Shown here piece by piece: positions 1-64,000 of a stretch of 64,000 bases of DNA. Positions within the stretch are counted from its first letter, which is position 1, and every line of letters starts with the position of its first letter. Both the position numbers and the translations under genes were made by a program. Source of the stretch: Nitrosopumilus sp. (GTDB taxonomy: Archaea; Thermoproteota; Nitrososphaeria; Nitrososphaerales; Nitrosopumilaceae); NCBI GenBank assembly GCA_965223425.1, contig OZ245003.1, positions 2,112,001-2,176,000 of the forward strand. Reading direction: 5' to 3'. A model generated the notes under the pieces. It was given only the letters and a program-made list of their open reading frames with translations, did no database searches and was not told where the DNA came from.

Positions 1-2125
1 TGCCAGTGGTGGTGACTGCAGAATTATCGTCAGTTGTGACGCCATCAAGGAGGTCAGGCGAGTCAGCACCAAGCTCCAGCGTTATCTCGTCTGGAATCAC
101 GGTGATCACGGGGGCTGTGGTGTCGACTACGTGGTAGGTTCTGCTCTTTTGCATGGCAGGGTTTGTGCCGTCAGTGGAGTTGTAGCCGATGACGTAATCG
201 CCCACGACATTAGTGTCGACCGTGCCAGTGGTGGTGACTGCAGAACCGTCGTCAGTTGTGACGCCATCAAGGAGGTCAGGCGAGTCAGCACCAAGCTCCA
301 GCGTTATCTCGTCTGGAATCACGGTGATCACGGGGGCTGTGGTGTCGACTACGTGGTAGGTTCTGCTCTTTTGCATGGCAGGGTTTGTGCCGTCAGTGGA
401 GTCGTAACGTATGATATATTCACCTACGGTGCCGGTGTCGACCGTGCCAGTGGTGGTGACTGCAGAATTATCGTCAGTTGTGACGCCATCAAGGAGGTCA
501 GGCGAGTCAGCACCAAGCTCCAGCGTTATCTCGTCTGGAATCACGGTGATCACGGGGGCTGTGGTGTCGACTACGTGGTAGGTTCTGCTCTTTTGCATGG
601 CAGGGTTTGTGCCGTCAGTGGAGTTGTAGCCGATGACGTAATCGCCCACGACATTAGTGTCGACCGTGCCAGTGGTGGTGACTGCAGAACCGTCGTCAGT
701 TGTGACGCCATCAAGGAGGTCAGGCGAGTCAGCACCAAGCTCCAGCGTTATCTCGTCTGGAATCACGGTGATCACGGGGGCTGTGGTGTCGACTACGTGG
801 TAGGTTCTGCTCTTTTGCATGGCAGGGTTTGTGCCGTCAGTGGAGTCGTAACGTATGATATATTCACCTACGGTGCCGGTGTCGACCGTGCCAGTGGTGG
901 TGACTGCAGAATTATCGTCAGTTGTGACGCCATCAAGGAGGTCAGGCGAGTCAGCACCAAGCTCCAGCGTTATCTCGTCTGGAATCACGGTGATCACGGG
1001 GGCTGTGGTGTCGACTACGTGGTAGGTTCTGCTCTTTTGCATGGCAGGGTTTGTGCCGTCAGTGGAGTTGTAGCCGATGACGTAATCGCCCACGACATTA
1101 GTGTCGACCGTGCCAGTGGTGGTGACTGCAGAACCGTCGTCAGTTGTGACGCCATCAAGGAGGTCAGGCGAGTCAGCACCAAGCTCCAGCGTTATCTCGT
1201 CTGGAATCACGGTGATCACGGGGGCTGTGGTGTCGACTACGTGGTAGGTTCTGCTCTTTTGCATGGCAGGGTTTGTGCCGTCAGTGGAGTTGTAGCCGAT
1301 GACGTAATCGCCCACGACATTAGTGTCGACCGTGCCAGTGGTGGTGACTGCAGAATTATCGTCAGTTGTGACGCCATCAAGGAGGTCAGGCGAGTCAGCA
1401 CCAAGCTCCAGCGTTATCTCGTCTGGAATCACGGTGATCACGGGGGCTGTGGTGTCGACTACGTGGTAGGTTCTGCTCTTTTGCATGGCAGGGTTTGTGC
1501 CGTCAGTGGAGTTGTAGCCGATGACGTAATCGCCCACGACATTAGTGTCGACCGTGCCAGTGGTGGTGACTGCAGAACCGTCGTCAGTTGTGACGCCATC
1601 AAGGAGGTCAGGCGAGTCAGCACCAAGCTCCAGCGTTATCTCGTCTGGAATCACGGTGATCACGGGGGCTGTGGTGTCGACTACGTGGTAGGTTCTGCTC
1701 TTTTGCATGGCAGGGTTTGTGCCGTCAGTGGAGTCGTAACGTATGATATATTCACCTACGGTGCCGGTGTCGACCGTGCCAGTGGTGGTGACTGCAGAAT
1801 TATCGTCAGTTGTGACGCCATCAAGGAGGTCAGGCGAGTCAGCACCAAGCTCCAGCGTTATCTCGTCTGGAATCACGGTGATCACGGGGGCTGTGGTGTC
1901 GACTACGTGGTAGGTTCTGCTCTTTTGCATGGCAGGGTTTGTGCCGTCAGTGGAGTTGTAGCCGATGACGTAATCGCCCACGACATTAGTGTCGACCGTG
2001 CCAGTGGTGGTGACTGCAGAATTATCGTCAGTTGTGACGCCATCAAGGAGGTCAGGCGAGTCAGCACCAAGCTCCAGCGTTATCTCGTCTGGAATCACGG
2101 TGATCACGGGGGCTGTGGTGTCGAC
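1..2125 (-). repeat. Tandem array of 222-bp (74-aa) Ig-like units, at least 9.5 copies
   Basis: The gtcgac anchor of the VD codons ends at 127, 349, 571, 793, 1015, 1237, 1459, 1681, 1903 and 2125 (period 222). Units are identical except at two dimorphic segments. Confidence 0.97.
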
Positions 2126-4657
2126 TTGTAGATCAAAAAAATCCAAATCAATTATCTGGACGCCGTGATCACCAAAACTAGTAACAAGGGCGTACGTGCT
2201 GTTATCTACTATTGATGTGACAATATCACGCGGATTATTAAGAGTATCAAAGGATATTCCATTAGTGGCTCGACCGTCACGGAACGACGTGACGGGAACC
2301 GGTGTCATGGGATTGCTGATGTAGATTATCTGGACGCCGTTGTCACGAATACTTGCGACAAGGGCGTACGTGCCTGACCCTATTTTGGTAGTGGTAATGG
2401 CATATGAACCAGCAAGCGTATCAAAGGTCTTGCCACCAACCGTTTCGCCGTCAATGGCCGATGCAACCGGAACCGGCTCGCTGGGCTCGCTGATGTCGAT
2501 TATCTGGACGCCGTTGTCACTACCTTGACTTGCGACAAGGGCGTACGTGCTGTTATCTATTTTAATAGTGGTGATGTCGCGTGGAATGGTGAGTGTGTCA
2601 AAGGGCATTCCATTAGCGCCGTTTTGACCATCACGGAACGATATGACGGGAACCGGTGTCTTGGGATTGCTGATGTCGATTATCTGGACGCCGTTGTCAC
2701 TAGTACTTGTGACAAGGGCGTACGTGCCTGACCCTATTTTGGTAGTGGTAATGGCATATGGATCAGCAAGCGTATCAAAGGTCTTGCCATCAATCTCTGT
2801 GCCGTTAACAGCTGACGCAACCGGAACCGGTAAAAGAGGATTGCTGATGTCGATTATCTGGACGCCGTGATCATGAATACTTGTGACAAGGGCGTACGTG
2901 CCTGACCCTATTTTGGTAGTGGTAATGGCATATGGACTAGCAAGCGTATCAAAGGTCTTGCCACCAACCGTTTCGCCGTCAATGGCCGATGCAACCGGAA
3001 CCGGCTCGCTGGGCTCGCTGATGTCGATTATCTGAACGCCGTTGTCAATAAAACTAGTGACAAGGGCGTACGTGCTGTTATCTATTTTAATAGTGGTGAT
3101 GTCGCGTGGAATGGTGAGTGTGTCAAAGGGCATTCCATTAGTGGCTTTTTGACCATCACGGAACGATATGACGGGAACCGGTGTCTTGGGATTGCTGATG
3201 TCGATTATCTGGACGCCGTGATAATCAAGAATACTTGTGATAAGGGCGTACGTGTGAGAGCCGATCTTGGCGGTGGTGATGCTGTCTGAGCCGAGAAGCG
3301 TGTCATAGGGCACTCCGTCAACGACGTCACTGTTCTCAACCGATGTGGCACCAGTTTTAGTCCCGCTGATGTCGATTATCTGGACGCCGTTGTCACTACC
3401 TTGACTTGTGACAAGGGCGTACGTGCTATCATCAATAGTGGTGGTGGTGACACCCCAAGCTGTCTGAAGCCTCTCAAATGGTATTCCGCCAACTTCGTCA
3501 CCGTCAATGGCCGATGCAACCGGAACCGGCTCGCTGGGATCGCTGATGTCGATTATCTGGACGCCGTTGTCACTAGTACTTGTGACAAGGGCGTACGTGC
3601 TGCCATCTATTTTAATAGTGGTGATGCCGTATGGCTTGCTGAGTGTGGTAAAAGTCTCTTCATTAGTGGCTTTCTCGCCGTTAATGGCCGATGCAACCGG
3701 AACCGGTAAAAGAGGATTGCTGATGTCGATTATCTGGACGCCGTGATCACCAATACTTGTGACAAGGGCATACGTGTTTAACCCTATTTTGGTAGTAGTG
3801 ATGGCATATGGACGAGCAAGCGTATCAAAGGGCATTCCATTAGCGTCGTTTTGATCGTCATGTAATGATATTACAGGAACCGGCGTCTTGGGATCGCTGA
3901 TGTCGATTATCTGGACGCCGTCGTCATTGCTACTTACGACAAGGGCGTACGTGTGAGCACTGAGCTTTGTGGTCGTGATGCCACGTGGACCATCAAGCAA
4001 AAAGGTTTCTTTATTAGTGGCTGTGGTACCGTCACGTAATGATATTACAGGAACCGGCGTCTTGGGATTGCTGATGTCGATTATCTGGACATTATCACTC
4101 TCAAAACTTGTTACAAGGGCATGTATCGTGCCATCAATTTCTACGACAGCGATCTCCCGTGGACGAGACAAATCAAAGGTCTTGCCACCAACCGTTTCGC
4201 CGTCAATGGCCGATGCAACCGGAACCGGCTTGCTGGGATCGCTGATGTCGATTATCTGGACGCCGTTGTCACCGCTACTTACGACAAGGGCGTACGTGCT
4301 GCCATCTATTTTAATAGTGGTGATGCCGTATGGCTTGCTGAGTGTGTCAAAAGTTTTTCCATTAGTGGCTTTGGAACCGTTAGTGGCCGATGCAACCGGA
4401 ACCGGCTCGCTGGGATCGCTGATGTCGATTATCTGGACGCCGTTGTCATTAAAACTAGTGACAAGGGCGTATATGACATCGTCAATAACTACTACGATGA
4501 TGTTGTGTCCAGTCTCAAGCGTATCAAAGAATCCTCCATTAACTTCTTGTCCATCGTAAATTGATGCGACAGGCGACGGTAAATCGATTGTGGCGTCTGC
4601 AGAGATGACATAAAATGGAATCAAGAAAAAAACAAAAACAAGTATTAGTTTCATCAT
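1..4657 (-). CDS. Large secreted surface protein (>1550 aa, 3' end outside window): signal peptide, 14 LVIVD-type beta-propeller blades, then tandem DUF5011/HYR-like Ig domains
   Basis: Manual minus-strand translation from ATG 4657: MMKLILVFVFFLIPFYVISADA (signal peptide), repeated YALV..S..DNGVQIIDISDP blades, in-frame junction VQIIDLDFFDLQVDTTAPV at 2161-2105, then VDTTAPVITVIPDEITLELGADSPDLLDGVTTDD repeats. No stop seen before the window edge, which explains its absence from the ORF track. Confidence 0.88.
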   Translation of the reverse strand, partial: MMKLILVFVFFLIPFYVISADATIDLPSPVASIYDGQEVNGGFFDTLETGHNIIVVVIDDVIYALVTSFNDNGVQIIDISDPSEPVPVASATNGSKATNGKTFDTLSKPYGITTIKIDGSTYALVVSSGDNGVQIIDISDPSKPVPVASAIDGETVGGKTFDLSRPREIAVVEIDGTIHALVTSFESDNVQIIDISNPKTPVPVISLRDGTTATNKETFLLDGPRGITTTKLSAHTYALVVSSNDDGVQIIDISDPKTPVPVISLHDDQNDANGMPFDTLARPYAITTTKIGLNTYALVTSIGDHGVQIIDISNPLLPVPVASAINGEKATNEETFTTLSKPYGITTIKIDGSTYALVTSTSDNGVQIIDISDPSEPVPVASAIDGDEVGGIPFERLQTAWGVTTTTIDDSTYALVTSQGSDNGVQIIDISGTKTGATSVENSDVVDGVPYDTLLGSDSITTAKIGSHTYALITSILDYHGVQIIDISNPKTPVPVISFRDGQKATNGMPFDTLTIPRDITTIKIDNSTYALVTSFIDNGVQIIDISEPSEPVPVASAIDGETVGGKTFDTLASPYAITTTKIGSGTYALVTSIHDHGVQIIDISNPLLPVPVASAVNGTEIDGKTFDTLADPYAITTTKIGSGTYALVTSTSDNGVQIIDISNPKTPVPVISFRDGQNGANGMPFDTLTIPRDITTIKIDNSTYALVASQGSDNGVQIIDISEPSEPVPVASAIDGETVGGKTFDTLAGSYAITTTKIGSGTYALVASIRDNGVQIIYISNPMTPVPVTSFRDGRATNGISFDTLNNPRDIVTSIVDNSTYALVTSFGDHGVQIIDLDFFDLQVDTTAPVITVIPDEITLELGADSPDLLDGVTTDDNSAVTTTGTVDTNVVGDYVIGYNSTDGTNPAMQKSRTYHVVDTTAPVITVIPDEITLELGADSPDLLDGVTTDDNSAVTTTGTVDTGTVGEYIIRYDSTDGTNPAMQKSRTYHVVDTTAPVITVIPDEITLELGADSPDLLDGVTTDDGSAVTTTGTVDTNVVGDYVIGYNSTDGTNPAMQKSRTYHVVDTTAPVITVIPDEITLELGADSPDLLDGVTTDDNSAVTTTGTVDTNVVGDYVIGYNSTDGTNPAMQKSRTYHVVDTTAPVITVIPDEITLELGADSPDLLDGVTTDDGSAVTTTGTVDTNVVGDYVIGYNSTDGTNPAMQKSRTYHVVDTTAPVITVIPDEITLELGADSPDLLDGVTTDDNSAVTTTGTVDTGTVGEYIIRYDSTDGTNPAMQKSRTYHVVDTTAPVITVIPDEITLELGADSPDLLDGVTTDDGSAVTTTGTVDTNVVGDYVIGYNSTDGTNPAMQKSRTYHVVDTTAPVITVIPDEITLELGADSPDLLDGVTTDDNSAVTTTGTVDTGTVGEYIIRYDSTDGTNPAMQKSRTYHVVDTTAPVITVIPDEITLELGADSPDLLDGVTTDDGSAVTTTGTVDTNVVGDYVIGYNSTDGTNPAMQKSRTYHVVDTTAPVITVIPDEITLELGADSPDLLDGVTTDDNSAVTTTG
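2150..4560 (-). repeat. 14 imperfect ~170-180-bp LVIVD blade repeats
   Basis: Core gctgatgtcgattatctggacgccg recurs 14 times (~2150 variant, 2316, 2490, 2669, 2844, 3017, 3194, 3366, 3542, 3719, 3896, 4070, 4241, 4418). Confidence 0.9.
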
Positions 4658-4816
4658 AAATTCTTATAATTTTAAGGTGTGTGCAGACGCTTACGAGCAC
4701 TGTAATTGTCACAAAAAGTAGTCCGGTAACAGCAGATGACTGGATATGACGACGGATTTAGTAGTATACAGGTTTTATCATAATATACAAAAATGATATT
4801 CTTCTGAAATATCATA

Positions 4817-4832
4817 CCCCCCCCCCCCCCCC
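4817..4832. repeat. C16 homopolymer upstream of the surface-protein gene
   Basis: 16 consecutive C in an AT-rich intergenic region, 160 bp upstream of ATG 4657. Confidence 0.9.
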
Positions 4833-5347
4833 GCCGAAACAGGGTTAGAGGGGCGGTGGTGGCAGAACTGTAAAACTTTACCAAAATTATCTGTACGCAC
4901 AGGATAATTGGCTGGTTTGTAGACCATTATATCTGCAAACAGATTTTCTTTGTCATACATTACAAACAATGTGTGTAATGAACAACAGTTATTAAAAATC
5001 ATTCTATGAAATATTATGTAATTGTATAGTTTTTTGAAGATATTTTGGATGTTTGTTTAAACCTTTTCCTTTCTATTGTACGGAAATTAGTTTCACCCAA
5101 GATAAAGCATGCAATGAAGGATTGCCTGACGCTATACTGATCACATCACATGGCAAGAAAAAGGCTCACAGGCAGGACGACAAGAGGCATTGTTAACAAC
5201 AGAGGATCTTTTGCCAGATGACATGCTCAATTTGGCATCTCGGATCCTCAAGTCAACAGTACCATGTAGGTATTCAAAGATGGGACTGATTATTCATCCG
5301 CAAGTCTTGAACATTACGTTTAATTTCAAATTAAAGTACTCCAAAAC

Positions 5348-5695
5348 GTGCTTGATTATTCATTAAATATAGCTGGAAGCGAATGGATGATTATTATTTT
5401 TGTTGCGCTAGTATTGATTTTAGGAACAGGAAAGCTGCCAGGTGCTGCAAGAAAGATTGGAAGAGCTGTAAATGAATACAACAAGGCAAAAAATGAAATT
5501 CAAGATCAAGTAAAAGAGGCAACAGAAGAATCACCAAGAATTTCAGGTCCTGTAGAAACCGAACGAAAAAAATTAGAAACAATTGCCAAGTCAATAGGGG
5601 TGAAAACTGAAGGCAAAACAGACGATGAGCTTCGAGAAATCATATCTGGGAAAATAGGTAAGAAAAGAACAAACGAGTCAGAAAAGAATCAATAA
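5348..5695 (+). CDS. tatA: Twin-arginine translocase TatA/E family subunit
   Basis: GSEWMIIIFVALVLILGTGKLPGAARKIGRA: single TM helix plus amphipathic helix. Confidence 0.88.
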   Translation: MLDYSLNIAGSEWMIIIFVALVLILGTGKLPGAARKIGRAVNEYNKAKNEIQDQVKEATEESPRISGPVETERKKLETIAKSIGVKTEGKTDDELREIISGKIGKKRTNESEKNQ

Positions 5696-5696
5696 A

Positions 5697-6485
5697 TTAT
5701 TTTGATTTCCTGATTCGGTACATGTTTTTATCAAGCCGTTTTTTGGCGAATTTATAATATTCCGGAACAATTTCAAACCCGAGAAACTTTCTACCAAGGG
5801 ATTTACTCACTACTGCTACTTGCCCCGAACCAAGAAAGGGATCAAGTACAATGTCTTTTTTTTCACTAGAGTATTCTAATAACTTTTCAATTAGCTCAGA
5901 AGGGAGTTTCGTTGGAGTTTTTTCATCTCCCGCCCAGTACTCCCTTTTGATATTCCATACATCTTCTTTGTCCTTGTAATGAAGACTTCTTCCATCCTTG
6001 GTCTTTTCATCCTTTTTGAATCGGGAAAACGAAAAGAACTTCCGTTTCTTGTCATTTTTACAGACGTAAATACAATGATAATGAGAAGTGACAAATTTCT
6101 TTTTTGTGACAACGCCAAACTGGTATTTCCAAATTATATGGTTAATAGTGACAAATCCAACATCGTCTAGCGCTCGTAGGATGTCTTTGAGGTTATTCCA
6201 TCCTGAAAAAACATACATGCTTCCTGAATCCTTTAGAATTGGAAAAACTTTACTCATCCATGCAAACGTAAAATCATAGTAATCCTCAGGCTTGATTTCA
6301 TTGTATCCAGGTAACACCCTAGATGGAGTTCGATTATAATTTGCCTTTTTTGCCTTGAAATTGATTGCAAATGGGGGATCAGTAATTACAAGATCAATTT
6401 TATTTTTAGGAATTGAGCTCATTCCTTCAATGCAGTTTAGATTATAAATTTCGTTGACATTGATTTGTTTCATTTTTAAATTCAA
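5697..6485 (-). CDS. Site-specific DNA methyltransferase (N4-C/N6-A, beta class); no adjacent restriction gene
   Basis: DLVITDPPF catalytic motif precedes the VLDPFLGSG SAM-binding motif. Confidence 0.9.
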   Translation of the reverse strand: MNLKMKQINVNEIYNLNCIEGMSSIPKNKIDLVITDPPFAINFKAKKANYNRTPSRVLPGYNEIKPEDYYDFTFAWMSKVFPILKDSGSMYVFSGWNNLKDILRALDDVGFVTINHIIWKYQFGVVTKKKFVTSHYHCIYVCKNDKKRKFFSFSRFKKDEKTKDGRSLHYKDKEDVWNIKREYWAGDEKTPTKLPSELIEKLLEYSSEKKDIVLDPFLGSGQVAVVSKSLGRKFLGFEIVPEYYKFAKKRLDKNMYRIRKSK

Positions 6486-6567
6486 GACTGTTTCCTAGCA
6501 TAATAATGTCATGGATCAGAGTAATTATTAAACAATAAATCACCAGCCATGTCTTACCAGATAGATC

Positions 6568-9078
6568 TTGAAATTTTCATGTCCAAAATGCAAGTCAAAG
6601 ATAGAAATTCAAAAGACATTCAACAAAAAGATGCATGTCTCTTGCGGGAAATGCGGTATTGAGGATCTATTGGAATTTTCAAAAAACATTGACGAGGTAT
6701 TCCTTGAATTTCTTTCAAGATTTGATCAAGGCCTGGTTACAGAAAGAGGGCTATCAGAAGGCCTAAAAGACGAGGGGATTGTCAGGGGAGAAAATGAGAT
6801 AAAACAAATGATTGGTAGCAACAAGCCAGATAAAATCACAGAAGAAATCTTGTTTTCAAAAAAAGACTATGTTTCACAGTACAAGGTTTTGAGCAATCCC
6901 GAGCCCAAAATTGGATGCAAAGTAGAAGATTTAGGACTGGATGAATCAATCATAGAACATCTCAGGGAATTAAAGATTGAACAGTTTTACAAATTTCAAG
7001 AAGAGTCAATCCAAGAGATTACGTTTGGGGAAAACGTTGTAATTGAAGCGCCAACTGCGTCTGGAAAAACAGAAGCGTTTTTGATTCCAGTAATCCAGAG
7101 AATAAAAAAGGAGGCAAACGATGGAAACGTCTTTGCAATTTTTGTGTATCCAACAAAAGCACTGTCACGAGATCAATATCCAAAAATTCAGAAATTTGCA
7201 GAAAAGATCGGAGTAAATGTCAAAGTGTTTGACGGGGATACAAAACTGGCAGAAAGAAGAGAGATAGTTGGGAGACCTCCACATATCCTAGTTACAAATT
7301 TTGATATTTTGCATTACCATATGTGGCATCAAACAAAATTTTCATCGTTATTAACATCGACTAAAATCCTAGTGACTGACGAGGCTCACGTGTATTCAGG
7401 AATTTTTGGCTCCAATGTGCACTATATCGTAAAAAGACTCAAGAGAGTTTGTACCAATAAGTTACAATTTGTAGCAGCGTCGGCCACATTAGATGACTCA
7501 AAAGAATTCTGTCAGAAACTGTTTGGAGAAAAAATGCAGAGGATTCAAGGATCTGGCAAAAAAGGTCAGACGGATTTTGCAATGCTGTTTCCATCACTTC
7601 GAACACAGAGGGCTCTGATGGTGGAATTAACAAAAAAACTAACTCAAAAAAATCACAAGACGATGGTGTTTAACAACTCGCATCTGAATTCTGAACTGCT
7701 GGCAATGCAGGCAAAAAAACAAAAAGTTGGCATCAAGGTTCACAGGGCAGGACTAATGGCAAACTACAGAACATCAGTGGAGAGGCAATTCAAAGAGGAC
7801 AATTTGCAGGCAATCTCATGTACTCCCACGCTTGAATTAGGCATAGATGTAGGCAATGTTGACTGTGTCATATCATCTACCATTCCAGTAAACAGACTGA
7901 TTCAAAGAATCGGAAGGGCTGCAAGAAAGGGACAAAGGGGATACGCATTTCTGGCATTAGGAAACGACCCAATCTCTCAGTATTACAAGAATCATCCTGA
8001 TGACTATTTTGAGGACGTTGAAAAAACATACATCGATCCCAAGAATCCGTTCGTGGAAGAGTTTCAGGTTTTGGCAATGGCATGCGACAGGCCAATTTCA
8101 AAACACGAATTAAGAGAGCATCAAGAGGTAATTGAACAGCACATAGCCAGAGAAAATCTCAAAGAATTCAACAATCGAATAATTCCAAATTTTGATAAAA
8201 TAAACTCTATGCTAAACGATTACAGCATCAGGGGAATTGGCAAATCAATTGACATTTTCCTAAATGATAAAAAGGTGGGAGACAGAATACTGCCAATTGC
8301 ACTAGAGGAACTGCACAAAGATGCAATCTATTTTCTTGCAGGAACAAGGTACAAAGTAAAAGAGTTTGATTATCCAGACAAGCGTTTTGCCAAGATAGAG
8401 AGAATTCCAAGAGGCTATCCATACTATACAAAATCCCTCACAGAGGAATGGCCAACAATTGAGACGGTGTTTGAGAGAAGAAATGCAAACGGTGTTGAGG
8501 TTGCATTCTGTAAATTGCATATTGAGAAAAAGGTATACGGTTATGCCAATATTGAGCTAGGACAGGAAATCACACAGGGAGAAAAAGTTCTATTGGATGC
8601 TCCGCTAGAATATGATTTTGTAACAAAGGGAATTGTGTTTCATGCGCCAAGACCACTAAAAGTAATTGAAGAGTCTGAAGATGAAGATTATGCTGAAGCC
8701 AGTGGGTATCATGCAACAGAACATGTCGTAATTGAGGGCAGTAACATGATTACAGGAGGAGTGTCTCAAGACTTGGGAGGCATATCCTTGGGCACATCAG
8801 GCTTGATTTTCATCTATGACGGTGCAATCGGAGGCAGTGGAGCAAGCAAGGCTCTCTATGATAGGTTTGAAAAGGCCATCAAGCGAAGTATGTGTATTGT
8901 AAAGGAGTGTCCGTGTCAAAGTGAGTCGGGATGTCCAAGATGTACATTTTCGTATAGATGTGGAAACAATAACGAGTACCTGCACAAGTATTCAGCGTTA
9001 GAGATTCTGGAGAGAATCAACAGCGGTGAAAAGACAGAGTTAGTTGATCCTACTGAAGGAGACAAACCCCTAGTATGA
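6568..9078 (+). CDS. Hrq1/MrfA-like DEAH-box helicase with C-terminal DUF1998 zinc domain
   Basis: PTASGKT, DEAH, SAT, QRIGRAAR, C-terminal CPCQSESGCPRC; additional N-terminal CxxC..CxxC. Confidence 0.9.
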   Translation: MKFSCPKCKSKIEIQKTFNKKMHVSCGKCGIEDLLEFSKNIDEVFLEFLSRFDQGLVTERGLSEGLKDEGIVRGENEIKQMIGSNKPDKITEEILFSKKDYVSQYKVLSNPEPKIGCKVEDLGLDESIIEHLRELKIEQFYKFQEESIQEITFGENVVIEAPTASGKTEAFLIPVIQRIKKEANDGNVFAIFVYPTKALSRDQYPKIQKFAEKIGVNVKVFDGDTKLAERREIVGRPPHILVTNFDILHYHMWHQTKFSSLLTSTKILVTDEAHVYSGIFGSNVHYIVKRLKRVCTNKLQFVAASATLDDSKEFCQKLFGEKMQRIQGSGKKGQTDFAMLFPSLRTQRALMVELTKKLTQKNHKTMVFNNSHLNSELLAMQAKKQKVGIKVHRAGLMANYRTSVERQFKEDNLQAISCTPTLELGIDVGNVDCVISSTIPVNRLIQRIGRAARKGQRGYAFLALGNDPISQYYKNHPDDYFEDVEKTYIDPKNPFVEEFQVLAMACDRPISKHELREHQEVIEQHIARENLKEFNNRIIPNFDKINSMLNDYSIRGIGKSIDIFLNDKKVGDRILPIALEELHKDAIYFLAGTRYKVKEFDYPDKRFAKIERIPRGYPYYTKSLTEEWPTIETVFERRNANGVEVAFCKLHIEKKVYGYANIELGQEITQGEKVLLDAPLEYDFVTKGIVFHAPRPLKVIEESEDEDYAEASGYHATEHVVIEGSNMITGGVSQDLGGISLGTSGLIFIYDGAIGGSGASKALYDRFEKAIKRSMCIVKECPCQSESGCPRCTFSYRCGNNNEYLHKYSALEILERINSGEKTELVDPTEGDKPLV

Positions 9079-9249
9079 TAAATGGGGCTCTGTAGCGTCT
9101 TGGGTTGTGTTCTTCCTGTTTACTGAACCAACCGCCATGATGCGATTGAAGGTACAAAGGAGAAAAGAACGAACCAGAAACGCGCCCAGAGATTTTTTTC
9201 TCAAAGAATTCCTAGATGGTTTTTATATCATTAATTTTGCATTGTGTTT

Positions 9250-9873
9250 ATGAAGAAAATTTTTTTGATGTTTTTTCTATTTTTTATGATCACTATTCCA
9301 ATGACAAGTGTTTTTGGTCATGATGGAATTCCCGGCATGGACAGGGCTCCGCCAATTGGTTTTGAGAACAAAAACGTTACAGTGGAAATCAGAATGAGTC
9401 CAGCAGATATGACAGAAGGGGATTTCTCAAATGCGTTTATGAGTATCGCTTTCCTGGATGATGATACTGAGACGCTGATCCCACAGACAACATACAAGGT
9501 GGATATCTTCAAGAAGGACAAACTGCTTGCAAGAAACATGTTTTATGCAGAAGATGGCAAAGTCACAATTGACATTAGGCCAAATGATGACTGTAGCATC
9601 AGAGAAGAAAAGCCTTGGAAATGTACAGAGTATTATGGAACAGAGCATCCAATAGCAGTAGGAGCATTATACACACTTGGCAAGAACAATCCAGTAATTG
9701 GAGGCCCGATATTTACTGGAGGTGGACTGTATCACATGGATGTAGAGGTCATCAGTGCAGGCAGCGTAAGATCCAACCTGTCAGAGCCGTTGGAATTTGA
9801 TCTTTATGTCACCATTGTACAAGAACAAGTGTTTTACATCACCGTTCCAGACAATTTGTTGATTCAAGATTAG
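9250..9873 (+). CDS. Secreted hypothetical protein resembling the N-terminal domain of thaumarchaeal PEFG-CTERM proteins
   Basis: Signal peptide ending VFGH; DRAPPIGF and GPIFTGGGLYH motifs recalled from that family. Confidence 0.6.
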   Translation: MKKIFLMFFLFFMITIPMTSVFGHDGIPGMDRAPPIGFENKNVTVEIRMSPADMTEGDFSNAFMSIAFLDDDTETLIPQTTYKVDIFKKDKLLARNMFYAEDGKVTIDIRPNDDCSIREEKPWKCTEYYGTEHPIAVGALYTLGKNNPVIGGPIFTGGGLYHMDVEVISAGSVRSNLSEPLEFDLYVTIVQEQVFYITVPDNLLIQD

Positions 9874-10204
9874 AGTCGTCTGAAGAGATGACAGAATGGT
9901 TTTTTCCAATATGCGAGAAGGTGTTCATGAGGACAAAGCAGGTTTAACTCTCTTTTAGGCCGTGTAAGAAACCCGGATGCCACGGTTTTGTAAAGCAAGT
10001 TTGCAAAAACTTGTGGTTAGGGCATTCTCTAATGTTTGACTTGTTGGAAGCTCTGCTTCTTGATCAAGTGGAAAGATTGTCCACTCAAAGAAGCATTTCA
10101 GGGTCCATGCAACACAAAATCAGGGTGACACCCAACAGCCTCAGAACAACCAAAGACACAACATAACCCGAATCAACATGGGATAAATAGAACAAAAATT
10201 TAAG

Positions 10205-11044
10205 ATGGACATGGAAAAAGCCGTAGCTCTTGTCACAGGCAGTTCATCAGGCATTGGATTGGCAACTGCGTTGGCACTTGCAAGGAACGGATATCACACT
10301 TTTGCAAGCATGAGGAATACCAAAAAATCAGAGGAGTTAGAGCGCGCGGCGAAAAAAGAGAATCTTCCAATTGATGTAATAGAACTAGACGTAGACAAAG
10401 AAGAATCAATTGTTTCTGCCATCAAAAAAATAGTTTCTGATGGCAGAAGATTAGATGTTCTAGTAAATAATGCAGGATATGGACAGTTTGGTTGTACTGA
10501 AGATATATCAGTTGATGATTTTAGAAAACAGTTTGAAACTAATTTCTTTAGCATTGTAAGAATTATTCAAGAAGTTGCACCAATTATGAGAAATCAGAAT
10601 TCAGGAATTATTGTAAACATTAGTTCTGTTGTCGGTAGAATGGGATTACCCGGTTCTCCAGCTTATATTAGCACAAAATTTGCACTGGAAGGACTGAGTG
10701 AGTGTTTGAGGTATGAGCTTGGTCAGTTTGGAATTAAAACCACGTTAATTGAACCAGGAGTTATCAAAACAAACTTTTTCAACTCAATGAGGGTGCCAGA
10801 ATCAAAAACAGATCCCAAATACAAGGCACTGACTGATAACATCCTTGCAGGTTTGAAAATGATGGTAGAAATGGGAACTGCGCCATCTCAAGTTGCAGAT
10901 ATCGTCATCAAGGCAATTAATGATGGTGAGATTTTGCCAAGATATACTGTAGGAACTGATGCGGCCATGTTTATGGAAGCAAAAAAGACGAAAACAGACA
11001 TGGAATTTGAGAAATATATGAGCAAAGAATTGTTCCCTAGCTGA
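10205..11044 (+). CDS. Short-chain dehydrogenase/reductase
   Basis: TGSSSGIG, NNAG and YISTK motifs. Confidence 0.92.
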   Translation: MDMEKAVALVTGSSSGIGLATALALARNGYHTFASMRNTKKSEELERAAKKENLPIDVIELDVDKEESIVSAIKKIVSDGRRLDVLVNNAGYGQFGCTEDISVDDFRKQFETNFFSIVRIIQEVAPIMRNQNSGIIVNISSVVGRMGLPGSPAYISTKFALEGLSECLRYELGQFGIKTTLIEPGVIKTNFFNSMRVPESKTDPKYKALTDNILAGLKMMVEMGTAPSQVADIVIKAINDGEILPRYTVGTDAAMFMEAKKTKTDMEFEKYMSKELFPS

Positions 11045-11119
11045 CATCGTACTTGTACGTTAAATTGATATACACATAGAATCCAGTTTTTGTCAGTCTG
11101 CAATTTTAAAGTGAAAAAA

Positions 11120-12796
11120 ATGACGAAATGGAGAACTCTACAACACAATGGAATCTTGTTTCCACCTCCATATGAAACTCGAGGAATCAACATAAAGATC
11201 AAAGGAGAAAGTGTCAGTCTTGATCTAAGCCAGGAAGAGATGGCATACCAATGGGCAAAAAAGAAAGACACCCCATATGCTCAGGACAAGGTTTTTCAAA
11301 AAAACTTTACAGCAGATTTTGCTAAAACTCTGGATTCAAAATTTAAAAAAATTTCATATGAAGACATTGATTTTTCAAGCGCTTACAAAACAGTTGACAA
11401 GGAAAAAGACCGCAAAGAGACGATGAGCAAAGAAGGGAAGAAAAAACAGGCAAAGGACAGGAAGAAACTACGAGAAGAACTCAAGAAAGATTATGGAATT
11501 GCCACCATGGATGGAAACAAAGTTGAAGTTGGAAACTACATGGCAGAACCGCCAGGAATATTCATCGGAAGGGGCGAGCATCCACTTAGGGGAAGATGGA
11601 AGCCACGTGTTACTAAAAAAGACGTAACACTAAACCTTGGAAAGAAAGCCAAAGTGCCCAAAGGCAAATGGGGCAAAATTATCCATGACAAAGACTCGAT
11701 GTGGCTGGCCAGTTGGATGGATTTTCTCACTCAGAAAAGAAAGTATGTCTGGCTAGCAGATACTGCGGGACTAAAGCAGGACATGGACAAGGCAAAATAC
11801 GAAAAAGCAGTAAAGCTTGCAAATGAAATTGAGAAGATAAAGGATAGAATTGCAAAGGACATGAAAAATCAAAAGAAAAGCAAGATTGCTACTGCATGTT
11901 ATTTGATTTATAGAACTGCAATGAGGGTAGGAGACGAAAAAGATCCAGACGAAGCAGACACAGTAGGTGCAACAACCCTAAGAAAAGAGCATATCAAAAT
12001 TACTCCCAATGCAATAGAGTTTGATTTTCTTGGCAAAGACAGTGTAAGATGGCAAGAAACAGTAAAAGCTGAAGGTCATGACAAACAATTTCACGAAAAC
12101 CTCAAAAGACTAATTGAGAAGAAAAAACCAAAAGACGACATATTTGACGGCATTACATCAAAACATGTCAATGCATATTATTCTGAAATTGTAAAAGGAC
12201 TGACTGCAAAGGTATTCAGAACATACCTGGCAACAACAGTAGTCAAAGACTATCTTGCAGAGCATGATGACATGAAAGAAAAAACAGCAAATGAGAAACT
12301 GCATCATGCAAAATTGGCAAACCTGAAAGCTGCCAAAATATGCAATCATAAAAGAACCATTCCAAAGACGTTTGAGCAGTCATTAGAAAAGAAACGGGAC
12401 ACCCTCAAAAAAGTGGAAAAAGACCGGCCTTCAAAGAAATCCCAAAAGACTCTCAAAAAAGTGAAATCATCTGTGCCAAAAACTGACACTCAAAAGAAGA
12501 AAAAAGACAAGAGAATCAAAAAACTAAATGAGCAGATTAAAAGACAAAAATCAAAACACAGAGAAAGAGTAGAAAAATTAAAGTTACAAATCGAGTTATC
12601 TGAAAAAACCAGAGATTACAACCTTGGAACATCCTTGAGAAACTACATAGATCCCCGTGTTGTCAAGGCATGGACTGACGAGGTAGGTGCAGAATGGGAG
12701 AGACTGTATACTGCTGCACTACAAAAGAAGTTCCTTTGGGTCAAGAACGAAAATGCCGCATGGAAAAATATCAAACAGTCATCCAAAGCGTTTTAG
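11120..12796 (+). CDS. DNA topoisomerase IB (eukaryote-like, thaumarchaeal)
   Basis: KWRTLQHNG, RGEHPLRG, MRVGDEK, AKVFRTY, CNH and GTSLRNYIDPR (catalytic Tyr). Confidence 0.95.
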   Translation: MTKWRTLQHNGILFPPPYETRGINIKIKGESVSLDLSQEEMAYQWAKKKDTPYAQDKVFQKNFTADFAKTLDSKFKKISYEDIDFSSAYKTVDKEKDRKETMSKEGKKKQAKDRKKLREELKKDYGIATMDGNKVEVGNYMAEPPGIFIGRGEHPLRGRWKPRVTKKDVTLNLGKKAKVPKGKWGKIIHDKDSMWLASWMDFLTQKRKYVWLADTAGLKQDMDKAKYEKAVKLANEIEKIKDRIAKDMKNQKKSKIATACYLIYRTAMRVGDEKDPDEADTVGATTLRKEHIKITPNAIEFDFLGKDSVRWQETVKAEGHDKQFHENLKRLIEKKKPKDDIFDGITSKHVNAYYSEIVKGLTAKVFRTYLATTVVKDYLAEHDDMKEKTANEKLHHAKLANLKAAKICNHKRTIPKTFEQSLEKKRDTLKKVEKDRPSKKSQKTLKKVKSSVPKTDTQKKKKDKRIKKLNEQIKRQKSKHRERVEKLKLQIELSEKTRDYNLGTSLRNYIDPRVVKAWTDEVGAEWERLYTAALQKKFLWVKNENAAWKNIKQSSKAF

Positions 12797-12833
12797 AATC
12801 ATTTAATTTCCCAAATTTTTCAGTCATATACAT

Positions 12834-12948
12834 GCCGGGGTAGCTCAGCCTGGTTAGAGTGCCAGTTCGCTTGGTAAACTCTAGCGGTTCTCCAACTAAG
12901 GCAATACTCATAATCTGGAGGTCGCGAGTTCGAAACTCGCCCCCGGCA
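12834..12948 (+). tRNA. tRNA-Met(CAT), elongator, with a 40-nt intron (12866-12905) in the anticodon stem
   Basis: GCCGGGG/CCCCGGC acceptor stem, T loop TTCGAAA. Removing 12866-12905 restores CCAGA-CTCATAA-TCTGG. Confidence 0.9.
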
Positions 12949-12992
12949 CACATTTAGATATTAAATTAGACCCATGAAGAGGTGAGTGAGCA

Positions 12993-13091
12993 TTGGATGA
13001 CTACATAGGGCAAGCAGTAATGATCGTACTGATTGTGTCAGCAGTTGGAATTTTTGTAGGATCTAGGCTTTGGATGGTTTTTAGAAAATAA
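12993..13091 (+). CDS. Small single-pass membrane protein (32 aa), not in ORF track
   Basis: TTG start after SD-like GAGGTGA; MDDYIGQAVMIVLIVSAVGIFVGSRLWMVFRK. Confidence 0.55.
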   Translation: MDDYIGQAVMIVLIVSAVGIFVGSRLWMVFRK

Positions 13092-13115
13092 AGAAGAAGA
13101 AATTATAAAATCAAA

Positions 13116-13538
13116 TCATTTGACAGTCAATACAGGAACCCTTGTTTTGTGCATGACGTAGTTTGATGCGCTTCCAAGAAATGCTTCTTTTGCTCCACCC
13201 ATACCTCTTGCACCGATTGTAACCATGTCAAATTTTCCTTTTTGCGCATAGTTGACAATCTCAGAACCGGTTTTGCCACCTCCAGTTTTGTATTTGAATA
13301 GCACATCGGCCTTTTGTGCACGTTTCATTGCAGGGCCAATTGCTGTGACAGCTTTTCTTTGTGCGGCATCTTTCATTTTTTGTGTGTATTTTATTCCTGC
13401 AGTTATAGGTAATTGAAATACATAAAATCCAGTAATTTCAGCACCAGTACCTTTTGCAATTTCAATTGCTCTATCCAATCCCCTAATTGAGTTTGGTGAA
13501 CCATCAAGAGGAACAAGAATTTTTTGTAATTTTGCCAT
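13116..13538 (-). CDS. Universal stress protein (UspA family)
   Basis: KILVPLDGS at the N-terminus; GARGMGG...LGSASNYVMHKTRVPVL at the C-terminus. Confidence 0.92.
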   Translation of the reverse strand: MAKLQKILVPLDGSPNSIRGLDRAIEIAKGTGAEITGFYVFQLPITAGIKYTQKMKDAAQRKAVTAIGPAMKRAQKADVLFKYKTGGGKTGSEIVNYAQKGKFDMVTIGARGMGGAKEAFLGSASNYVMHKTRVPVLTVK

Positions 13539-13805
13539 AAAGGCCTGCAACAGCAATTCAATATAAAAAACAATGATGATTTTCAAATTTGGTTTTTGGG
13601 TGTTTCCCTAAATCAAACCAAACCAAATCAAATCACGAAAGATTACCGTAAGCCCACCACTTGGAACCAGTCACGGCTTCAAGAAAACCCAAATGCTTCA
13701 GGTTTTGCCGCTTGTCATGTATTTGTAAACAAATGCCTACTTCAGTAGGTCATGAAATGATTTTGGATGTAACATAAGTAGCTCAACACCGCAATAGAGT
13801 TCAGA

Positions 13806-14462
13806 TTGGTACAAACTCACTTTGTCGAAGTGGCAAGCTTTTTAGATTTTGCGCGATTTGTATGCGCATTTAGAGAATATCCTCTGAGGGTTTATGCTCA
13901 TAAGATGCGTGGAAAAATGGTGTTATCTAGCAGCATGGTGTTGCCAAGCTCAATTCTTGCATTTTACACAGACTACAAAAATGGCAGATATATCGAATAC
14001 AGCCCAAAAGGAGGCAAGGAAGCCGCAAGAGCCGTCAGTTCCATGCAAGCAACATCAAACTATGCACCAATAATTCATTTAGAATCCATGCCATTTCCAA
14101 TCAGATCTTACAAAAAAATATCTGACAGTTTCAAAACTTCCAAAGTACTTGATCTTGGAGGCCTTGCCAGATTGACATATGATCCTGAATGGCCAGATGA
14201 GCCAAAGGTAACCCTGTTGTGTTTCCCGCGAAGGAAAAAATGGATTGTAGGATACATGTCCATGATCGAATTCGATGAACTTGTTTATTGTTTTTATTAT
14301 GTAGAACTAGATGAGGAACCTAACAAGCCTTTCTTGAAATATTCAGGACATAAAGGAAGTCCGCCACAGTTTACAGATGTGTTTCAACATGGTTTTCCAT
14401 ATCTTCCCGTTGTCAAACTAAAGAAAGGACACCCCATCTTCGGCTTTAAAGAAGCAAAATAA
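13806..14462 (+). CDS. Hypothetical protein
   Basis: 218-aa ORF with host-like composition; no recognised motif. Confidence 0.7.
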   Translation: MVQTHFVEVASFLDFARFVCAFREYPLRVYAHKMRGKMVLSSSMVLPSSILAFYTDYKNGRYIEYSPKGGKEAARAVSSMQATSNYAPIIHLESMPFPIRSYKKISDSFKTSKVLDLGGLARLTYDPEWPDEPKVTLLCFPRRKKWIVGYMSMIEFDELVYCFYYVELDEEPNKPFLKYSGHKGSPPQFTDVFQHGFPYLPVVKLKKGHPIFGFKEAK

Positions 14463-14630
14463 AATTATAAAGTATGTTTTCAACATTTATTACAATGTAT
14501 GCTGCATTACAACTAGGAAATTTATTTTTTGGAAGATTACAGGAATTTTTTGTTTGTAAAGTTTAGTTTTTGTTATAAAATTACCTAAAACAAGTTGTTT
14601 TTATTTTAAAAACGCCGCCAATAGCTAGTA

Positions 14631-15551
14631 GTGATAGTAAATTATTCTAATGATTACGATGTCAAGTGTCAACTAGATGCTTGCAAAACCTATCCTGCAA
14701 TAACTGATTCTGAGAGAGGAGAAATTGTTTGTGGGGGATGCGGTCTTATCTTATTGCAAAATATGGCTGATTCATCATATGAAAGCAGTGGCTACACACA
14801 AGAGGATTTTATGAAATTGGCAAGAACAGGTCCTGCCACATCATTGACAATGTATGACAAGGGACTGTCAACTGTAATTGGTACCAATAAAGATTCTACT
14901 GGAAAAGCATTATCTGGCAAAACAAAATATGAATTCAACAGACTGCGAACATGGGATCAGAGAAGCAAATCAAGAAATACTGCTTCTTTTAGCAAGGCCT
15001 TTACGTTACTTCATGGGATGAGAACAAAATTAGCCATTCCAGAAAATGTTGTAGAAAACACTGCCTATATTTACAGAAAAATAGCGAGTGCAAAACTAAC
15101 CAGGGGAAGAACGATGGCCTCATTGATTGCAGCCTCGTTATACATAGCATGTAGGCAAAGCAGCATTCCAAGAACATTGGATGACATTGCAAAGGCTGGA
15201 AATATCGAACGGAGAACACTTTCAAAGGATTTGAGAACCATAATCAAAAAGCTAGAATTGAATCTTAATCAGTATGATACTACATCATTTATCTCAAAAA
15301 TTTCAAACAACATGAGCCTAAAAGAAAAGACCAAACGAGATGCATTTGACATACTAAAGCGCTGTGAGAAAGAGCAAATCACTGCCGGAAAACACCCTGT
15401 GGCACAAGCTGCAGCTTCATTGTATATTGCATGCATAATGAATGGTGAGAAGATCAGTCAAAAGAAATTTTCAGTAGTAGCTGGAGTAAGCGATGTTACA
15501 GTCAGAAACAGGGCACTCTTAATCAAAAAAACATTAAAGATAATGGAATAA
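14631..15551 (+). CDS. tfb: Transcription initiation factor IIB
   Basis: Zinc ribbon (C..C..RGEIVCGGCG), B-reader DKGLSTVIG, two cyclin repeats. Confidence 0.93.
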   Translation: MIVNYSNDYDVKCQLDACKTYPAITDSERGEIVCGGCGLILLQNMADSSYESSGYTQEDFMKLARTGPATSLTMYDKGLSTVIGTNKDSTGKALSGKTKYEFNRLRTWDQRSKSRNTASFSKAFTLLHGMRTKLAIPENVVENTAYIYRKIASAKLTRGRTMASLIAASLYIACRQSSIPRTLDDIAKAGNIERRTLSKDLRTIIKKLELNLNQYDTTSFISKISNNMSLKEKTKRDAFDILKRCEKEQITAGKHPVAQAAASLYIACIMNGEKISQKKFSVVAGVSDVTVRNRALLIKKTLKIME

Positions 15552-15933
15552 CATCTAGTCACTATAATTTCCATAGCAATTTATCTGTGAAGACATAAAG
15601 TTCATTGAACCTGCCAAACCATTCATTCATTTTGTTTATTGCTTCGTGTTGGATGATCCTTATCTAAAATATCTATTTCAGTAACATGGCTTTCTTTTGC
15701 TATTTTTACATCATAAGATTCTGTTTTAGCATATCAAATCAACTTTATAATTTAACGCAGTACGTGAATTGAGCTTCGATTCCATGATGGACAAGATGGT
15801 TTTTTGGTTTTTGAAGAAATTCTAAATCCTAAATTCTCAAGTTGGTACGTAATGTTAACTCGTTAAATGGTTTAGTGACCATACGCTTTTCACGATTTTT
15901 ATTTAACAAAATGTATGTATTTTATACCTAGGG

Positions 15934-16752
15934 TTACCTTCTCTTCAGATAACCTGCCAATATCTTGTCGGCCATGTCTCCAACATCCATATCTTTTCTT
16001 GCAGCCAGACTTTGCAGCTTTCTTGCATTTCCTTTGTTCAATGAGACTGTAACTTTTTGTTGCAGCAGTCCGGATTTTGCCTTTTTGAGCAACTTGGCGT
16101 GAGATGATTTTGGGGAGCGGTTCAAAGCCCTGAGATACTCTTTTCTTAGCTTCTGGTCCAGCGGAACTATTTTTTCTGCAGTCCTTACTGCCTTTGAAAC
16201 GTTTGGAACTGCCCGATACAACTTTACACAGTCATCGCGGGACAGCTCCCTTGGAACAAACTGTCTTAGTCTGTCCGGCACCGCTGCAAACCCCAGATAT
16301 TTCTTTAGAGTTTGGGATGACATTCCAAGGGAACGAGCGGCCTTTGCCTTTCCAACTGACTGGGTTAAAAACACGCATGCTGCAGTCGTGTCCCTTGTGT
16401 TCATCTTGTTGCGGTGAAGATTCTCTACAACAGACGCTGCCTTTGCGTCCTTCAGGTCATACCTTGTAGTGTTAGCAAGCAACAGCGCCGGAATCTTCTT
16501 TGCGCCCAATCTTTTGAGCGCTGCCAATCTCCGCTGTCCTGACATCAGCAGATACTCGTTTTTGCCGTTCTTTTGAACCATAGGCGGATTCTGCAGTCCC
16601 TCGTTTTTGATGGATTTTGCAAGCTCTGCGACCCCATCCCTGTCGAGTTTTCTAGCTTGTGCGTCCTTCCAAACCTTGATGTGTTTTACTGGAATTTCTC
16701 TTAATCGATATTTTATTGGGGAGTTGTATCTTTTGGCCGTGATTATATCCAT
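15934..16752 (-). CDS. ParB/Spo0J-like protein, copy 1 (CTPase fold, HTH, C-terminal RHH-like segment)
   Basis: ELAKSIKNEGLQNPPMV, SGQRRL and VENLHR motifs. Confidence 0.85.
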   Translation of the reverse strand: MDIITAKRYNSPIKYRLREIPVKHIKVWKDAQARKLDRDGVAELAKSIKNEGLQNPPMVQKNGKNEYLLMSGQRRLAALKRLGAKKIPALLLANTTRYDLKDAKAASVVENLHRNKMNTRDTTAACVFLTQSVGKAKAARSLGMSSQTLKKYLGFAAVPDRLRQFVPRELSRDDCVKLYRAVPNVSKAVRTAEKIVPLDQKLRKEYLRALNRSPKSSHAKLLKKAKSGLLQQKVTVSLNKGNARKLQSLAARKDMDVGDMADKILAGYLKRR

Positions 16753-17002
16753 GGCTGACTTTTGTTAAAAGAAGTAGTGATCAGTAATTGACAAAAAATG
16801 AAAAAAATATTAGCGGATTTTGCATTCGGCAGGTATGCCGGTAGTCAGTCCATGGCAACTGGCAGTTAGACGCAGGAATGTTGGGGGGGATGTCGGCAGA
16901 TTAAAGTTCACTATCAAATGCATCAAAAATCAAAAACCGCTGTACAACACTGACAAATCATGCCTGGCACGGAGATGCCTGGAACTTGAAACAAAACTAG
17001 AG
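15939..17002. repeat. 1064-bp direct repeat, copy 1 (copy 2 at 25293-26356)
   Basis: Constant offset of 9354 at both ends; no differences seen by eye; encoded proteins identical except for the last residues. Confidence 0.95.
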
Positions 17003-17025
17003 AGGTTTACGGTGTAAAAATGGCG

Positions 17026-17262
17026 TTACAGGCCATACTTGAATGGCCTGGCCAGCCTGTACCGGCCGTCATTGGACCTTACAAAGTAGACCGGCTTTTT
17101 CTGCGGGTTGCCCCTTCTGTATCTGGAAGGGTACCTTGATGCGGCCCTTGCAGAAATACGGCACGCCTTGACCAAGTCATTTGGGTAAAACGGCTCTTTG
17201 AGTCTCTTTGATTTTACTGCCCTGACTATCTTGGAATATGTTGGGTGTGGGTTTTTTCTCAT
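17026..17262 (-). CDS. Small basic hypothetical protein (78 aa, possible winged helix), copy 1
   Basis: Near-identical paralog at 26641-26877 with the frame conserved. Confidence 0.75.
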   Translation of the reverse strand: MRKNPHPTYSKIVRAVKSKRLKEPFYPNDLVKACRISARAASRYPSRYRRGNPQKKPVYFVRSNDGRYRLARPFKYGL

Positions 17263-18007
17263 GTCAGAGGTGGTGGTTTCTGCCTATTTCTTAGTTTTGG
17301 TCTGAATCTTTTCTCTCTATTGTATGGAAATTAGTTCCACTTAAGATAAAGCGTACAATGAAAGCACATGAGAACACCGTCAATACCAATCCAGCCGCGC
17401 TGTACCAACTTTTCAAGTTTCCGGCATTACACAGACTGATGCGCTCTTACCAGGCCCTGAGCATGGTGACGAGACTTTGTCATTGCATTGACTGCTCTCA
17501 AACATTCCAATGATTCTGTCATGTGCAGAGTCCATATTGCCATAATGGCCCAAAAGGGCACCTTCAACCACGAGTGGGCTTGTACACACAAATGTATCAA
17601 GACTGTCGGGGATCAATAAGGTTACCGTAGCAGTCAAAGGAGTATGGCAGAGACGGTAGTGCATGGCAACAGGCCAAAGTCAGCATGGCATCAGATGTAG
17701 GTAAGCAGCAAATTCAACTGAAATATGGCCATCTCCTGGCTCTAGTCTAAAAACAAAGGTTCGGGAGGCAGATGTCTGATTGTAAGCAACGATTCGATTT
17801 GTGTCATCAGAATGATAGTCATCCAAAATAGAAAAACGATCCCTATTGTGTTGGGGTATAGGCGGGGATGCAATGGGTGTAATTTCTATCTTTATTCACA
17901 AAAGAGATAATGTTAGAAAACAAGATAGTCCTAGCAACAAATCAGCAGTTGTGAACTAGTAATTTCTTTGATGCAAAAAAGGAAGATAATGTTAAATGTA
18001 GTATTTC

Positions 18008-19219
18008 TTGATTTTATGCAAATTGGGAGAATTTGGAGAATTTGCCGAAGCACTATTTGGCCAATTATCAGTTGAAACTAGTGAAGAAAAAGAGATTGCA
18101 GAGTTGGCAATCAAAGCCAAAGATGGGCTTGGAGACAAGGTTCATTTCAAAGAGTTAGAAGACATTGCCAAAGAGATTTTTCCAATTTACAAAGACAAGG
18201 TAGAAGAATTTCTGGGTGTCAAGGTTCCTGACAACCTAGAGTTAAGATTTCCAGAGTTAGGAGATTTGAAAAAAATGAAGGGGGACAAAGTATTTGCAGA
18301 CGGCGAGGCAAAACAGTTCGTAACAGAATTATTTGATGCAGTAGCAAAAGAAGATCCAAAAAAGATTGCAGATCTGATGCAAGAAGACACTGCAAAATAT
18401 TTGGTATATTCAACATATGCAATTCAATACATATCTAAAATTACAACAACATATGGGGATTACCTCGGCTCTGTGATATACCTGAACAAATTCATTTTAT
18501 CAAGATACCCACAGATAATTTTACACAAACAGGGAGAACCGTACGAGTCAAGATTTGAAAATGTGAATTCTGGATATTTGGGAGCCGTAAAGATGACAGT
18601 GCTAGAAGAATTAATTCATTCAGCACAAGAAAATCTGCAGCAAATAAACAAAAATGCCGCAATGCAAGTAAATAAAATCAACGAAGAATTGGCAAATGTT
18701 ATTTTGTCACTTGACACTGAGACTATTGGCAAACTTGCAGAATATTGTCAGCTGCAGGCAGTGCCAGACGATTTCCCATTTGCAAAAAAGGCAAATCTGT
18801 TTTTCTTTTTGAATCCAGATCATTTCTTAATTGAGCAGATAGGGCCAGATGTTATGACATTTACACATGTAGAAATAGATCCTAAGATAGGCGAATCAGT
18901 TCCCCAACTTTTAGACATTTACAAGAGGTGGCTTGTCCCAATTCAGCAACACCATGCAGCATTTACTGCAATGGAAGGAATGGCAGGCTTTGCAATTGAA
19001 AATATCTTAAAAGATGATCAAGATTTTCAGAATTATCTTACTACATTTATGGGCACAGATTTCTCTTCGTATCAGGTCAGAAAAAGCATGGGAAAAGACT
19101 TTACCAAAACCGTGTATGAAAAACTAGGCAGGAATACCTTCAAAAAGATGATCGAAGTTCCGCCAAACACCAGAGAGCTCAAGGATCCACAATTATATCT
19201 CAAAAAAATGAGCCAGTAA
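18008..19219 (+). CDS. Hypothetical protein with zincin-like motifs
   Basis: LEELIHSAQ (degenerate HExxH) and FTAMEGMAGF resemble DUF2342-type zincins. Confidence 0.6.
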   Translation: MILCKLGEFGEFAEALFGQLSVETSEEKEIAELAIKAKDGLGDKVHFKELEDIAKEIFPIYKDKVEEFLGVKVPDNLELRFPELGDLKKMKGDKVFADGEAKQFVTELFDAVAKEDPKKIADLMQEDTAKYLVYSTYAIQYISKITTTYGDYLGSVIYLNKFILSRYPQIILHKQGEPYESRFENVNSGYLGAVKMTVLEELIHSAQENLQQINKNAAMQVNKINEELANVILSLDTETIGKLAEYCQLQAVPDDFPFAKKANLFFFLNPDHFLIEQIGPDVMTFTHVEIDPKIGESVPQLLDIYKRWLVPIQQHHAAFTAMEGMAGFAIENILKDDQDFQNYLTTFMGTDFSSYQVRKSMGKDFTKTVYEKLGRNTFKKMIEVPPNTRELKDPQLYLKKMSQ

Positions 19220-19222
19220 TAA

Positions 19223-20041
19223 TTGAATGAAGAGTTTGATCCGTTTGTTGCAGAATGGCTTTCATTTGTAAAAAATCCAAACTTTAACTTGGTTGAAAAA
19301 TGCCTAAAATTTGCTCAGCTTTTAGAATATCCGGATCTAAACGTAGACGAATACATTCAGAAGATAAATAAAATAGGATTGTCATTAAAAGAATCAATTA
19401 GTGATGTCAAAAACCCAACATATCTAATTTCAATGTTAAATGAGCACTTTTTTGAAAATCTAGGTTTTAGTGGAGATGACGATGACTACTATAATCCAAA
19501 AAACAATTTTCTAAACGAAGTAATTGACAAAAAATCAGGTTTGCCAATCACCATTTCAATTCTTTATGTCGAAATTGCAAAATTTATTGGGTTGAGTCTT
19601 CAAATCGCCGGATTTCCAAGTCACATCCTAGTAAAATATAACGAAGAAATGGTTTTGGATCCATTTTATGATGGAATGCTATTAGACATTGATGACTTGC
19701 AGGAAATATTAGACACTAATTTTAACGGACAGTTAGAATTTCAACCGGAGTTTCTCGATGAGATAGAACCAGAACAAGTTCTTGTAAGAATGACGCGCAA
19801 TTTGAAGAATTCATATGTACAGTCATTTGTATATGACAAGGCACTTCGTTGCACTAACATGGTTTTGGCAATTGATCCTGAATCTCCAGAAGACATCAGA
19901 GACAAAGGAATTTTAGAAGAAAGGCTACTAAATTCTGAAACGGCGTTGAGATATTTGAACAAGTATTTAGAAATCAATCCAGACGCAGAAGATATAGATT
20001 TTATTTTAGAGTTGATAAGAAGCATAAAGACAAAAAATTAG
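19223..20041 (+). CDS. SirB1-family protein (transglutaminase-like plus TPR)
   Basis: YYNPKNNFLNEVI..KSGLPITISILY, GFPSHILV, DPF, RMTRNLK, RDKG. Confidence 0.88.
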   Translation: MNEEFDPFVAEWLSFVKNPNFNLVEKCLKFAQLLEYPDLNVDEYIQKINKIGLSLKESISDVKNPTYLISMLNEHFFENLGFSGDDDDYYNPKNNFLNEVIDKKSGLPITISILYVEIAKFIGLSLQIAGFPSHILVKYNEEMVLDPFYDGMLLDIDDLQEILDTNFNGQLEFQPEFLDEIEPEQVLVRMTRNLKNSYVQSFVYDKALRCTNMVLAIDPESPEDIRDKGILEERLLNSETALRYLNKYLEINPDAEDIDFILELIRSIKTKN

Positions 20042-20208
20042 TCAATGATAGAGTTGATATCTTGCCCTTTCTTGATCAGTGATATTTCATGACGTGCAAT
20101 TTTATTTCTAAATGCTTTCTTTAGAATATCCAATTCACTTCTGAGTAGTGCAATTTCATCTTCAAGTTTTGCAACTCTCTCATAGATGGTTTCAGCTTCT
20201 GAACTCAT
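20038..20208 (-). CDS. Small coiled-coil protein (56 aa), not in ORF track
   Basis: MSSEAETIYERVAKLEDEIALLRSELDILKKAFRNK...; stop overlaps the SirB1 stop. Confidence 0.7.
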   Translation of the reverse strand: MSSEAETIYERVAKLEDEIALLRSELDILKKAFRNKIARHEISLIKKGQDINSIID

Positions 20209-22103
20209 AATTATCTATCAACAAAAAATTGTCTTAAAAAGTTATGGGTAAATATCTTGACTGTGTATAGTCCAAAAAGTAGTTCACCCCTTCTCCGAGT
20301 ATGTAAAGTCGATAAAGAACAGGCGCATCGACCTTACTGTCACAGGAAACAAGGGTGTGTGGGTCTGGAAGAAAAGGCTAGGAAGATACACAAGTTTGGA
20401 ACACCCCAACAACATGAAACTAAAGAAATCACAGGTACATGGATAGTACGAGAAAAGAGAAAGGGCCGTCTTGCCAACACCAGATAGCCCAGTCCATGAA
20501 AGTGTCAGTACGATGGGTCCAAAAGCTGTGGGCCAGGCACAGAAACCACATGATACAGGACATATCACATCCTGCACTGATGGGAAGGCCCAAAAACGGC
20601 ATGCCAGGACGCAGGGAGCATTCTGCAGTCCTTGCCGTACGGTGCCAGGAGCACCTGGGTGCTGCAAACATACAAGATGCAGTCAGGGATCAGACCGGAA
20701 TAAATATCCCCCACAACACCATTCACAAAATATTGAGGGACGAAGACATGGCATCAGAGGAGTCAAGGAAGGGCAAAAAGCGAAGATGGGTTCGCTGCGA
20801 GCGCACCTACTCAAACTCCCTGTGGCATACTGACTACAAGCTGCTTGATGACGGCAGGTGGTTCCTGTGCTACGAGGACGACGCCTCCAGGTTCGTGACA
20901 GGATACGGCATGTTTGATAATGCCACGACAGAAAACGCACTCAGGGTGCTGGATCAGGCCATAAGGAACCACGGCAAGCCTGCGGCAGTCATGACGGATC
21001 ACGGCTCGCAGTTTTATGCAAACGAAAAGGAGGCCAAGGCAAGGGGGGCGCAAGCAGGTTTGAAAAAAGGCTAGTCGAGCTTGGAATAAAACAGATTCTT
21101 GCAGGAGTAGGACACCCGCAAACCAATGGAAAGCTGGAGCGCCTGCACGGCGAGATACAGCGGAAGCTTCCGGAGTTTGTGGCAATCATGATGCGCAAAA
21201 GCGATCCGGTGGACCTGCTCATGGACTGGTACAACAACCGCAGGCCCCACATGTCACTGAACAGAAAGCAGAGGGAAACGCCTGCACAGGCCTTTGTGCG
21301 CACCTATGTTAACCACCGGGCGTGTTGCGGCAACGCATCCCAGTTGTATTTCCGATCCGTGCCTACTTGTACGGTGCAAGATTTATAGCTAACGCTGGAG
21401 AGATAATTTGGTGGGATGACATGCCAATCACCTCTGGCGTGCCTTTTCCATCTTGGCAAGCTTGCGTTTGTACAGTCCCTCGTTTCGGGACTCGTATGGT
21501 GTCCTGGTCTTGAGTATGTGCCACGCTATGGTTATCATCTTGTTGGCGACAGTCACTATGGCAAGTGCATGCTTGCCTGCATGTCTTCTCTTGGAAGACT
21601 CGTATACTGCCTTCATTCTAGTATCATGAATTACCGCCGTGTTTGCAGCCTCGCACATAACCCAGTTGACCAGACTGTTGGTGTCAAGCTTTTTGATTCT
21701 GCCCATGTAGTTTTTGTCGCCTGACTGGTGTATCGCCGGACACAGGCCTGCCCATGAGACGAGATTCTTTGGGGTCTCGAATCTGACAATGTCGGCTATC
21801 TTGACTGCAAGCAGCAGTGCAGAGTAGATTCCCATGCCAGTCATGCTGGCAAGAAGTTTTGCATCCTCGTTTAGCGATGCCTCCTTTTCCAGGTGTTCAT
21901 CCATGTGTCTTATCTCCTCGGTAAGGCTCCTTATCTGCCGGGCACACTGACTCGGTACTATTTCGTCATGTACGGATCCCAGGCTTGCAGACTCCATCTG
22001 TTCTACGGCCTTTATGGCATACATCTCAGAGGCATCGATTTTCACATCGTATCTGTCAAGCAGGCTGTGGACGCGGTTTATCACGCGTGTCCTGTCCTGT
22101 ACG

Positions 22104-23235
22104 TAGTGAATTGGATTAACAATCGCTCACAAAACAGACAACATTATTCAACCACAAGATCTAGATCCCAGTGTATGGCAGAATCCGCATGAAATACAAC
22201 AATTCTGCAATACCGGCAGACAGAAGGTTCCTGTCCGGCGTCTCCAGTGCGCGCCTGCGCAGCATGCAAAAAAAGGAGACAGATCCCAGGGCCGCAGCAA
22301 GGCTGCTGGCATATGCCATGCGCAAGGAGGGCATGTCCATACGCCAGATATGCAGGGCCCTCAACAGGTCATACTCTACAGTACGGGACTGGCTTGTGCG
22401 CGCCGCACAGCTTGGCACCTGCGGCAGGTACGACATCAAAAACAAAGGCGCGCCAAACAAGCTCGATCCGGAACAGACAAAGCAGCTGCGCGCAGACCTG
22501 CTGGCAGGCCCGCGCAGTTGCGGGTTCGAGTCCGGAGTGTGGACGGCACCGCTGCTGGCCGCACACATCAGAAAAAAGTTCGGCGTGCAGTATGCCACTG
22601 TCAGCATATATGACATACTGCACAGGATGGGCTTTTCGTGCAGAAAGCCGCGTCCAAAGCACCCAAAATCAGCCTCAGAATCAGAGAAAAAAGAGTTTAA
22701 AAAAAAAGCAGGGGAGATAATCCGGAGCCATCCAGACCATACGGTGATTACAGTTGATGAGGCCTCCTTTATCATTGGGTGGAATACCAAGAACGGGTGG
22801 TACCTCAAGGGCAGGCCCGTCACCACTCCAGTCAGCCTGTCGCGCAAAAGGTTCTACTCGTTTGGGGCGCTGTACGACGGCGGCTTTGACTGCAGGTTCT
22901 ATGCCAAGGCCAACAGCTACAGCTTTGTGGACATGCTCGGACACCTGCATCTCAAGCACGGCAAGATCATCGTCTTTCTTGATAACGCATCATACCACAA
23001 GTCAAAGATGGTCAATGATTTTGTCGACTCGTATGACGGCGACATAGTCCTTGTTTACTTGCCCGTGTACACCCCGGAGCTGAATACCACGGAGGGGCAG
23101 TGGAGGCTGTTAAGAAGGGCCACTGCAAACGTGATGTATGAAAGCACAAAGGTGATGAAGGAATCCATATGGACAATGCTGGATAGACGTGAGGTCAGGA
23201 TAACAAGGATGAGCGGTTATTTATCCTAGTCACTA
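22104..23235 (+). mobile_element. IS630-family element (inner layer), 1132 bp, apparently intact
   Basis: 26-bp imperfect TIR tagtgaattggattaacaatcgctca / tgagcggttatttatcctagtcacta, flanked by CG on both sides. Confidence 0.9.
22189..23229 (+). CDS. IS630 DDE transposase
   Basis: HTH, WT..L motif, VDEAS, LDNASYH, YTPELNTTEGQW. Confidence 0.93.
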   Translation: MKYNNSAIPADRRFLSGVSSARLRSMQKKETDPRAAARLLAYAMRKEGMSIRQICRALNRSYSTVRDWLVRAAQLGTCGRYDIKNKGAPNKLDPEQTKQLRADLLAGPRSCGFESGVWTAPLLAAHIRKKFGVQYATVSIYDILHRMGFSCRKPRPKHPKSASESEKKEFKKKAGEIIRSHPDHTVITVDEASFIIGWNTKNGWYLKGRPVTTPVSLSRKRFYSFGALYDGGFDCRFYAKANSYSFVDMLGHLHLKHGKIIVFLDNASYHKSKMVNDFVDSYDGDIVLVYLPVYTPELNTTEGQWRLLRRATANVMYESTKVMKESIWTMLDRREVRITRMSGYLS

Positions 23236-23986
23236 CGGTCCTGATCCTCTGTCTGACCATGGCCCGGACTCCTCTTGTGTCAGCTGACGGCACATAACAC
23301 TCTGGTATTGAATCCATCCTCAATACGCTTGCTATCTTTTGTGCGTCAATCTTGTCTGTCTTCTTTCCCGTCTTTGCAATTATTGCCATCTTGTAGGTGT
23401 TGGCAAGCTTTATGTCGATTCCATGTCTCTCAAAGGCGCCGTATGTGATGTTCCACATGTTGCCCGTCGTCTCGCATGCTGCCTGACATCTTCTGGCAGA
23501 ATACCTGAGTGCCGTCTGTTCTGCGAATTTGTCTGCATCTGAGACGGTGTTTTGATACTGGCCAGTATGCAAAACCTTTCCCTTCCAGTCCATGACGCAT
23601 ACGTCACATTTTCTCTTTCCAATGTCTATTCCTATGCTGATTGTTCCTTTGCTCATCCTTTCTATCACCTCCTTTCGGATCTTTGACGGATCGGAAGCTG
23701 CATACACCTATCAGGGCGCAAGGCCCAGTCACACAGCAGCTCGGATTGCCCCATTCAAGCTCAAGGGCGCATGGCCCATATGCATACAGGGGTCGATTCA
23801 TCACTACAGCTACGACGAGGTGGTTATCATGTGTTCAAGATGCCGCCAAAGGGAGAAATAGTCGTAGATGAGCAGACAGGGGAGGAATATGAAACCAAGT
23901 AGCAGGGGGGTGAACTACTTTTAGAATCCCACAATTACGTAACTACGTAGATAAAAGTTATATGCGTAGACTAGGGATTTTAGATA

Positions 23987-24172
23987 TTGCCCAAATGGAA
24001 GAAAGACGCTAAGGAATTTACAGTGAGTATAAATCATAATGAGTCCCGAGGATATCAAAGCTCTATTCCTAAACCTGTGATTGAAGCATTAGGCGAACCT
24101 GATTATATAACATTTGAGATAAATGGGAAAAATATATGGATTAAATCAGGCACAAGTACAACTAATTCGTAG
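23987..24172 (+). CDS. AbrB/MazE-like small DNA-binding protein
   Basis: SIPKPVIEALG...ITFEI pattern. Confidence 0.65.
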   Translation: MPKWKKDAKEFTVSINHNESRGYQSSIPKPVIEALGEPDYITFEINGKNIWIKSGTSTTNS

Positions 24173-24219
24173 AATTTAAAAACACAAAGATTATAATAAT
24201 AATAAGAGAGAAAATTAGC

Positions 24220-24501
24220 ATGGAAACTCAATTAAATTATCTAGACCATCGTTCTCTAGAGAATGTTTTTGAATACAGTAGAAGTCCAGCAGAAGAACAT
24301 CATCTTAGAGATCTTCATCTAGTTACTTTAGAAGAAGGTGAGAATGGAATGATTGTTGCTAAATGTACAGAAATTAATGTCATCACACAAGGCAAATCAT
24401 TTGATGATGCAGAAAGAAATGTTGTCGAAGCAATTAGTCTTATGAGAGAAGAATTAGGAAAAGACAAAGAATTTAGCATATCAGTAAGAAGAATATTTTA
24501 G
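24220..24501 (+). CDS. hicB: HicB-family antitoxin
   Basis: EEGENGMIVAKC...ITQGKSFDDAERNVVEAI. Confidence 0.85.
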   Translation: METQLNYLDHRSLENVFEYSRSPAEEHHLRDLHLVTLEEGENGMIVAKCTEINVITQGKSFDDAERNVVEAISLMREELGKDKEFSISVRRIF

Positions 24502-24713
24502 TGTCTCTTCCTGTAACTTCTGGCGGTGAATTAGTTAGATTTCTTGTTAAACAAGGGTTTGTAATTAAACGACAAAGAGGAAGCCATGTAATTTTAAAAC
24601 ATAGCGACAAAAGATTAACTAGTGTTCCACTTCATAATGAATTAGATAGGGGCACTTTGAGAGGAATATTGATTCAGGTAAACGAATTAGAACACTTTAT
24701 AGAACAGATATGA
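24501..24713 (+). CDS. hicA: HicA-family toxin (mRNA interferase)
   Basis: GFVIKRQRGSHVIL..VPLH.ELDRGTLRGIL; start overlaps the hicB stop. Confidence 0.9.
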   Translation: MSLPVTSGGELVRFLVKQGFVIKRQRGSHVILKHSDKRLTSVPLHNELDRGTLRGILIQVNELEHFIEQI

Positions 24714-24726
24714 TAAACAAAACAAT

Positions 24727-25173
24727 ATGTCCGTTATAGATTCAAAAGAAGTTGATTTTGTAGTTTTAAAAGAAGATTATAGTAGATTTCTAGTACATGA
24801 TGGAACTTGCATCAAAGCAAAAATCGTAGTCAAGAAAATTTTCTTTAATCCTCAAAAAACTCCTGAAGGGTACCCTGCAGGTATAGCTGTAGACACATTT
24901 AATGCAATATCTGCAGTAGTGCCTCAATCTCTAAAACGTCAACCTTCAACAGAACAAATGAATCCACAAAAGGATAAGGGTGAAGAAGTAAAGTTTGAAG
25001 AACAAAAAATTGAAATTCAAGAATATATGACTCCTGATGGGTTTAAGATCACTGTAAAACCTATTGTTACAAAAATTCTCAAGTATGACAAATACAATAA
25101 TTATGGCGAACCAACATACAGTGTAGTTTTACAAGCAATAACAAATATTGAAAAAATAGAAAGTACAGGTTAA
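24727..25173 (+). CDS. Hypothetical protein built from two homologous ~70-aa halves
   Basis: EVDF..KEDYSRFLVHDGTCIKAKIVVKKI..GYP versus EVKF..KIEIQEYMTPDGFKITVKPIVTKI..GEP. Confidence 0.7.
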   Translation: MSVIDSKEVDFVVLKEDYSRFLVHDGTCIKAKIVVKKIFFNPQKTPEGYPAGIAVDTFNAISAVVPQSLKRQPSTEQMNPQKDKGEEVKFEEQKIEIQEYMTPDGFKITVKPIVTKILKYDKYNNYGEPTYSVVLQAITNIEKIESTG

Positions 25174-25281
25174 TTTCATGTCCCGACCCTTTACAGGTCT
25201 AGATTATCCACTCATGACCCGATAAGTTGACAGAACCGTTCAATAGGTGATTTTTGCCATATATTTTTAAAATCACGTTAT

Positions 25282-26106
25282 TTATCTCTGTTTTCTCTTC
25301 AGATAACCTGCCAATATCTTGTCGGCCATGTCTCCAACATCCATATCTTTTCTTGCAGCCAGACTTTGCAGCTTTCTTGCATTTCCTTTGTTCAATGAGA
25401 CTGTAACTTTTTGTTGCAGCAGTCCGGATTTTGCCTTTTTGAGCAACTTGGCGTGAGATGATTTTGGGGAGCGGTTCAAAGCCCTGAGATACTCTTTTCT
25501 TAGCTTCTGGTCCAGCGGAACTATTTTTTCTGCAGTCCTTACTGCCTTTGAAACGTTTGGAACTGCCCGATACAACTTTACACAGTCATCGCGGGACAGC
25601 TCCCTTGGAACAAACTGTCTTAGTCTGTCCGGCACCGCTGCAAACCCCAGATATTTCTTTAGAGTTTGGGATGACATTCCAAGGGAACGAGCGGCCTTTG
25701 CCTTTCCAACTGACTGGGTTAAAAACACGCATGCTGCAGTCGTGTCCCTTGTGTTCATCTTGTTGCGGTGAAGATTCTCTACAACAGACGCTGCCTTTGC
25801 GTCCTTCAGGTCATACCTTGTAGTGTTAGCAAGCAACAGCGCCGGAATCTTCTTTGCGCCCAATCTTTTGAGCGCTGCCAATCTCCGCTGTCCTGACATC
25901 AGCAGATACTCGTTTTTGCCGTTCTTTTGAACCATAGGCGGATTCTGCAGTCCCTCGTTTTTGATGGATTTTGCAAGCTCTGCGACCCCATCCCTGTCGA
26001 GTTTTCTAGCTTGTGCGTCCTTCCAAACCTTGATGTGTTTTACTGGAATTTCTCTTAATCGATATTTTATTGGGGAGTTGTATCTTTTGGCCGTGATTAT
26101 ATCCAT
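25282..26106 (-). CDS. ParB/Spo0J-like protein, copy 2
   Basis: Identical to 15934-16752 except for the C-terminal residues. Confidence 0.85.
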   Translation of the reverse strand: MDIITAKRYNSPIKYRLREIPVKHIKVWKDAQARKLDRDGVAELAKSIKNEGLQNPPMVQKNGKNEYLLMSGQRRLAALKRLGAKKIPALLLANTTRYDLKDAKAASVVENLHRNKMNTRDTTAACVFLTQSVGKAKAARSLGMSSQTLKKYLGFAAVPDRLRQFVPRELSRDDCVKLYRAVPNVSKAVRTAEKIVPLDQKLRKEYLRALNRSPKSSHAKLLKKAKSGLLQQKVTVSLNKGNARKLQSLAARKDMDVGDMADKILAGYLKRKQR

Positions 26107-26356
26107 GGCTGACTTTTGTTAAAAGAAGTAGTGATCAGTAATTGACAAAAAATGAAAAAAATATTAGCGGATTTTGCATTCGGCAGGTATGCCGGTAGTC
26201 AGTCCATGGCAACTGGCAGTTAGACGCAGGAATGTTGGGGGGGATGTCGGCAGATTAAAGTTCACTATCAAATGCATCAAAAATCAAAAACCGCTGTACA
26301 ACACTGACAAATCATGCCTGGCACGGAGATGCCTGGAACTTGAAACAAAACTAGAG
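25293..26356. repeat. 1064-bp direct repeat, copy 2
   Basis: Matches 15939-17002. Confidence 0.95.
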
Positions 26357-26542
26357 TCATTATCAGGCAAGAAAAAAGCCAAAACTGTGATATCTGAAAA
26401 TGAGTTGGATAAGATCGTAGTCCAGGCACGTCTAAGGAAATCAGCCAGAGACAGTCATGCCCCCAAACAAAGAAAGATCGTCTCTTGGAAGGCTGTTTGG
26501 CAGAAGGTAGCAAAACAGGAACTGCAAGATTTCTGTCAGTAA
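26174..26542 (+). CDS. Hypothetical protein (start uncertain); truncated counterpart at 16820-17017
   Basis: GDVGRL..I....KPLYNTD resembles a small motif I recall in thaumarchaeal proteins. Confidence 0.45.
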   Translation: MHSAGMPVVSPWQLAVRRRNVGGDVGRLKFTIKCIKNQKPLYNTDKSCLARRCLELETKLESLSGKKKAKTVISENELDKIVVQARLRKSARDSHAPKQRKIVSWKAVWQKVAKQELQDFCQ

Positions 26543-26640
26543 AATATTGAGATCCGCTAATTTCTGAAGAAGGGCGGGTGAAACAAGGGCAAGAATGATT
26601 CAAACAAAAACTAAAAAACCTACAGAAGCCCATCTCTGAC

Positions 26641-26877
26641 ATGAGAAAAAACCCACACCCAACATATTCCAAGATAGTCAGGGCGGTAAAATCAAAGAGA
26701 CTCAAAGAGCCGTTTTACCCAAACGACTTGGTCAAGGCGTGCCGTATTGAGTCAAGGGCCGCATCAAGGTACCCTTCCAGATACAGAAGGGGCAACCCAC
26801 AGAAAAAGCCGATCTACTTTGTAAGATCCAATGACGGCCGGTACAGGCTGGCCAGGCCATTCAAGTATGGCCTGTAA
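26641..26877 (+). CDS. Small basic hypothetical protein (78 aa), copy 2
   Basis: Paralog of 17026-17262 with 3 aa differences. Confidence 0.75.
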   Translation: MRKNPHPTYSKIVRAVKSKRLKEPFYPNDLVKACRIESRAASRYPSRYRRGNPQKKPIYFVRSNDGRYRLARPFKYGL

Positions 26878-26914
26878 TGCCATTTGTTGAGTCCACAAGT
26901 GATACAGATATGTT

Positions 26915-27000
26915 TCTTTAGTTGTCATTCTTTGCCGCATCTCTTTAGTTGTCATTCTTTGCCGCATCTCTTTAGTTGTCATTCTTTGCCGCATCTCTTT
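26915..27000. repeat. 27-bp tandem repeat, three copies
   Basis: tctttagttgtcattctttgccgcatc x3, no spacers. Confidence 0.92.
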
Positions 27001-27412
27001 ATTTTTGAATTCCGTTCCACGCAACGCGGTTGCCAACAGTCTATTGCCTCAAGAGTTCTAAACATGTTGGAATGGTTATGTTATCATCACCTACTTTCCC
27101 AACAGTTCCCATATCTAATGCAGCTTTGAGGGATTGAATTGTCACTGCTGCTGAATTTTTAGCGCAGTTGTTTGGATCAAATATTTTAGGATTGTCAAGG
27201 GGACATCTGATAATATCTCATGAGGTTCAAATGCCCTTCCTTGTTCTGATGAACAGTTCAGCACGGTTTTGAATTTTTTGGGAATGTGTATTTTGTACGG
27301 AGCGCAGATGTCAAACGGCTTGATTGTCTCGTATTTCACCTTTCGTCTCGGATCTTTCAACAGTCAAAAAAACCATGAATATAAAAAAAGATATCGAAAA
27401 TGGGCAATTAAA

Positions 27413-27574
27413 CTAAATTTCAAACTCTTGGCGACACTTTTCGCATTTTCCTCTCTCTTTTCCAGGCGGGCCAAGAAGGAATACTTTGCCGATGGTTCTG
27501 CATTCAGGACACATTCCAGTTGTCGCATTTTTAGGACCGGTCCGGATAATTTTTTGAGTTTTTCTTCGTCCCAT
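27413..27574 (-). CDS. Small zinc-ribbon protein (53 aa), Elf1-like; not in ORF track
   Basis: MGRRKTQKIIRTGPKNATTGMCPECRTIGKVFLLGPPGKERGKCEKCRQEFEI. Confidence 0.7.
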   Translation of the reverse strand: MGRRKTQKIIRTGPKNATTGMCPECRTIGKVFLLGPPGKERGKCEKCRQEFEI

Positions 27575-27616
27575 TGAATAAGCTTCTCGAGTCGTCCTAT
27601 TAAATTTAATTTTTAA

Positions 27617-27703
27617 TGGCGCGGGGAGGGGGATTTGAACCCCCGTGTCCTTGCGGACATAGGATTAGCAATCCTACGCCCTACCAGGCTAGGCGACCCC
27701 CGC
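27617..27703 (-). tRNA. tRNA-Ser(GCT) with encoded CCA
   Basis: TAGGA-TTGCTAA-TCCTA anticodon arm, long variable arm, G discriminator. Confidence 0.95.
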
Positions 27704-27736
27704 ATAAGGATGCCTAGAATTAATCTGTAAATAAAT

Positions 27737-28483
27737 TCACTCGTCGCCAAATTGGCTATAATTATTCACAATCTCATCAATTGCCACTCTTTTTCCACCT
27801 ACAATTTTCAGATCCACTTGGATCTTTTTGTCAGAAAGGGTAAGAATGTTGTAGGTGTTTTCAAACAATCCACGAACTCGTTCAGATGTTGCAGTTCCAG
27901 CATTTACTACTGTCAGTTGTTTGAAATTCCAAGCCCATGGCCGATGTTTGTGTCCACACAAAACCACGTCAACTTTGGTATCCAAAACTGTTCTTAGCAC
28001 ATCGCCGGCATCAACAACAGTGAGTTGATCAGAGCCGGTATCAGGGATTGCAATTAAGTGATGGTGCATTGCCACGATCTTTATTTTGTCTTTATATTTT
28101 TTCATGGTCCTTTCTAACCACAAGTTTTGCCTGTATCCCACCTCCCCATTATTTCTATCAGGTCGAGCAGTTCCAACAGTAACTAAAACAACATCACCAC
28201 TTAACTCGTTGACTGTTTCAAACGGAAAAAATTTTTTGAACAGCAAATAACCGGTGTTTCTATAATCATGATTTCCGCTAACTGCAATAATTTTTTTGGT
28301 GTTGAGTTTTGTCAGCAATGATTTACATTCCTCATACTCTTTCATCAAACCCTCATTGGTAAGATCACCTGTAATTACAATCACATCAGGATTTAGTTCA
28401 TTTACCTCTTTGACTACTGTTTCAAATACTTTGGGCTGAAACTGGGAACCCACATGGAGATCCGAGAGCTGTACAATAATCAT
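27737..28483 (-). CDS. Calcineurin-like metallophosphoesterase
   Basis: SDLH, TGD, GNHD, HH and GHKH motifs. Confidence 0.92.
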   Translation of the reverse strand: MIIVQLSDLHVGSQFQPKVFETVVKEVNELNPDVIVITGDLTNEGLMKEYEECKSLLTKLNTKKIIAVSGNHDYRNTGYLLFKKFFPFETVNELSGDVVLVTVGTARPDRNNGEVGYRQNLWLERTMKKYKDKIKIVAMHHHLIAIPDTGSDQLTVVDAGDVLRTVLDTKVDVVLCGHKHRPWAWNFKQLTVVNAGTATSERVRGLFENTYNILTLSDKKIQVDLKIVGGKRVAIDEIVNNYSQFGDE

Positions 28484-28608
28484 CTTCCATCAAAACAAAA
28501 TCAAGCTATGTTAATAAATTGCTCCTATGAGAAACATGCCATTTAAAAAATCAATTTTTGTTTGACAAGGGTAGAATTAAATACGCTCAAGCGACAAATC
28601 TCGCTGAA

Positions 28609-29637
28609 ATGGGTAAAAAAGCAGCAGTGATCAACGGCGATGGAACCGGTCCGGAACTAGTTGATGCCATGATTCATGTTTTAGAGGCTTGCAATACTCA
28701 AACTGAGCTTCTTCGCTGTGAAGCAGGTTCAGAACAATGGGAAAAAAATGGCGGAGCCACATACATTCCTGATGACACAGCAAAAATCATGGATGAAAGC
28801 GATGCCTGCTACAAAGGTCCCACTACAACAATACCATCACCTGATGCTCCTAGAAGCGTAGCCGTTTCTACAAGACAAAAATTTCAGCTGTATGCAAATG
28901 TCAGGCCCATTAAGACATATAACAGACTCTCGCCAAACACGAAACTTGATTTCGTATGCTTTAGGGAGGCAACTGAAGGGCTGTATTCAGGAATCGAATT
29001 TGACACGTCTGAAGATTCTGCAATAGCAATTAGAAAAATAACAAGAAAGGGTTGTAAAAGAATAGTAGATTCTTCATTTGAATGGGCAAAAAAATACGGA
29101 TTAAAGAAAGTAACAGTGATTACAAAAAGAAACATTCTAAAAAGAACCGACGGTATTTTTTGGAGTGAGGCAAAAAGAGCTGCAAAAGAAAATCCAGGAA
29201 TTGAGATTGAAGAATATTACATTGACAATATGACCCAACAATTAGTAAAAAATCCTCAAAGATTCAATAATTCTGTCTTGTTAAGCACGAATCTGTTCAT
29301 GGATATCATATCAGAATGCGCTTCTGGCAACATTGGCTCGATTGGAAATGTTTATTCTGCAAATATCGGTGATGATTATGCCATGTTTGAGCCAGCACAC
29401 GGAAGTGCGCCAAAATACAAGGGAATGGATAAGGTAAACCCCACTGCTGCAGTCTTATCTGGAGCATGGATGGCAGAATATCTGGGCGAGCCCGAAATAA
29501 AGGATGCAGTTTTCAAAGCTACAGATGAAGTAATCAATGAGGGCAAGTTTGTGACATATGATATTGGCGGCAATGCCAAAACAAGTAAGATGTCAGATGC
29601 AATTGCAAAACGTTCTGCTGAATTATTAAAAAAGTAA
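28609..29637 (+). CDS. Isocitrate/isopropylmalate dehydrogenase family protein
   Basis: GDGTGPE, REATEGLY, EPAHGSAPK, NPTA. Confidence 0.92.
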   Translation: MGKKAAVINGDGTGPELVDAMIHVLEACNTQTELLRCEAGSEQWEKNGGATYIPDDTAKIMDESDACYKGPTTTIPSPDAPRSVAVSTRQKFQLYANVRPIKTYNRLSPNTKLDFVCFREATEGLYSGIEFDTSEDSAIAIRKITRKGCKRIVDSSFEWAKKYGLKKVTVITKRNILKRTDGIFWSEAKRAAKENPGIEIEEYYIDNMTQQLVKNPQRFNNSVLLSTNLFMDIISECASGNIGSIGNVYSANIGDDYAMFEPAHGSAPKYKGMDKVNPTAAVLSGAWMAEYLGEPEIKDAVFKATDEVINEGKFVTYDIGGNAKTSKMSDAIAKRSAELLKK

Positions 29638-30171
29638 TCACTTTTTTGCTTCAATAATTATTAGTTCCTCAAAAAATAATTTCTTTTTTGCGACAATCCT
29701 TGATGCTAACCCTTGTTTTTTTGTTGCATCAATTAGTGCCTGATAATTTGAAAGTGATGATGTGACAAAAAGAAATTTTCCTATCGTGTTTAGACACGGA
29801 ATAGCTGACTTGACTATGTTCAGAGGTACTTCAAGCCCTTCTGGCCCTCCATCAGTTGCAATATCCAAGATTTCATCAGTTGCAAGATAGGGAAGATTGC
29901 AGACAACAAGATCGAATTTTGTTTTTAATGCATCAGAGCCATTACAGCAAATCAGGTTTTTTGTTTTGTAGGTTTGATGTTTTAACACTTTATAGTTAAT
30001 GTCGGTTCCAACTACAAAAGAAAAATTCTCAGAGAGTAGTTTTGTCAGATATCCGGAGCCACTTCCTATATCCAATGCAAAATCTCCTTTTTCATTTTCA
30101 ATATTTTCTGCTATGAAAAACGTGTCCTCAGATGGAGGATATTCCTCATTTTTCAAGGATTTGATTTGCAA
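29638..30171 (-). CDS. HemK2/PrmC-like methyltransferase
   Basis: YPPSEDT, LDIGSGSG, NLPY, DGG.EG. Confidence 0.88.
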   Translation of the reverse strand: MQIKSLKNEEYPPSEDTFFIAENIENEKGDFALDIGSGSGYLTKLLSENFSFVVGTDINYKVLKHQTYKTKNLICCNGSDALKTKFDLVVCNLPYLATDEILDIATDGGPEGLEVPLNIVKSAIPCLNTIGKFLFVTSSLSNYQALIDATKKQGLASRIVAKKKLFFEELIIIEAKK

Positions 30172-30850
30172 GATTAATTATTTCATCCCCTGAAAGATCA
30201 TCTATTCGCTTGTCTATTACACTTTCTTTGCCAAACTGTTTTAGAATGTTTTTGACAGTTTTTCTCCTGTATGAGAAAATTTTGTTAATAACTTGGATGA
30301 GATCCTTTTTCACGGTATTTTTTTGGATTATTTTTAGAATTACAGAATCAACTTTTGGTGGAGGTGAAAAATTATTCCTTCCCACCTTAGAAACAGTCTT
30401 AATTTCAAATACATGATTTGCAATAATGCTTATCGCTTTTCTCTTTGATGATTTTGCAGACAGTTTGTCGGCAAATTCTTTTTGAACCATTATTACACCA
30501 TGAGAAAATGGTCTTTGAGCAAGCCATTCTATTGCATCTTTGCTCCTAGAGTATGGTAGATTCGATACAAAAACAGAAAAGTAATCTTTATTCTTAAAAC
30601 CATCACCTGGTTTCAAAACAAGGTTATCAATATCAGAAAATGCAGATTTTGCATTGCTAACTAGTTTTTTGTCAGCATCAACTGAGATTACCTTGTTAGC
30701 CTTTTCACACAGTAAGGGAGTCAAAATTCCCAATCCTGTTCCTAGCTCAAATACAACATCGTCTTTTTTGATTTTGGCCTCTGAAACAATTGATTGTGCT
30801 ATTGAATTTGAGCTGAGGAAGTGCTGTCCGAGTTGTTTTCGTTTTATCAT
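30146..30850 (-). CDS. rsmA: 16S rRNA adenine dimethyltransferase
   Basis: LGQHFL, ELGTGLG, SNLPY, MVQKEFA, PPPKVDS. Confidence 0.93.
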   Translation of the reverse strand: MIKRKQLGQHFLSSNSIAQSIVSEAKIKKDDVVFELGTGLGILTPLLCEKANKVISVDADKKLVSNAKSAFSDIDNLVLKPGDGFKNKDYFSVFVSNLPYSRSKDAIEWLAQRPFSHGVIMVQKEFADKLSAKSSKRKAISIIANHVFEIKTVSKVGRNNFSPPPKVDSVILKIIQKNTVKKDLIQVINKIFSYRRKTVKNILKQFGKESVIDKRIDDLSGDEIINLANQILEK

Positions 30851-31413
30851 CTTTTTACAAAAAGATTCATTCGGCTTTGACCGGTAATTTCATCCAAAAT
30901 TCGTGCTGAAATATGTTTTATTGGGTCTTTGAATCCAACTCTTTCTTGTAAATCTTGATAGCTTTCAAACTTTGCCTTTTCTCTTTCATCCAACATTGTT
31001 TTCATGTAGGTTTTTCCAATTCCAGGAATTAATTCAAGTGCATGAATTCTTGGTGTCAAGGGCTGTGCATTGTTTAGATATTCAACAAACCTTGATTCAT
31101 TATTAGTCACGATATTTTCTACAACTGTCGTTAATTCGCTTTGAGCAGATGACGAGATATGATCATAGTCCATCTTTCCCAAAACAGAGAGAACATTGGT
31201 CCGTCCTTCCTTTCCAATATAGATTCTCTCACCTACTTCAAATGTAGAATTAGCAACACCAAGAACTTCTAAAAGAGTCAGACGGTCTTCTCCAATAGCT
31301 GTAACTATGATTCCTTCTCTTCCTCGTACGGTGGATGATTTCCCTCTAGGATTGAAATCTAGAACGTATGCATATTCCTCATATTTCCTAGGAGGGGTTT
31401 GTGCCCTGTGCAA
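30847..31413 (-). CDS. DUF655 family protein
   Basis: EEYAYVLD, LELIPGIGK (HhH); usual L21e-rpo4-DUF655-rsmA order. Confidence 0.9.
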   Translation of the reverse strand: MHRAQTPPRKYEEYAYVLDFNPRGKSSTVRGREGIIVTAIGEDRLTLLEVLGVANSTFEVGERIYIGKEGRTNVLSVLGKMDYDHISSSAQSELTTVVENIVTNNESRFVEYLNNAQPLTPRIHALELIPGIGKTYMKTMLDEREKAKFESYQDLQERVGFKDPIKHISARILDEITGQSRMNLFVKR

Positions 31414-31433
31414 AATAAAATACCCCTAAAAAC

Positions 31434-31760
31434 TTACGAATGCTCCTTGATAATCTTGAGCATTTTTTCTAGAGTTTCAGCAAGAATTAGTTTTTTCCAG
31501 CCAAATGTAAAGGAACGTAGTTCAGCTAAGCTTGTCGGTCTGATGTTTACAATTTCAACAGCTTCGTTTTCTGTCAGTTCACATTCTTTCATGAGTTGTT
31601 TTTTCATTTCTTTTGCATCTTTAGGATCAGTTGATACAAATTTTGAAACATAATCATAGGTCCAACGCTGAATTTGATCCATCTCTTCAACATCTACTTT
31701 ACCCAAAATTTCTTTAACTTCTGAAAGAGAAATAGCTTGTTTCTTTTTTACTTCTTTCAT
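31434..31760 (-). CDS. rpo4: RNA polymerase subunit Rpo4 (F)
   Basis: HRDC-like EIVNIRP...ELR; operon position. Confidence 0.9.
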   Translation of the reverse strand: MKEVKKKQAISLSEVKEILGKVDVEEMDQIQRWTYDYVSKFVSTDPKDAKEMKKQLMKECELTENEAVEIVNIRPTSLAELRSFTFGWKKLILAETLEKMLKIIKEHS

Positions 31761-31762
31761 AT

Positions 31763-32062
31763 CTATACACCGAATGGTTTGATATGATCCAATCTAGTGA
31801 TTAAGGTTTTCGATTTGTCTCCTAATTTCACATCTAGTGTTATAGCACGTCTGCCGACATTTGTGATAAGGCCCACTTTACCGTGGTATCGTCTGTGTGG
31901 CAATCCTTTGTGCTGTCTAGGATCAATGATGACAAGTGCTTGTTGACCCTCCTGGTATTCACGTAACAAGAATGAAACTCCTCTTGGAGACTTTTTCTTC
32001 ATAACAGATCTGGATTTGTGCTTAAATCCATGTGAACGACCATGAGGTTTCTTAGTTGCCAT
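31763..32062 (-). CDS. rpl21e: 50S ribosomal protein L21e
   Basis: HKGLPHRRYHGKVG. Confidence 0.95.
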   Translation of the reverse strand: MATKKPHGRSHGFKHKSRSVMKKKSPRGVSFLLREYQEGQQALVIIDPRQHKGLPHRRYHGKVGLITNVGRRAITLDVKLGDKSKTLITRLDHIKPFGV

Positions 32063-32119
32063 GTAGAGTGAAATCTTTGAGAGCCCTATTTTAACACTTA
32101 GGACATTATTTTAGAAAAT

Positions 32120-33178
32120 TTAGCCTGCAATATCAGTTCTAAGTTGACCGCAAGCAGCTGAGATCTCAGTGCCTTTTTCGACACGAACAGTGCAGTTTAC
32201 ACCAGCATTATACAAAATTCGCTCAAATTCAAGAACATGATCTTCTGAAGGTCGCTGAAAACCACCAGCAGTAGGATTGATTGGAATCAGATTCACATGA
32301 GAACCATTTCCTTCTAAAAGTTTGGCCAATTCAGCTGCAATTTTAGGAGAGTCATTGATTCCCTTCATCAAAGCATACTCAAATGTCACACGACGCCCAG
32401 TTTTTTGATAATAACGTCTTCCAGCTTCTATGATATCCTCAACTGAGTTTGGGCTAGCAGTAGGAACTAATTCTTTTCGTAATTCATTATTTGGCGCATG
32501 AAGGGAAATAGCAAGACCGATCTGTAGATTCTCATCAGCTAGTTTATCAATTCCGGACGTAATACCAATTGTACTAACGGTAATGTGTCTTTGGCCAAGT
32601 CCAAAACCTCTGTCATGTGTTAAAATTTTTACTGCTCGAATCGTTTCATCATAGTTTGCCATTGGTTCACCCATTCCCATAAAGACCAAGTTTGTTACAT
32701 GTTCTCCTCGCTGTTGTAGAATCTCTGCAAAATGAATTACTTGAGATACAATGTGTTCTGCTTTGAGATTTGTCTCAAATCCCATCTGACCGGTTGCACA
32801 AAAGACACATCCCATCGCACATCCAATTTGAGTTGAGACGCAGATTGTTGACCTTGGATGACCGCCAATCTTTTTTGGATCATATTGCATCAAAACAGTT
32901 TCTACAGAAGATTCGTCATTTAACTGCAACAATAATTTGGTTGTATCACCATCTTCACTTACAACTCGATGCATTTCTTTGGCAGAACCTATCGTATACC
33001 CAGCTTCTATTAGCTTCTCTCTGAGTTTTTTTGGAAGTTGTGGTATATCATTGATGTTTTTTGGAAATTTGTAGTATAATGGAAGCAAAATTTGGTCTGC
33101 TCGATATCTAGGATAACCCATATCAATTACGAGTTGTTCCATCTCTTCTGGAAGTAGGCGATAAAGATCTGTCATCAT
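32120..33178 (-). CDS. rlmN: Radical SAM RNA methyltransferase RlmN
   Basis: CVSTQIGCAMGCVFCATG, MGMGEP, SLH, AACGQL. Confidence 0.93.
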   Translation of the reverse strand: MMTDLYRLLPEEMEQLVIDMGYPRYRADQILLPLYYKFPKNINDIPQLPKKLREKLIEAGYTIGSAKEMHRVVSEDGDTTKLLLQLNDESSVETVLMQYDPKKIGGHPRSTICVSTQIGCAMGCVFCATGQMGFETNLKAEHIVSQVIHFAEILQQRGEHVTNLVFMGMGEPMANYDETIRAVKILTHDRGFGLGQRHITVSTIGITSGIDKLADENLQIGLAISLHAPNNELRKELVPTASPNSVEDIIEAGRRYYQKTGRRVTFEYALMKGINDSPKIAAELAKLLEGNGSHVNLIPINPTAGGFQRPSEDHVLEFERILYNAGVNCTVRVEKGTEISAACGQLRTDIAG

Positions 33179-33259
33179 GTATATTAACAGATTCTCAAAT
33201 TATATTATAATTTAATCACTAGCGTTAGAAATAAGAGAAATCAAAAGTAGGAGGAGAAG

Positions 33260-34456
33260 TTATTCTTCTATTGGTTCTGAATCATCTGATTCAGTATCTA
33301 CTGTAGACTCTACAGGCTTTACCTCAGCAGTTTCTGCAGGTGTCTCAACTTTTGGAGTTTCTGCAGGTGTCTCAACTTTTGGAGTTTCTGCAGGTGTCTC
33401 AACCTCAGGCGTTTCTGCAGGTGTCTCAACCTCAGGCTCTTTTGCCTTTTTGGTAGTTGCTTTTTTGGTAGTCTTTTTGGTCTTTTTCTCTGCGTCTTCA
33501 GGGTCTATTACACCTGCTTCGCCTAGAGCAAAGATTACCTCCTCTTCAGGATGATGAGGACTATCTACCATTCTAGCAATTCGTTTCTTTCCTGATTTCT
33601 TAAAGTAGATTCTGTATGTACTTGTATGTGCAACCACATTTCCACCGATTGGGCGTGTTGGATCTCCAAAGAAGACATCAGGGGATGCCATAACTTGGTT
33701 GGTTGCAATTGCAGCACAATTGTATGTTTCTGCAATTCTAGATAACAGATGAACGAAATGATTTAGTTTTTGTTGTCTGGTTGACAATGTTCCTCGTCCA
33801 AGATATTCAGAACGGAACAATCCAACTGCAGAGTCTACAACAATTAGTTTGATATTATTTTCTTCAATTATAGAACCGGCTTCTTCTAGAATCAATGTTT
33901 GATGTGCGCTATTATATGCACGAGCAACAATGATGTTATCTAGAACTTTTTCTGGATCCATTTCGTGTACTTGAGCAATGGATACTATTCTTTCAGGTCT
34001 GAAAGTATTTTCAGTGTCAATGTACAAAACATTACCTTCAAGACCACCTTCTTCTTTACTCTTTTGAACCATCACAGACATTGTATGAGCAAATTGTGTT
34101 TTACCACAACCAAATTCTCCATAAACTTCTGTCAAGGCTTGAGTTTCAACGCCACCATCAAATAGTGTATCAAGACAGTTTGTACCAGTTGTAATTTTAC
34201 CAATGCTTTGTCGGTGTTTGTAAATTTCACTTGCACTAACAAAGTCTTTGGCAAGCAATCCCCCTTCAACTAGATGTTGTCGGGCTTTATTGACAATTTT
34301 TTCAGCAGTATCTTTTTCCATTCCAGTTATGTCTGCAATTTCTACTGGACCCCTAACGATGAGATCCATGACGTTGTGGACACCTGCATCGGATAATTTT
34401 CTTGTAGTTACAGGACCTACGCCTTCTAAGCTATCTAATCTCAGGTCTTCTACCAT
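33260..34456 (-). CDS. radA: DNA repair recombinase RadA with low-complexity C-terminal tail
   Basis: GEFGCGKTQ, YIDTENTFRPER, GGNVVAH. Confidence 0.96.
   Translation of the reverse strand: MVEDLRLDSLEGVGPVTTRKLSDAGVHNVMDLIVRGPVEIADITGMEKDTAEKIVNKARQHLVEGGLLAKDFVSASEIYKHRQSIGKITTGTNCLDTLFDGGVETQALTEVYGEFGCGKTQFAHTMSVMVQKSKEEGGLEGNVLYIDTENTFRPERIVSIAQVHEMDPEKVLDNIIVARAYNSAHQTLILEEAGSIIEENNIKLIVVDSAVGLFRSEYLGRGTLSTRQQKLNHFVHLLSRIAETYNCAAIATNQVMASPDVFFGDPTRPIGGNVVAHTSTYRIYFKKSGKKRIARMVDSPHHPEEEVIFALGEAGVIDPEDAEKKTKKTTKKATTKKAKEPEVETPAETPEVETPAETPKVETPAETPKVETPAETAEVKPVESTVDTESDDSEPIEE
33330..33437 (-). repeat. 27-bp coding repeat (VETPAETPx), four copies, in the radA tail
   Basis: tttctgcaggtgtctcaac recurs every 27 bp. 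Confidence 0.88.
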
Positions 34457-34690
34457 ACCGTATGGTACGGTACCAGTACTTTATAAAAGTATTGTTTTAG
34501 GGGGTGCTGTCCAAATTGACTGATTTCGATCACATGTTTCGTGATTTTTGCGCAAAAACAGGCAAGACGGCGGTGCTGCCCATGCCAGAAGAATACCGGT
34601 GACACCGTCATCAGGTACTGCCTTGTCCCAAAGAATGGCAAGCAGGAGTACAGCTTACGCTGGGAAAGCCCTCTCCGCATTACGGCAGTC

Positions 34691-35330
34691 TTATGCGACC
34701 AGGTTGTAGCAGATGCACTTTAGGACAAGCTGCAGCCTTCTCATGGATGCCGTCCTTGCACGGGCGACTGCGCCGAACCTCTCCTTCATGACAGAAAACG
34801 TGTTCTCCACCAACTGCGCTGGCCGTAGGCCTTTGCAAACCCGCACGGGTCGTCCCTGTGCCAGCGAAGCATTTTTTCCATGGGGTTAAACCCCCTGGGA
34901 ACGGAGTTCTTCTTGGGACATATGACCGGCTCCCTTCCGCTGTCTGCAATGATACGGCAGTTCTTCCTTGAGAGGTATGCCGCATCCGGCAGGACGTGGC
35001 CGCCGGTGTCGCCGTGCGGGGGATCCTCCCGTACATGTCGCAGAACACCGGCGAGTCGTGCTTTCTGCCGCACGTCACCTCGCACGCAGATACCATGCCG
35101 TGCGGGGCCACCAGCACGTGCAGCTTGTCAAACTCGCGCCTTGAGACGAGTCCTTTCTTGGCCTCCTCCCAGTCCGCGTAATTCATGATGGAGAACCCAG
35201 ACGAGTCGCCTATGACGGTGCCGCGCGCGTCGTCTCCTGCCTGTGCCAGAAGCAGTCCTGCGAGCTGCTCGGTCCTGCTGACAGCGCTTTTGCCATGTTG
35301 TGCAGTGACGATTTCGTATGGGAGAACCCA
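34691..35330 (-). pseudogene. IS5-family-like DDE transposase remnant (5'-truncated, frameshifted)
   Basis: GDSSGF, KLHV, HDSP, DAAYLSR, Y..RS.VENTFS.MK spread over several frames; GC-rich relative to flanks. Confidence 0.82.
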
Positions 35331-35351
35331 GAATGCTAAAAATAATTTAAA

Positions 35352-35681
35352 TTAAAATGTGAAAACAAATTGTTTGCCTTTTTTTCCATGTTTTAGACAA
35401 GTGCCTTTTAATTTAGATGGGATTGAATCTAATTTTTTACATACTTTGCTGTTAAATTGCTCCCAACCAGTACCAGAAAATAATATCTCAGTAGGTAAAA
35501 CAGATACATTAGATACTTCATCATGATTTTCAAATTCGATTCTTAAACCCACATGAATTTCATGTTTATCAACTTCACATTTAGTTATAGTTTGTAATGC
35601 ACCTCTAGTAACAAGAGAATTTGTAATATTATCAAATCCAACACTTTTTAGTTGTGAACTAATATCTACCGCAAATTCCAT
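35352..35681 (-). CDS. Hypothetical protein (AT-rich)
   Basis: 109-aa ORF co-oriented with its neighbour. Confidence 0.6.
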   Translation of the reverse strand: MEFAVDISSQLKSVGFDNITNSLVTRGALQTITKCEVDKHEIHVGLRIEFENHDEVSNVSVLPTEILFSGTGWEQFNSKVCKKLDSIPSKLKGTCLKHGKKGKQFVFTF

Positions 35682-35700
35682 GATGTGTCAATACATTAAA

Positions 35701-36060
35701 TTATTTTTGAAAATAAGATTGTGCTAATCTTTGATACTCTTTTTTGAATCTGTATTTTACAGGAATTGTTACAGGTGCATCTAAAGTTTCAATGTTATCA
35801 GGAGCATCTAGATAATATTCTAAAATCTTAACATTGTTAGTAAGACGATGTAATGAGTGCATAACTTCTGATTCATCTTTTTTAGTTTTTTTTGCGATTT
35901 GCCCTAAATCAAATCCTTCATCTAGCTTCTTAATCAATAATTGACCAACTTTAGCACAAGCAGGTCCAGTCTCAGGATCATCAAAAGCAATCTTTAATCG
36001 TATTTGTTTAGAAATCATAGTAACCTCCAAAGGGCAGACATTTAATAATTTTGTGATCAT
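35701..36060 (-). CDS. Hypothetical protein, possible winged-helix
   Basis: LGQIAKKTKKDESEVMHSLHRL is HTH-like. Confidence 0.55.
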   Translation of the reverse strand: MITKLLNVCPLEVTMISKQIRLKIAFDDPETGPACAKVGQLLIKKLDEGFDLGQIAKKTKKDESEVMHSLHRLTNNVKILEYYLDAPDNIETLDAPVTIPVKYRFKKEYQRLAQSYFQK

Positions 36061-36232
36061 TGTAAAACATTTTAGACTGTATTATACGAACTTTGTACAT
36101 ATAAGATCTATGAAGCTAAATTACGGAAAAGTTGGGGTGTCAACGGATCGCTAGGCACAGCATACTTTATCTTGACACACCGTCTTGCAATAATTAGAAA
36201 ATCATTTGTATTTGCGAATTGAATTTGCCACG

Positions 36233-36376
36233 TCAAGAATTTTGTTTTTTAGCATCAGCTATAAAGGCTTTCACACTGTCATAACTTTTAGCTATTTCTA
36301 TTTCGCCTTTTTTCATTTGTTGTGCAGTTTCGAAGATTTGTTTCATTTTTGCTTCTTTACTGATAGTTTGACTCAT
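36233..36376 (-). CDS. Small antitoxin-like protein (47 aa), not in ORF track
   Basis: MSQTISKEAKMKQIFETAQQMKKGEIEIAKSYDSVKAFIADAKKQNS; YDSV..FI resembles RelB/DinJ C-termini. Confidence 0.45.
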   Translation of the reverse strand: MSQTISKEAKMKQIFETAQQMKKGEIEIAKSYDSVKAFIADAKKQNS

Positions 36377-36420
36377 GTTGTAATATAACAAATTTGGTTA
36401 TTTAGGAATTACTACAAGAT

Positions 36421-36560
36421 CAGTCTTCCCAGAAGTACCAAGTTTTCCTCTGAACCATAACCAGTAACTCGTGATTCTACAGATTCTGGGTGCGTGTGAT
36501 TCTTTGTAGTAGAAAGTTTCTCCTCTTGGTAATCTCTACGAAGTACTTCTGGGAAGACTG
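36421..36560. mobile_element. MITE, 140 bp
   Basis: Perfect 18-bp TIR cagtcttcccagaagtac / gtacttctgggaagactg with a 5-bp AAGAT direct repeat on both flanks; no coding capacity. Confidence 0.88.
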
Positions 36561-36864
36561 AAGATAGTAGTCAATACCTTAGCATCTTAATACGTGCCTG
36601 ATCTTATTTAAGCAAAAAAGTGCGGCACTGCTTAATCAATCAACCTACTTTTTACGCCTAAAATATCAATCGCAGGATTGGTAGAATCTGTTTTAGGGGT
36701 CTTTAGGTTTGAAAATCAAAAAATTACTTTCATAATGTTTTACAATGTTTCTGATGGATATGCATGTGAGGAATTTTTACTAGCATTCTGGATCAGCGTA
36801 ATCAATTGCTGTCTCCGTTGATTTCAATCCCATTCCCCGTATGATTGATTAATTGATTTGCGTG

Positions 36865-38547
36865 CTACTTTTTTGATATTTTGGCATTGTTAGGATCCAG
36901 ATTCTCCCAGACCACATCATAACCCATTTTGGATAACAAATCAGCATGGCATGAATCCGGAATTTTTTGAGATGTCAATATCTTACAGGCACCAATAAAC
37001 GTAGAAACTCCGTCAAGGTCACTATCTATGGAACTGATTTTCTCTTTTGAAATCAGATACGAGTTTACCGCAATAAAATTCTCGGGATAATCAGCAAGAA
37101 GAATCTTTAATGCAGCCTCTTCTGGGATAAGATGATCGTCTGCAACCTTCTTTATGGAAATCAGATCCATGTTGCCCTTATCCAATCTGATTTTGGTACC
37201 CTCAATCTTTTCTGCAGCAATTTCCACGTCAATTTTCTTTAGATGTTCCAAAATTGGTTTGATTGAAACATATTTGTTAAAAGTAAAGACCCTGTCTTTG
37301 GAAATTGTTTCTATTTGTGAGCATGCCAATTCGGAGTTTACCGCTACCAGCAAGTCTGCCTTTTGCCTGTTGCCGGCATCACCATCAAACAGCACCTTAA
37401 GCTTGGATGCCTTCCTTTCCAAGTATTCTTTTGTCCAAAAACCTACAATTTCCAGATACACTTTGCGTCCGAATCTTTCAAACAGAAAATCAGGAATCAT
37501 TGCCTTGCCGTCTGCAATCAACGGATCTGGCTCCCTGGAAATCCTCCATCCTGTCTTGTCAGTCTGATCAAAATATTGGCCGAATCGCTTTGCAAATGCT
37601 GCCTCCGTTGAGCTGTCATAAACATAATCATCATTTCTGATGCTTTTATCGTCTTGATATGTGGCATCTATCGTTGAGCGAAGAAACTCTTTGGTATCAT
37701 CATTTGATAACTCAAATGAGTAGATTTTTTGTCCACCATCTGTTTTTTTCACTATCGAGCCGCTGATCTTCCAGGTCGGCGTGCCTATAATTGACGGCAA
37801 TAGTTTGGCCATCGAAGTTCCATACCTGTCAGTCATTTTAAAGAGACTAAGCGGCCCCTCTAAAACACACTTTATCGAATCGTCGTTAGCGCCAGTATCG
37901 TCATCAGTACTGTCATCAGAACTATATTCTAAATTATACATCAATCCATATCGCTTGACATTACGCAAAACCTGTTTCCAGTACAGGCCGCCTCTTACAT
38001 AAAATTCCAATCTAGTGCATTTGAAAAGAAGTGTCTGTGTTAAGGAAAGGTTGTACCACAAAATCAGATCTTTAGGGCCAATTGTATCAAACTGTACAAG
38101 TACAAGGTTCTCATCTTTGTCATTCCACATTATGGTTTCAACATCGTCTGGGGAAATATGCATCTGTGCTGCAATTTGTTTGATAATATCCTGTCTTTGT
38201 GACGCAGACAAGGCCAGACCCTGTCTTGAGGATTCTTCAAACAGTTTCTGTCTTATGAATAAGGGAGTTGCAATCGAAGTTGATGAGTTTGATTGTCCAA
38301 AAACAGATCGCCTGTCTAGCAGTGCAAACAATCCACGTACCAATTTGTAGTCATATTCTGACTCGAGCGGTTTGATTTTTTGTAGCAAGTCCCCTTTACA
38401 CTGTTTGTTCTTTTGTGCATCTGCAAAGTATACAATGAGTTTGTTGGCAAGTTCGTAATCAGTTCCGTTGCCAAAGTCAGTGCTACAAAACAGCGGCATT
38501 ATCTTGCCACGGCTAGTCCTTGTACGCAAAAGTTCGGATGAAAGCAT
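36865..38547 (-). CDS. DUF790 / Bax1-like endonuclease
   Basis: GPLSLF....RYG..MAKLLP, YDS..E, IPDF, EIVGFWT.EYL..K; downstream of XPB. Confidence 0.88.
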   Translation of the reverse strand: MLSSELLRTRTSRGKIMPLFCSTDFGNGTDYELANKLIVYFADAQKNKQCKGDLLQKIKPLESEYDYKLVRGLFALLDRRSVFGQSNSSTSIATPLFIRQKLFEESSRQGLALSASQRQDIIKQIAAQMHISPDDVETIMWNDKDENLVLVQFDTIGPKDLILWYNLSLTQTLLFKCTRLEFYVRGGLYWKQVLRNVKRYGLMYNLEYSSDDSTDDDTGANDDSIKCVLEGPLSLFKMTDRYGTSMAKLLPSIIGTPTWKISGSIVKKTDGGQKIYSFELSNDDTKEFLRSTIDATYQDDKSIRNDDYVYDSSTEAAFAKRFGQYFDQTDKTGWRISREPDPLIADGKAMIPDFLFERFGRKVYLEIVGFWTKEYLERKASKLKVLFDGDAGNRQKADLLVAVNSELACSQIETISKDRVFTFNKYVSIKPILEHLKKIDVEIAAEKIEGTKIRLDKGNMDLISIKKVADDHLIPEEAALKILLADYPENFIAVNSYLISKEKISSIDSDLDGVSTFIGACKILTSQKIPDSCHADLLSKMGYDVVWENLDPNNAKISKK

Positions 38548-38598
38548 CAGCGCACAACCTCAAATATTTCTGGCATGTAGCTGGACGACATCTTTTGT

Positions 38599-40044
38599 TT
38601 ATTTCCCATATGATGACGGTGAATCTGTATCTGGTAGGGAACTTTTCTTCAGAGCAGTTATTCTTTTTGCACTGGTGCTTGTTTCTCGTGTGTGCCTTGA
38701 TACTAGTTCAATCAGTCTTGCCTTTCTGCCGTCTTTTTTTGGTCTTAGGACTCTTCCTAGTCTCTGTACTAGTTCTCGTCCGCTGCCTGTACCGCTTACA
38801 ATTATTCCCAATTCAGCATCAGGAACGTCTACCCCTTCATCTAAGACTCGCGAGGTAACGACGGCATTGTATTTGCCAGACTTGAATTTATCCAAAACAT
38901 CATGTCTTTCATCTTTTGGCGTTCTGTGGGTAATAAGCGGGATCAGGAATTTGTGGGATATATCATACACCATTTTGTTGTTTTGTGTAAAAATTATTGT
39001 CTTTGCTTTCTTGTTTTCTTGCAGTATTTTTTGCAGTTCGTCTATCTTGGATATGCTGTTTAATGCAATCTCGTTTGCCTTGTTTCTTGCAAGTAGTGCA
39101 TCTCTTGCAGTCCTGTTTCTGTTTGACATCATGATTAGCTGCCTTAGATTGTACATTGATGGAACCTTGAATCCTAACTGCCTGAGATTTGTCAGGAATT
39201 TCGTGTGATTAGCTGCATATTCTTTTTGTTCTTCTGGAGTTAGTGTGACCTGTATTCTATCAACTGTGTATTCTGCCAAGTGTTTTTGTGATGCAAGCTC
39301 ATCTGATCCAAGACGAAATACGATTCCGCCTGTAAGGTGCGGGATTAACTCATCTAGTCCATCCTCTCTTTCTATTGTCGCAGTTAAACCTAATCTGTAT
39401 GGTGCAATGAGTTGTTCTGCAATGGAACGGTATCCAGGGGCAGGAAGATGGTGTACTTCATCAAATATTACCAATTTGAACTGGTTTCCTATTGTTGCTG
39501 CTCTAATATACGCAGAATCATATGTTGCCACGGTGATTGCTTGTAGATTGTCTTCTCCACCGCCTAGTTTTCCAATTTGCATGTTTGGTGAGTTTTGATT
39601 GTTGATTGAGAGATGCTTGGAAACGTTGTTTGTCCATTGCTCCATCAAATCAATTGTGGGAACCACCACCAGCGTAGCTGCATTTACTTTTTGGATTGCC
39701 TTGATTCCTATTGCAGTTTTTCCAGCACCTGTAGGCAGAATGACACATCCCCTCATCGATGATTTTTCCCAATTTTGGATTGCCTGTTGCTGATAGTCTC
39801 GCAATTCCAAATCCCTTGTTTGGAATACTGGAGATGGTATGAAATCAGGTACATGATCAACAAAATCCAAGTCGCTTTTTGTCAAATATTCTATGATCTC
39901 TTGATAGCTCAGCCCATAAGACCTGAGAGATTTGGCCCTGTCATCGTATTTTGTATTTGGAATTCGGATTAACTTACTATCCTCAATACGGATGGTGCCT
40001 TTCTCAAAAAACAGTCTTGGGCTTGCAGAGGGGTTGGATGTCAA
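38599..40044 (-). CDS. xpb: XPB/Rad25-like DNA repair helicase
   Basis: LRDYQ, PTGAGKT, DEVHH, LTAT, RED, QRLGRVLR. Confidence 0.9.
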   Translation of the reverse strand: MTSNPSASPRLFFEKGTIRIEDSKLIRIPNTKYDDRAKSLRSYGLSYQEIIEYLTKSDLDFVDHVPDFIPSPVFQTRDLELRDYQQQAIQNWEKSSMRGCVILPTGAGKTAIGIKAIQKVNAATLVVVPTIDLMEQWTNNVSKHLSINNQNSPNMQIGKLGGGEDNLQAITVATYDSAYIRAATIGNQFKLVIFDEVHHLPAPGYRSIAEQLIAPYRLGLTATIEREDGLDELIPHLTGGIVFRLGSDELASQKHLAEYTVDRIQVTLTPEEQKEYAANHTKFLTNLRQLGFKVPSMYNLRQLIMMSNRNRTARDALLARNKANEIALNSISKIDELQKILQENKKAKTIIFTQNNKMVYDISHKFLIPLITHRTPKDERHDVLDKFKSGKYNAVVTSRVLDEGVDVPDAELGIIVSGTGSGRELVQRLGRVLRPKKDGRKARLIELVSRHTRETSTSAKRITALKKSSLPDTDSPSSYGK

Positions 40045-40200
40045 TCTGCTTCTTTTTGGTCGAGTTCATTATAATCATTTTTTGATCGTGAGATGTGGTA
40101 CACTGGTCAACGCTGAATCAGGCTTTGCAGCATTATTCCTTTCAAGCATTGTACCTCTTAGAAAATGATCATTTGGCGATAAAATTTTAACAGAAATTGA

Positions 40201-40383
40201 CTAGCGTCTCTTTCTTCTTTGGCCTGGTTTGTTTTGGCCAGGAAACCTTCCAAGAACAAATCTCTTTTTGAAATTGCTCTTGTTTCTAAGGCTAGAACTT
40301 GTACCTACAATTTTTCTTCCTTCTACCTTTGGAGTCTGTCCTCTTACTTTTCCTGCCTTAGTAATTGAACCGTGTGTTGCCAT
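40201..40383 (-). CDS. rps30e: 30S ribosomal protein S30e
   Basis: HGSITKAGKVRGQTPKV. Confidence 0.95.
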   Translation of the reverse strand: MATHGSITKAGKVRGQTPKVEGRKIVGTSSSLRNKSNFKKRFVLGRFPGQNKPGQRRKRR

Positions 40384-40427
40384 GATGATATAGGTGTAAA
40401 TAAGTGAATTTATGTATTTGTATGACC

Positions 40428-42161
40428 CTACCAGTACTTTGCCTTTACAGTCTCAATTACCTGTTCGTGTTCCTTGCTCTTTTTGCGTGCATATCTTTCC
40501 ATGGCACCAAGTGGAACGCCACCAAGAGATCTGGCGATCGCATTAAAGAAGTATCTTCGTGGGCCTTTTGAGCCTGTTCTAGTCATGAATTTTTGGATAC
40601 CATACTTGAAGTTGTGTTGCCATGTCTTGTAAAGAACACCTAGTTGAGCAGGTGTCATTTCACTTCCAATGTTGAAAAAGTCAGATTTTTCTAGCAATCC
40701 AATTGGAACAAATGTAAGTGCAGTAGCAGTGAACATTGACTCAGGTTGTTCACGTTCTAATTCGTTGATTAAGCGTATAGTTTCCCATGAATCTTCAGGA
40801 GTTTCATCGTTATCAAGACCCATGATTAGTGTGAATGCAGGAATCCAATAATTTTCGTTCAGTGCTTTTACACCCTCTTTTACAACCCAATGCCATTCAT
40901 CAGGAGAATAAGGTGCAAGTTTTCTGTCTGCATATTTACCAATTAATCTCAAACTTCCAGTCTCAAATCCGGCTTGCACGCCAATCATATTATCAGGACT
41001 GGCCCCGATGATTCTAGACAGATTTGGAAGAAGTTTTTCATCAGCTATTGCACCGGCCAGTGTTCCATGTGTAGGGTTTGTATGTTCTACGCCAGTTGAC
41101 ATGATTGCAGTAAACAATTCTTCAAGCGCTTCTCTGTTTGGTTCCATTCCTTTTGCAGTTCTTGGATCCATGCCATAAACGAAAATATCGTCACTGTGAA
41201 TCCATGCAGATTTTGAACCGCCTTTCTTCATGTTAACTTCAATTTCTTTTTTGACTTTTTCTGGCGGGTAATATCTCAATGATCTTAATGTAACGTCACA
41301 GAATTTGCATCCCCTACCACATCCACGCATTACCTCGACCATTCCATGCATGCTTGGTTCAACAATGTCAGGAATTTCTTCCAAATCAGGTCTATCCCAA
41401 AAATTTACAAATCTTCCATGGATTTTTTTGCCGTTTCTTTCAAATTCTTTAATGTTAACTTTAAAGTCGCTTCTCTTTCTAAAGGGATCCATGTTTTCAA
41501 AGTCGCCGTTAATTAAATAATTAAAGAATCTTCCAGCATGCCCATCAATCTCTGGAGCAATACCGCCAAGCTCTCCTTCCAGTATTGCATAGATTCCAAG
41601 TTCTTCTATTTTTTCAGGATCATAGTTGTACTGCCAGGTTCCAGATGCGCCAGAAATTACTTTTGCTTTACTTCCGGTCTTTGCTTTAGCAGCTTTAATT
41701 CTACTATGTAATTCAGTATTGTAAAATTCATCATAGGACATTTGCTTTCTGCCGTAAGTGAATGTCATAGTAACTGGGCCCATTCCAAGAGGATCCATTT
41801 CATAGGTTCCAACAACTTGTGTTTCAGGTCCGATGAATTGTTCTATATGATCAGGATGAGCAACGACAACATCCTGTCTACTGAATCCATCTCGTAACAG
41901 ACCAGCTTCTAATTTTCTCAAGCCGTATGGCGCATAATTTGCAACACCATTTGTGTGAGGAATATAATTACAAATAAAATCAAACAAAATCTTTGGAGTA
42001 ACCTGTTTGCCAAGAATCTTGTACAAAAAACTGCTTTTATTCCTATTAGGATCAATAGCTGGCGCACATCCAAAAAATGTAGCAAGAGACAATCCCCTGT
42101 ACGGAGACATCAAGGTACGATCAGCGGTCAGAACAATTTTTGGCATTCCCATATCCTTCAT
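40428..42161 (-). CDS. Radical SAM protein (B12-binding-like archaeal family)
   Basis: RGCGRGCKFC; APYGLRKLEA. Confidence 0.88.
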   Translation of the reverse strand: MKDMGMPKIVLTADRTLMSPYRGLSLATFFGCAPAIDPNRNKSSFLYKILGKQVTPKILFDFICNYIPHTNGVANYAPYGLRKLEAGLLRDGFSRQDVVVAHPDHIEQFIGPETQVVGTYEMDPLGMGPVTMTFTYGRKQMSYDEFYNTELHSRIKAAKAKTGSKAKVISGASGTWQYNYDPEKIEELGIYAILEGELGGIAPEIDGHAGRFFNYLINGDFENMDPFRKRSDFKVNIKEFERNGKKIHGRFVNFWDRPDLEEIPDIVEPSMHGMVEVMRGCGRGCKFCDVTLRSLRYYPPEKVKKEIEVNMKKGGSKSAWIHSDDIFVYGMDPRTAKGMEPNREALEELFTAIMSTGVEHTNPTHGTLAGAIADEKLLPNLSRIIGASPDNMIGVQAGFETGSLRLIGKYADRKLAPYSPDEWHWVVKEGVKALNENYWIPAFTLIMGLDNDETPEDSWETIRLINELEREQPESMFTATALTFVPIGLLEKSDFFNIGSEMTPAQLGVLYKTWQHNFKYGIQKFMTRTGSKGPRRYFFNAIARSLGGVPLGAMERYARKKSKEHEQVIETVKAKYW

Positions 42162-42202
42162 GAAAATAATTTTTTAATTTATTTTAAACCTTGCTAGTAA
42201 GA

Positions 42203-43015
42203 CTAGTAGTTTTCTAAGATTCCAGCCTTGTTCCTGCGAGAATGGCCAAATTCCTTGTTTGAAGATAGATGCTGGCCGTCAAATACGGTTCCATCCCTAC
42301 AAACAAGATCCTCGCCCACACAGCAGCTGCCACAAATACCAACTCCACACTTCATCATTCGCTCAAGACTGGCTTGGACAAATATTCCCCTAGAATGAGC
42401 TGACTGGACCGTTTTGTACATCATAATTTCAGGTCCGCAGACGTATACTGCGTCAAAACTGGTTTCACTGACAAGCTTTTCGACTAAATCAGTCACAAAT
42501 CCTTTTTCGCCATAACTACCATCGTCAGTTGAAACAATTACCTTATGGGAACCGTTTTCCAGAAGGTTGTTACTCAAATCTTCAAAAAAGACCTCATCTT
42601 TTGATTTTGCGCCAATTAGAACAGTAACATCATCTGTAGGTTTTACAAAAGTAAGCAGTCGCATCATTGGAACAAGACCGGTTCCACCACCAACAAGCAA
42701 GAGTTTGCCTTCCCTGACATCAAAAGAATTGCCATATGGGCCCCGAATTCCAATTTGTTCTCCTGCCTTAATATTGAACAGTCCAGTTGAAGCAGGCCCA
42801 TGCTTTCTTACCGTAAAGGCAGCCTTTCCAGATTCATTTGAAATCATAACGCTCATTGGCAATTCGTTTATCCCAGGAATCCAAACCATTGCAAATTGTC
42901 CAGGAAGAACATTGGACATTATTTCATTTGAAAAGACCAAGGTTCGAACAGTAGGCGTTTCATCAATTACTTTTTCAATTGTAACAACTGTTGGATGGTT
43001 AGGATTTTTTTGCAA
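42203..43015 (-). CDS. pyrK: Dihydroorotate dehydrogenase electron transfer subunit
   Basis: GPYGN, GGTG, CGPEIM, ERMMKCGVGICGSC. Confidence 0.93.
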   Translation of the reverse strand: MQKNPNHPTVVTIEKVIDETPTVRTLVFSNEIMSNVLPGQFAMVWIPGINELPMSVMISNESGKAAFTVRKHGPASTGLFNIKAGEQIGIRGPYGNSFDVREGKLLLVGGGTGLVPMMRLLTFVKPTDDVTVLIGAKSKDEVFFEDLSNNLLENGSHKVIVSTDDGSYGEKGFVTDLVEKLVSETSFDAVYVCGPEIMMYKTVQSAHSRGIFVQASLERMMKCGVGICGSCCVGEDLVCRDGTVFDGQHLSSNKEFGHSRRNKAGILENY

Positions 43016-43910
43016 GACCTATCATATCCTCTATTTTTGAAAAATTATTTCTTTTCATATATGAAATTATTCCATTGTTAATATCGTCAAACACCTCAAG
43101 CCAATTATCACCCACTGCACTACCAATTTGTACCGCAGATGCGCCTGCTAAGAAAAATTCAACTGCGTCTTCCCAAGTAGATATACCACCGCAACCAATT
43201 ATTGGAATGTCATGTTTAGAAGAGATCTCATAAACACATCTGAGTGCAATTGGTTTAATCGGAGTGCCAGACAATCCACCAAATTTGTTACTTAGAATTG
43301 GACGCTTTGTTTCAACATCGACTGCCATTGCTCGAACAGTGTTGATGGCAGTAATTGCATCAGTTCCAGAATCCATTGCTGCCCTTACAGTGTTCAGATA
43401 ATGAGTGGTGCCCAAACCGACTTTAGCAATTACTGGAACATCCGCGGAGTTTTTAACCGTAGATACAATTTTTTTTACCAATTCAGGATCATCGCCGACT
43501 TCTAAACCAACTTTAGCTACATGGGGACATGAAAGATTCAGCTCATACGCAGTTACTTTGCAATTTTCAAATTGTTTTATCATAAATTCAAAATCTTCAG
43601 GAGCTGAACCCACCAGACTCACTATAATTGGAACATCTTGGTTTGGTTGAATCATTTTGGCAAAATTTGGAGCGCCAGGATTCGATAACCCTACTGCATT
43701 GATCCAACCGTCACCCTTTACGCTAAAGATAGTTGGATTTGGATAACCCTCCCAAGGTTCCCTGCTAAGGGATTTTGTCACGACAGCCCCTGCTCCAGAG
43801 CGATATAGTCGATTAAAGACATCCAATGAAATTCCCAGTATTCCTGATGCCAGCATTACAGGTCTGTCTAAGTGAATTTGACCTATCGAAGTTGAAAGAC
43901 TGGATTCCAC
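42999..43910 (-). CDS. pyrD: Dihydroorotate dehydrogenase family 1
   Basis: ASG, NLSCPH, GGLSG, GCGGI. Confidence 0.94.
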   Translation of the reverse strand: MESSLSTSIGQIHLDRPVMLASGILGISLDVFNRLYRSGAGAVVTKSLSREPWEGYPNPTIFSVKGDGWINAVGLSNPGAPNFAKMIQPNQDVPIIVSLVGSAPEDFEFMIKQFENCKVTAYELNLSCPHVAKVGLEVGDDPELVKKIVSTVKNSADVPVIAKVGLGTTHYLNTVRAAMDSGTDAITAINTVRAMAVDVETKRPILSNKFGGLSGTPIKPIALRCVYEISSKHDIPIIGCGGISTWEDAVEFFLAGASAVQIGSAVGDNWLEVFDDINNGIISYMKRNNFSKIEDMIGLAKKS

Positions 43911-43996
43911 TTTGATTAATGAATCTTAGTTTCGAATATAACAGTTGATTCATAATTCTGGTACCTTTTTTAAAGGTGATTTAGATTGAACTAGTC

Positions 43997-45250
43997 ATGT
44001 ATTCTGTAATTTTAACAGAATTGGGGATCTCAGTTTTCAATGATGAAAAACTTGAAAAAGCATTTTCTTTCTCAAATTATGTTAAAGAGTACCTTTTAGT
44101 AAAAAATAAAGAATCAAAACTAAATGAACTGATAAACTATCTGGCTTCAATCCAGATAGTGGTTTCTGTTAGTGATGAATCGCTATTGGCAATTTTGAAA
44201 AAAAATTCGATTGATTGTCAGCTCATGGAATCTAAAGAATTAGAAACAATACAAGCAACAAAGCCACAAATAATTGTTGATTCAGGTTTTGCCTCTAATC
44301 CACAAGACGCGTTAGGAAAACTAAGAGAGTTTGCTTTGGGACTATCATCCTCAAAAGTTACTGAGGCATCAGAAAGTCCAGATCTTCACATTATTCAAGC
44401 AATTAATTCACTAGATGAAATTGACAAGATAGCAAATGCACTGAGTTCAAGACTAAGGGAATGGTATGGTTTGCACTTTCCAGAATTGGATAATGTAATT
44501 GACAGTATCAATGGATATGCACAAATTGTATTAGCAGGAAAACGTGAATCGTTAACAAAACAAGTTTTTGAGGACGCAGGTTTTCCAGAATCAAAAGTTG
44601 AGATGCTGTCTTTAATCTCATCAAACAGCAGAGGCGGCGATATATCTGATGCTAACTTGGCAATAGTGCAATCAATTGCAAAACAAATTCTGGACTTTCA
44701 CGATTTACGTAAAAAACTTGAAGACCATGTCGAGTCTGAGATGGGAACGATTGCGCCCAATCTTTCAGCAATACTAGGAACTGCAGTAGGTGCAAGGGTT
44801 TTAGGAAGAGCTGGGAGTCTCAAAAGATTGGCATCGCTCCCTGCAAGTACAATACAGGTTTTAGGTGCTGAAAAAGCATTGTTTAGATCATTAAAGACTG
44901 GTTCTCAACCACCAAAACATGGATTGCTATTCCAGCACGCAATGGTCCATGCAGCACCAAGATGGCAAAGAGGAAAAATTGCACGTGCAATTGCTGCAAA
45001 AGCAGTCATTGCTGCAAGGGTGGATGTCTATGGAGAAGGATTAAACGAAACTTTACTTGAAAAACTCAACATCAGAGTAGGTGAAATAGGCAAGAAATAT
45101 GAAAATCCAACTGAAAAAGACATCAGGAAACCCCAATCATTCAAACGGGATGGTGGAAACTTCAGAGATAGAAGGAGGGAAGGTGGAAGATATAAAGAAA
45201 GATCAAACTCGAACAAAAATAAAAAGAGAAAAAAGTTTGGAAGAAGATAA
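43997..45250 (+). CDS. nop5: Nop5/Nop56 C/D-box sRNP protein
   Basis: LREWYGLHFPEL, GAEKALF, PPKHG. Confidence 0.95.
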   Translation: MYSVILTELGISVFNDEKLEKAFSFSNYVKEYLLVKNKESKLNELINYLASIQIVVSVSDESLLAILKKNSIDCQLMESKELETIQATKPQIIVDSGFASNPQDALGKLREFALGLSSSKVTEASESPDLHIIQAINSLDEIDKIANALSSRLREWYGLHFPELDNVIDSINGYAQIVLAGKRESLTKQVFEDAGFPESKVEMLSLISSNSRGGDISDANLAIVQSIAKQILDFHDLRKKLEDHVESEMGTIAPNLSAILGTAVGARVLGRAGSLKRLASLPASTIQVLGAEKALFRSLKTGSQPPKHGLLFQHAMVHAAPRWQRGKIARAIAAKAVIAARVDVYGEGLNETLLEKLNIRVGEIGKKYENPTEKDIRKPQSFKRDGGNFRDRRREGGRYKERSNSNKNKKRKKFGRR

Positions 45251-45911
45251 TCAATCGTTTTTTTGGATCAAATCAGAAGGACAGAAAAAACTAGCTACTG
45301 AAAATTTAGTTCCGGGAAACCAAGTGTACAAAGAAAAACTGATCAGCAAAAAAGGAATTGAATACAGGTTATGGGATCCATTTAGAAGTAAATTAGCAGC
45401 AGCCATAATGAATGAACTTGAAGAGTTTCCTTTTGAAAATAAAACCAAAGTTCTCTATCTAGGAGCATCAACGGGAACAACTGTAAGTCATATTTCAGAC
45501 ATTGTTGGTCCAAGTGGGATAGTTTTTGCAGTTGAACATGCAAGCAGAGTTGCAAGGGATTTTTTAGACAGAGTTGCACCATATAGATCAAACATTATTC
45601 CAATTATGCAAGATGCAAGAAAACCAACAGAGTACTTTTCTGTATTTGGAAAAGTTGACGTAGTTTATGTGGATATTGCACAGCCTGATCAAACAAAAAT
45701 TGCAATAAACAACTGCGAAATGTTTCTAAAAAAAGGAGGAATCTTCTTCCTAGTCATTAAGACAAGAAGTATTGATGTTACAAAATCTCCAAAAAAAATT
45801 ATTGAGAAAGAAATAGAAAAACTGAAAATAAATTTTGATGTTTTGCAGTCCATAGATTTACATCCATATGACAAAGATCATGCAATAGTAATTGCAAAAT
45901 ATAGAAATTAG
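45237..45911 (+). CDS. flpA: Fibrillarin-like 2'-O-methyltransferase
   Basis: WDPFRSKLAA, LYLGASTGTT, DIAQPDQ; probable TTG start overlapping the nop5 end. Confidence 0.94.
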   Translation: MEEDNQSFFWIKSEGQKKLATENLVPGNQVYKEKLISKKGIEYRLWDPFRSKLAAAIMNELEEFPFENKTKVLYLGASTGTTVSHISDIVGPSGIVFAVEHASRVARDFLDRVAPYRSNIIPIMQDARKPTEYFSVFGKVDVVYVDIAQPDQTKIAINNCEMFLKKGGIFFLVIKTRSIDVTKSPKKIIEKEIEKLKINFDVLQSIDLHPYDKDHAIVIAKYRN

Positions 45912-46528
45912 CTATCATCCAAAATTCGCCGAATAGGCTTCCAGCTTTTACGCACAAAACTAGGCATAATATGGTTTGTCCTGTAATATTTTGTTACAAA
46001 TTTTACACTTGTCGAATCTGAAGGATATCCGCTTCCCAGATCATGGTTTTTTCGCAATTTTGCAATTGCTCTGTCCCGTGTGACTTTTGCAAGAACAGAC
46101 GCAGCTGAAACTATCACAAATCTACTATCTGCATGGTGATATGATTTAATTTTATGATTGTCAGATAGTTGTGAAATCTTTTTTCCAAATCTTTTAGGAT
46201 TAACATCACAAGAATCAACATATGATGTGTCTGAATTTAGTCTTGAAACAACTTTGGCCATATATTTTGCCTCCAAATCATTTAAACAGTGTTTTTTCAC
46301 ACTAGCATCAATGGATTTTGGGGAAATTTTTGCAATATGATAATCATCGGCAATTTTAATGATTTTTTTATAAAAATACTCACGTGATTTAGGAGAAAGT
46401 TGTTTTGAATCCTTGACTCCTAATGAAGAGAGTTTTCTTAAATTTTTTTTATCCAAGGAGATTCCGGCTATAACTAATGGCCCCAACATAGAACCACGTC
46501 CGGCATCATCAATTCCACAAATTTGCAC
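45908..46528 (-). CDS. rnhB: Ribonuclease HII
   Basis: GIDDAGRG, DSK, SAASVLAK, GSGYP. Confidence 0.93.
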   Translation of the reverse strand: MQICGIDDAGRGSMLGPLVIAGISLDKKNLRKLSSLGVKDSKQLSPKSREYFYKKIIKIADDYHIAKISPKSIDASVKKHCLNDLEAKYMAKVVSRLNSDTSYVDSCDVNPKRFGKKISQLSDNHKIKSYHHADSRFVIVSAASVLAKVTRDRAIAKLRKNHDLGSGYPSDSTSVKFVTKYYRTNHIMPSFVRKSWKPIRRILDDS

Positions 46529-46587
46529 GAATTTTGTCTTAAAGCACAAGTATTAAACCATTATACATTAAAAAAAATAGAAAATAA

Positions 46588-47736
46588 TTGGAAATTCCAA
46601 ATGATACATTTCAAGAAATTATAGAAGGTAAAACAAAATTACTTGTTCCAAAAAAATCAATCACTGAAAAAGTTCCACCAAAAAAACCCGCATTTTTTAA
46701 TCCAAAAGCAAAATTGAATAGAGATCTTTCAATAATTGCATATGCGGCATTTCTGAAAAATTTTCAAGGTCCAAAAATTTTCCTAGAAGGATTATCAGGA
46801 ATTGGTGCAAGGGGATTGCGAGTTGCAAATGAATTAAGAGTGGAAAACGTCGTAATCAATGATCTAAACCCGACTGCCTTAAAAATTGCAGAATATTCAG
46901 CAAGTCTGAATAATTTAAAGAACATTGAATTTTCTGAGAAGGAAGTTTGTAGATTTTTAAGTAATTATTCAAAAAAAGGGGAAAGAGGCTCAATTGTAGA
47001 CATAGATCCCTTTGGTTCTCCTGCAGCATTTTTTGATTGTGGGGTTAGAGCCACCATGCATGGAGGAATTTTTTCAACAGCAGCGACAGATCTTCAGGTG
47101 CTAAACGGACTATTCCAATCAGCATGTAAGAGAAAGTATGGCGGAATTCCTGTAAGGACAAAATATGGAAATGAGATTGCAATCAGGCTGATTCTTGGTT
47201 GTCTCAGAACGGTAACAGCAAGATTGGGGGTAAAAATAATTCCCTTATTTGTTGAAAGCAACATGCATTACTATAGAACATATATCAAAATTCAAAATAG
47301 GCCAGATCAGGAAGAAAATGTAGGATACATACTACACTGTAAAAACTGTGGGCATAGAAAAATTACATTAGAACAAGAACAAAATTGTGAACTATGCAAG
47401 TCAAAAATTAGTATTGCAGGGCCATTATGGATTGGAAAAATTTTTGACAGGGAATTTGTTCAAAATATGTTATTAGAAATTCCAAATTTAGAAATAGATA
47501 AAATTTATGAAAAAATACTTGACAAATGTCTAAAAGAATCAGAAATGCCTGGAACATATTTTACGCTAGATGAAATTGCATCAAAAATAAAATCATCTCC
47601 CCCCAAATTAGAGAATCTAATAACAAACTTACAAAAAAATAATTTTGTAGCAAGTGTTACGTCATTTAATCCGACAGGGTTTAGAACAAATGCAAAAATA
47701 AACGAGATGGAAGAAATATTTCAGACTAGCCAATAA
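46588..47736 (+). CDS. trm1: tRNA (G26) N2,N2-dimethyltransferase
   Basis: FFNP..NRD, DIDPFGSP, GPLWIG. Confidence 0.92.
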   Translation: MEIPNDTFQEIIEGKTKLLVPKKSITEKVPPKKPAFFNPKAKLNRDLSIIAYAAFLKNFQGPKIFLEGLSGIGARGLRVANELRVENVVINDLNPTALKIAEYSASLNNLKNIEFSEKEVCRFLSNYSKKGERGSIVDIDPFGSPAAFFDCGVRATMHGGIFSTAATDLQVLNGLFQSACKRKYGGIPVRTKYGNEIAIRLILGCLRTVTARLGVKIIPLFVESNMHYYRTYIKIQNRPDQEENVGYILHCKNCGHRKITLEQEQNCELCKSKISIAGPLWIGKIFDREFVQNMLLEIPNLEIDKIYEKILDKCLKESEMPGTYFTLDEIASKIKSSPPKLENLITNLQKNNFVASVTSFNPTGFRTNAKINEMEEIFQTSQ

Positions 47737-48319
47737 AACCTAGACAAACATAGTATAACTCACTACTTTGTTTTCTACTTGCTTTAGGTTTTGTAAGATT
47801 TATTCGAGAAAATTTTTTCTTGACATAGTCCTTAAACTCCATTGAATATTCTCCATCAAAGACTTTGAAGACAGCGTTTCCTTTGTGTGCTAAAACTTTG
47901 TCCATGATTTTTGTACAATCATAATTAAGAGAAATTTGTTTAGCATGGTCAACAGACCAATTTCCACTAACCTTAGGCGATAAATCACAAATTACGGCAT
48001 TTACTTTACGCTCAAAATAGGACATTATTTCATCAATCACGTGCTCATCCTCAATATTTTCTCTAAGAATGTAGGCTCCAGGAATCTCTTCAACATATGA
48101 CAAATCAATTCCCATAACTTTGCCTTGATTTCCAGCAAGTTTTACAGCCATCTGAGTCCAACCACCGGGAGCGCATCCTAAATCTATAACACTGAATCCC
48201 GGACCAATTATACGATAAGATTGGTTTAGTTCTTTTAGTTTGTATGCAGCCCTACTTCTATAACCTTGCTCATGAGCTAATTTTCTATAGTGATCTTTAC
48301 GAGCATCTAACAGTTTCAT
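47726..48319 (-). CDS. rlmE: 23S rRNA U2552 2'-O-methyltransferase
   Basis: YRSRAAYKL, DLGCAPGGW, KPKASR..S.E.Y. Confidence 0.93.
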   Translation of the reverse strand: MKLLDARKDHYRKLAHEQGYRSRAAYKLKELNQSYRIIGPGFSVIDLGCAPGGWTQMAVKLAGNQGKVMGIDLSYVEEIPGAYILRENIEDEHVIDEIMSYFERKVNAVICDLSPKVSGNWSVDHAKQISLNYDCTKIMDKVLAHKGNAVFKVFDGEYSMEFKDYVKKKFSRINLTKPKASRKQSSELYYVCLGFIG

Positions 48320-49455
48320 TTTGAAGGTTTTTTCATTTCAGCAATCACCCAATCTTCAATAAATTGACAACTTCTTGGACTAATTTCGCCTTCAAGAGTA
48401 CATTTCTGTTCCACAGGGCAAACCAAGCAAGGAGCATTTTCAATTGATTGAGTACTGATTGGAGTCTTCTTTAAAATTAACTTATAAGTCCAACGGCCTT
48501 TTTCAAGAATCTTTTCTCTAGTAATCGTTCCCATTCTTTCTAATTTTAATGCTAAACGGGAACCATCACGACTTGTAAGTTTAAGTTTTTTCCACAATTC
48601 ACTCTGGAACATTCCATTTGATTCACGTTCTGCCAAAATATCACAGACTTTGTTAGTAAGTCTTTCCATGTCAACTTTTTCAATTTGAAAGTTTTCAATT
48701 TCTTCATCAGAAAGTTGTTCTTCTAATTCTTCTTCAAGTGTTTTTTCAGCCTCCTTTTTGGCTTCTTCTAACTCTTTTTTAGTTAATTTTTTTTCTTTGG
48801 GAGGTTTTGCTTCAGCTTTCTTTGCTTTCTTTGCAGGCTTTGCTTCAGCTTTCTTTGCTTTCTTTGCAGGCTTTGCTTCAGCTTTCTTTGCTTTCTTTGC
48901 AGGCTTTGCTTCAGCTTTCTTTGCAGGCTTTGCTTCAGCTTTCTTTGCAGGCTTTGCTTCAGCTTTCTTTGCAGGCTTTGCTTCAGCTTTCTTTGCAGGC
49001 TTTGCTTCAGCTTTCTTTGCAGGCTTTGCTTCAGCTTTCTTTGCAGGCTTTGCTTCAGCTTTCTTTGCAGGCTTTGCTTCAGCTTTCTTTGCAGGCTTTG
49101 CTTCAGCTTTCTTTGCAGGCTTTGCTTCAGCTTTCTTTGCAGGCTTTGCTTCAGCTTTCTTTGCAGGCTTTGCTTCAGCTTTCTTTGCAGGCTTTGCTTC
49201 AGCTTTCTTTGCAGGCTTTGCTTCAGCTTTCTTTGCTTTCTTTGGAGGTTTTGCTTCAGCTTTCTTTGCTTTCTTTGGAGGTTTTGCTTCAGCTTTCTTT
49301 GCAGGCTTTGCTTCAGCTTTCTTTGGAGGTTTTGCTTCAGCTTTCTTTGGAGGTTTGTCAGAAGAATCTAGAATCTTCTTTTTCTTTTTTAATTCAGCAA
49401 TTTGTGCTTTAATTTTTTCTGCCTCATCAATCAAAGAATCTCTTTTCTTGGCCAT
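48316..49455 (-). CDS. TFE-beta / RPC34-like factor (winged helix plus Fe-S domain) with long Lys/Ala/Pro repeat N-terminus
   Basis: GMFQSELWKKLKL winged helix; PCLVCPVEQKC..EGEISPRSC..I.DW matches the C34 [4Fe-4S] motif. Confidence 0.82.
   Translation of the reverse strand: MAKKRDSLIDEAEKIKAQIAELKKKKKILDSSDKPPKKAEAKPPKKAEAKPAKKAEAKPPKKAKKAEAKPPKKAKKAEAKPAKKAEAKPAKKAEAKPAKKAEAKPAKKAEAKPAKKAEAKPAKKAEAKPAKKAEAKPAKKAEAKPAKKAEAKPAKKAEAKPAKKAEAKPAKKAEAKPAKKAEAKPAKKAKKAEAKPAKKAKKAEAKPAKKAKKAEAKPPKEKKLTKKELEEAKKEAEKTLEEELEEQLSDEEIENFQIEKVDMERLTNKVCDILAERESNGMFQSELWKKLKLTSRDGSRLALKLERMGTITREKILEKGRWTYKLILKKTPISTQSIENAPCLVCPVEQKCTLEGEISPRSCQFIEDWVIAEMKKPSK
48800..49355 (-). repeat. 24-bp coding tandem repeat (AEAKPAKK), about 21 units with AKK inserts
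   Basis: gctttctttgcaggctttgcttca repeated. Confidence 0.95.
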
Positions 49456-49506
49456 TAGATTACCTCATGTTTTAAATTCAATTTCTTATTTTTCAATTAT
49501 CCATTC

Positions 49507-49971
49507 CTATTTAACAGTAAATATCTCGCTAATAGTGAATTTCTGAAGTTTTTTTGAGATCATATCTACAACTATCTTATAAGATCCAGGAGTATCAACT
49601 ACCTCAGAAAACTCACCTTCAACAGGAAGCAGTCTACTTTCCAACAGAAAGCATTGATTAAAGAAGCCATCTTGAGTGATTGCATCGTTTGTACCAACTG
49701 TGTAAATTGTGATATAAAGATCTCCACAATCAAATGAAGAATCATTGATTTTGACTTGAACTTCTACTGGTTCAGATGTGGAGTATTGTTTAGCCAAACC
49801 AATGAATTCAACTGATTCAGAATATGGCAAATCTCCGTCAGAAAAAGACGTTGGCCACATGTTTAATTCTCTATCGGGTTTCTGTAAAATGTCAGCCATT
49901 ACCGCTGAACCAAAAACAAGTGAAAAGATTACAGGTAAAACAAATACAACAAAAACTTTCTTAAATGCCAT
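49507..49971 (-). CDS. Membrane-anchored or secreted hypothetical protein
   Basis: N-terminal hydrophobic segment, beta-rich body. Confidence 0.7.
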   Translation of the reverse strand: MAFKKVFVVFVLPVIFSLVFGSAVMADILQKPDRELNMWPTSFSDGDLPYSESVEFIGLAKQYSTSEPVEVQVKINDSSFDCGDLYITIYTVGTNDAITQDGFFNQCFLLESRLLPVEGEFSEVVDTPGSYKIVVDMISKKLQKFTISEIFTVK

Positions 49972-50074
49972 TTTGTTTTAGATCTATAATTCCCTTATAT
50001 TTATTTAGCAAAATCAGAAAACTTGAGATCAATTTGACGAATGAGTTAAATCGTAGCCGACTAAATATCGCTAG

Positions 50075-52168
50075 ATGCGACTAAGGAAATTCAGAGTGAG
50101 TGCATATCGTTGCATTCATGATTCTGGAGAGATTACAGTTGGAGATTTAGCAGCTTTTGTTGGAAGGAACGAAAGTGGGAAAACCACTATTCTTCAAGCA
50201 TTGACTTTGTTGAATAAAGACGAACAAATTTCAGAATTAGATCTTTGTGATGAAATGAATGAGGAATTAAAAGATGAGATGAAATTAGCAGAGGGGGAGT
50301 TTGAATTCAACCAACATGAAATTAGTCTATTAAAAGAAAAATTTCCAAGTTTGCCAGAAATTAAAAAAATCAAATTATTTAGAACAAATCGAAAACCAAA
50401 AGTTCAATACGAATTTGAAGGCATAGAACTTGGTGAAGCAGAAGACAAAGGACTCAATTCGTGGGAAAATTTCTCAAAACAAATTCTTGGATTTTTAAAT
50501 ACACTGCCAAATCACATCAGAATACAAATTGATACAAAATTCTTTGAAGGATCAGGACCAAAGAATCAAGAAACATTTGATGGTGGAATGGCAGAATTTA
50601 GTAATCAATTTCATGTTATAGCAATACAAGAACCAAAAGTAATTGAAGAGTGGGAAAAAATCTATGAAAGTCCTGAAAACCAATTCTCAAATCTTCTAAG
50701 TGGTGAAAGTGAAAAAACTGCCTTGCAAAATTACATAGAATCCGAATTACATCCAAGATTTGTCTATTTTTCAGATTACAAAAAAATCTACGGCAACATA
50801 AATCTCAATGAATATCAAAGGGAAGAAAAAGGAGAAAGAAAAGATTCAATTGAACTCGTTGAGGAGTTTGACAAGGCAGAGACGGTAAGAAATCTCTTTT
50901 ATCTGGCTGAATTAGATATGAAGGAGTTAGAGGAGGTAAAAAAAAGTCCCTCAAAATGCATCAAACTTCTCAATGCCGCAAGTAACAGGTTAACAAGTAA
51001 ACTAAACCCAGCATGGAAAGGAGATCCAATTCATGTAGATTTAAGGTACAATCCAGGAAACATTATGAGTGTTGTAATCTCAGATGTTCATAAAGATGGA
51101 ACAATTACAAATACTGGATTATTAAATAGAAGGGCAGAAGGTTTCAAGTGGACATTTTCTTTTATTGTAAACTTTGCAGCAGAAACACAAAGAGCAGAAT
51201 TAAAAGAAGCAATATTACTTTTAGACGAGCCTGCCAGAAATCTTCACCCTACACAACAAATGGGAATTTCGGATTTGTTGAAAAATTTGGCGGGTTCTAA
51301 TCAAGTTTTGTATGCAACACATTCACCATTTATGATCTTTGATTATACTCCTGGCAATCTACTTGTTGTAGAGTTGGATAAAAGAAAACATCTCAGTAGA
51401 ATATTTTATGATTATTGGAATGCAGATGACAAAACATTGACACCAATTTTGTATGGATTATCCAGAGGTCAAGTTGAATCCATCGTAGATAGAGAAATAG
51501 GAACAAATTCCAGACCGATAATTATTGTAGAGACAATGTCTGATGCAATGTATCTCAATGCATTTGATAAATTCTTACAGGATCCTAACATCTCAATGAA
51601 TCCACTAAATGTTGTTGCCGCATATAACAAAAATTCAGTTTTACCATTAGCGATATTTTATAGAAATCATGGATACAAGACGTTTGTCTTATTAGATAAT
51701 TCTGAAGAATCAAAGCAGATTTCTGCCCAATTAGTATCAAATGAATTTTCATCAGTTCAAACTATCTTTTTTGAAAGAGAAGGAAAAAAGCTAGAATCAA
51801 TTGAGGATTACATTGTTCCTGATGATTATTTACATGTGGTAAATCAGACTTATGAAATAAAGTTAAGAGATGAAGGATTTTTGAATCTCACTTCTCAGGA
51901 TGTGGCCTCCAAGGAAAGTAAGGGAATCTTGAATAAATTAAGAAAAATATGGCAAGAACATAGAGACGATGACTGGGGAGAATTTGACAATGAAGAGATT
52001 ACCAGATACATATGTGAGAAAATTACACTTGAGGAGACTGGTTTCCTATCAGACAAAACAAAAGATCAATTCAGATCATTGTATAGATTAATTGCTGAAA
52101 GAATCAGACAATATCAAAATGTAGCTACAAAACCAGATTTAGATAAATTTCAAAAGGCCAAGGCTTAA
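50075..52168 (+). CDS. OLD-like ABC ATPase with TOPRIM-like C-terminal domain
   Basis: GRNESGKT, LLLDEP, ATHSP, IIVE..SD, LLDN, SIED. Confidence 0.82.
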   Translation: MRLRKFRVSAYRCIHDSGEITVGDLAAFVGRNESGKTTILQALTLLNKDEQISELDLCDEMNEELKDEMKLAEGEFEFNQHEISLLKEKFPSLPEIKKIKLFRTNRKPKVQYEFEGIELGEAEDKGLNSWENFSKQILGFLNTLPNHIRIQIDTKFFEGSGPKNQETFDGGMAEFSNQFHVIAIQEPKVIEEWEKIYESPENQFSNLLSGESEKTALQNYIESELHPRFVYFSDYKKIYGNINLNEYQREEKGERKDSIELVEEFDKAETVRNLFYLAELDMKELEEVKKSPSKCIKLLNAASNRLTSKLNPAWKGDPIHVDLRYNPGNIMSVVISDVHKDGTITNTGLLNRRAEGFKWTFSFIVNFAAETQRAELKEAILLLDEPARNLHPTQQMGISDLLKNLAGSNQVLYATHSPFMIFDYTPGNLLVVELDKRKHLSRIFYDYWNADDKTLTPILYGLSRGQVESIVDREIGTNSRPIIIVETMSDAMYLNAFDKFLQDPNISMNPLNVVAAYNKNSVLPLAIFYRNHGYKTFVLLDNSEESKQISAQLVSNEFSSVQTIFFEREGKKLESIEDYIVPDDYLHVVNQTYEIKLRDEGFLNLTSQDVASKESKGILNKLRKIWQEHRDDDWGEFDNEEITRYICEKITLEETGFLSDKTKDQFRSLYRLIAERIRQYQNVATKPDLDKFQKAKA

Positions 52169-52247
52169 GATTTAAGAAGGTTTCTCATGAAAAATACTAA
52201 AATAAAAAATAGAAAAGTAGGAAAAATTCTTTAGGTTTAAGTGAGAG

Positions 52248-54416
52248 ATGAGAAGTCCGAATTATATGAACAAATCCTCGATGAGAGGAATTTTCCTTTC
52301 AACTACGTTGTTATTTTCAATAACACTTGCCACAATTCCAGCAATTGTGTATGCAGAAGAGATTAAGGTGACAAGTTTTGCACTTGAAGAAACAACAATT
52401 ATTGAAGTAACAAATGATTCAAATGAAGAAGTCAACACATTTAGAATTTGGCTTGGAAGTGGCTTTAGTTTTGAATCATTTAAAACAGAAAAAGATTGGA
52501 TGGGAGAAAAAACCCCACAAGGAGTTATAATTTTCACTACATCAGAAACAATAAACCCAGGGGAATCTGTAAAGTTTGGTGTTAAAACTGATAAAGAAAA
52601 ACCTGGAATTAATTGGAAGGCATTAGATAAAGAAGATAAACAAATGGATACAGGTAAAGTGTTACCAGAAGAACTATCAGATGTAATCCAAGACAATAAA
52701 CCCAAACCAGATCAAAATACAGGAAATACTGACAAAAGCATGTCTGCAGAATCATTCTTTAGAATAATTCCAGAAAAACCAAACGTGGGTTCGTCAATTA
52801 GAGTTACAGGAGATAATTTTGGCACATCACAAGAATTTGATTTTTATATTGATTCAAAAAAAATCGGTAGTTTTGAAACAGATGAAAATGGTCATTTTAT
52901 GACTACAATGAAAATTCCCGACGATCAAAAAGCAGATAGGGTGGATTTTAAAGTTAAAGACAAAGAAGGCGAAGAAAAAAAGATCAGTCTTAGAATAGTA
53001 GAAATAGAAAACAGAATTCCAGACTCAGATATTGTTAAACTTACAATTGAAGGAATTCCAGAGGTAGTACACAGAGGAGACGTTTTAGAGATTTTTGGAA
53101 CTGGACAACCCAACAGCGCAATTACTGTAGAAATAACTGCACCAAAAGGGGGAGTTATCAACGCAAGAACAGCAGAGATAGACTCTAAGGGGAATTGGAA
53201 ATTAGACAAGCCAATCATTGTAGTATTAGATGCCGCATTAGGAAAATACAGCGCAACGGTTACTGATGGAAGAGAAAATGTGTTAAAACATTGGACGGTA
53301 GAATCAGACAAAGTAATTATCATGGCTCCAACTAGTTTGAAATTTGAACCAGGTGAAACTATGAAATTTAACGGAACAGCATTACCAAACAAATCAATTG
53401 AATTGGCAATAGAAGATCCTCTTGGAAAAGAAATTTTTTCAGACATTGTTCAAACTGATAATTCTGGTTTTGTAGAGTTTGAATTCCCAACATCTCAAAG
53501 TACAACAGAAGGAACATACACATTAATTGCAACACAAGAAAAAGAAATAGAGTTCATATTTGCAGGACTGGGAGAGTTACCATCAATTCCAGTTAACTTG
53601 GAATTTGACAAGTTGAATTACGACAGTGGAGAAACAGCTGTAATTTCACTTACAGGAACAGGATCAGATGTTGTTAGCTTATTATTTGTAAATCCTGGCG
53701 ATAAACCGATAGGAGAAGCAATATCCATCACGTTACAACCAGATGGCAGGGGAACATATTCTCTTGATCTGACAGGATATTCGTCTGGAGTATATACAGC
53801 TGTAATTAGCAAAGGAAGTACACAAAACTCAGAATTCTTCGCAATAGGTTTGCGTACAGATTCAGACAACATTGACATCAACACTACGAAACTTGATTAT
53901 CTACCTGGTGATTCTGTTTTGATTTTAGGAAAAACCACCGATGAAAATGTTCTACTTACTGTTACCTTGATTAATCCTGAAGGAAAAGAGATTAGGATAA
54001 AAGAAACTTTCTCAGATGAAAATAAAAAGATATCAGAAGACACTTTTAGAATTCCAAGTGATGGAATTAGTGGAACATGGATAATTAACGCAAAAAGTGG
54101 AGCAATCTTTGATAATGTAGAAATTGAAGTTTTAGCAACGCTATCAGAGGGAATGCAAATAACAGTTGAAGAGGGAGCAAATATTCCAGGATCTGGACAA
54201 ATTATTACAATTAAAGTAATTGGGGCTAAACAAACGGTAGGCATTGAAATAACATCTGCAGATAATGAAATTATAGAAACTTTGTCATTTCCAGCATCAG
54301 CTCAAGGGGAAATTAATCTGCCATGGATAATTCCTAAAAACACAGAACCAGGAACTTATACAGTTAGAGCATCAGATGCATTTGATTCTGCAGAGACCAC
54401 GTACGAGTTACAATAA
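52248..54416 (+). CDS. Secreted multi-Ig-domain surface protein
   Basis: Signal peptide; repeated G.Y.V Ig-like beta modules. Confidence 0.78.
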   Translation: MRSPNYMNKSSMRGIFLSTTLLFSITLATIPAIVYAEEIKVTSFALEETTIIEVTNDSNEEVNTFRIWLGSGFSFESFKTEKDWMGEKTPQGVIIFTTSETINPGESVKFGVKTDKEKPGINWKALDKEDKQMDTGKVLPEELSDVIQDNKPKPDQNTGNTDKSMSAESFFRIIPEKPNVGSSIRVTGDNFGTSQEFDFYIDSKKIGSFETDENGHFMTTMKIPDDQKADRVDFKVKDKEGEEKKISLRIVEIENRIPDSDIVKLTIEGIPEVVHRGDVLEIFGTGQPNSAITVEITAPKGGVINARTAEIDSKGNWKLDKPIIVVLDAALGKYSATVTDGRENVLKHWTVESDKVIIMAPTSLKFEPGETMKFNGTALPNKSIELAIEDPLGKEIFSDIVQTDNSGFVEFEFPTSQSTTEGTYTLIATQEKEIEFIFAGLGELPSIPVNLEFDKLNYDSGETAVISLTGTGSDVVSLLFVNPGDKPIGEAISITLQPDGRGTYSLDLTGYSSGVYTAVISKGSTQNSEFFAIGLRTDSDNIDINTTKLDYLPGDSVLILGKTTDENVLLTVTLINPEGKEIRIKETFSDENKKISEDTFRIPSDGISGTWIINAKSGAIFDNVEIEVLATLSEGMQITVEEGANIPGSGQIITIKVIGAKQTVGIEITSADNEIIETLSFPASAQGEINLPWIIPKNTEPGTYTVRASDAFDSAETTYELQ

Positions 54417-54455
54417 TTTTAAACAATTTTATTTTACCAAAAAACCCCAATTCAC

Positions 54456-54968
54456 ATGAATCTTCGAGAAAAAATTACAGAACATCCCAATTTTCCTAAA
54501 AAAGGTGTTTTATTTAGAGACTTTGGCCCAATTTTGAAAGATCCGGCATCCTTGTCTTTAATGGCAGAAGAATTTTCAAAACATTTTCATCCAAAAGATA
54601 TCGATTTGTTTGCTGGAATTGAGTCAAGGGGATTCATTCTTGCTTCTGTTCTAGCAGTGAAATACAACAAAGGCATGATAATGATTAGAAAAGCAGGGAA
54701 AGTGCCTGGAAAAACGGTAAAATTGTCATATACAACTGAATACGGAAAAGACACAATAGAAATTCAAAAAGATGTTATCAAAAAAGGACAAAGAATACTC
54801 ATTTGTGATGACTTGCTTGCAACAGGAGGTACGGCAAAGGCATCTGCAAGACTAATTGAAAAAATAGGAGGGAAAATTTCAGGCTTTGCATTCATTGTAG
54901 AACTAACAGATCTAAATGGAATGAAAGGAATAAGCAAGTATGACTGTAAATCACTGGTGAAATATTAG
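54456..54968 (+). CDS. apt: Adenine phosphoribosyltransferase
   Basis: [28 protein letters not shown]. Confidence 0.95.
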
Positions 54969-55759
54969 TGGAAAAAGATGTGGAAATTGGTATTTTTGGA
55001 GGAACGGGAATTTACGATTCAGGTTTGCTAGAAAGCGCACAAGAAATTGATATTGATACCCCTTATGGCAAACCATCAGACACCATAACAGTAGGAGTGT
55101 TCAAAGAAAGAAAAATTGCTTTTCTTCCAAGACATGGAAAAAAACACGCTATTCCACCGCATATGATTAATTTCAAGGCAAATATTTGGGCATTTAAAGA
55201 ACTGGGGGTCACAAGAATCATAGCACCATCTGCAGTTGGAAGCCTAAAAGAAGAGTTAGAACCCGGACATTTTGCATTACCATCACAATTCATAGACTTT
55301 ACTAAATCAAGAGAGGGCTCATTTTCAAAAAATGGAAGAGTCATTCATATTTCAGTGGCTGATCCCTTTTGTCCAGAGTTACAATCATCAATTCTTCAAG
55401 TTGCAGGCAGCCAAGGTTTGAGAATGCACAAAGACTGCACTTATGCCTGTATAGAGGGGCCGCGATTTTCAACTAAAGCAGAGTCAAAATTCTATAGAAC
55501 GACAGGTGCAGACATTATTGGAATGACGCTTGTTCCAGAATGCCAATTAGCAAGAGAGGCACAAATGTGCTATGCATCAATTTCAACAGTCACAGATTAT
55601 GATGTTTGGGCTGAAAAACCTGTTACAGCTAAAGAAGTTTTAGAAACGCTTTCAAAAAATGTAGAAAGAACAAAGAAGGTATTAACAGAGTTAATTGAGA
55701 AAATTCCTAAAACTAAAAGTTGTTCTTGTGCCAAGGCATTAGAGGAAGCAGAATTTTAA
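54968..55759 (+). CDS. mtnP: Methylthioadenosine phosphorylase
   Basis: GGTG, RHG, EGPRFST.AES, GMT, VTDYD. Confidence 0.93.
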
Positions 55760-56040
55760 TCATCTACAAAAGATTCTTTTTTTAGCCCTTCTGGAAGGGT
55801 TAAATCTCCCTGAAGCAGATTTTTCTGAAGTAACATAATTACCTCTTTAACATCATATCCTAATTTTTCCAACTCTTTTTCAGTAGTTTTAGAGATTTTT
55901 GCACCAACATTTTGTCCGCCGATTCTTCCAAATGCAATCGCAGTAAAACGAAATTCATTATTATCGATTGTGAAACTGCCGGTAATTTTTGCAGCCATTT
56001 GGCTTCCATAAATATTATTAATGTGAACTTTGAGATCCAT
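55756..56040 (-). CDS. Hypothetical protein
   Basis: 94-aa ORF; [11 protein letters not shown]. Confidence 0.7.
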
Positions 56041-56048
56041 CTTAAAAA

Positions 56049-56447
56049 CTAAATTTCTACAGCCTTGTTAACGTTATCATCAATTAAAAAGCTCCAATGC
56101 TTTTCATCTTCAACCTTGAAATCCTTAACTGCAAGGGGAATCACCTGTTCATCTAAACATTCGTGTTTTATTTCACCGGTTTCTTTTATTTTGACTAATT
56201 TCCACTTGTATTTCCCTTGTTGTAATTTACACACTGTAACTGCCCATTTTGCATCAGGATCAATTTTTGGCATTCCTACTAAATCGGCTACTTCTTCAAT
56301 TCCGAGTTGTTTTTCTTCGCAGAATCGCTTCTTACAAATACCGCACCTCCATACATCAACAGAACCAATTGTTCTCCCATCTATGTTGATGTTTACTACC
56401 CCATAGTAGACTGGCTGATGTTTACAAGTTTCAGTGTCAATACTCAA
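56049..56447 (-). CDS. Hypothetical Cys-containing protein
   Basis: CKH..WRCGICKKRFC. Confidence 0.7.
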   Translation of the reverse strand: MSIDTETCKHQPVYYGVVNINIDGRTIGSVDVWRCGICKKRFCEEKQLGIEEVADLVGMPKIDPDAKWAVTVCKLQQGKYKWKLVKIKETGEIKHECLDEQVIPLAVKDFKVEDEKHWSFLIDDNVNKAVEI

Positions 56448-56469
56448 TGGTGTTCACCAATCATCAACA

Positions 56470-56826
56470 TTATTTAGTTCTTGCATCATCATAGGGCTTT
56501 TCTAAAATCATCCCTATACTATCAACAGTTTTGTTTCGTTTGAATTCAATATTTTCACGCTCACACATTTTTCTGTACATGTTGACTGCTGTAAATCTTG
56601 GATGCATTGCCTCAAACTCGGTTTCAGAAATATCTATGAATGCGCCAAGAGTGACTAATTCTTTGGCTGTTTTTTGAACATCATTCAAGGAGATCTTTAA
56701 TTTCTCTGCAATTTCTGATAAAGCCATTTTTCCATAACATGTAACTAACAAATACATTTTAGCCTGAATAGGTTCTAACCTAATTTCAGAAACTAGATCA
56801 TTTTCAATTTTAGAGGCATCAGACAT
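56470..56826 (-). CDS. TrmB-like winged-helix protein
   Basis: AKMYLLV..G.M..SEIAEKLKIS HTH pattern. Confidence 0.7.
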   Translation of the reverse strand: MSDASKIENDLVSEIRLEPIQAKMYLLVTCYGKMALSEIAEKLKISLNDVQKTAKELVTLGAFIDISETEFEAMHPRFTAVNMYRKMCERENIEFKRNKTVDSIGMILEKPYDDARTK

Positions 56827-57054
56827 TAGCTAAATTTTGAAAAATGGTAATAAAAACCAAATATACTTGCGGCAATCTGACTCAAAAATGTGTGCTTGAA
56901 ATTATCTTAAGATATACTGGTAGGGTATGACGCGCATGTCGGGACTGCCGTAATCCTGTTATTTCTTCTGGGCCTAATTGGATTCAATGGCCAATATTGA
57001 ATCAAAGTATTATTTGTTAAGTAACATTCTCCAAAGTTCAAAGATACTTTATAT

Positions 57055-57537
57055 TTGGTAAACATAGATTTTTACTGTTTGGCAAGTTATAAAGGAACGT
57101 ATTCAAATGAACAGTCATTAAATTTTGTAATACCAATTATTGTAATTCTATTTTTAGGAATAATCTACATCATGACACAGAGAGTAGATGCAGGTTTTGT
57201 GAGTTTTATCTTAATTGGCGCAGCTGCATTAACAATGTTTTACTGGGTTAGAATTCTAAAGAAAATGGCAAAGGACCATAAACCACTTTACACTAAAGCC
57301 AGAGAACAAGAAACAAAGAACTGGGTATATGATCTGATTAAAGGAGAGAAAGAATTCGTTTTCGTAGCAGAAGTACCAGGTCCTGAAGATAAAATAGCAG
57401 TCAGATTGGTAGATGGGATATTATACATACGTGGAACCGCAGGATTTTCAAAAGAAGTTCCAATTGAAGGTGCAAATGACATGCAAATATTTGACTTCAA
57501 ATACAGAAATGGTGTCTTGACACTTAGAATAAAATAG
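57055..57537 (+). CDS. Membrane-anchored Hsp20/alpha-crystallin domain protein
   Basis: Two TM segments, VAEVPG, YRNGVL. Confidence 0.82.
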   Translation: MVNIDFYCLASYKGTYSNEQSLNFVIPIIVILFLGIIYIMTQRVDAGFVSFILIGAAALTMFYWVRILKKMAKDHKPLYTKAREQETKNWVYDLIKGEKEFVFVAEVPGPEDKIAVRLVDGILYIRGTAGFSKEVPIEGANDMQIFDFKYRNGVLTLRIK

Positions 57538-58644
57538 TCAGAGGCTTTTTGCCAGTTCTAATTTTTGTGGTAAATATTTGTCAGTGATGTTAGTAAGACC
57601 ATATTTTGAGAAAGCCTCCAATTCTGCTTTTCTTTTAATTCTCAAAAACACATCTAGCTCTTTTTTCCATATTCCTGACTCGTATCTTGGATCTTTTTGA
57701 AGATCATAGCATCTCTTAATATCAGATTCAGTCATAGGAATTGTCGGCAGCTTAAATTTTTCAATATCAGTAGCCCAAACTCCAACCCATTTTGCATCAG
57801 GAACAGTCAGTTCCCTTAAGTGAGCTGCATTGGCTGAACCAGATTTGATAACCATAGCGATGTGTTCTCCATACACATCACCATCAGTAAGTACGATAAC
57901 AGGCAATCCCATTTCATCATGAAGTCTCTTTAGCAGAGTTCTAGTGGAGCGAGGGGCTTGTCCTCCCGTATTGATGATTATAGATTTGAATTTTTTATCA
58001 ATTTGTTCTTCAACAAATCTTGTAAAAAGACCACCCTTTTCAATAGCAATTACAATTTCAGCACTAGTGTCAACAAGTTCTGCAGTAGTTAGACTAGGAC
58101 CAATAGAATACCCATCAGGATGGTTAGATAGATTCATTGATTTGCCTTCATATCCAGGAATGGTATATTCCACATTCAAATCACCAAAGATTGAGCTTCT
58201 CTCTTCAGGAAATATGTGAAAATCTTCTCTAGGTTTAGATGTGACAGCCTCTAAATCCACGATAATGTTATCGGATTCTGCTTGATCTTCAAATTCTATA
58301 GCAAATGCTTGTGATGAATAGTAGACATCTCTTAAGGTGGATGATTTTTTCTCTTGGGTTAATCTATTTGCAAAAAATGCCAACCACATTAATTGTGTAA
58401 AGGATCTTAGTTGGGAGGAATTTCTTGTGCTTCGTAAAGCAGAATTGCTGCCAAGGATGTATTGCCTAAGCTTTTTATCATAAACTATGTTACTTACAGA
58501 TCTACTAGGTATTGAAAACTTTGGAAACTGCCCACTATCTAAATCATCATATATTTTTGCTCCATGGCTCTTAAGCATCTCAAGAACACTTTTTTGTTTT
58601 TCTTTGGCTTTCTTGCTTAATTCTTTTGATTTATTGGTTTTCAA
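57538..58644 (-). CDS. top6A: DNA topoisomerase VI subunit A
   Basis: TLRDVYY, IEKGG, TDGDVYG, KAELEA. Confidence 0.95.
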   Translation of the reverse strand: MKTNKSKELSKKAKEKQKSVLEMLKSHGAKIYDDLDSGQFPKFSIPSRSVSNIVYDKKLRQYILGSNSALRSTRNSSQLRSFTQLMWLAFFANRLTQEKKSSTLRDVYYSSQAFAIEFEDQAESDNIIVDLEAVTSKPREDFHIFPEERSSIFGDLNVEYTIPGYEGKSMNLSNHPDGYSIGPSLTTAELVDTSAEIVIAIEKGGLFTRFVEEQIDKKFKSIIINTGGQAPRSTRTLLKRLHDEMGLPVIVLTDGDVYGEHIAMVIKSGSANAAHLRELTVPDAKWVGVWATDIEKFKLPTIPMTESDIKRCYDLQKDPRYESGIWKKELDVFLRIKRKAELEAFSKYGLTNITDKYLPQKLELAKSL

Positions 58645-60505
58645 TTGGTTTTTCCTCCTCTGTGGGCTTTTGAGATTCAATTGTATTTTGTTCTTCCAAC
58701 ATCTTCTTGTAATTAGGCTCCTTTTTCTTATCAGCCAACTCTGTACAAAACGTGGCAATCATCGGAATATATTTTGCATAAAGATTAGCCCGCTTTTTTG
58801 CCATCTCAGCTTGTCCTCTTTTTGACATGTATGCTGCAAGTTTTCTTGATAAGAATTGTAATGCCAGTCTTAATTCTCGTTCTATTTCTTGTCGGTCGGC
58901 AACATTTTCTTTTCCGGCAGTTTTATACGGAATTCTAGTGGAACATATGTGCGACACAATAATGAATGGCGGATCACCTTTTATCTTGTATCTTCCCCAA
59001 TCAGTGTCATTTACAACTTTAAGAACAACGTCACTACCCTCATCATAGAGCAAGGGAATTCTATTGGCATATCTGTAAACATGCGGTCCGCCAGACTTTA
59101 TTTCACCACCATAGGCAATACCCATCTCAATTATGAATGGAAATCCGGAATAGGCAGAGGCAGGACGTTGAACTACAGCAGTAAAATCAGGATTAAAGAA
59201 TTTTTTAATGCCTTTCTCTAAAGGTGGTTCTCCTAATGGCGCAAGACAACTGGAGTCCGGTGCCATAAAATCATCAAATTTTTGGAGCGAGTCACTGAGA
59301 TTAACTAACTCCTGATTTGTCAAGGTGCCCATTCGTTTTTCAGGTTTGAACCCTGCAAATTCTGCAAATTTGACTGCAGTTGTAGGACCTACACGTTGAA
59401 ACCTCTTGGTCAAAAATGTAGTAAGAGGTTCTCCCTGAACAGTGTTAGTCAATTGTTTGTAATACTGACTTTCAGGATCCATATCAGCTGATTTGGATTG
59501 CGAGTCGCCAAAATCCCAGTAGAATAGTTTTTTGTTAGGTACATCAATGTCTTCGATTTTAATTTTGTTTAGTTTTTCAAAATCCATTTTTAGAAAAGAC
59601 ATCAGGGCAACAATTACCCGAACTTGACGTGAAAGATTTTTCCATTTTTTCCTTGCTTTTTCCATAATTACATTAAAACTAAGATTTTTCTTGGCCAATC
59701 CCAAATCCTTTCTAACTTTTTCAATCATAACATCATCAATATTTGGAATTTCAAATTGTGATTCAACTATCATTCTTCGTATTCGTTCAACATCAATACC
59801 ATGTGGATGAGGCCTAATTATTGTTGGAGGAGGGGGAATATTTTTTACAAACCTTGGATGATGAAATTTTTGTCCTTTAGGATCATCAAAAGTTATTGAC
59901 GCATAAGGGGTAATCAAAGAAGTTTCATATACATAATCTCGAATTTTGTTACCTGCTTTTGAATAATCACCTTCCAAACAAATACTTACAGAAAGACCTT
60001 TTTTTGAAATTTCTTTTGTGGTATGTTTTACAATTACAGGTTTATTTTTTTGAATATCAAGTAATACTTCAAACTGATCTTGGATTGCTCCGTCAGTAGA
60101 GCTTTTTACTGTGACAGGTTTGTTTGTTGTAATTTGACCATACAAAATTGCCATAGTTGCGCCAAGTCCAAACATGCCTCTAGCTTGTTTGAGGCCAAAT
60201 TTTGAACCATAAAGCACAGTTCCAAACGCAAGTGGGACATGTTTTGCATCCACACCAGGACCATTATCCTTAACTGTCAAGATATAGTGTTTGGGATCCG
60301 GTTTTTCAGGGTCAACGGCCTTGATTGTTAAATGAACGTCAGGGAGAATTCCCTTTTGATCACATGCGTCTAATGCATTTTCGACAAATTCTCTGACAGC
60401 AGTATAAAGAGAACGTGTAGGATTACTAAAACCTGCTAAATCACGATTACTGTAAAAGAATTCACTAGGGGATATTTGATTAAATTTTTCTTTTATAGAA
60501 GACAT
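58631..60505 (-). CDS. top6B: DNA topoisomerase VI subunit B
   Basis: EFVENALDA, DNGPG, RGMFGLG, RYANRIPL. Confidence 0.96.
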   Translation of the reverse strand: MSSIKEKFNQISPSEFFYSNRDLAGFSNPTRSLYTAVREFVENALDACDQKGILPDVHLTIKAVDPEKPDPKHYILTVKDNGPGVDAKHVPLAFGTVLYGSKFGLKQARGMFGLGATMAILYGQITTNKPVTVKSSTDGAIQDQFEVLLDIQKNKPVIVKHTTKEISKKGLSVSICLEGDYSKAGNKIRDYVYETSLITPYASITFDDPKGQKFHHPRFVKNIPPPPTIIRPHPHGIDVERIRRMIVESQFEIPNIDDVMIEKVRKDLGLAKKNLSFNVIMEKARKKWKNLSRQVRVIVALMSFLKMDFEKLNKIKIEDIDVPNKKLFYWDFGDSQSKSADMDPESQYYKQLTNTVQGEPLTTFLTKRFQRVGPTTAVKFAEFAGFKPEKRMGTLTNQELVNLSDSLQKFDDFMAPDSSCLAPLGEPPLEKGIKKFFNPDFTAVVQRPASAYSGFPFIIEMGIAYGGEIKSGGPHVYRYANRIPLLYDEGSDVVLKVVNDTDWGRYKIKGDPPFIIVSHICSTRIPYKTAGKENVADRQEIERELRLALQFLSRKLAAYMSKRGQAEMAKKRANLYAKYIPMIATFCTELADKKKEPNYKKMLEEQNTIESQKPTEEEKPIENQ

Positions 60506-60506
60506 C

Positions 60507-61064
60507 TTAATCTTCCCACAATTTCATTTTTTCTTGTTTCTCTTTTCTATTTGCAGCTTCTAATTTACTATAAACTGCACCATGCATACTTCCATGTGAA
60601 ATAGACGATATTGCATCAACGGCTAACCGTAATTTACTTGCATCTCCAATAATTGAAACAGTTTTTCCATATACGGAGATATGGGTGCCACTTAGATTTT
60701 CCATGTTTTGTCTTGCTCTACCACCTTCTCCAATAATTCTCCCTTTTATCCTTTCAACATTTGCATTAGACTTTCCTGTAAATTCTCGAAGATCTATGAC
60801 GTGCAATGCATTTTCACTCTTTAGTAAAGTCATAGCATTTTCAGGTGAAAAACCTCTACCAATTGCTGTAACAATTTCCATGGCTTTGAATGGTTGAATC
60901 TTTTCAAGATCTCCATCAGATTTTATCAAGACTTCTCCTGTATCACCGTCGATATTCAAAGAAACATGACACAGCTTTTCAATTTTTAACTTGACATTAC
61001 CTGATTTTCCAATCAAAACTGCTATTCTATCATTTGGGATACGAATTTGTTTTTGAAAACTCAT
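60507..61064 (-). CDS. KH-domain rRNA-processing protein (Dim2/Pno1)
   Basis: LIGKSG, GRIIGEGG, AIGRGF. Confidence 0.9.
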   Translation of the reverse strand: MSFQKQIRIPNDRIAVLIGKSGNVKLKIEKLCHVSLNIDGDTGEVLIKSDGDLEKIQPFKAMEIVTAIGRGFSPENAMTLLKSENALHVIDLREFTGKSNANVERIKGRIIGEGGRARQNMENLSGTHISVYGKTVSIIGDASKLRLAVDAISSISHGSMHGAVYSKLEAANRKEKQEKMKLWED

Positions 61065-61843
61065 TTCACAATTTCCTCAAATAAAATATCTGGATCTTCA
61101 ACAGAAACCCCTCTTTTATTGAAGAATTTGGTAATGTTATTAATATCTCTTTTAAGAAACTCTTGAGCATTAGGATGTCTTAGATCAATGGCAGAACCTA
61201 GATCAAAAACAACTAGACCATTTGATGTTTTAAAAATATTATATTCAGAATAATCTCCATGTACTAATTTTGCTTTATGATAGAGATCTTTGATAATTGA
61301 AATTGCTTGTTCATAATCATCGTCATTTACATCTGACTCCAACAGAGATTTTTCAGGAGAGCCTGCATGTCCTACAAATTCCATTGCAAGCACATTATTT
61401 GCGACATAAAGTGGGTTTGGAACAGGAATTCCAGCATTATGACACTGAGATAAGTTACGGAATTCCTTTTTTGCCCACAAATAGACTAAATTCTTTGTGC
61501 CTTTTTTCACATTTGAGAACCTAGGATCACCAAGAATGTAAGGTTCGCGTTTTTTAAAATTCGAAGTACTCACCAAATAAATTTTCAAAGCAACATCAAC
61601 ATCATGTTCATCAACACCCCAAAAAAGAACGGATTCTTTACCAGCGCTTACAGAACCGTTAACATATGCAATAATATGATCTTTAATCATTTTATAGAGA
61701 GTCATAACAGTAGGTTTATCCAATACTTCATTGACAACTTTACCTTTCTTGAAACCATCTTCCAAATGTTTTCGTTTAGATTTGGACGCTAATTTTTTAT
61801 CAATCTTAGATTCTAACTTTTTGCTAATTTCATCAGACATCAA
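61061..61843 (-). CDS. rio1: RIO1-family kinase
   Basis: SAGKES, WAKKEFRNL, HGDYSEYN, RDINN. Confidence 0.92.
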   Translation of the reverse strand: MMSDEISKKLESKIDKKLASKSKRKHLEDGFKKGKVVNEVLDKPTVMTLYKMIKDHIIAYVNGSVSAGKESVLFWGVDEHDVDVALKIYLVSTSNFKKREPYILGDPRFSNVKKGTKNLVYLWAKKEFRNLSQCHNAGIPVPNPLYVANNVLAMEFVGHAGSPEKSLLESDVNDDDYEQAISIIKDLYHKAKLVHGDYSEYNIFKTSNGLVVFDLGSAIDLRHPNAQEFLKRDINNITKFFNKRGVSVEDPDILFEEIVK

Positions 61844-61907
61844 AGAATTTTACTCCTACTAGATAAAATGGATTTCTTTTATAATTCAAAATAGAAATCG
61901 AACCACT

Positions 61908-62207
61908 CTACATTTTAAAAACAATTAGAAAAGGAACGTTAGAAATTTTTTTAACTCCATTTTCAGAACCAATTCCAAGTTCTAAAGATAGTGAGATTGT
62001 TTCTTTTCCAACCATGTTAATAATTGAAGAATTTTTTAATAATGATTTTGCTTCTTCTTTTTCAACCAACCTTTCTCCATAATAGCTTTCACTGATATGC
62101 ATGTTTAATTCATCTTGAATAATATTTTTCCCTAGCAACTCAGCATCACAGATATTGAGCATTGTGTTTTGTTGACAATTAGAAACCCGTACTGAAAAAT
62201 GCATCAT
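61908..62207 (-). CDS. DUF424 family protein
   Basis: CDAELLGK, ESYYG, INMVG. Confidence 0.85.
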   Translation of the reverse strand: MMHFSVRVSNCQQNTMLNICDAELLGKNIIQDELNMHISESYYGERLVEKEEAKSLLKNSSIINMVGKETISLSLELGIGSENGVKKISNVPFLIVFKM

Positions 62208-62626
62208 GCATATTTACCTTTCAGAGCAGATTTTGCACCACAAGCTTCACAAATTAAAAATGATATTCGATTTTCTTTGACAATTTTTGTGTCTGGACTT
62301 TTACATGTTGTACATTCTAGATAATCTTTTACATAAATTTGGAATAATCGTGTAAAGTCATCAGGAGCCCGTCTTCCAATAAACATTGCCTTATCACCTA
62401 GTCTTTCAGCAGGAACTGCAAACTCTTTTGATAAATATTGAAGAACTTTGTCTGGATCTCTTCGCAGAACCTTAGGGAATTCTGAAAAATTACGCAAGAA
62501 AGTCTTTTGTCCTTCCCACATTACATCTACAACGGGAAGCTCAAATCTAGTCGAGGATTCTTTTTTGGCATCGCCCAAATTATCCTGAATACGTTTGAGT
62601 AGGTTTTCATATTCGGCTTTGGTCAT
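62204..62626 (-). CDS. eif2b: Translation initiation factor aIF-2 beta
   Basis: RFELP, CTTCKSPDT, CEACGA. Confidence 0.93.
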   Translation of the reverse strand: MTKAEYENLLKRIQDNLGDAKKESSTRFELPVVDVMWEGQKTFLRNFSEFPKVLRRDPDKVLQYLSKEFAVPAERLGDKAMFIGRRAPDDFTRLFQIYVKDYLECTTCKSPDTKIVKENRISFLICEACGAKSALKGKYA

Positions 62627-62695
62627 AAAAAATGACACATGTTAGACCCTATATGGGTTTTGAAAAAGAGAAATCATGTGGACTTTTTGTGTAGG

Positions 62696-62842
62696 TTATT
62701 CCATCTTTCCTATACGGAAAACGTTAGTTCCACATTTAGGACATGTGCCTTTTACGGCAGGACGTCCATTCTTTAGTTTAGTTTCTTTGGGATCTTTAAT
62801 GTCCCTTTTATCTCTGCATTTTACGCAATATGCTGTAACCAT
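62696..62842 (-). CDS. DUF5679-like small basic zinc-ribbon protein (48 aa), not in ORF track
   Basis: MVTAYCVKCRDKRDIKDPKETKLKNGRPAVKGTCPKCGTNVFRIGKME. Confidence 0.85.
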   Translation of the reverse strand: MVTAYCVKCRDKRDIKDPKETKLKNGRPAVKGTCPKCGTNVFRIGKME

Positions 62843-63090
62843 TCTAAATTTTGTCAAACTTGGTGGTATTTAGGAAGAGGCTGTGAAAATTATTTAACTA
62901 TAAACTAGATGTGCGTAAATTTTTTTAGGCGTCAAAAAGCAACAATTGTCAAAAATTTCTACTAATACAATTTTTTTTAAAAAAATGGAGTAAAAATTAT
63001 ACAAAAAGTGATTTTTTCTAATATTTATTTAACAAGCGACGATTTTTTGAAGATTATCAGTTATAAAGTCCTTAATTATTAAATTACAAA

Positions 63091-63591
63091 ATGGCATCAA
63101 AAAAAGGAATAATTGTAACTGCCACAATACTAGCTGCAATTACCGGTGCAAGTTTTTTGTTATGGGCAATTCCCGAAAATAATGAAACAACATTTGTTGT
63201 TTCAGATTATGAAAATTATCTTGATGGAGTAAAAAATATTCAAGAAGTTTTGCAAGAATCAATCAATATTGAATACCAAAATCTAATCAATGGCGAAATT
63301 TCTCCAGAAGAATATACCACTGTAACAGAGGTAACATCATCGCAAGTAACTGCGCAGATAAGTGAATTTGTAACATCAAAACCGCCTGAAGAATGGCAAG
63401 ATAGCTACATCAACTATATGGAAGCAATGAAAAAATTCAATTCTTATATTATAGAAACAAAAGTTTTGGCCTCTATGATTGAAAAAGGGAACACAGGGGA
63501 GGAAATGATGGAAACTGCACAAAAAATAGACGCACTAAAAATGGAATTTCTGGAGTATGTAAAAATTTCCGATGAATCAAGACCTAGCTAG
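63091..63591 (+). CDS. Membrane-anchored hypothetical protein
   Basis: N-terminal TM helix, helical body. Confidence 0.75.
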   Translation: MASKKGIIVTATILAAITGASFLLWAIPENNETTFVVSDYENYLDGVKNIQEVLQESINIEYQNLINGEISPEEYTTVTEVTSSQVTAQISEFVTSKPPEEWQDSYINYMEAMKKFNSYIIETKVLASMIEKGNTGEEMMETAQKIDALKMEFLEYVKISDESRPS

Positions 63592-63662
63592 CCTCAAAAC
63601 CGAATTTTACTAACTACAATCGTTGGAAATCATTAAAAAGCAATTTTACAATAAAGATCAGA

Positions 63663-64000
63663 ATGTCTCAGAGATCTGACAAGGTAGAAAAGGATGTCAA
63701 TGCATCTACAGCTAATAAATTACTTGTAATCTGTGTTGATAGGGATAATGATGTAGGAGAAAAAGCTGGCATTGTTACACCAGTAATTGGCAGAGATGCA
63801 TGTATTGAGGCTGCACAAAGACTAGCCCTAGAAGATCCAGAAGATGCAGATTCTAATTCAATTTTTTCAGCGATTAAAACATATGAAGATTTGATCAGTA
63901 AAGGCTACCAAGTTGAAGTGATAACTGTTGCAGGGGTTAAGGATAGGGGAGTTCAAGCTGATGAAAAGATTCTTGCTGAAACAAAAAAAGTTCTAGAAAA
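63663..64000 (+). CDS. DUF373 family protein (5' part)
   Basis: LVICVDRDND.GEK..TPVIGR..DPEDADSN; runs off the window. Confidence 0.85.
   Translation, partial: MSQRSDKVEKDVNASTANKLLVICVDRDNDVGEKAGIVTPVIGRDACIEAAQRLALEDPEDADSNSIFSAIKTYEDLISKGYQVEVITVAGVKDRGVQADEKILAETKKVLE

Follow-up and report, generated by a model that had tools for sequence, protein, structure and literature searches.

LVIVD beta-propeller blades with variable loop codons in a family of giant surface proteins of an ammonia-oxidising archaeon

Described propeller repeats and the gene in the window

About ten genes share beta-propeller repeats in the HET-D/HET-E (NWD) WD40 family of Podospora anserina (Paoletti, Saupe and Clave 2007, PMC1805685). 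The WRAP protein of Nostoc punctiforme, like the archaeal protein described here, carries 14 similar blades as two seven-bladed propellers (Pereira and Lupas 2022, PMC9218822). Diversity-generating retroelements (DGRs) have been described in archaea (Paul et al. 2015, PMC4372165; Handa et al. 2016, PMC5006420). The LVIVD repeat family has been treated by Adindla et al. (2004, PMC2447325); in the portions of the LVIVD and choice-of-anchor B family descriptions that are drawn on here, neither hypervariability of single columns nor blade pools spread over several genes are discussed. For ammonia-oxidising archaea, the publication found closest to the subject of giant or hypervariable surface proteins (PMC13037477) treats adhesins outside this family in the part consulted.

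We analyzed a window of 64,000 nucleotides from contig OZ245003.1 of Nitrosopumilus sp. (assembly GCA_965223425.1). In the region under study lies the coding sequence for two LVIVD beta-propellers, each with seven blades, which form the N-terminal part of a secreted or surface protein (Table 1). The organism is an ammonia-oxidising archaeon, and its genome encodes an archaeal AmoA (E 3.9e-118). The propeller protein comprises 3510 aa, and the far end of its gene, at contig position 2106128, lies past the window start. The Pfam profile search matched LVIVD (PF08309) at 95.6 bits, versus a cut-off of 20.2, and Bact_surface_Ig-like (PF16403) at 173 bits; the NCBIfam search matched choice-of-anchor B (TIGR04312) at 103.8 bits, versus a cut-off of 100. 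Since the LVIVD and choice-of-anchor B scores both exceed the curated cut-offs, this archaeal cell-surface protein with tandem blades is a member of the two families by score. Its C-terminal ~300 aa are without a match in Pfam and NCBIfam; for the other type of paralog among the giant genes, these searches gave only a sub-threshold match to ANF_receptor.

The 14 blades proposed in an earlier sequence-only reading of this DNA were all counted, at a spacing of 57-60 aa, and the first strand is degenerate in blades 1 and 8, as expected at the start of a propeller. Two numberings are used for the aligned codons: gene columns refer to the alignment of the 14 blades of this gene, and family columns to the 58-column alignment of 112 blades from the whole genome. 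Gene column 54 equals family column 51, and gene column 32 equals family column 30.

Table 1. Features of the giant surface protein gene, in window coordinates
Feature	Position	Strand	Basis or remark
Giant surface protein gene, first 1552 codons of 3510 aa	2..4657	-	open frame, ATG at 4657
Likely signal peptide, aa 1-21, MMKLILVFVFFLIPFYVISAD...	4595..4657	-	translation read by eye
Propeller 1, LVIVD blades 1-7, aa 19-428	3374..4603	-	blade anchors and blade HMM hits
Propeller 2, LVIVD blades 8-14, aa 429-836	2150..3373	-	AlphaFold2 model and Foldseek
Ig-like repeats, first 9.6 of 31, 74 aa each, stalk of the protein	2..2122	-	222-bp period, 94% matches
Gene column 54 (family 51), most variable codon, 14 copies	2171..4450	-	second residue, B-C loop
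Gene column 54 copies, blades 1-7	4448, 4271, 4100, 3926, 3749, 3572, 3395	-	first base of codon, + strand coordinates
Gene column 54 copies, blades 8-14	3227, 3047, 2873, 2699, 2519, 2345, 2171	-	first base of codon, + strand coordinates
Gene column 32 (family 30), 14 copies	2234..4513	-	just before inner strand A
Sole between-sample difference, blade 12 codons 679-681	2617..2621	-	run X3, one contig, depth 6

The LVIVD blades are predicted to assemble into a beta-propeller. The AlphaFold2 model of aa 429-845 is confident (pLDDT 94.7, pTM 0.93) and seven-bladed, with 28 strands arranged as 7 x 4 and the N-terminal strand closing the last blade. The top Foldseek matches of the model are seven-bladed propellers (E 1e-14), and a sequence search of the PDB gave no hits and thus no solved relative. 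In the strand order assigned by DSSP, family column 15 falls at the end of strand D, whereas family columns 29-33 precede strand A or open it, and family columns 50-53 belong to the B-C loop. Because the strand ends that carry the variable columns point the same way in an up-and-down four-stranded blade, these columns are expected to share one face, a placement derived from strand order and not from distances. The moderately variable family columns 38 and 41 lie towards the other face of the propeller. Each blade carries 7-8 hypervariable codons, predicted to lie on one propeller face, within an otherwise conserved scaffold.

Variable codons, third bases and shared blades

The sequence-only reading had described nearly identical blade segments that differ at loop codons of the form NNT, grouped into four sets. 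All 13 strings of these sets were recovered in frame, on the minus strand and where they had been reported: CTTGCT-[CGT/AGT/GAT/GGT]-YCATATGCC in blades 5, 10, 11 and 13, AGTATT-[GGT/CTT/CAT/CGT]-GA in blades 5, 8, 10 and 13, AGTTTT-[AAT/ATT/GGT]-GA in blades 1, 9 and 14, and AGTAGC-[GGT/AAT]-GAC in blades 2 and 4. The adjacent codon alternates as described (AAC 8, CAC 4, GAC 1, GAT 1). However, the blades are not nearly identical in general: their pairwise nucleotide identity within the gene is 50-97%, the only close pairs are blades 10 and 13 (96.6%) and blades 9 and 12 (94.9%), and the four sets come from blade subfamilies. The blades also differ by indels.

The NNT form was found to characterize only gene column 54, with T at the third position in 13/14 blades, and gene column 32 (10/14), and not the variable loops as a class. 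Third-position T accounts for 34% in the ten gene columns with at least six amino acids versus 30% in invariant columns. At gene column 54, blade 3, which is absent from the reported set, has GAG. The CTTGCT-NNT set represents four of the 14 copies of gene column 32, and the corresponding family column 30 is T-ending in only 18/98 blades of the paralogs, where the codon is mostly GGC. Gene column 44 ends in C in 13/14 blades, and other gene columns keep A or G. The claim that flanking synonymous sites barely move is correct for the core (gene columns 44-62 plus 1-3, mean third-position diversity 0.15) and incorrect for gene columns 4-43 (0.47).

A blade HMM identified 112 blades in 12 giant paralogous genes, each of which has 7 or 14 blades only; the 12 genes comprise 44,440 codons, roughly 1.7% of the genome. 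The third base is well conserved per family column, with T in column 51 (100/112), C in column 53 (99/112, codon mostly NAC), A in column 57 (112/112) and G in column 56 (110/112). Since each column keeps its own third base, NNT is explained by descent from a few ancestral blades, and the constant third-position T is the retained ancestral base of its column. Codon usage was rejected as the cause of NNT, because the giant genes prefer C-ending codons (C3 42.8%, T3 18.7%; AAT 20% of Asn, GGT 10% of Gly) and T-ending codons run against this usage.

Matches at E up to 1e-10 were found in 5/18 genomes of the same genus and in 0/12 genomes of other families. The best match among these 30 relatives is 48% identical, and no orthologs through which strains could be compared were found in this set. 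In 54 blades from 5 same-genus genomes the variation falls on the same columns, and T of family column 51 has decayed to 35/54, like the neighbouring silent sites.

Repeats are shared and exchanged within and between the 12 genes, as evidenced by patch mosaics and by whole propellers that different giant genes have in common at 99.4-99.5% identity. Blade 11 equals blade 10 at 104/111 nucleotides over columns 24-62, yet its columns 50-57 are those of blade 6 (18/18). Similarly, blade 12, although 95% identical to blade 9, agrees with blade 7 over columns 50-57 (20/21) and with blade 5 over columns 19-23 (14/15). In the duplicate propellers, 0/56 and 3/56 hypervariable codons differ.

Explanations for the variable loops

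We consider it probable that the pattern arose without a mutator, from a shared scaffold, short-patch copying and face loops that diverge by point mutation under some diversifying selection, the T being ancestral. Recent amplification together with short-patch copying between blades and genes would explain why the scaffold differs little from blade to blade, synonymous sites included. Ordinary point mutation would make a few codons diverge fast, namely those where strand D ends, those that precede or open strand A and those of the B-C loop; strand order would place all of them on the same face of the propeller, and diversifying selection would act on at least some. Third-position T would change at the normal, low synonymous rate of the family while positions 1-2 turn over. 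Judging from architecture only, the propellers likely serve as a repertoire of binding faces, which would be held off the cell by the long Ig-like stalk.

The sequence-only reading had offered diversifying selection plus conversion between blades as one of its two explanations, and this one is supported by the patch mosaics and by a nonsynonymous excess in the loops that is significant at only two columns. Changes per column were counted by parsimony on one blade tree, an assumption of a single tree that recombination violates. Family column 51 has 96.3 nonsynonymous versus 6.7 synonymous changes (p 3.5e-5), and family column 15 has 40.8 versus 0.2 (p 6.2e-5); these are the only columns significant after correction for 58 columns, columns 49 and 41 being nominal. 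The synonymous count at family column 51 is not unusual (6.7 on 0.65 sites, versus a mean of 14.3 per site); against this reading, silent changes at family column 15 are fewer than the family mean predicts. The nonsynonymous rate relative to the mean synonymous rate is 2.9 at column 51, 2.6 at 50, 2.35 at 29, 2.3 at 32, 1.8 at 30 and 1.75 at 53, and in seven family columns dN exceeds the mean dS by a factor of more than 1.7. For 45 disjoint closest pairs, the ratio of pN of the seven loop columns to pS of all columns is 2.19 (bootstrap 95% 1.75-2.68), which is biased upward because the loop columns were picked from the same data; for the other 51 columns the same ratio is 0.53. These results support the action of diversifying selection on at least some face codons, as judged from sequence, with formal significance at only two columns.

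The same anatomy could also result from loops that are merely unconstrained and drift without positive selection, appearing hypervariable only by contrast because the scaffold is frozen by recent amplification or homogenisation. Most hypervariable columns change about equally at the three codon positions (column 29, 37/36/30; column 32, 33/31/29; column 38, 23/24/24), and for family columns 29, 30, 32, 50 and 53 the excess of nonsynonymous change within the site is not significant (p 0.14-0.73), a result with which drift of unconstrained residues would agree. When pN and pS are both taken from the seven loop columns, their ratio is only 1.40; pS is 0.21 in these columns and lower elsewhere (0.13), as expected with imported diverged patches; moreover, propellers have been repeatedly and recently amplified from single blades (PMC9218822). 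We nevertheless regard pure drift as unlikely, given that columns 51 and 15 survive the correction and that loop pN is about twofold the all-column pS in independent pairs, though in columns chosen from the same data.

Samples were compared through assembled contigs of 4 runs from 4 studies, in which rare variants are dropped; of the 30 bins, X5 covers only 15 and X6 only 14. These contigs have zero differences at the NNT codons. The single difference, of three bases, is in run X3, where codons 679-681 of blade 12 read AAA GCC ACT, the version of blade 9, versus AAC GGC GCT; by its sequence, it is a conversion-type patch. The contigs contain many joints that skip 180 to 2210 bases between repeats with short shared sides, which may be assembly effects; among them, an X6 contig skips 180 bases (one blade length, with 39 shared letters), either a real 13-blade variant or a collapse.

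It can be speculated that the 112 blades form a cassette pool, in which conversion moves face-loop cassettes so that cells of one population display different faces, a scenario that we find quite doubtful. If it were true, the blades would represent an archaeal counterpart of pilin/VlsE-type or HET-type repertoires, directed perhaps against viruses for which these proteins are receptors, or to surface or partner recognition, and the 2617-2621 variant in one other sample would be a first glimpse of it.

The other explanation of the sequence-only reading was a DGR-like mutator acting in trans. Such a mutator, or another targeted one, located on a virus or an unassembled element and rewriting AAT/AAC to NNT/NNC, is largely refuted and in our view highly improbable, as we found no reverse transcriptase, Avd, template, adenine pattern or scrambling in duplicates. 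In its favour, NNT codons of family columns 51 and 15 have near-even bases at positions 1-2, with A the commonest at both (39 and 37 of 112 in column 51), and such A-rich NNT would be the expected trace of a DGR that had mutated AAT. Third-position T against the codon usage of the giant genes and the NAC codons of family column 53 point the same way. The whole genome (99.99% complete, two contigs) was searched for a reverse transcriptase and a template, and neither was found. The six-frame search with RVT_1 (PF00078) returned 0 matches at E up to 0.01, while 3/14 control genomes gave matches, and the Avd-type accessory protein family PF05635, to which we take bAvd to belong, likewise had 0 matches in the whole genome. 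An nhmmer profile of blade DNA gave 112 hits, 112/112 of them inside the 12 giant ORFs; since all blade-like copies lie inside coding genes, no template repeat is present, and among the blastn matches listed there is no copy above 68% identity outside this gene. In a DGR, the template is a second copy that differs little from the variable repeat and as a rule does not code for protein.

The substitutions themselves also argue against such a mutator. Among 566 mismatches in 55 blade pairs of at least 90% identity, A is involved in 56%, and 0/48 pairs with at least 4 mismatches have A in one member at all of them; between blades 10 and 13 there are two C/T changes as well as changes with A in either member. 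The scaffold holds many invariant adenines (e.g., CAG ATA ATC GAC ATC), the second A of gene column 57 never varies, the NNY form is absent from other hypervariable columns, and there are indels between blades. Hypervariable codons are kept in the duplicate propellers, and variable codons are unchanged in the contigs of the four runs. Finally, DGRs usually vary a C-type lectin or Ig-like fold near the C-terminus of their target, whereas the variable codons are located in N-terminal seven-bladed propellers and not in a C-type lectin or Ig domain.

Comparison with known systems

When paralogous repeats show an NNT pattern, this does not amount to evidence for a DGR, and a tempting false positive is thereby removed. 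Before a mutator is invoked, third-base constancy should be weighed against neighbouring silent sites and a template. Our analysis shows that an ammonia-oxidising archaeon has a large pool of blades, with 12 genes, 112 blades, variable residues predicted on one face and long stalks. Little is known about the surface biology of these archaea, and diversified binding faces suggest adhesion, or interactions with partners or viruses. Fungal WD40 families and other repetitive propellers are earlier examples of this style of evolution.

DGR targets and the archaeal blades have in common a stable scaffold, a few NNT/NNC codons that are free of stops and allow many different residues, and a ligand-binding surface, putative in our case (Kaur et al. 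2020, PMC7159879). However, DGRs have one variable repeat in the cited account, whereas the archaeal genome would have 112 dispersed 'targets' with no reverse transcriptase or template, and, unlike in DGRs, no turnover is observed in recent duplicates or across sample contigs.

WRAP and the archaeal protein are both large multi-domain proteins, and in both a low synonymous divergence points to recent amplification (PMC9218822). The blades of WRAP are described as almost without differences, whereas the archaeal blades are well differentiated, by strand order mainly on one face, and belong to 12 paralogs.

The HET-D/HET-E repeats and the archaeal blades both evolve in a concerted manner within and between genes, and in both a handful of residues per repeat diversify, on the interaction face in HET (PMC1805685) and on a predicted common face in the archaeal blades. 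RIP has been proposed as an extra source of mutations in HET (PMC1805685) and has no counterpart in the archaeal blades, which are also less alike (50-97%) than HET repeats and in which selection is formally shown at only two columns. HET proteins are fungal, cytoplasmic and NLR-type with WD40 blades, whereas the archaeal proteins are secreted giants with LVIVD blades; the two systems work alike and are not homologous. What they have in common is a supply of mutations, reshuffling of repeats and selection, with no dedicated mutator (PMC1805685).

Architecture of the giant protein and its blade family

The window spans C1:2112001-2176000 of the host genome (2.64 Mb in two contigs, 99.99% complete), which encodes an archaeal AmoA (E 3.9e-118); the 'archaeal' label given by the sequence-only reading is therefore correct. 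The blades of the giant protein score 95.6 bits with the Pfam LVIVD repeat and 103.8 bits with the NCBIfam choice-of-anchor B model (cut-off 100). The first strand is degenerate in blades 1 and 8, and every blade count among the paralogs is 7 or 14; the 14 blades therefore form a pair of seven-bladed propellers. Residues 429-845 were modelled with AlphaFold2 from a 25-row alignment; the model (pLDDT 94.7, pTM 0.93) contains seven blades of four strands, the last being completed by the N-terminal strand. Its Foldseek matches are seven-bladed propellers, with the LGI1 EPTP domain (E 1.2e-14) ahead of WD40 proteins; a sequence search found no relative of solved structure.

The Ig-like repeats alternate between two variants, DDNSAV...TNVVGDYVIGYN and DDGSAV...TGTVGEYIIRYD. 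The C-terminal region has no Pfam or NCBIfam match above threshold. The giant proteins end in two kinds of conserved C-terminal domain, neither with an obvious transmembrane anchor: one is common to the gene under study and two paralogs, and the other, found in nine paralogs, has the terminus ...LTAQEFVAALSYLGQRGLL(L)N and no Pfam or NCBIfam match above threshold. Elsewhere in the window, the tRNA match is long enough that it may contain an intron; tRNA introns are common in archaea.

Features of the window and related propellers of contig C1
Feature	Position	Strand	Description
Giant gene	ATG at window 4657, extending beyond window start	-	open frame of 3510 aa
N-terminus		-	hydrophobic, signal-peptide-like as judged by eye
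Blades	window 2150-4603	-	14 units of 57-60 aa, GVQII closing each unit
Ig-like array	window 1-2126, on to C1:2106128	-	31 tandem repeats of 74 aa; 222-bp period, 94% matches
Proline-rich repeat	in the giant protein	-	
C-terminal region		-	about 300 aa
Antisense frame	window 2-2131	+	709 aa, antisense of Ig-like array; most likely not a gene
Methyltransferase-like frame	window 5697-6485	-	262 aa, DPPF-type motif (VITDPPF) seen by eye; putative N6-adenine or N4-cytosine DNA methyltransferase
tRNA match	window 12834-12948	+	115 bases, Rfam tRNA 48.4 bits
Other giant genes (examples)	C1:535756-547491; 1218597-1237523; 1927945-1951467		
First-propeller pair	C1:535849-537183; 974011-975345		two giant genes
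Second-propeller pair	C1:539626-540963; 1229619-1230956		another gene pair

A profile built from the 14 blades retrieved 112 blades from their own genome, 105 of them distinct in DNA, in 12 giant open frames of 1484-7841 aa with 7 or 14 blades each. Beyond this genome, 2699 cluster representatives match when E up to 0.001 is allowed, and 502 still match with the limit at 1e-30. The GC content of the first 4 kb of the window is 50-56% vs 33-40% elsewhere, and the third positions of giant genes (C 42.8%, T 18.7%) differ from those of other long frames (C 19.7%, T 28.4%); biased gene conversion in repeats or a foreign origin are possible causes.

Codon pattern and tests for a retroelement

Columns are numbered either in the 62-column codon alignment of the 14 blades (alignment columns) or in the family of 112 blades (family columns); alignment columns 54, 32 and 16 are family columns 51, 30 and 15. 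From loop codons that keep a third T, the sequence-only reading had proposed a mutator acting in trans, akin to a diversity-generating retroelement (DGR). All 13 of its quoted strings occur in frame and where it placed them. Alignment column 54 contains AGT (four blades), GGT (three), AAT (two), CTT, ATT, CAT, CGT and one GAG; column 32 has a T-ending codon in 10 of 14 blades; and column 57 has AAC in eight, CAC in four, GAC in one and GAT in one. As a rule of variable loops, however, NNT fails: third-position T amounts to 34% in the most variable vs 30% in invariant columns, and other variable columns keep C (column 44, 13/14; column 35, 11/14), A (column 19) or G (column 25). Nor are the blades otherwise nearly identical, pairwise DNA identity being 50-97%. 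The only close pairs are b10/b13 (96.6%) and b9/b12 (94.9%), which points to a duplication of two blades; a 354-bp period was also detected. Silent sites barely move in the blade core, where third-position diversity averages 0.15, but this does not extend to columns 4-43 (0.47).

Across the 112 blades every family column retains its own third base: T in columns 51 (100/112, yet coding 15 different amino acids), 15 (97/112) and 4 (94/97), C in column 53 (99/112), G in column 56 (110/112) and A in column 57 (112/112). Codon usage was rejected as the cause of the constant T, since giant genes favour C-ending codons; AAT makes up 20% of their Asn codons. On a tree of 105 blades, column 51 underwent 6.7 synonymous changes on 0.65 synonymous sites, not below the expectation from the family mean (14.3 per site), and the constant third base thus probably reflects descent from ancestral blades, an outcome that the initial proposal had itself named as contrary to a mutator. 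Among 54 same-genus blades (8 loci, 5 other genomes), T at column 51 is down to 35/54 (background 26%), and this decay keeps pace with that at silent positions in neighbouring conserved columns (column 25, T 28/38; column 54, C 42/54; column 57, A 44/54). Family column 28 is CTT in 48/50 blades, and scaffold silent sites are alike even across species; selection on DNA and exchange between genomes are both possibilities.

The blade system is not a DGR. A whole-genome search with RVT_1 (E up to 0.01) found no reverse transcriptase, the same search being positive in 3 of 14 control genomes, and PF05635, the family of Avd, has no match either. No template copy was found: all 112 nhmmer matches of the blade DNA profile fall within the 12 open frames, and copies outside the gene share at most 68% identity among the blastn matches listed. 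The adenine signature is also missing, as none of 48 blade pairs with at least four mismatches has A at all mismatches in one member. In 55 blade pairs of at least 90% identity, A is involved in 56% of 566 mismatches, which are distributed 207/171/188 over codon positions 1/2/3. The scaffold is rich in invariant adenines, the second A of alignment column 57 is constant, and indels separate the blades from one another. Two near-identical propeller pairs argue against ongoing hypermutation: the first-propeller pair differs at 7/1200 aligned bases and 0/56 hypervariable codons, and the second-propeller pair at 6/1200 bases and 3/56 hypervariable codons (column 33, one silent and one replacement; column 15, one replacement).

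Population variation at NNT codons was not seen among contigs, which conceal rare variants, from four sequencing runs of four studies (X5 and X6 covering about half of the bins, X1 possibly being the sample of origin). The sole base differences from the window are at 2617, 2619 and 2621 in one X3 contig of depth 6; on the coding strand they turn AAC GGC GCT of blade 12 into AAA GCC ACT of blade 9, a patch common to another blade and not an NNT-codon change. An X6 contig (depth 16) joins 2481 to 2662, omitting the 180 bases of 2482-2661, exactly one blade length, with 39 letters common at the joint; either a variant with 13 blades or a collapse of the repeat during assembly could account for it.

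Probable components of blade diversification

The first component is copying of patches between blades. Blade 11 resembles blade 10 across alignment columns 24-62 (104/111 bases), its columns 50-57 are identical with blade 6 (18/18, vs 13/18 with blade 10), and its first third is closer to blade 6 (52/63) than to blade 10 (43/63). Blade 12 is 95% blade 9 but departs from it in columns 50-57, which follow blade 7 (20/21), and in columns 19-23, which follow blade 5 (14/15). Given these mosaics, part of the reported single-codon change is therefore copying of existing loop cassettes. Different giant genes share entire propellers at 99.4-99.5% identity although their other propeller is 18% different (213/1191 bases); the shared ones are modules recently exchanged or duplicated between genes.

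The second component is rapid amino-acid change at a few family columns. Parsimony counts on one tree of the 105 blades, whose single-tree assumption recombination violates, give nonsynonymous rates relative to the mean synonymous rate of 2.9 (column 51), 2.6 (50), 2.35 (29), 2.3 (32), 1.8 (30), 1.76 (38) and 1.75 (53), the overall ratio being 0.71. Only two columns retain a significant within-site excess once all 58 columns are corrected for: column 51 (96.3 nonsynonymous vs 6.7 synonymous changes, p 3.5e-5) and column 15 (40.8 vs 0.2, p 6.2e-5). The excess is nominal at columns 49 and 41, and the remaining variable columns fit omega near 1. When 45 disjoint closest pairs are compared, dividing the pN of seven loop columns by the pS of all columns gives 2.19 (95% 1.75-2.68), which overstates the effect as these columns were selected from the same data; the remaining columns give 0.53 on the same basis. 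Diversifying selection with conversion, the other reading first offered, is supported by the mosaics and by the amino-acid excess at loop columns, which reaches significance only at columns 51 and 15.

The third component is the location of the variable columns in the propeller. By the strand order of the model, mapped on blade 9, column 15 closes outer strand D, columns 29-33 precede and open inner strand A, and columns 50-53 form the B-C loop. In an up-and-down four-stranded blade these are predicted to point to the same side, a shared face derived from topology and not from measured distances; the moderately variable columns 38 and 41 lie toward the opposite face. By the usual convention, the face predicted for columns 15, 29-33 and 50-53 is the ligand-binding one in WD40-type propellers.

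Small room is left beside descent, copying and selection for an unknown targeted process acting on the blades. Columns 51 and 15 are truly NNT-like, with A commonest at codon positions 1 and 2, and column 15 is almost without silent change (0.2 counted vs about nine predicted from the family mean), its third T almost never becoming C (e.g. window 2279-2281 and 2453-2455). The interspecies likeness of scaffold silent sites and the sharp departure of the C-rich third positions from the rest of the genome could also be cited; however, none of these four points requires a retroelement.

Comparison with known repeat families

A partial literature search found no description of hypervariable LVIVD blades in ammonia-oxidising archaea, and the interest of the family lies in its scale and in its host, such an archaeon. 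The closest working parallel comes from Podospora: the ten genes of its HET-D/HET-E WD40 family have repeats that undergo concerted evolution both inside single loci and across them, and diversifying selection acts on four residues of each repeat at the interaction surface (PMC1805685). The recently amplified repetitive propellers of Pereira and Lupas include a protein whose 14 blades fold into two propellers of seven blades each, as the 14 blades do here (PMC9218822).

Follow-up and report, generated by a model that had tools for sequence, protein, structure and literature searches.

The region 21301-23837 of the window (the whole stretch of 64,000 nucleotides of Nitrosopumilus sp. analyzed here) is a genuine IS110-family insertion sequence, located on the minus strand and with a TG core at both junctions. 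We read it, with a probability of about 0.85, as a defective nested copy of an RNA-guided element of ammonia-oxidising archaea whose bridge RNA is encoded upstream of the transposase gene. The comparison with related elements strongly indicates a single bridge RNA of the canonical two-loop kind, encoded in the 5' non-coding end, which would contain all four guides. The case is an ordinary but well-documented new example of RNA-guided recombination, in which a guide order like that of IS1111 is found together with an upstream RNA. The coordinates of all the features are collected in Table 1.

Table 1. Features of the insertion sequence and its surroundings, in window coordinates
Feature	Positions	Strand	Basis or remarks
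IS481-like (rve) transposase gene, host of the IS110 insertion	20439..21300	+	Pfam rve; NCBIfam IS481 106.9 bits, below cut-off
Core TG (21301-21302) and right target half, CGCACAAAGG	21291..21302	-	Junction comparison
Element body, nested IS630-like insert included	21303..23835	-	AACACATG to AACATAGG; copies and boundaries
Right sub-terminal inverted repeat, GGTGGTTAACAT	21306..21317	-	Co-varies with left repeat in relatives
Segment ACGGATCGGAA, complementary to TTCCGATCCGT (23686-23696, 3' strand of stems P4 and P1)	21350..21360	-	Constant position (about -60) and covariation
Conserved BRE/TATA-promoter-like motif, AGCGTTAGCTATAAAT, oriented to the right end	21381..21396	-	-94..-79 from right end
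Transposase C-terminal fragment, Transposase_20, GLCPAI-QSG serine motif	21428..22101	-	Stop codon 21428-21430
Nested IS630-family element, ORF 22171-23229	22102..23233	+	Pfam DDE_3; NCBIfam IS630 205 bits; boundaries from comparison with the intact copy
Transposase N-terminal fragment, DEDD_Tnp_IS110	23234..23656	-	Start ATG 23654-23656; GGAGGTG motif 23666-23672
Predicted bridge RNA core (closing stem P1, target-binding loop, donor-binding loop)	23682..23807	-	Covariance model R1, 137.6 bits
Left donor guide, ATAGGTG (last 5 nt of right end and core)	23705..23711	-	Match to right end in relatives
Donor-loop inner hairpin (helix 5), GGGC-CTTGC-GCCC	23714..23726	-	3 pairs with compensatory changes
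Right donor guide, TGTGTGAC	23728..23735	-	Covariation with left end; TGTGT complementary to left-end ACACA
Left target guide, GAGCTTG (5 nt of left flank and TG core, sense of target top strand)	23756..23762	-	Covariation with left flank
Target-loop inner hairpin (helix 3), GGGC-CATGC-GCCC	23765..23777	-	2 pairs with compensatory changes
Right target guide, GTATGCATA	23779..23787	-	Covariation with right flank
Left sub-terminal inverted repeat, ATGATAACCACC	23819..23830	-	Changes in step with right repeat in relatives
Left target half and core, GGCGGCATCT-TG	23836..23847	-	Core TG 23836-23837; 11 left ends compared at junction

The element, its ends and its copies

Independent confirmation of the boundaries comes from about eight copies in this genome that are nearly identical, and from target sites that are uninterrupted. 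Empty sites have a single TG while filled sites have TG at both junctions, and there is no target duplication beyond the core. On the minus strand the left flank reads ggcggcatct-TG and the right end CATAGG-TG-cgcacaaagg. The sub-terminal inverted repeats are 12 bp long and identical at 11 of the 12 positions, with a spacing of 7 nt on the left (core included, i.e., 5 nt from the end) and 3 nt on the right, and the non-coding ends measure 179 nt (5') and 125 nt (3'). In these respects our analysis bears out a previous reading of the same DNA made from the letters alone (the sequence-only reading), which had given the target and donor junctions, the repeats with their spacing and ends of about 180 and 125 nt; all the strings that it quoted are found at their minus-strand coordinates. 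Its classification of the element as archaeal and of IS110/IS1111 type, with TG as the core, is supported. The two transposase fragments match PF01548 (6e-23) and PF02371 (8.5e-19) of Pfam, and the NCBIfam model NF033542, 'IS110 family RNA-guided transposase', gives P0001, the protein of the intact copy, 212.6 bits (cut-off 140). It is distantly similar to ISCro4 and IS621, bridge recombinases with solved structures (E = 2.2e-7 for IS621).

The split of the transposase gene by the IS630-like insertion is a separate observation, which did not form part of the finding of the sequence-only reading. The insert is flanked by duplicated CGTA/TA context and its terminal 30 nt are found again at more than 20 places of the genome. 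Since it destroys the recombinase gene, the window copy would be mobile only with the enzyme from an intact copy; its RNA gene is undamaged, as are its two ends. The sole intact copy in the genome has 1407 bp (G000:C1:2063371-2064777). Near-identical copies occupy two site types in this one genome, and their target-loop sequences differ. Sites of one type are formed by the terminus of a multi-copy DDE_Tnp_1 element, those of the other are found close to the 3' end of IS481-like transposase genes. The junction predicted for an excised circle had no match in the assembly, and no RE-LE junction was found in the contigs of four DNA runs (short unitigs, broken at variable guide positions, with two joints unrelated to a circle). 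Among RNA-seq runs, none was found to contain the sequence.

A predicted two-loop RNA upstream of the transposase gene

The RNA map is based on about 25 related elements from ammonia-oxidising archaea. Over 18 diverse sequences, 95.4% of the cells of the proposed structure are paired and 11 of its 28 pairs show compensatory changes, with six such pairs in the closing stem P1; none of 500 shuffles was as good, and slid controls pair only 29-49%. The covariance model matches directly upstream of the transposase gene at 25 of 29 homologue loci, with protein identities down to 37-42%, and at none of six unrelated IS110-family loci of the same genome. When the window RNA was folded alone the two-loop structure was not recovered (stability z = -1.48, 19 of 200 shuffles as good), and an Rfam scan of 21200-23950 with E values up to 10 found no bridge-RNA family, the five matches being at chance level and below gathering scores. 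The predicted bridge RNA takes up about 125 nt of the 179-nt upstream non-coding end. Its closing stem surrounds two internal loops, each of which has an outer stem and, on the two sides of a 4-bp GGGC/GCCC hairpin, a 5' guide and a 3' guide.

Predicted guide segments and their DNA partners

The comparison of relatives shows that three of the predicted guide segments co-vary with their DNA partners, and that the match of the fourth, the left donor guide, is partly circular because the right ends were located via this guide and the inverted repeat. We used permutation tests that count related elements as independent, although reduced to distinct guides, and in which 0 of 5000 permutations reached the observed value for any of the three. 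The right target guide, tested on 25 elements with right ends located as above, has a mean of 4.32 out of 7 non-core matches with the right flank versus 1.84 in mismatched pairings. It is perfect over 8-9 nt in L101, L103, L105, L108, L119 and L079 and poor in several other relatives (L102 0/7, L095 2/7, L059 1/7), and in some cases one nucleotide after the core has to be skipped for the match (window copy, L112, L114/115). For the left target guide, 37 distinct guides give 166 matches of 222 with the left flank versus 126.4 +/- 4.5 permuted, and for the right donor guide the figures against the left end are 128 of 180 versus 98.1 +/- 4.3, with several states that change together (TGTGT/AACACA, TGTAT/AATACA, TGTCT/AAGACA or GCTTT/AAAGC, for example). 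For every right end that was found, the left donor guide is identical with the end and the core together, in six sequence variants; the versions ATAGATG, ATGGATG, ATAGGAG, ACAGGTG and ATGAGTG of the relatives each fit their own right end. An unbiased longest-match scan of the 5' end also gave an enrichment of own-target matches in both orientations (0/3000 each). The sequence-only reading had already taken ATAGGTG for a donor match, and this segment proved to be positionally conserved and to change together with the right end. The right-hand guides, of which it could find no clean version, are both present in the 5' end.

The guides of the window copy, GAGCTTG and TATGCATA, suit the other site type, tAGCT-TG-tTGCATA; against its own site, CATCT-TG-CGCACA, just 5 of 7 left positions agree.

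Matches between guides and flanks might also appear without any RNA guiding, if target DNA had been copied into the element or if flank and element had been inherited together. Some of the matching pairs are indeed kin (the L060, L078, L090 and L092 copies and the CAZIHR copies), and the window copy and the one at C1:850532-853072 are alike in site type and nested IS630 insert. However, 37 distinct left guides match, in many genomes and with protein identity down to about 40%, and each of the two target halves is read on a different strand, from a fixed place in the loop and within a co-varying structure. This is the known geometry of bridge RNAs, which sequence capture is not expected to produce, and we give such an origin next to no credit.

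The sequence-only reading had distributed the guides between both ends, with ATCTTGC (21376-21382) as a target guide in the loop of a 3'-end RNA and CTTGCGC (23716-23722) as another beside ATAGGTG in the 5' end. The strings are present at these places, and among near-identical copies the last base of ATCTTG[T/C] agrees with the one that follows the core in the two site types (T for TG-T..., C for TG-C...). However, this association comes from just two lineages. In ATCTTGC the last letters of a conserved TATAAAT motif run on into a spacer that the relatives do not conserve, and no relative in the 6-mers listed fits its target there. Neither does CTTGCGC follow the targets: it is part of the inner hairpin, GGGC-nnnnn-GCCC, which is conserved in the donor loop, and reads TATGCGC, TACGCGC or CTCGCGC in relatives with differing targets. 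The unbiased scan of the 3' end showed a weak trend of target matching that was not significant (242 and 205 of 3000 permutations as good), and all four guides were already found in one two-loop RNA of the 5' end. In the light of the relatives the split arrangement appears largely refuted, and we hold it very unlikely. What stands of the proposed RNA-guided recombinase is a guide RNA with target and donor parts, strongly indicated by the covariation, while most of its guide map was wrong. Positions 1336 and 1392 of the element differ by T/C among the copies; a guide covariation with the site types A and B was considered for them and rejected, the relatives showing no such relation.

A canonical IS1111 arrangement would have the functional seekRNA downstream of the transposase gene and leave some other role, e.g., translational control, to the 5' structure. 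The long sub-terminal inverted repeats, the GL-P----SG motif and the long conserved 3' non-coding end would agree with it, as does the usual downstream location of the RNA in that family according to the sections of PMC11187229 and PMC11208160 used here. Against it, own-target matching is not significant in the 3' end, target and donor guides are both in the 5' end, and relatives with a short 3' end (L107, L117, L119, L112) retain the 5' RNA. We consider this arrangement as improbable as the split one, and we keep the single upstream bridge RNA as the explanation of the data.

The 3' end

Of 24 distinct right ends, 16 carry the TATA-like motif at -94..-79, and it is followed by an unconserved spacer, as in promoters; from this pattern we infer a promoter function. 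About 25 nt past the TATA, at a constant -59..-61 from the right end, begins the segment complementary to the 3' strand of P4 and P1. It co-varies among relatives (ACGGATCGGAA, AGACCGGAA, GATCAGAAG, GGATCAAAA, GTGGATCAGAG, GGCTGGAAAT, TCGATCGTA). The longest complementary run averages 6.81 versus 5.45 (0/5000), and the duplex energy is -13.96 versus -10.05 +/- 0.58 (0/3000), exceeding that of the local stem in 16 of 21 cases. As an addition to the upstream bridge RNA, a circle-specific extended RNA is conceivable, although we would not bet on it. Transcription would start at the TATA-like motif, about 60 nt before the right terminus, and in the excised circle the transcript would cross the junction into the bridge RNA and the transposase gene, its 5' segment ACGGAUCGGAA pairing with UUCCGAUCCGU and displacing the weaker local closing stem. 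Several data point the other way. The mismatches have no G-U bias (23 wobble-compatible versus 29 of the A-C type), and an inverted repeat acting at the DNA level, e.g., a second protein-binding site, fits equally well. Besides, RNAalifold on 19 junction-joined sequences picks the local stem P1 instead, P1 has the compensatory changes already mentioned, and the motif is absent from 8 of the 24 right ends.

More doubtful still is the strict form of this idea, in which the full guide RNA would exist only after excision, through an archaeal-type right-end promoter firing across the circle junction, with 21350-21360 replacing the local closing stem by pairing with 23686-23696. If true, the bridge RNA and transposase leader would have a circle-specific conformation, a topological switch by which RNA structure, perhaps together with activity or translation, would depend on excision. 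To our knowledge, the only bacterial counterpart is a split -35/-10 junction promoter.

Proposed mechanism and significance

In the target loop of the upstream bridge RNA, the 5' guide would pair with the top strand right of the insertion point and the 3' guide with the bottom strand left of it, both of them reading through the TG core. The donor-loop guides would read the left and right ends of the element itself, as joined in a circular intermediate. By analogy with IS621 and ISEc11, a tetramer of the DEDD/serine recombinase with its bridge RNA would exchange strands at the TG core and insert the circle without target duplication. We infer that the RNA is produced, that the recombinase binds it and that the chemistry takes this course.

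The predicted bridge RNA is mapped in full (structure, four guide segments, core and ends) for a recombinase family of ammonia-oxidising archaea, microbes for which genetic tools are scarce. With their different target loops and two site types, the near-identical copies form a small series of natural reprogramming. In practice the finding has modest value: the mechanism had already been described in bacteria, the protein family bears the name RNA-guided at NCBI, and the present family may already be contained in a 2026 preprint (10.64898/2026.10.21.760802), which in the part used here surveys IS110-adjacent RNAs of bacteria and archaea.

Comparison with known systems

The sections of PMC11208160 used here describe for IS621 (structures 8WT6 and others) an upstream RNA with two internal loops, target and donor, and in each loop a pair of guides, the left one directed at the bottom strand and the right one at the top strand, both including the 2-nt core; the element described here would share all of this, together with the DEDD and Tnp-domain recombinase family. 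It differs in the reversed guide order (right guide 5', left guide 3'), in the core (TG versus CT), in the 12-bp sub-terminal inverted repeats, in the archaeal host, in the long conserved right end and in proteins that are only distantly related (E = 2.2e-7). The IS110 subgroup (IS621-like) is characterized by an upstream RNA, a left guide located 5' of the right one and inverted repeats that are absent or of 2-3 bp. Of this set the element has the upstream RNA but not the guide order nor the short repeats, so that the set as a whole does not describe it.

IS4321 and IS5075 target the terminal repeats of Tn21-type transposons, and the element resembles them in its insertion into other mobile elements and differs in sequence and host. 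The same applies to ISEc21, which inserts in mobile elements at a conserved site in IS3 transposase genes, according to the part of PMC11187229 considered.

With the IS1111 elements ISEc11, ISPa11 and ISKpn4, as they appear in the same part of PMC11187229, the likeness extends to the sub-terminal inverted repeats, the GL-P----SG motif, the top-strand match located 5' of the bottom-strand match and the use of repeated sequences as targets, and the differences to the RNA (upstream here, downstream there) and the transposase (364 aa versus 330-350 aa). A full donor-binding loop is evident in the present element and sets it apart from these three. The repeats of 12 bp fall within the 7-17 bp of IS1111, and the right target guide precedes the left one, i.e., the top-strand match comes first. 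Judged by length and motif alone, the transposase has the GL-P----S/TG pattern (GLCPAIRQSG) and is longer than the IS1111 range. All 25 loci with a match have the RNA upstream, contrary to the usual downstream RNA of IS1111. Judging by its name, ISHvo10 is archaeal. This element, ISMtsp17 and ISAcp5 are IS1111-type exceptions with a non-coding region that is upstream, or long at both ends, and the likeness goes by description alone, the part of PMC11187229 used here giving neither RNA structure nor guide map for them. The present element combines IS1111 traits (long sub-terminal repeats, guide order) with an IS110 trait (upstream RNA), a mixture relevant to the question of how the RNA gene passed from one element end to the other.

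Nested elements and insertion sites

An IS630-family element lies inside the IS110-family element, which in turn interrupts an IS481-like (rve) transposase gene enclosing the whole composite, making three nested mobile elements; the interruption of the IS110 transposase gene is absent from the sequence-only reading. The terminal 30 nt of the IS630-family element were found again at over 20 genomic locations, and the IS110 copy at C1:850532-853072 of the same contig carries an identical insert at the same position as the window copy. We identified about eight copies or fragments of the IS110 element in the host genome, 98-99% identical. Only the one at C1:2063371-2064777 (1407 bp) retains an unbroken transposase gene, coding for a recombinase of 364 aa (P0001).

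Features of the IS110-family element (window coordinates)
Feature	Position	Strand	Evidence or description
Insertion sequence with IS110-family transposase gene	21301-23837	-	
N-terminal transposase fragment, DEDD_Tnp_IS110	23234-23656	-	domain match
C-terminal transposase fragment, Transposase_20	21428-22101	-	domain match
IS630-family element, 1132 bp, between the transposase fragments	22102-23233	+	DDE_3; NCBIfam IS630, 205 bits
Conserved AGCGTTAGCTATAAAT motif whose distance from the right end is fixed	21381-21396	-	16/24 relatives
Segment ACGGATCGGAA, ~25 nt past the motif, constant at -59 to -61	21350-21360	-	
First loop of the RNA			outer stem CCCC/GGGG and inner hairpin GGGC-n5-GCCC; 18-sequence alignment
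Second loop of the RNA			outer stem GAGCTGC/GCAGCTT and second GGGC-n5-GCCC hairpin; 18-sequence alignment

The alignment of 11 left and 4 right junctions placed the ends at ...YTTG|AACACATG... and ...AACATAGG|TG. For two types of site, both flanks are known. Type A (ggcggcatCT-TG-cgcacaaagg) is occupied by the window copy and by that at C1:850532-853072, each within a diverged IS481-like gene. Type B (cactAGCT-TG-TTGCATAACACG) is occupied by the intact copy and by the copy at about C1:273469-276303. It corresponds to the repeat that terminates a multi-copy DDE_Tnp_1 (IS4/IS5-like) element, for example at C1 836973, 2463559 and 293242 (L130:70-100). Where this element is uninterrupted the sequence is tAGCTTGTTGCATAAC, containing one TG. 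Empty sites in the genome comprise 12 B-like 11-mers with AGCTTGTTGCA and three type A 12-mers; occupied type B left junctions number four. Since junction alignments and single-TG empty sites fix the ends, the target, donor junction and TG core proposed in the sequence-only reading are confirmed, as are its 12-bp sub-terminal repeats (11 of 12 positions matching) and its non-coding ends of 179 and 125 nt.

A predicted structured RNA upstream of the transposase gene

We aligned 18 diverse 5' ends and found five helices: a closing stem (P1), two outer stems and two inner hairpins. Standard pairs made up 95.4% of the 504 alignment cells, with changes on both sides in 11 of 28 pairs. No shuffled control (0/500) paired as well, and shifting the partner by 1-3 columns lowered pairing to 29-49%. 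A covariance model of this RNA (R1) detected it directly upstream of the transposase gene at 25 of 29 homologue loci, down to 37-42% protein identity. Of the four loci missed, three are cut by contig ends. The RNA gene of the window copy is complete (137.6 bits). In a subgroup of four loci (L077, L079, L096 and L098) the inner hairpin of the target loop is larger by about 18-20 nt.

Protein searches recovered three loci about 70% identical to the transposase in Nitrosopumilaceae assemblies and, with a threshold of E <= 1e-60, homologues in 30 of the 401 genomes of the family, the host included. A conserved 24-nt stretch of the 5' end matched 33 loci, nearly all in Nitrosopumilaceae or Cenarchaeum assemblies. 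In the loci derived from this pattern together with those of the host genome, R1 gave 41 matches in 41 loci. Of 151 genomes sampled across the phylum, 6 gave a match: 4 of 19 in the same family, the host, and 1 of 3 from a second family. Several other IS110-family transposase genes of the host (at 785397, 1500638, 2046356, 2373768 and others; L038-L049) have 26-31% identity to P0001 and lack this RNA, none of the six such loci (~30% identity) matching R1. Rfam contained no family matching it. One copy, with a truncated donor loop, was on a contig labelled as Poribacteria (L088), which could reflect mis-binning or transfer among sponge symbionts.

Guide segments

The hypervariable parts of the RNA are the unpaired loop strands, even between near-identical copies. 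The left target guide, the 7 nt preceding AATGGGG, reproduces the core together with the 5 nt of left flank that adjoin it. Among 37 distinct guides, matches to their own flank occurred at 166 of 222 non-core positions (permuted 126.4 +/- 4.5, maximum 142; 0/5000), and for 54 unique element/flank pairs the mean was 6.19 of 8 vs 4.32. The right target guide, the 9 nt preceding the first inner hairpin, is complementary to the core and right flank. Right ends could be placed with confidence for 25 elements, and in these an average of 4.32 of 7 non-core positions paired, vs 1.84 for non-cognate combinations (0/5000). Pairing is perfect over 8-9 nt in six loci (L101, L103, L105, L108, L119 and L079). 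Among the imperfect cases it is complete with G-U allowed in L060, L078 and L090, and with a one-base skip after the core in the host's own type B, L112 and L114/115.

The right donor guide, the strand following GAGCTGC, is complementary to the bases that open the left end; the two covary (TGTGT/AACACA, TGTAT/AATACA, TGTCT/AAGACA, GCTTC/GAAGC, GCTTT/AAAGC, TAAAG/CTTTA), scoring 128 of 180 vs 98.1 +/- 4.3 permuted (0/5000). The left ends of the subgroup with the larger hairpin (ATTGGATG, ATTAGATG, AATGGATG) do not match this guide. The left donor guide, the 7 nt following the second hairpin, occurs in six sequence variants, each identical to the terminal 5 nt of the right end followed by the core. 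This match is partly circular because it was also used, with the inverted repeat, to locate right ends. In the window copy the guide is ATAGGTG (23705-23711), rightly recognised as a donor match from the sequence alone. These permutation figures, like those of the position-free scan below, overstate significance because related elements are treated as independent, although the signal holds over many genomes and between deeply diverged proteins. In two Cenarchaeum loci (L068 and L075) the left inverted repeat is preceded by 8 nt reading TTCATTTG, identical to the left target guide of the same copy. Both lack the usual terminus AACACATG, and their right donor guides have lost the match. A terminal deletion could explain these left ends, as could aberrant recombination.

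The guides of the window copy (GAGCTTG and GTATGCATA) fit type B (tAGCTTG, plus TGCATA with a one-base skip), and just 5 of 7 left positions fit the type A site where it resides. Those of the C1:850532-853072 copy (GATCTTG and GTGTACGTA) fit type A. The 3' halves of both copies are near-identical, whereas the 5' halves differ at about 12 positions. We infer that the window copy may have been mobilised in trans by the RNA-protein complex of another copy, or that copies may have recombined.

A position-free scan for the longest match to each element's own reconstructed target (n=24) gave enrichment in the 5' end in both orientations (6.67 vs 5.30 and 6.12 vs 5.05, 0/3000 each) and none in the 3' end (5.12 vs 4.87, 242/3000; 5.54 vs 5.23, 205/3000). 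Two further 7-mers had been taken for target guides. CTTGCGC (23716-23722) belongs to the donor-loop hairpin, forming its loop and 3' strand, and resembles site A by chance. The downstream ATCTTGC (21376-21382) turned out to span the end of a conserved TATAAAT and the start of a spacer that varies freely between relatives, with a target match there in none of those listed. The seventh base of ATCTTGC is C in both type A copies and T in both type B copies, as in the targets, a coincidence seen in just two lineages.

Conserved features of the right end

The sequence YAGCGNNAGYTWTAAA appears at -94 to -79 in 16 of 24 distinct right ends and may be an outward-facing archaeal BRE/TATA promoter. The segment at 21350-21360 is perfectly complementary over 11 nt to TTCCGATCCGT (23686-23696), the 3' strand of P1 and of P4, the outer stem of the donor loop, and covaries with it in many lineages. 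Predicted duplexes averaged -13.96 kcal/mol vs -10.05 +/- 0.58 permuted (0/3000) and in 16 of 21 cases exceeded the local stem in strength. A transcript could thus begin in the right end and run across the circle junction. However, mismatches lack a G-U bias (23 vs 29), RNAalifold retained the local stem in 19 joined sequences, and P1 has compensatory support of its own. A second inverted repeat acting at the DNA level accounts equally well for the complementarity. Public contigs contained no circle junction.

Comparison with known systems

The mechanism is most likely RNA-guided, of the bridge-RNA type. In bridge RNAs every guide includes the core, the left ones pairing with the bottom strand and the right ones with the top (Durrant 2024, PMC11208160, accessible text), and the geometry is the same here. 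The top-strand match comes first in each loop, as described for IS1111-family seekRNAs in the accessible part of Siddiquee et al. (PMC11187229), the reverse of the guide order in the IS110-type ISEc21 and in IS621. The RNA is however upstream, as in the IS110 type. The element is not a canonical IS1111, because the downstream RNA position that defines that group is not found. It is best classified within the IS110 family, as a member that combines an upstream RNA with ends and a guide order like those of IS1111. A few IS1111-type elements, ISMtsp17, ISHvo10 and ISAcp5, are noted as exceptions in which the non-coding region is upstream or double (PMC11187229). We found no description of a bridge RNA in ammonia-oxidising archaea in the literature searched, though supplementary files may contain one. 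In all, 662 archaeal IS110 recombinases are already recorded (Vaysset et al., 10.1101/2024.06.21.599552) and a 2026 preprint models IS110-adjacent RNAs across bacteria and archaea (10.64898/2026.10.21.760802); the NCBI protein family name already says RNA-guided. The element thus belongs to an already known kind of system, with a hybrid layout and an unexplained right-end feature.
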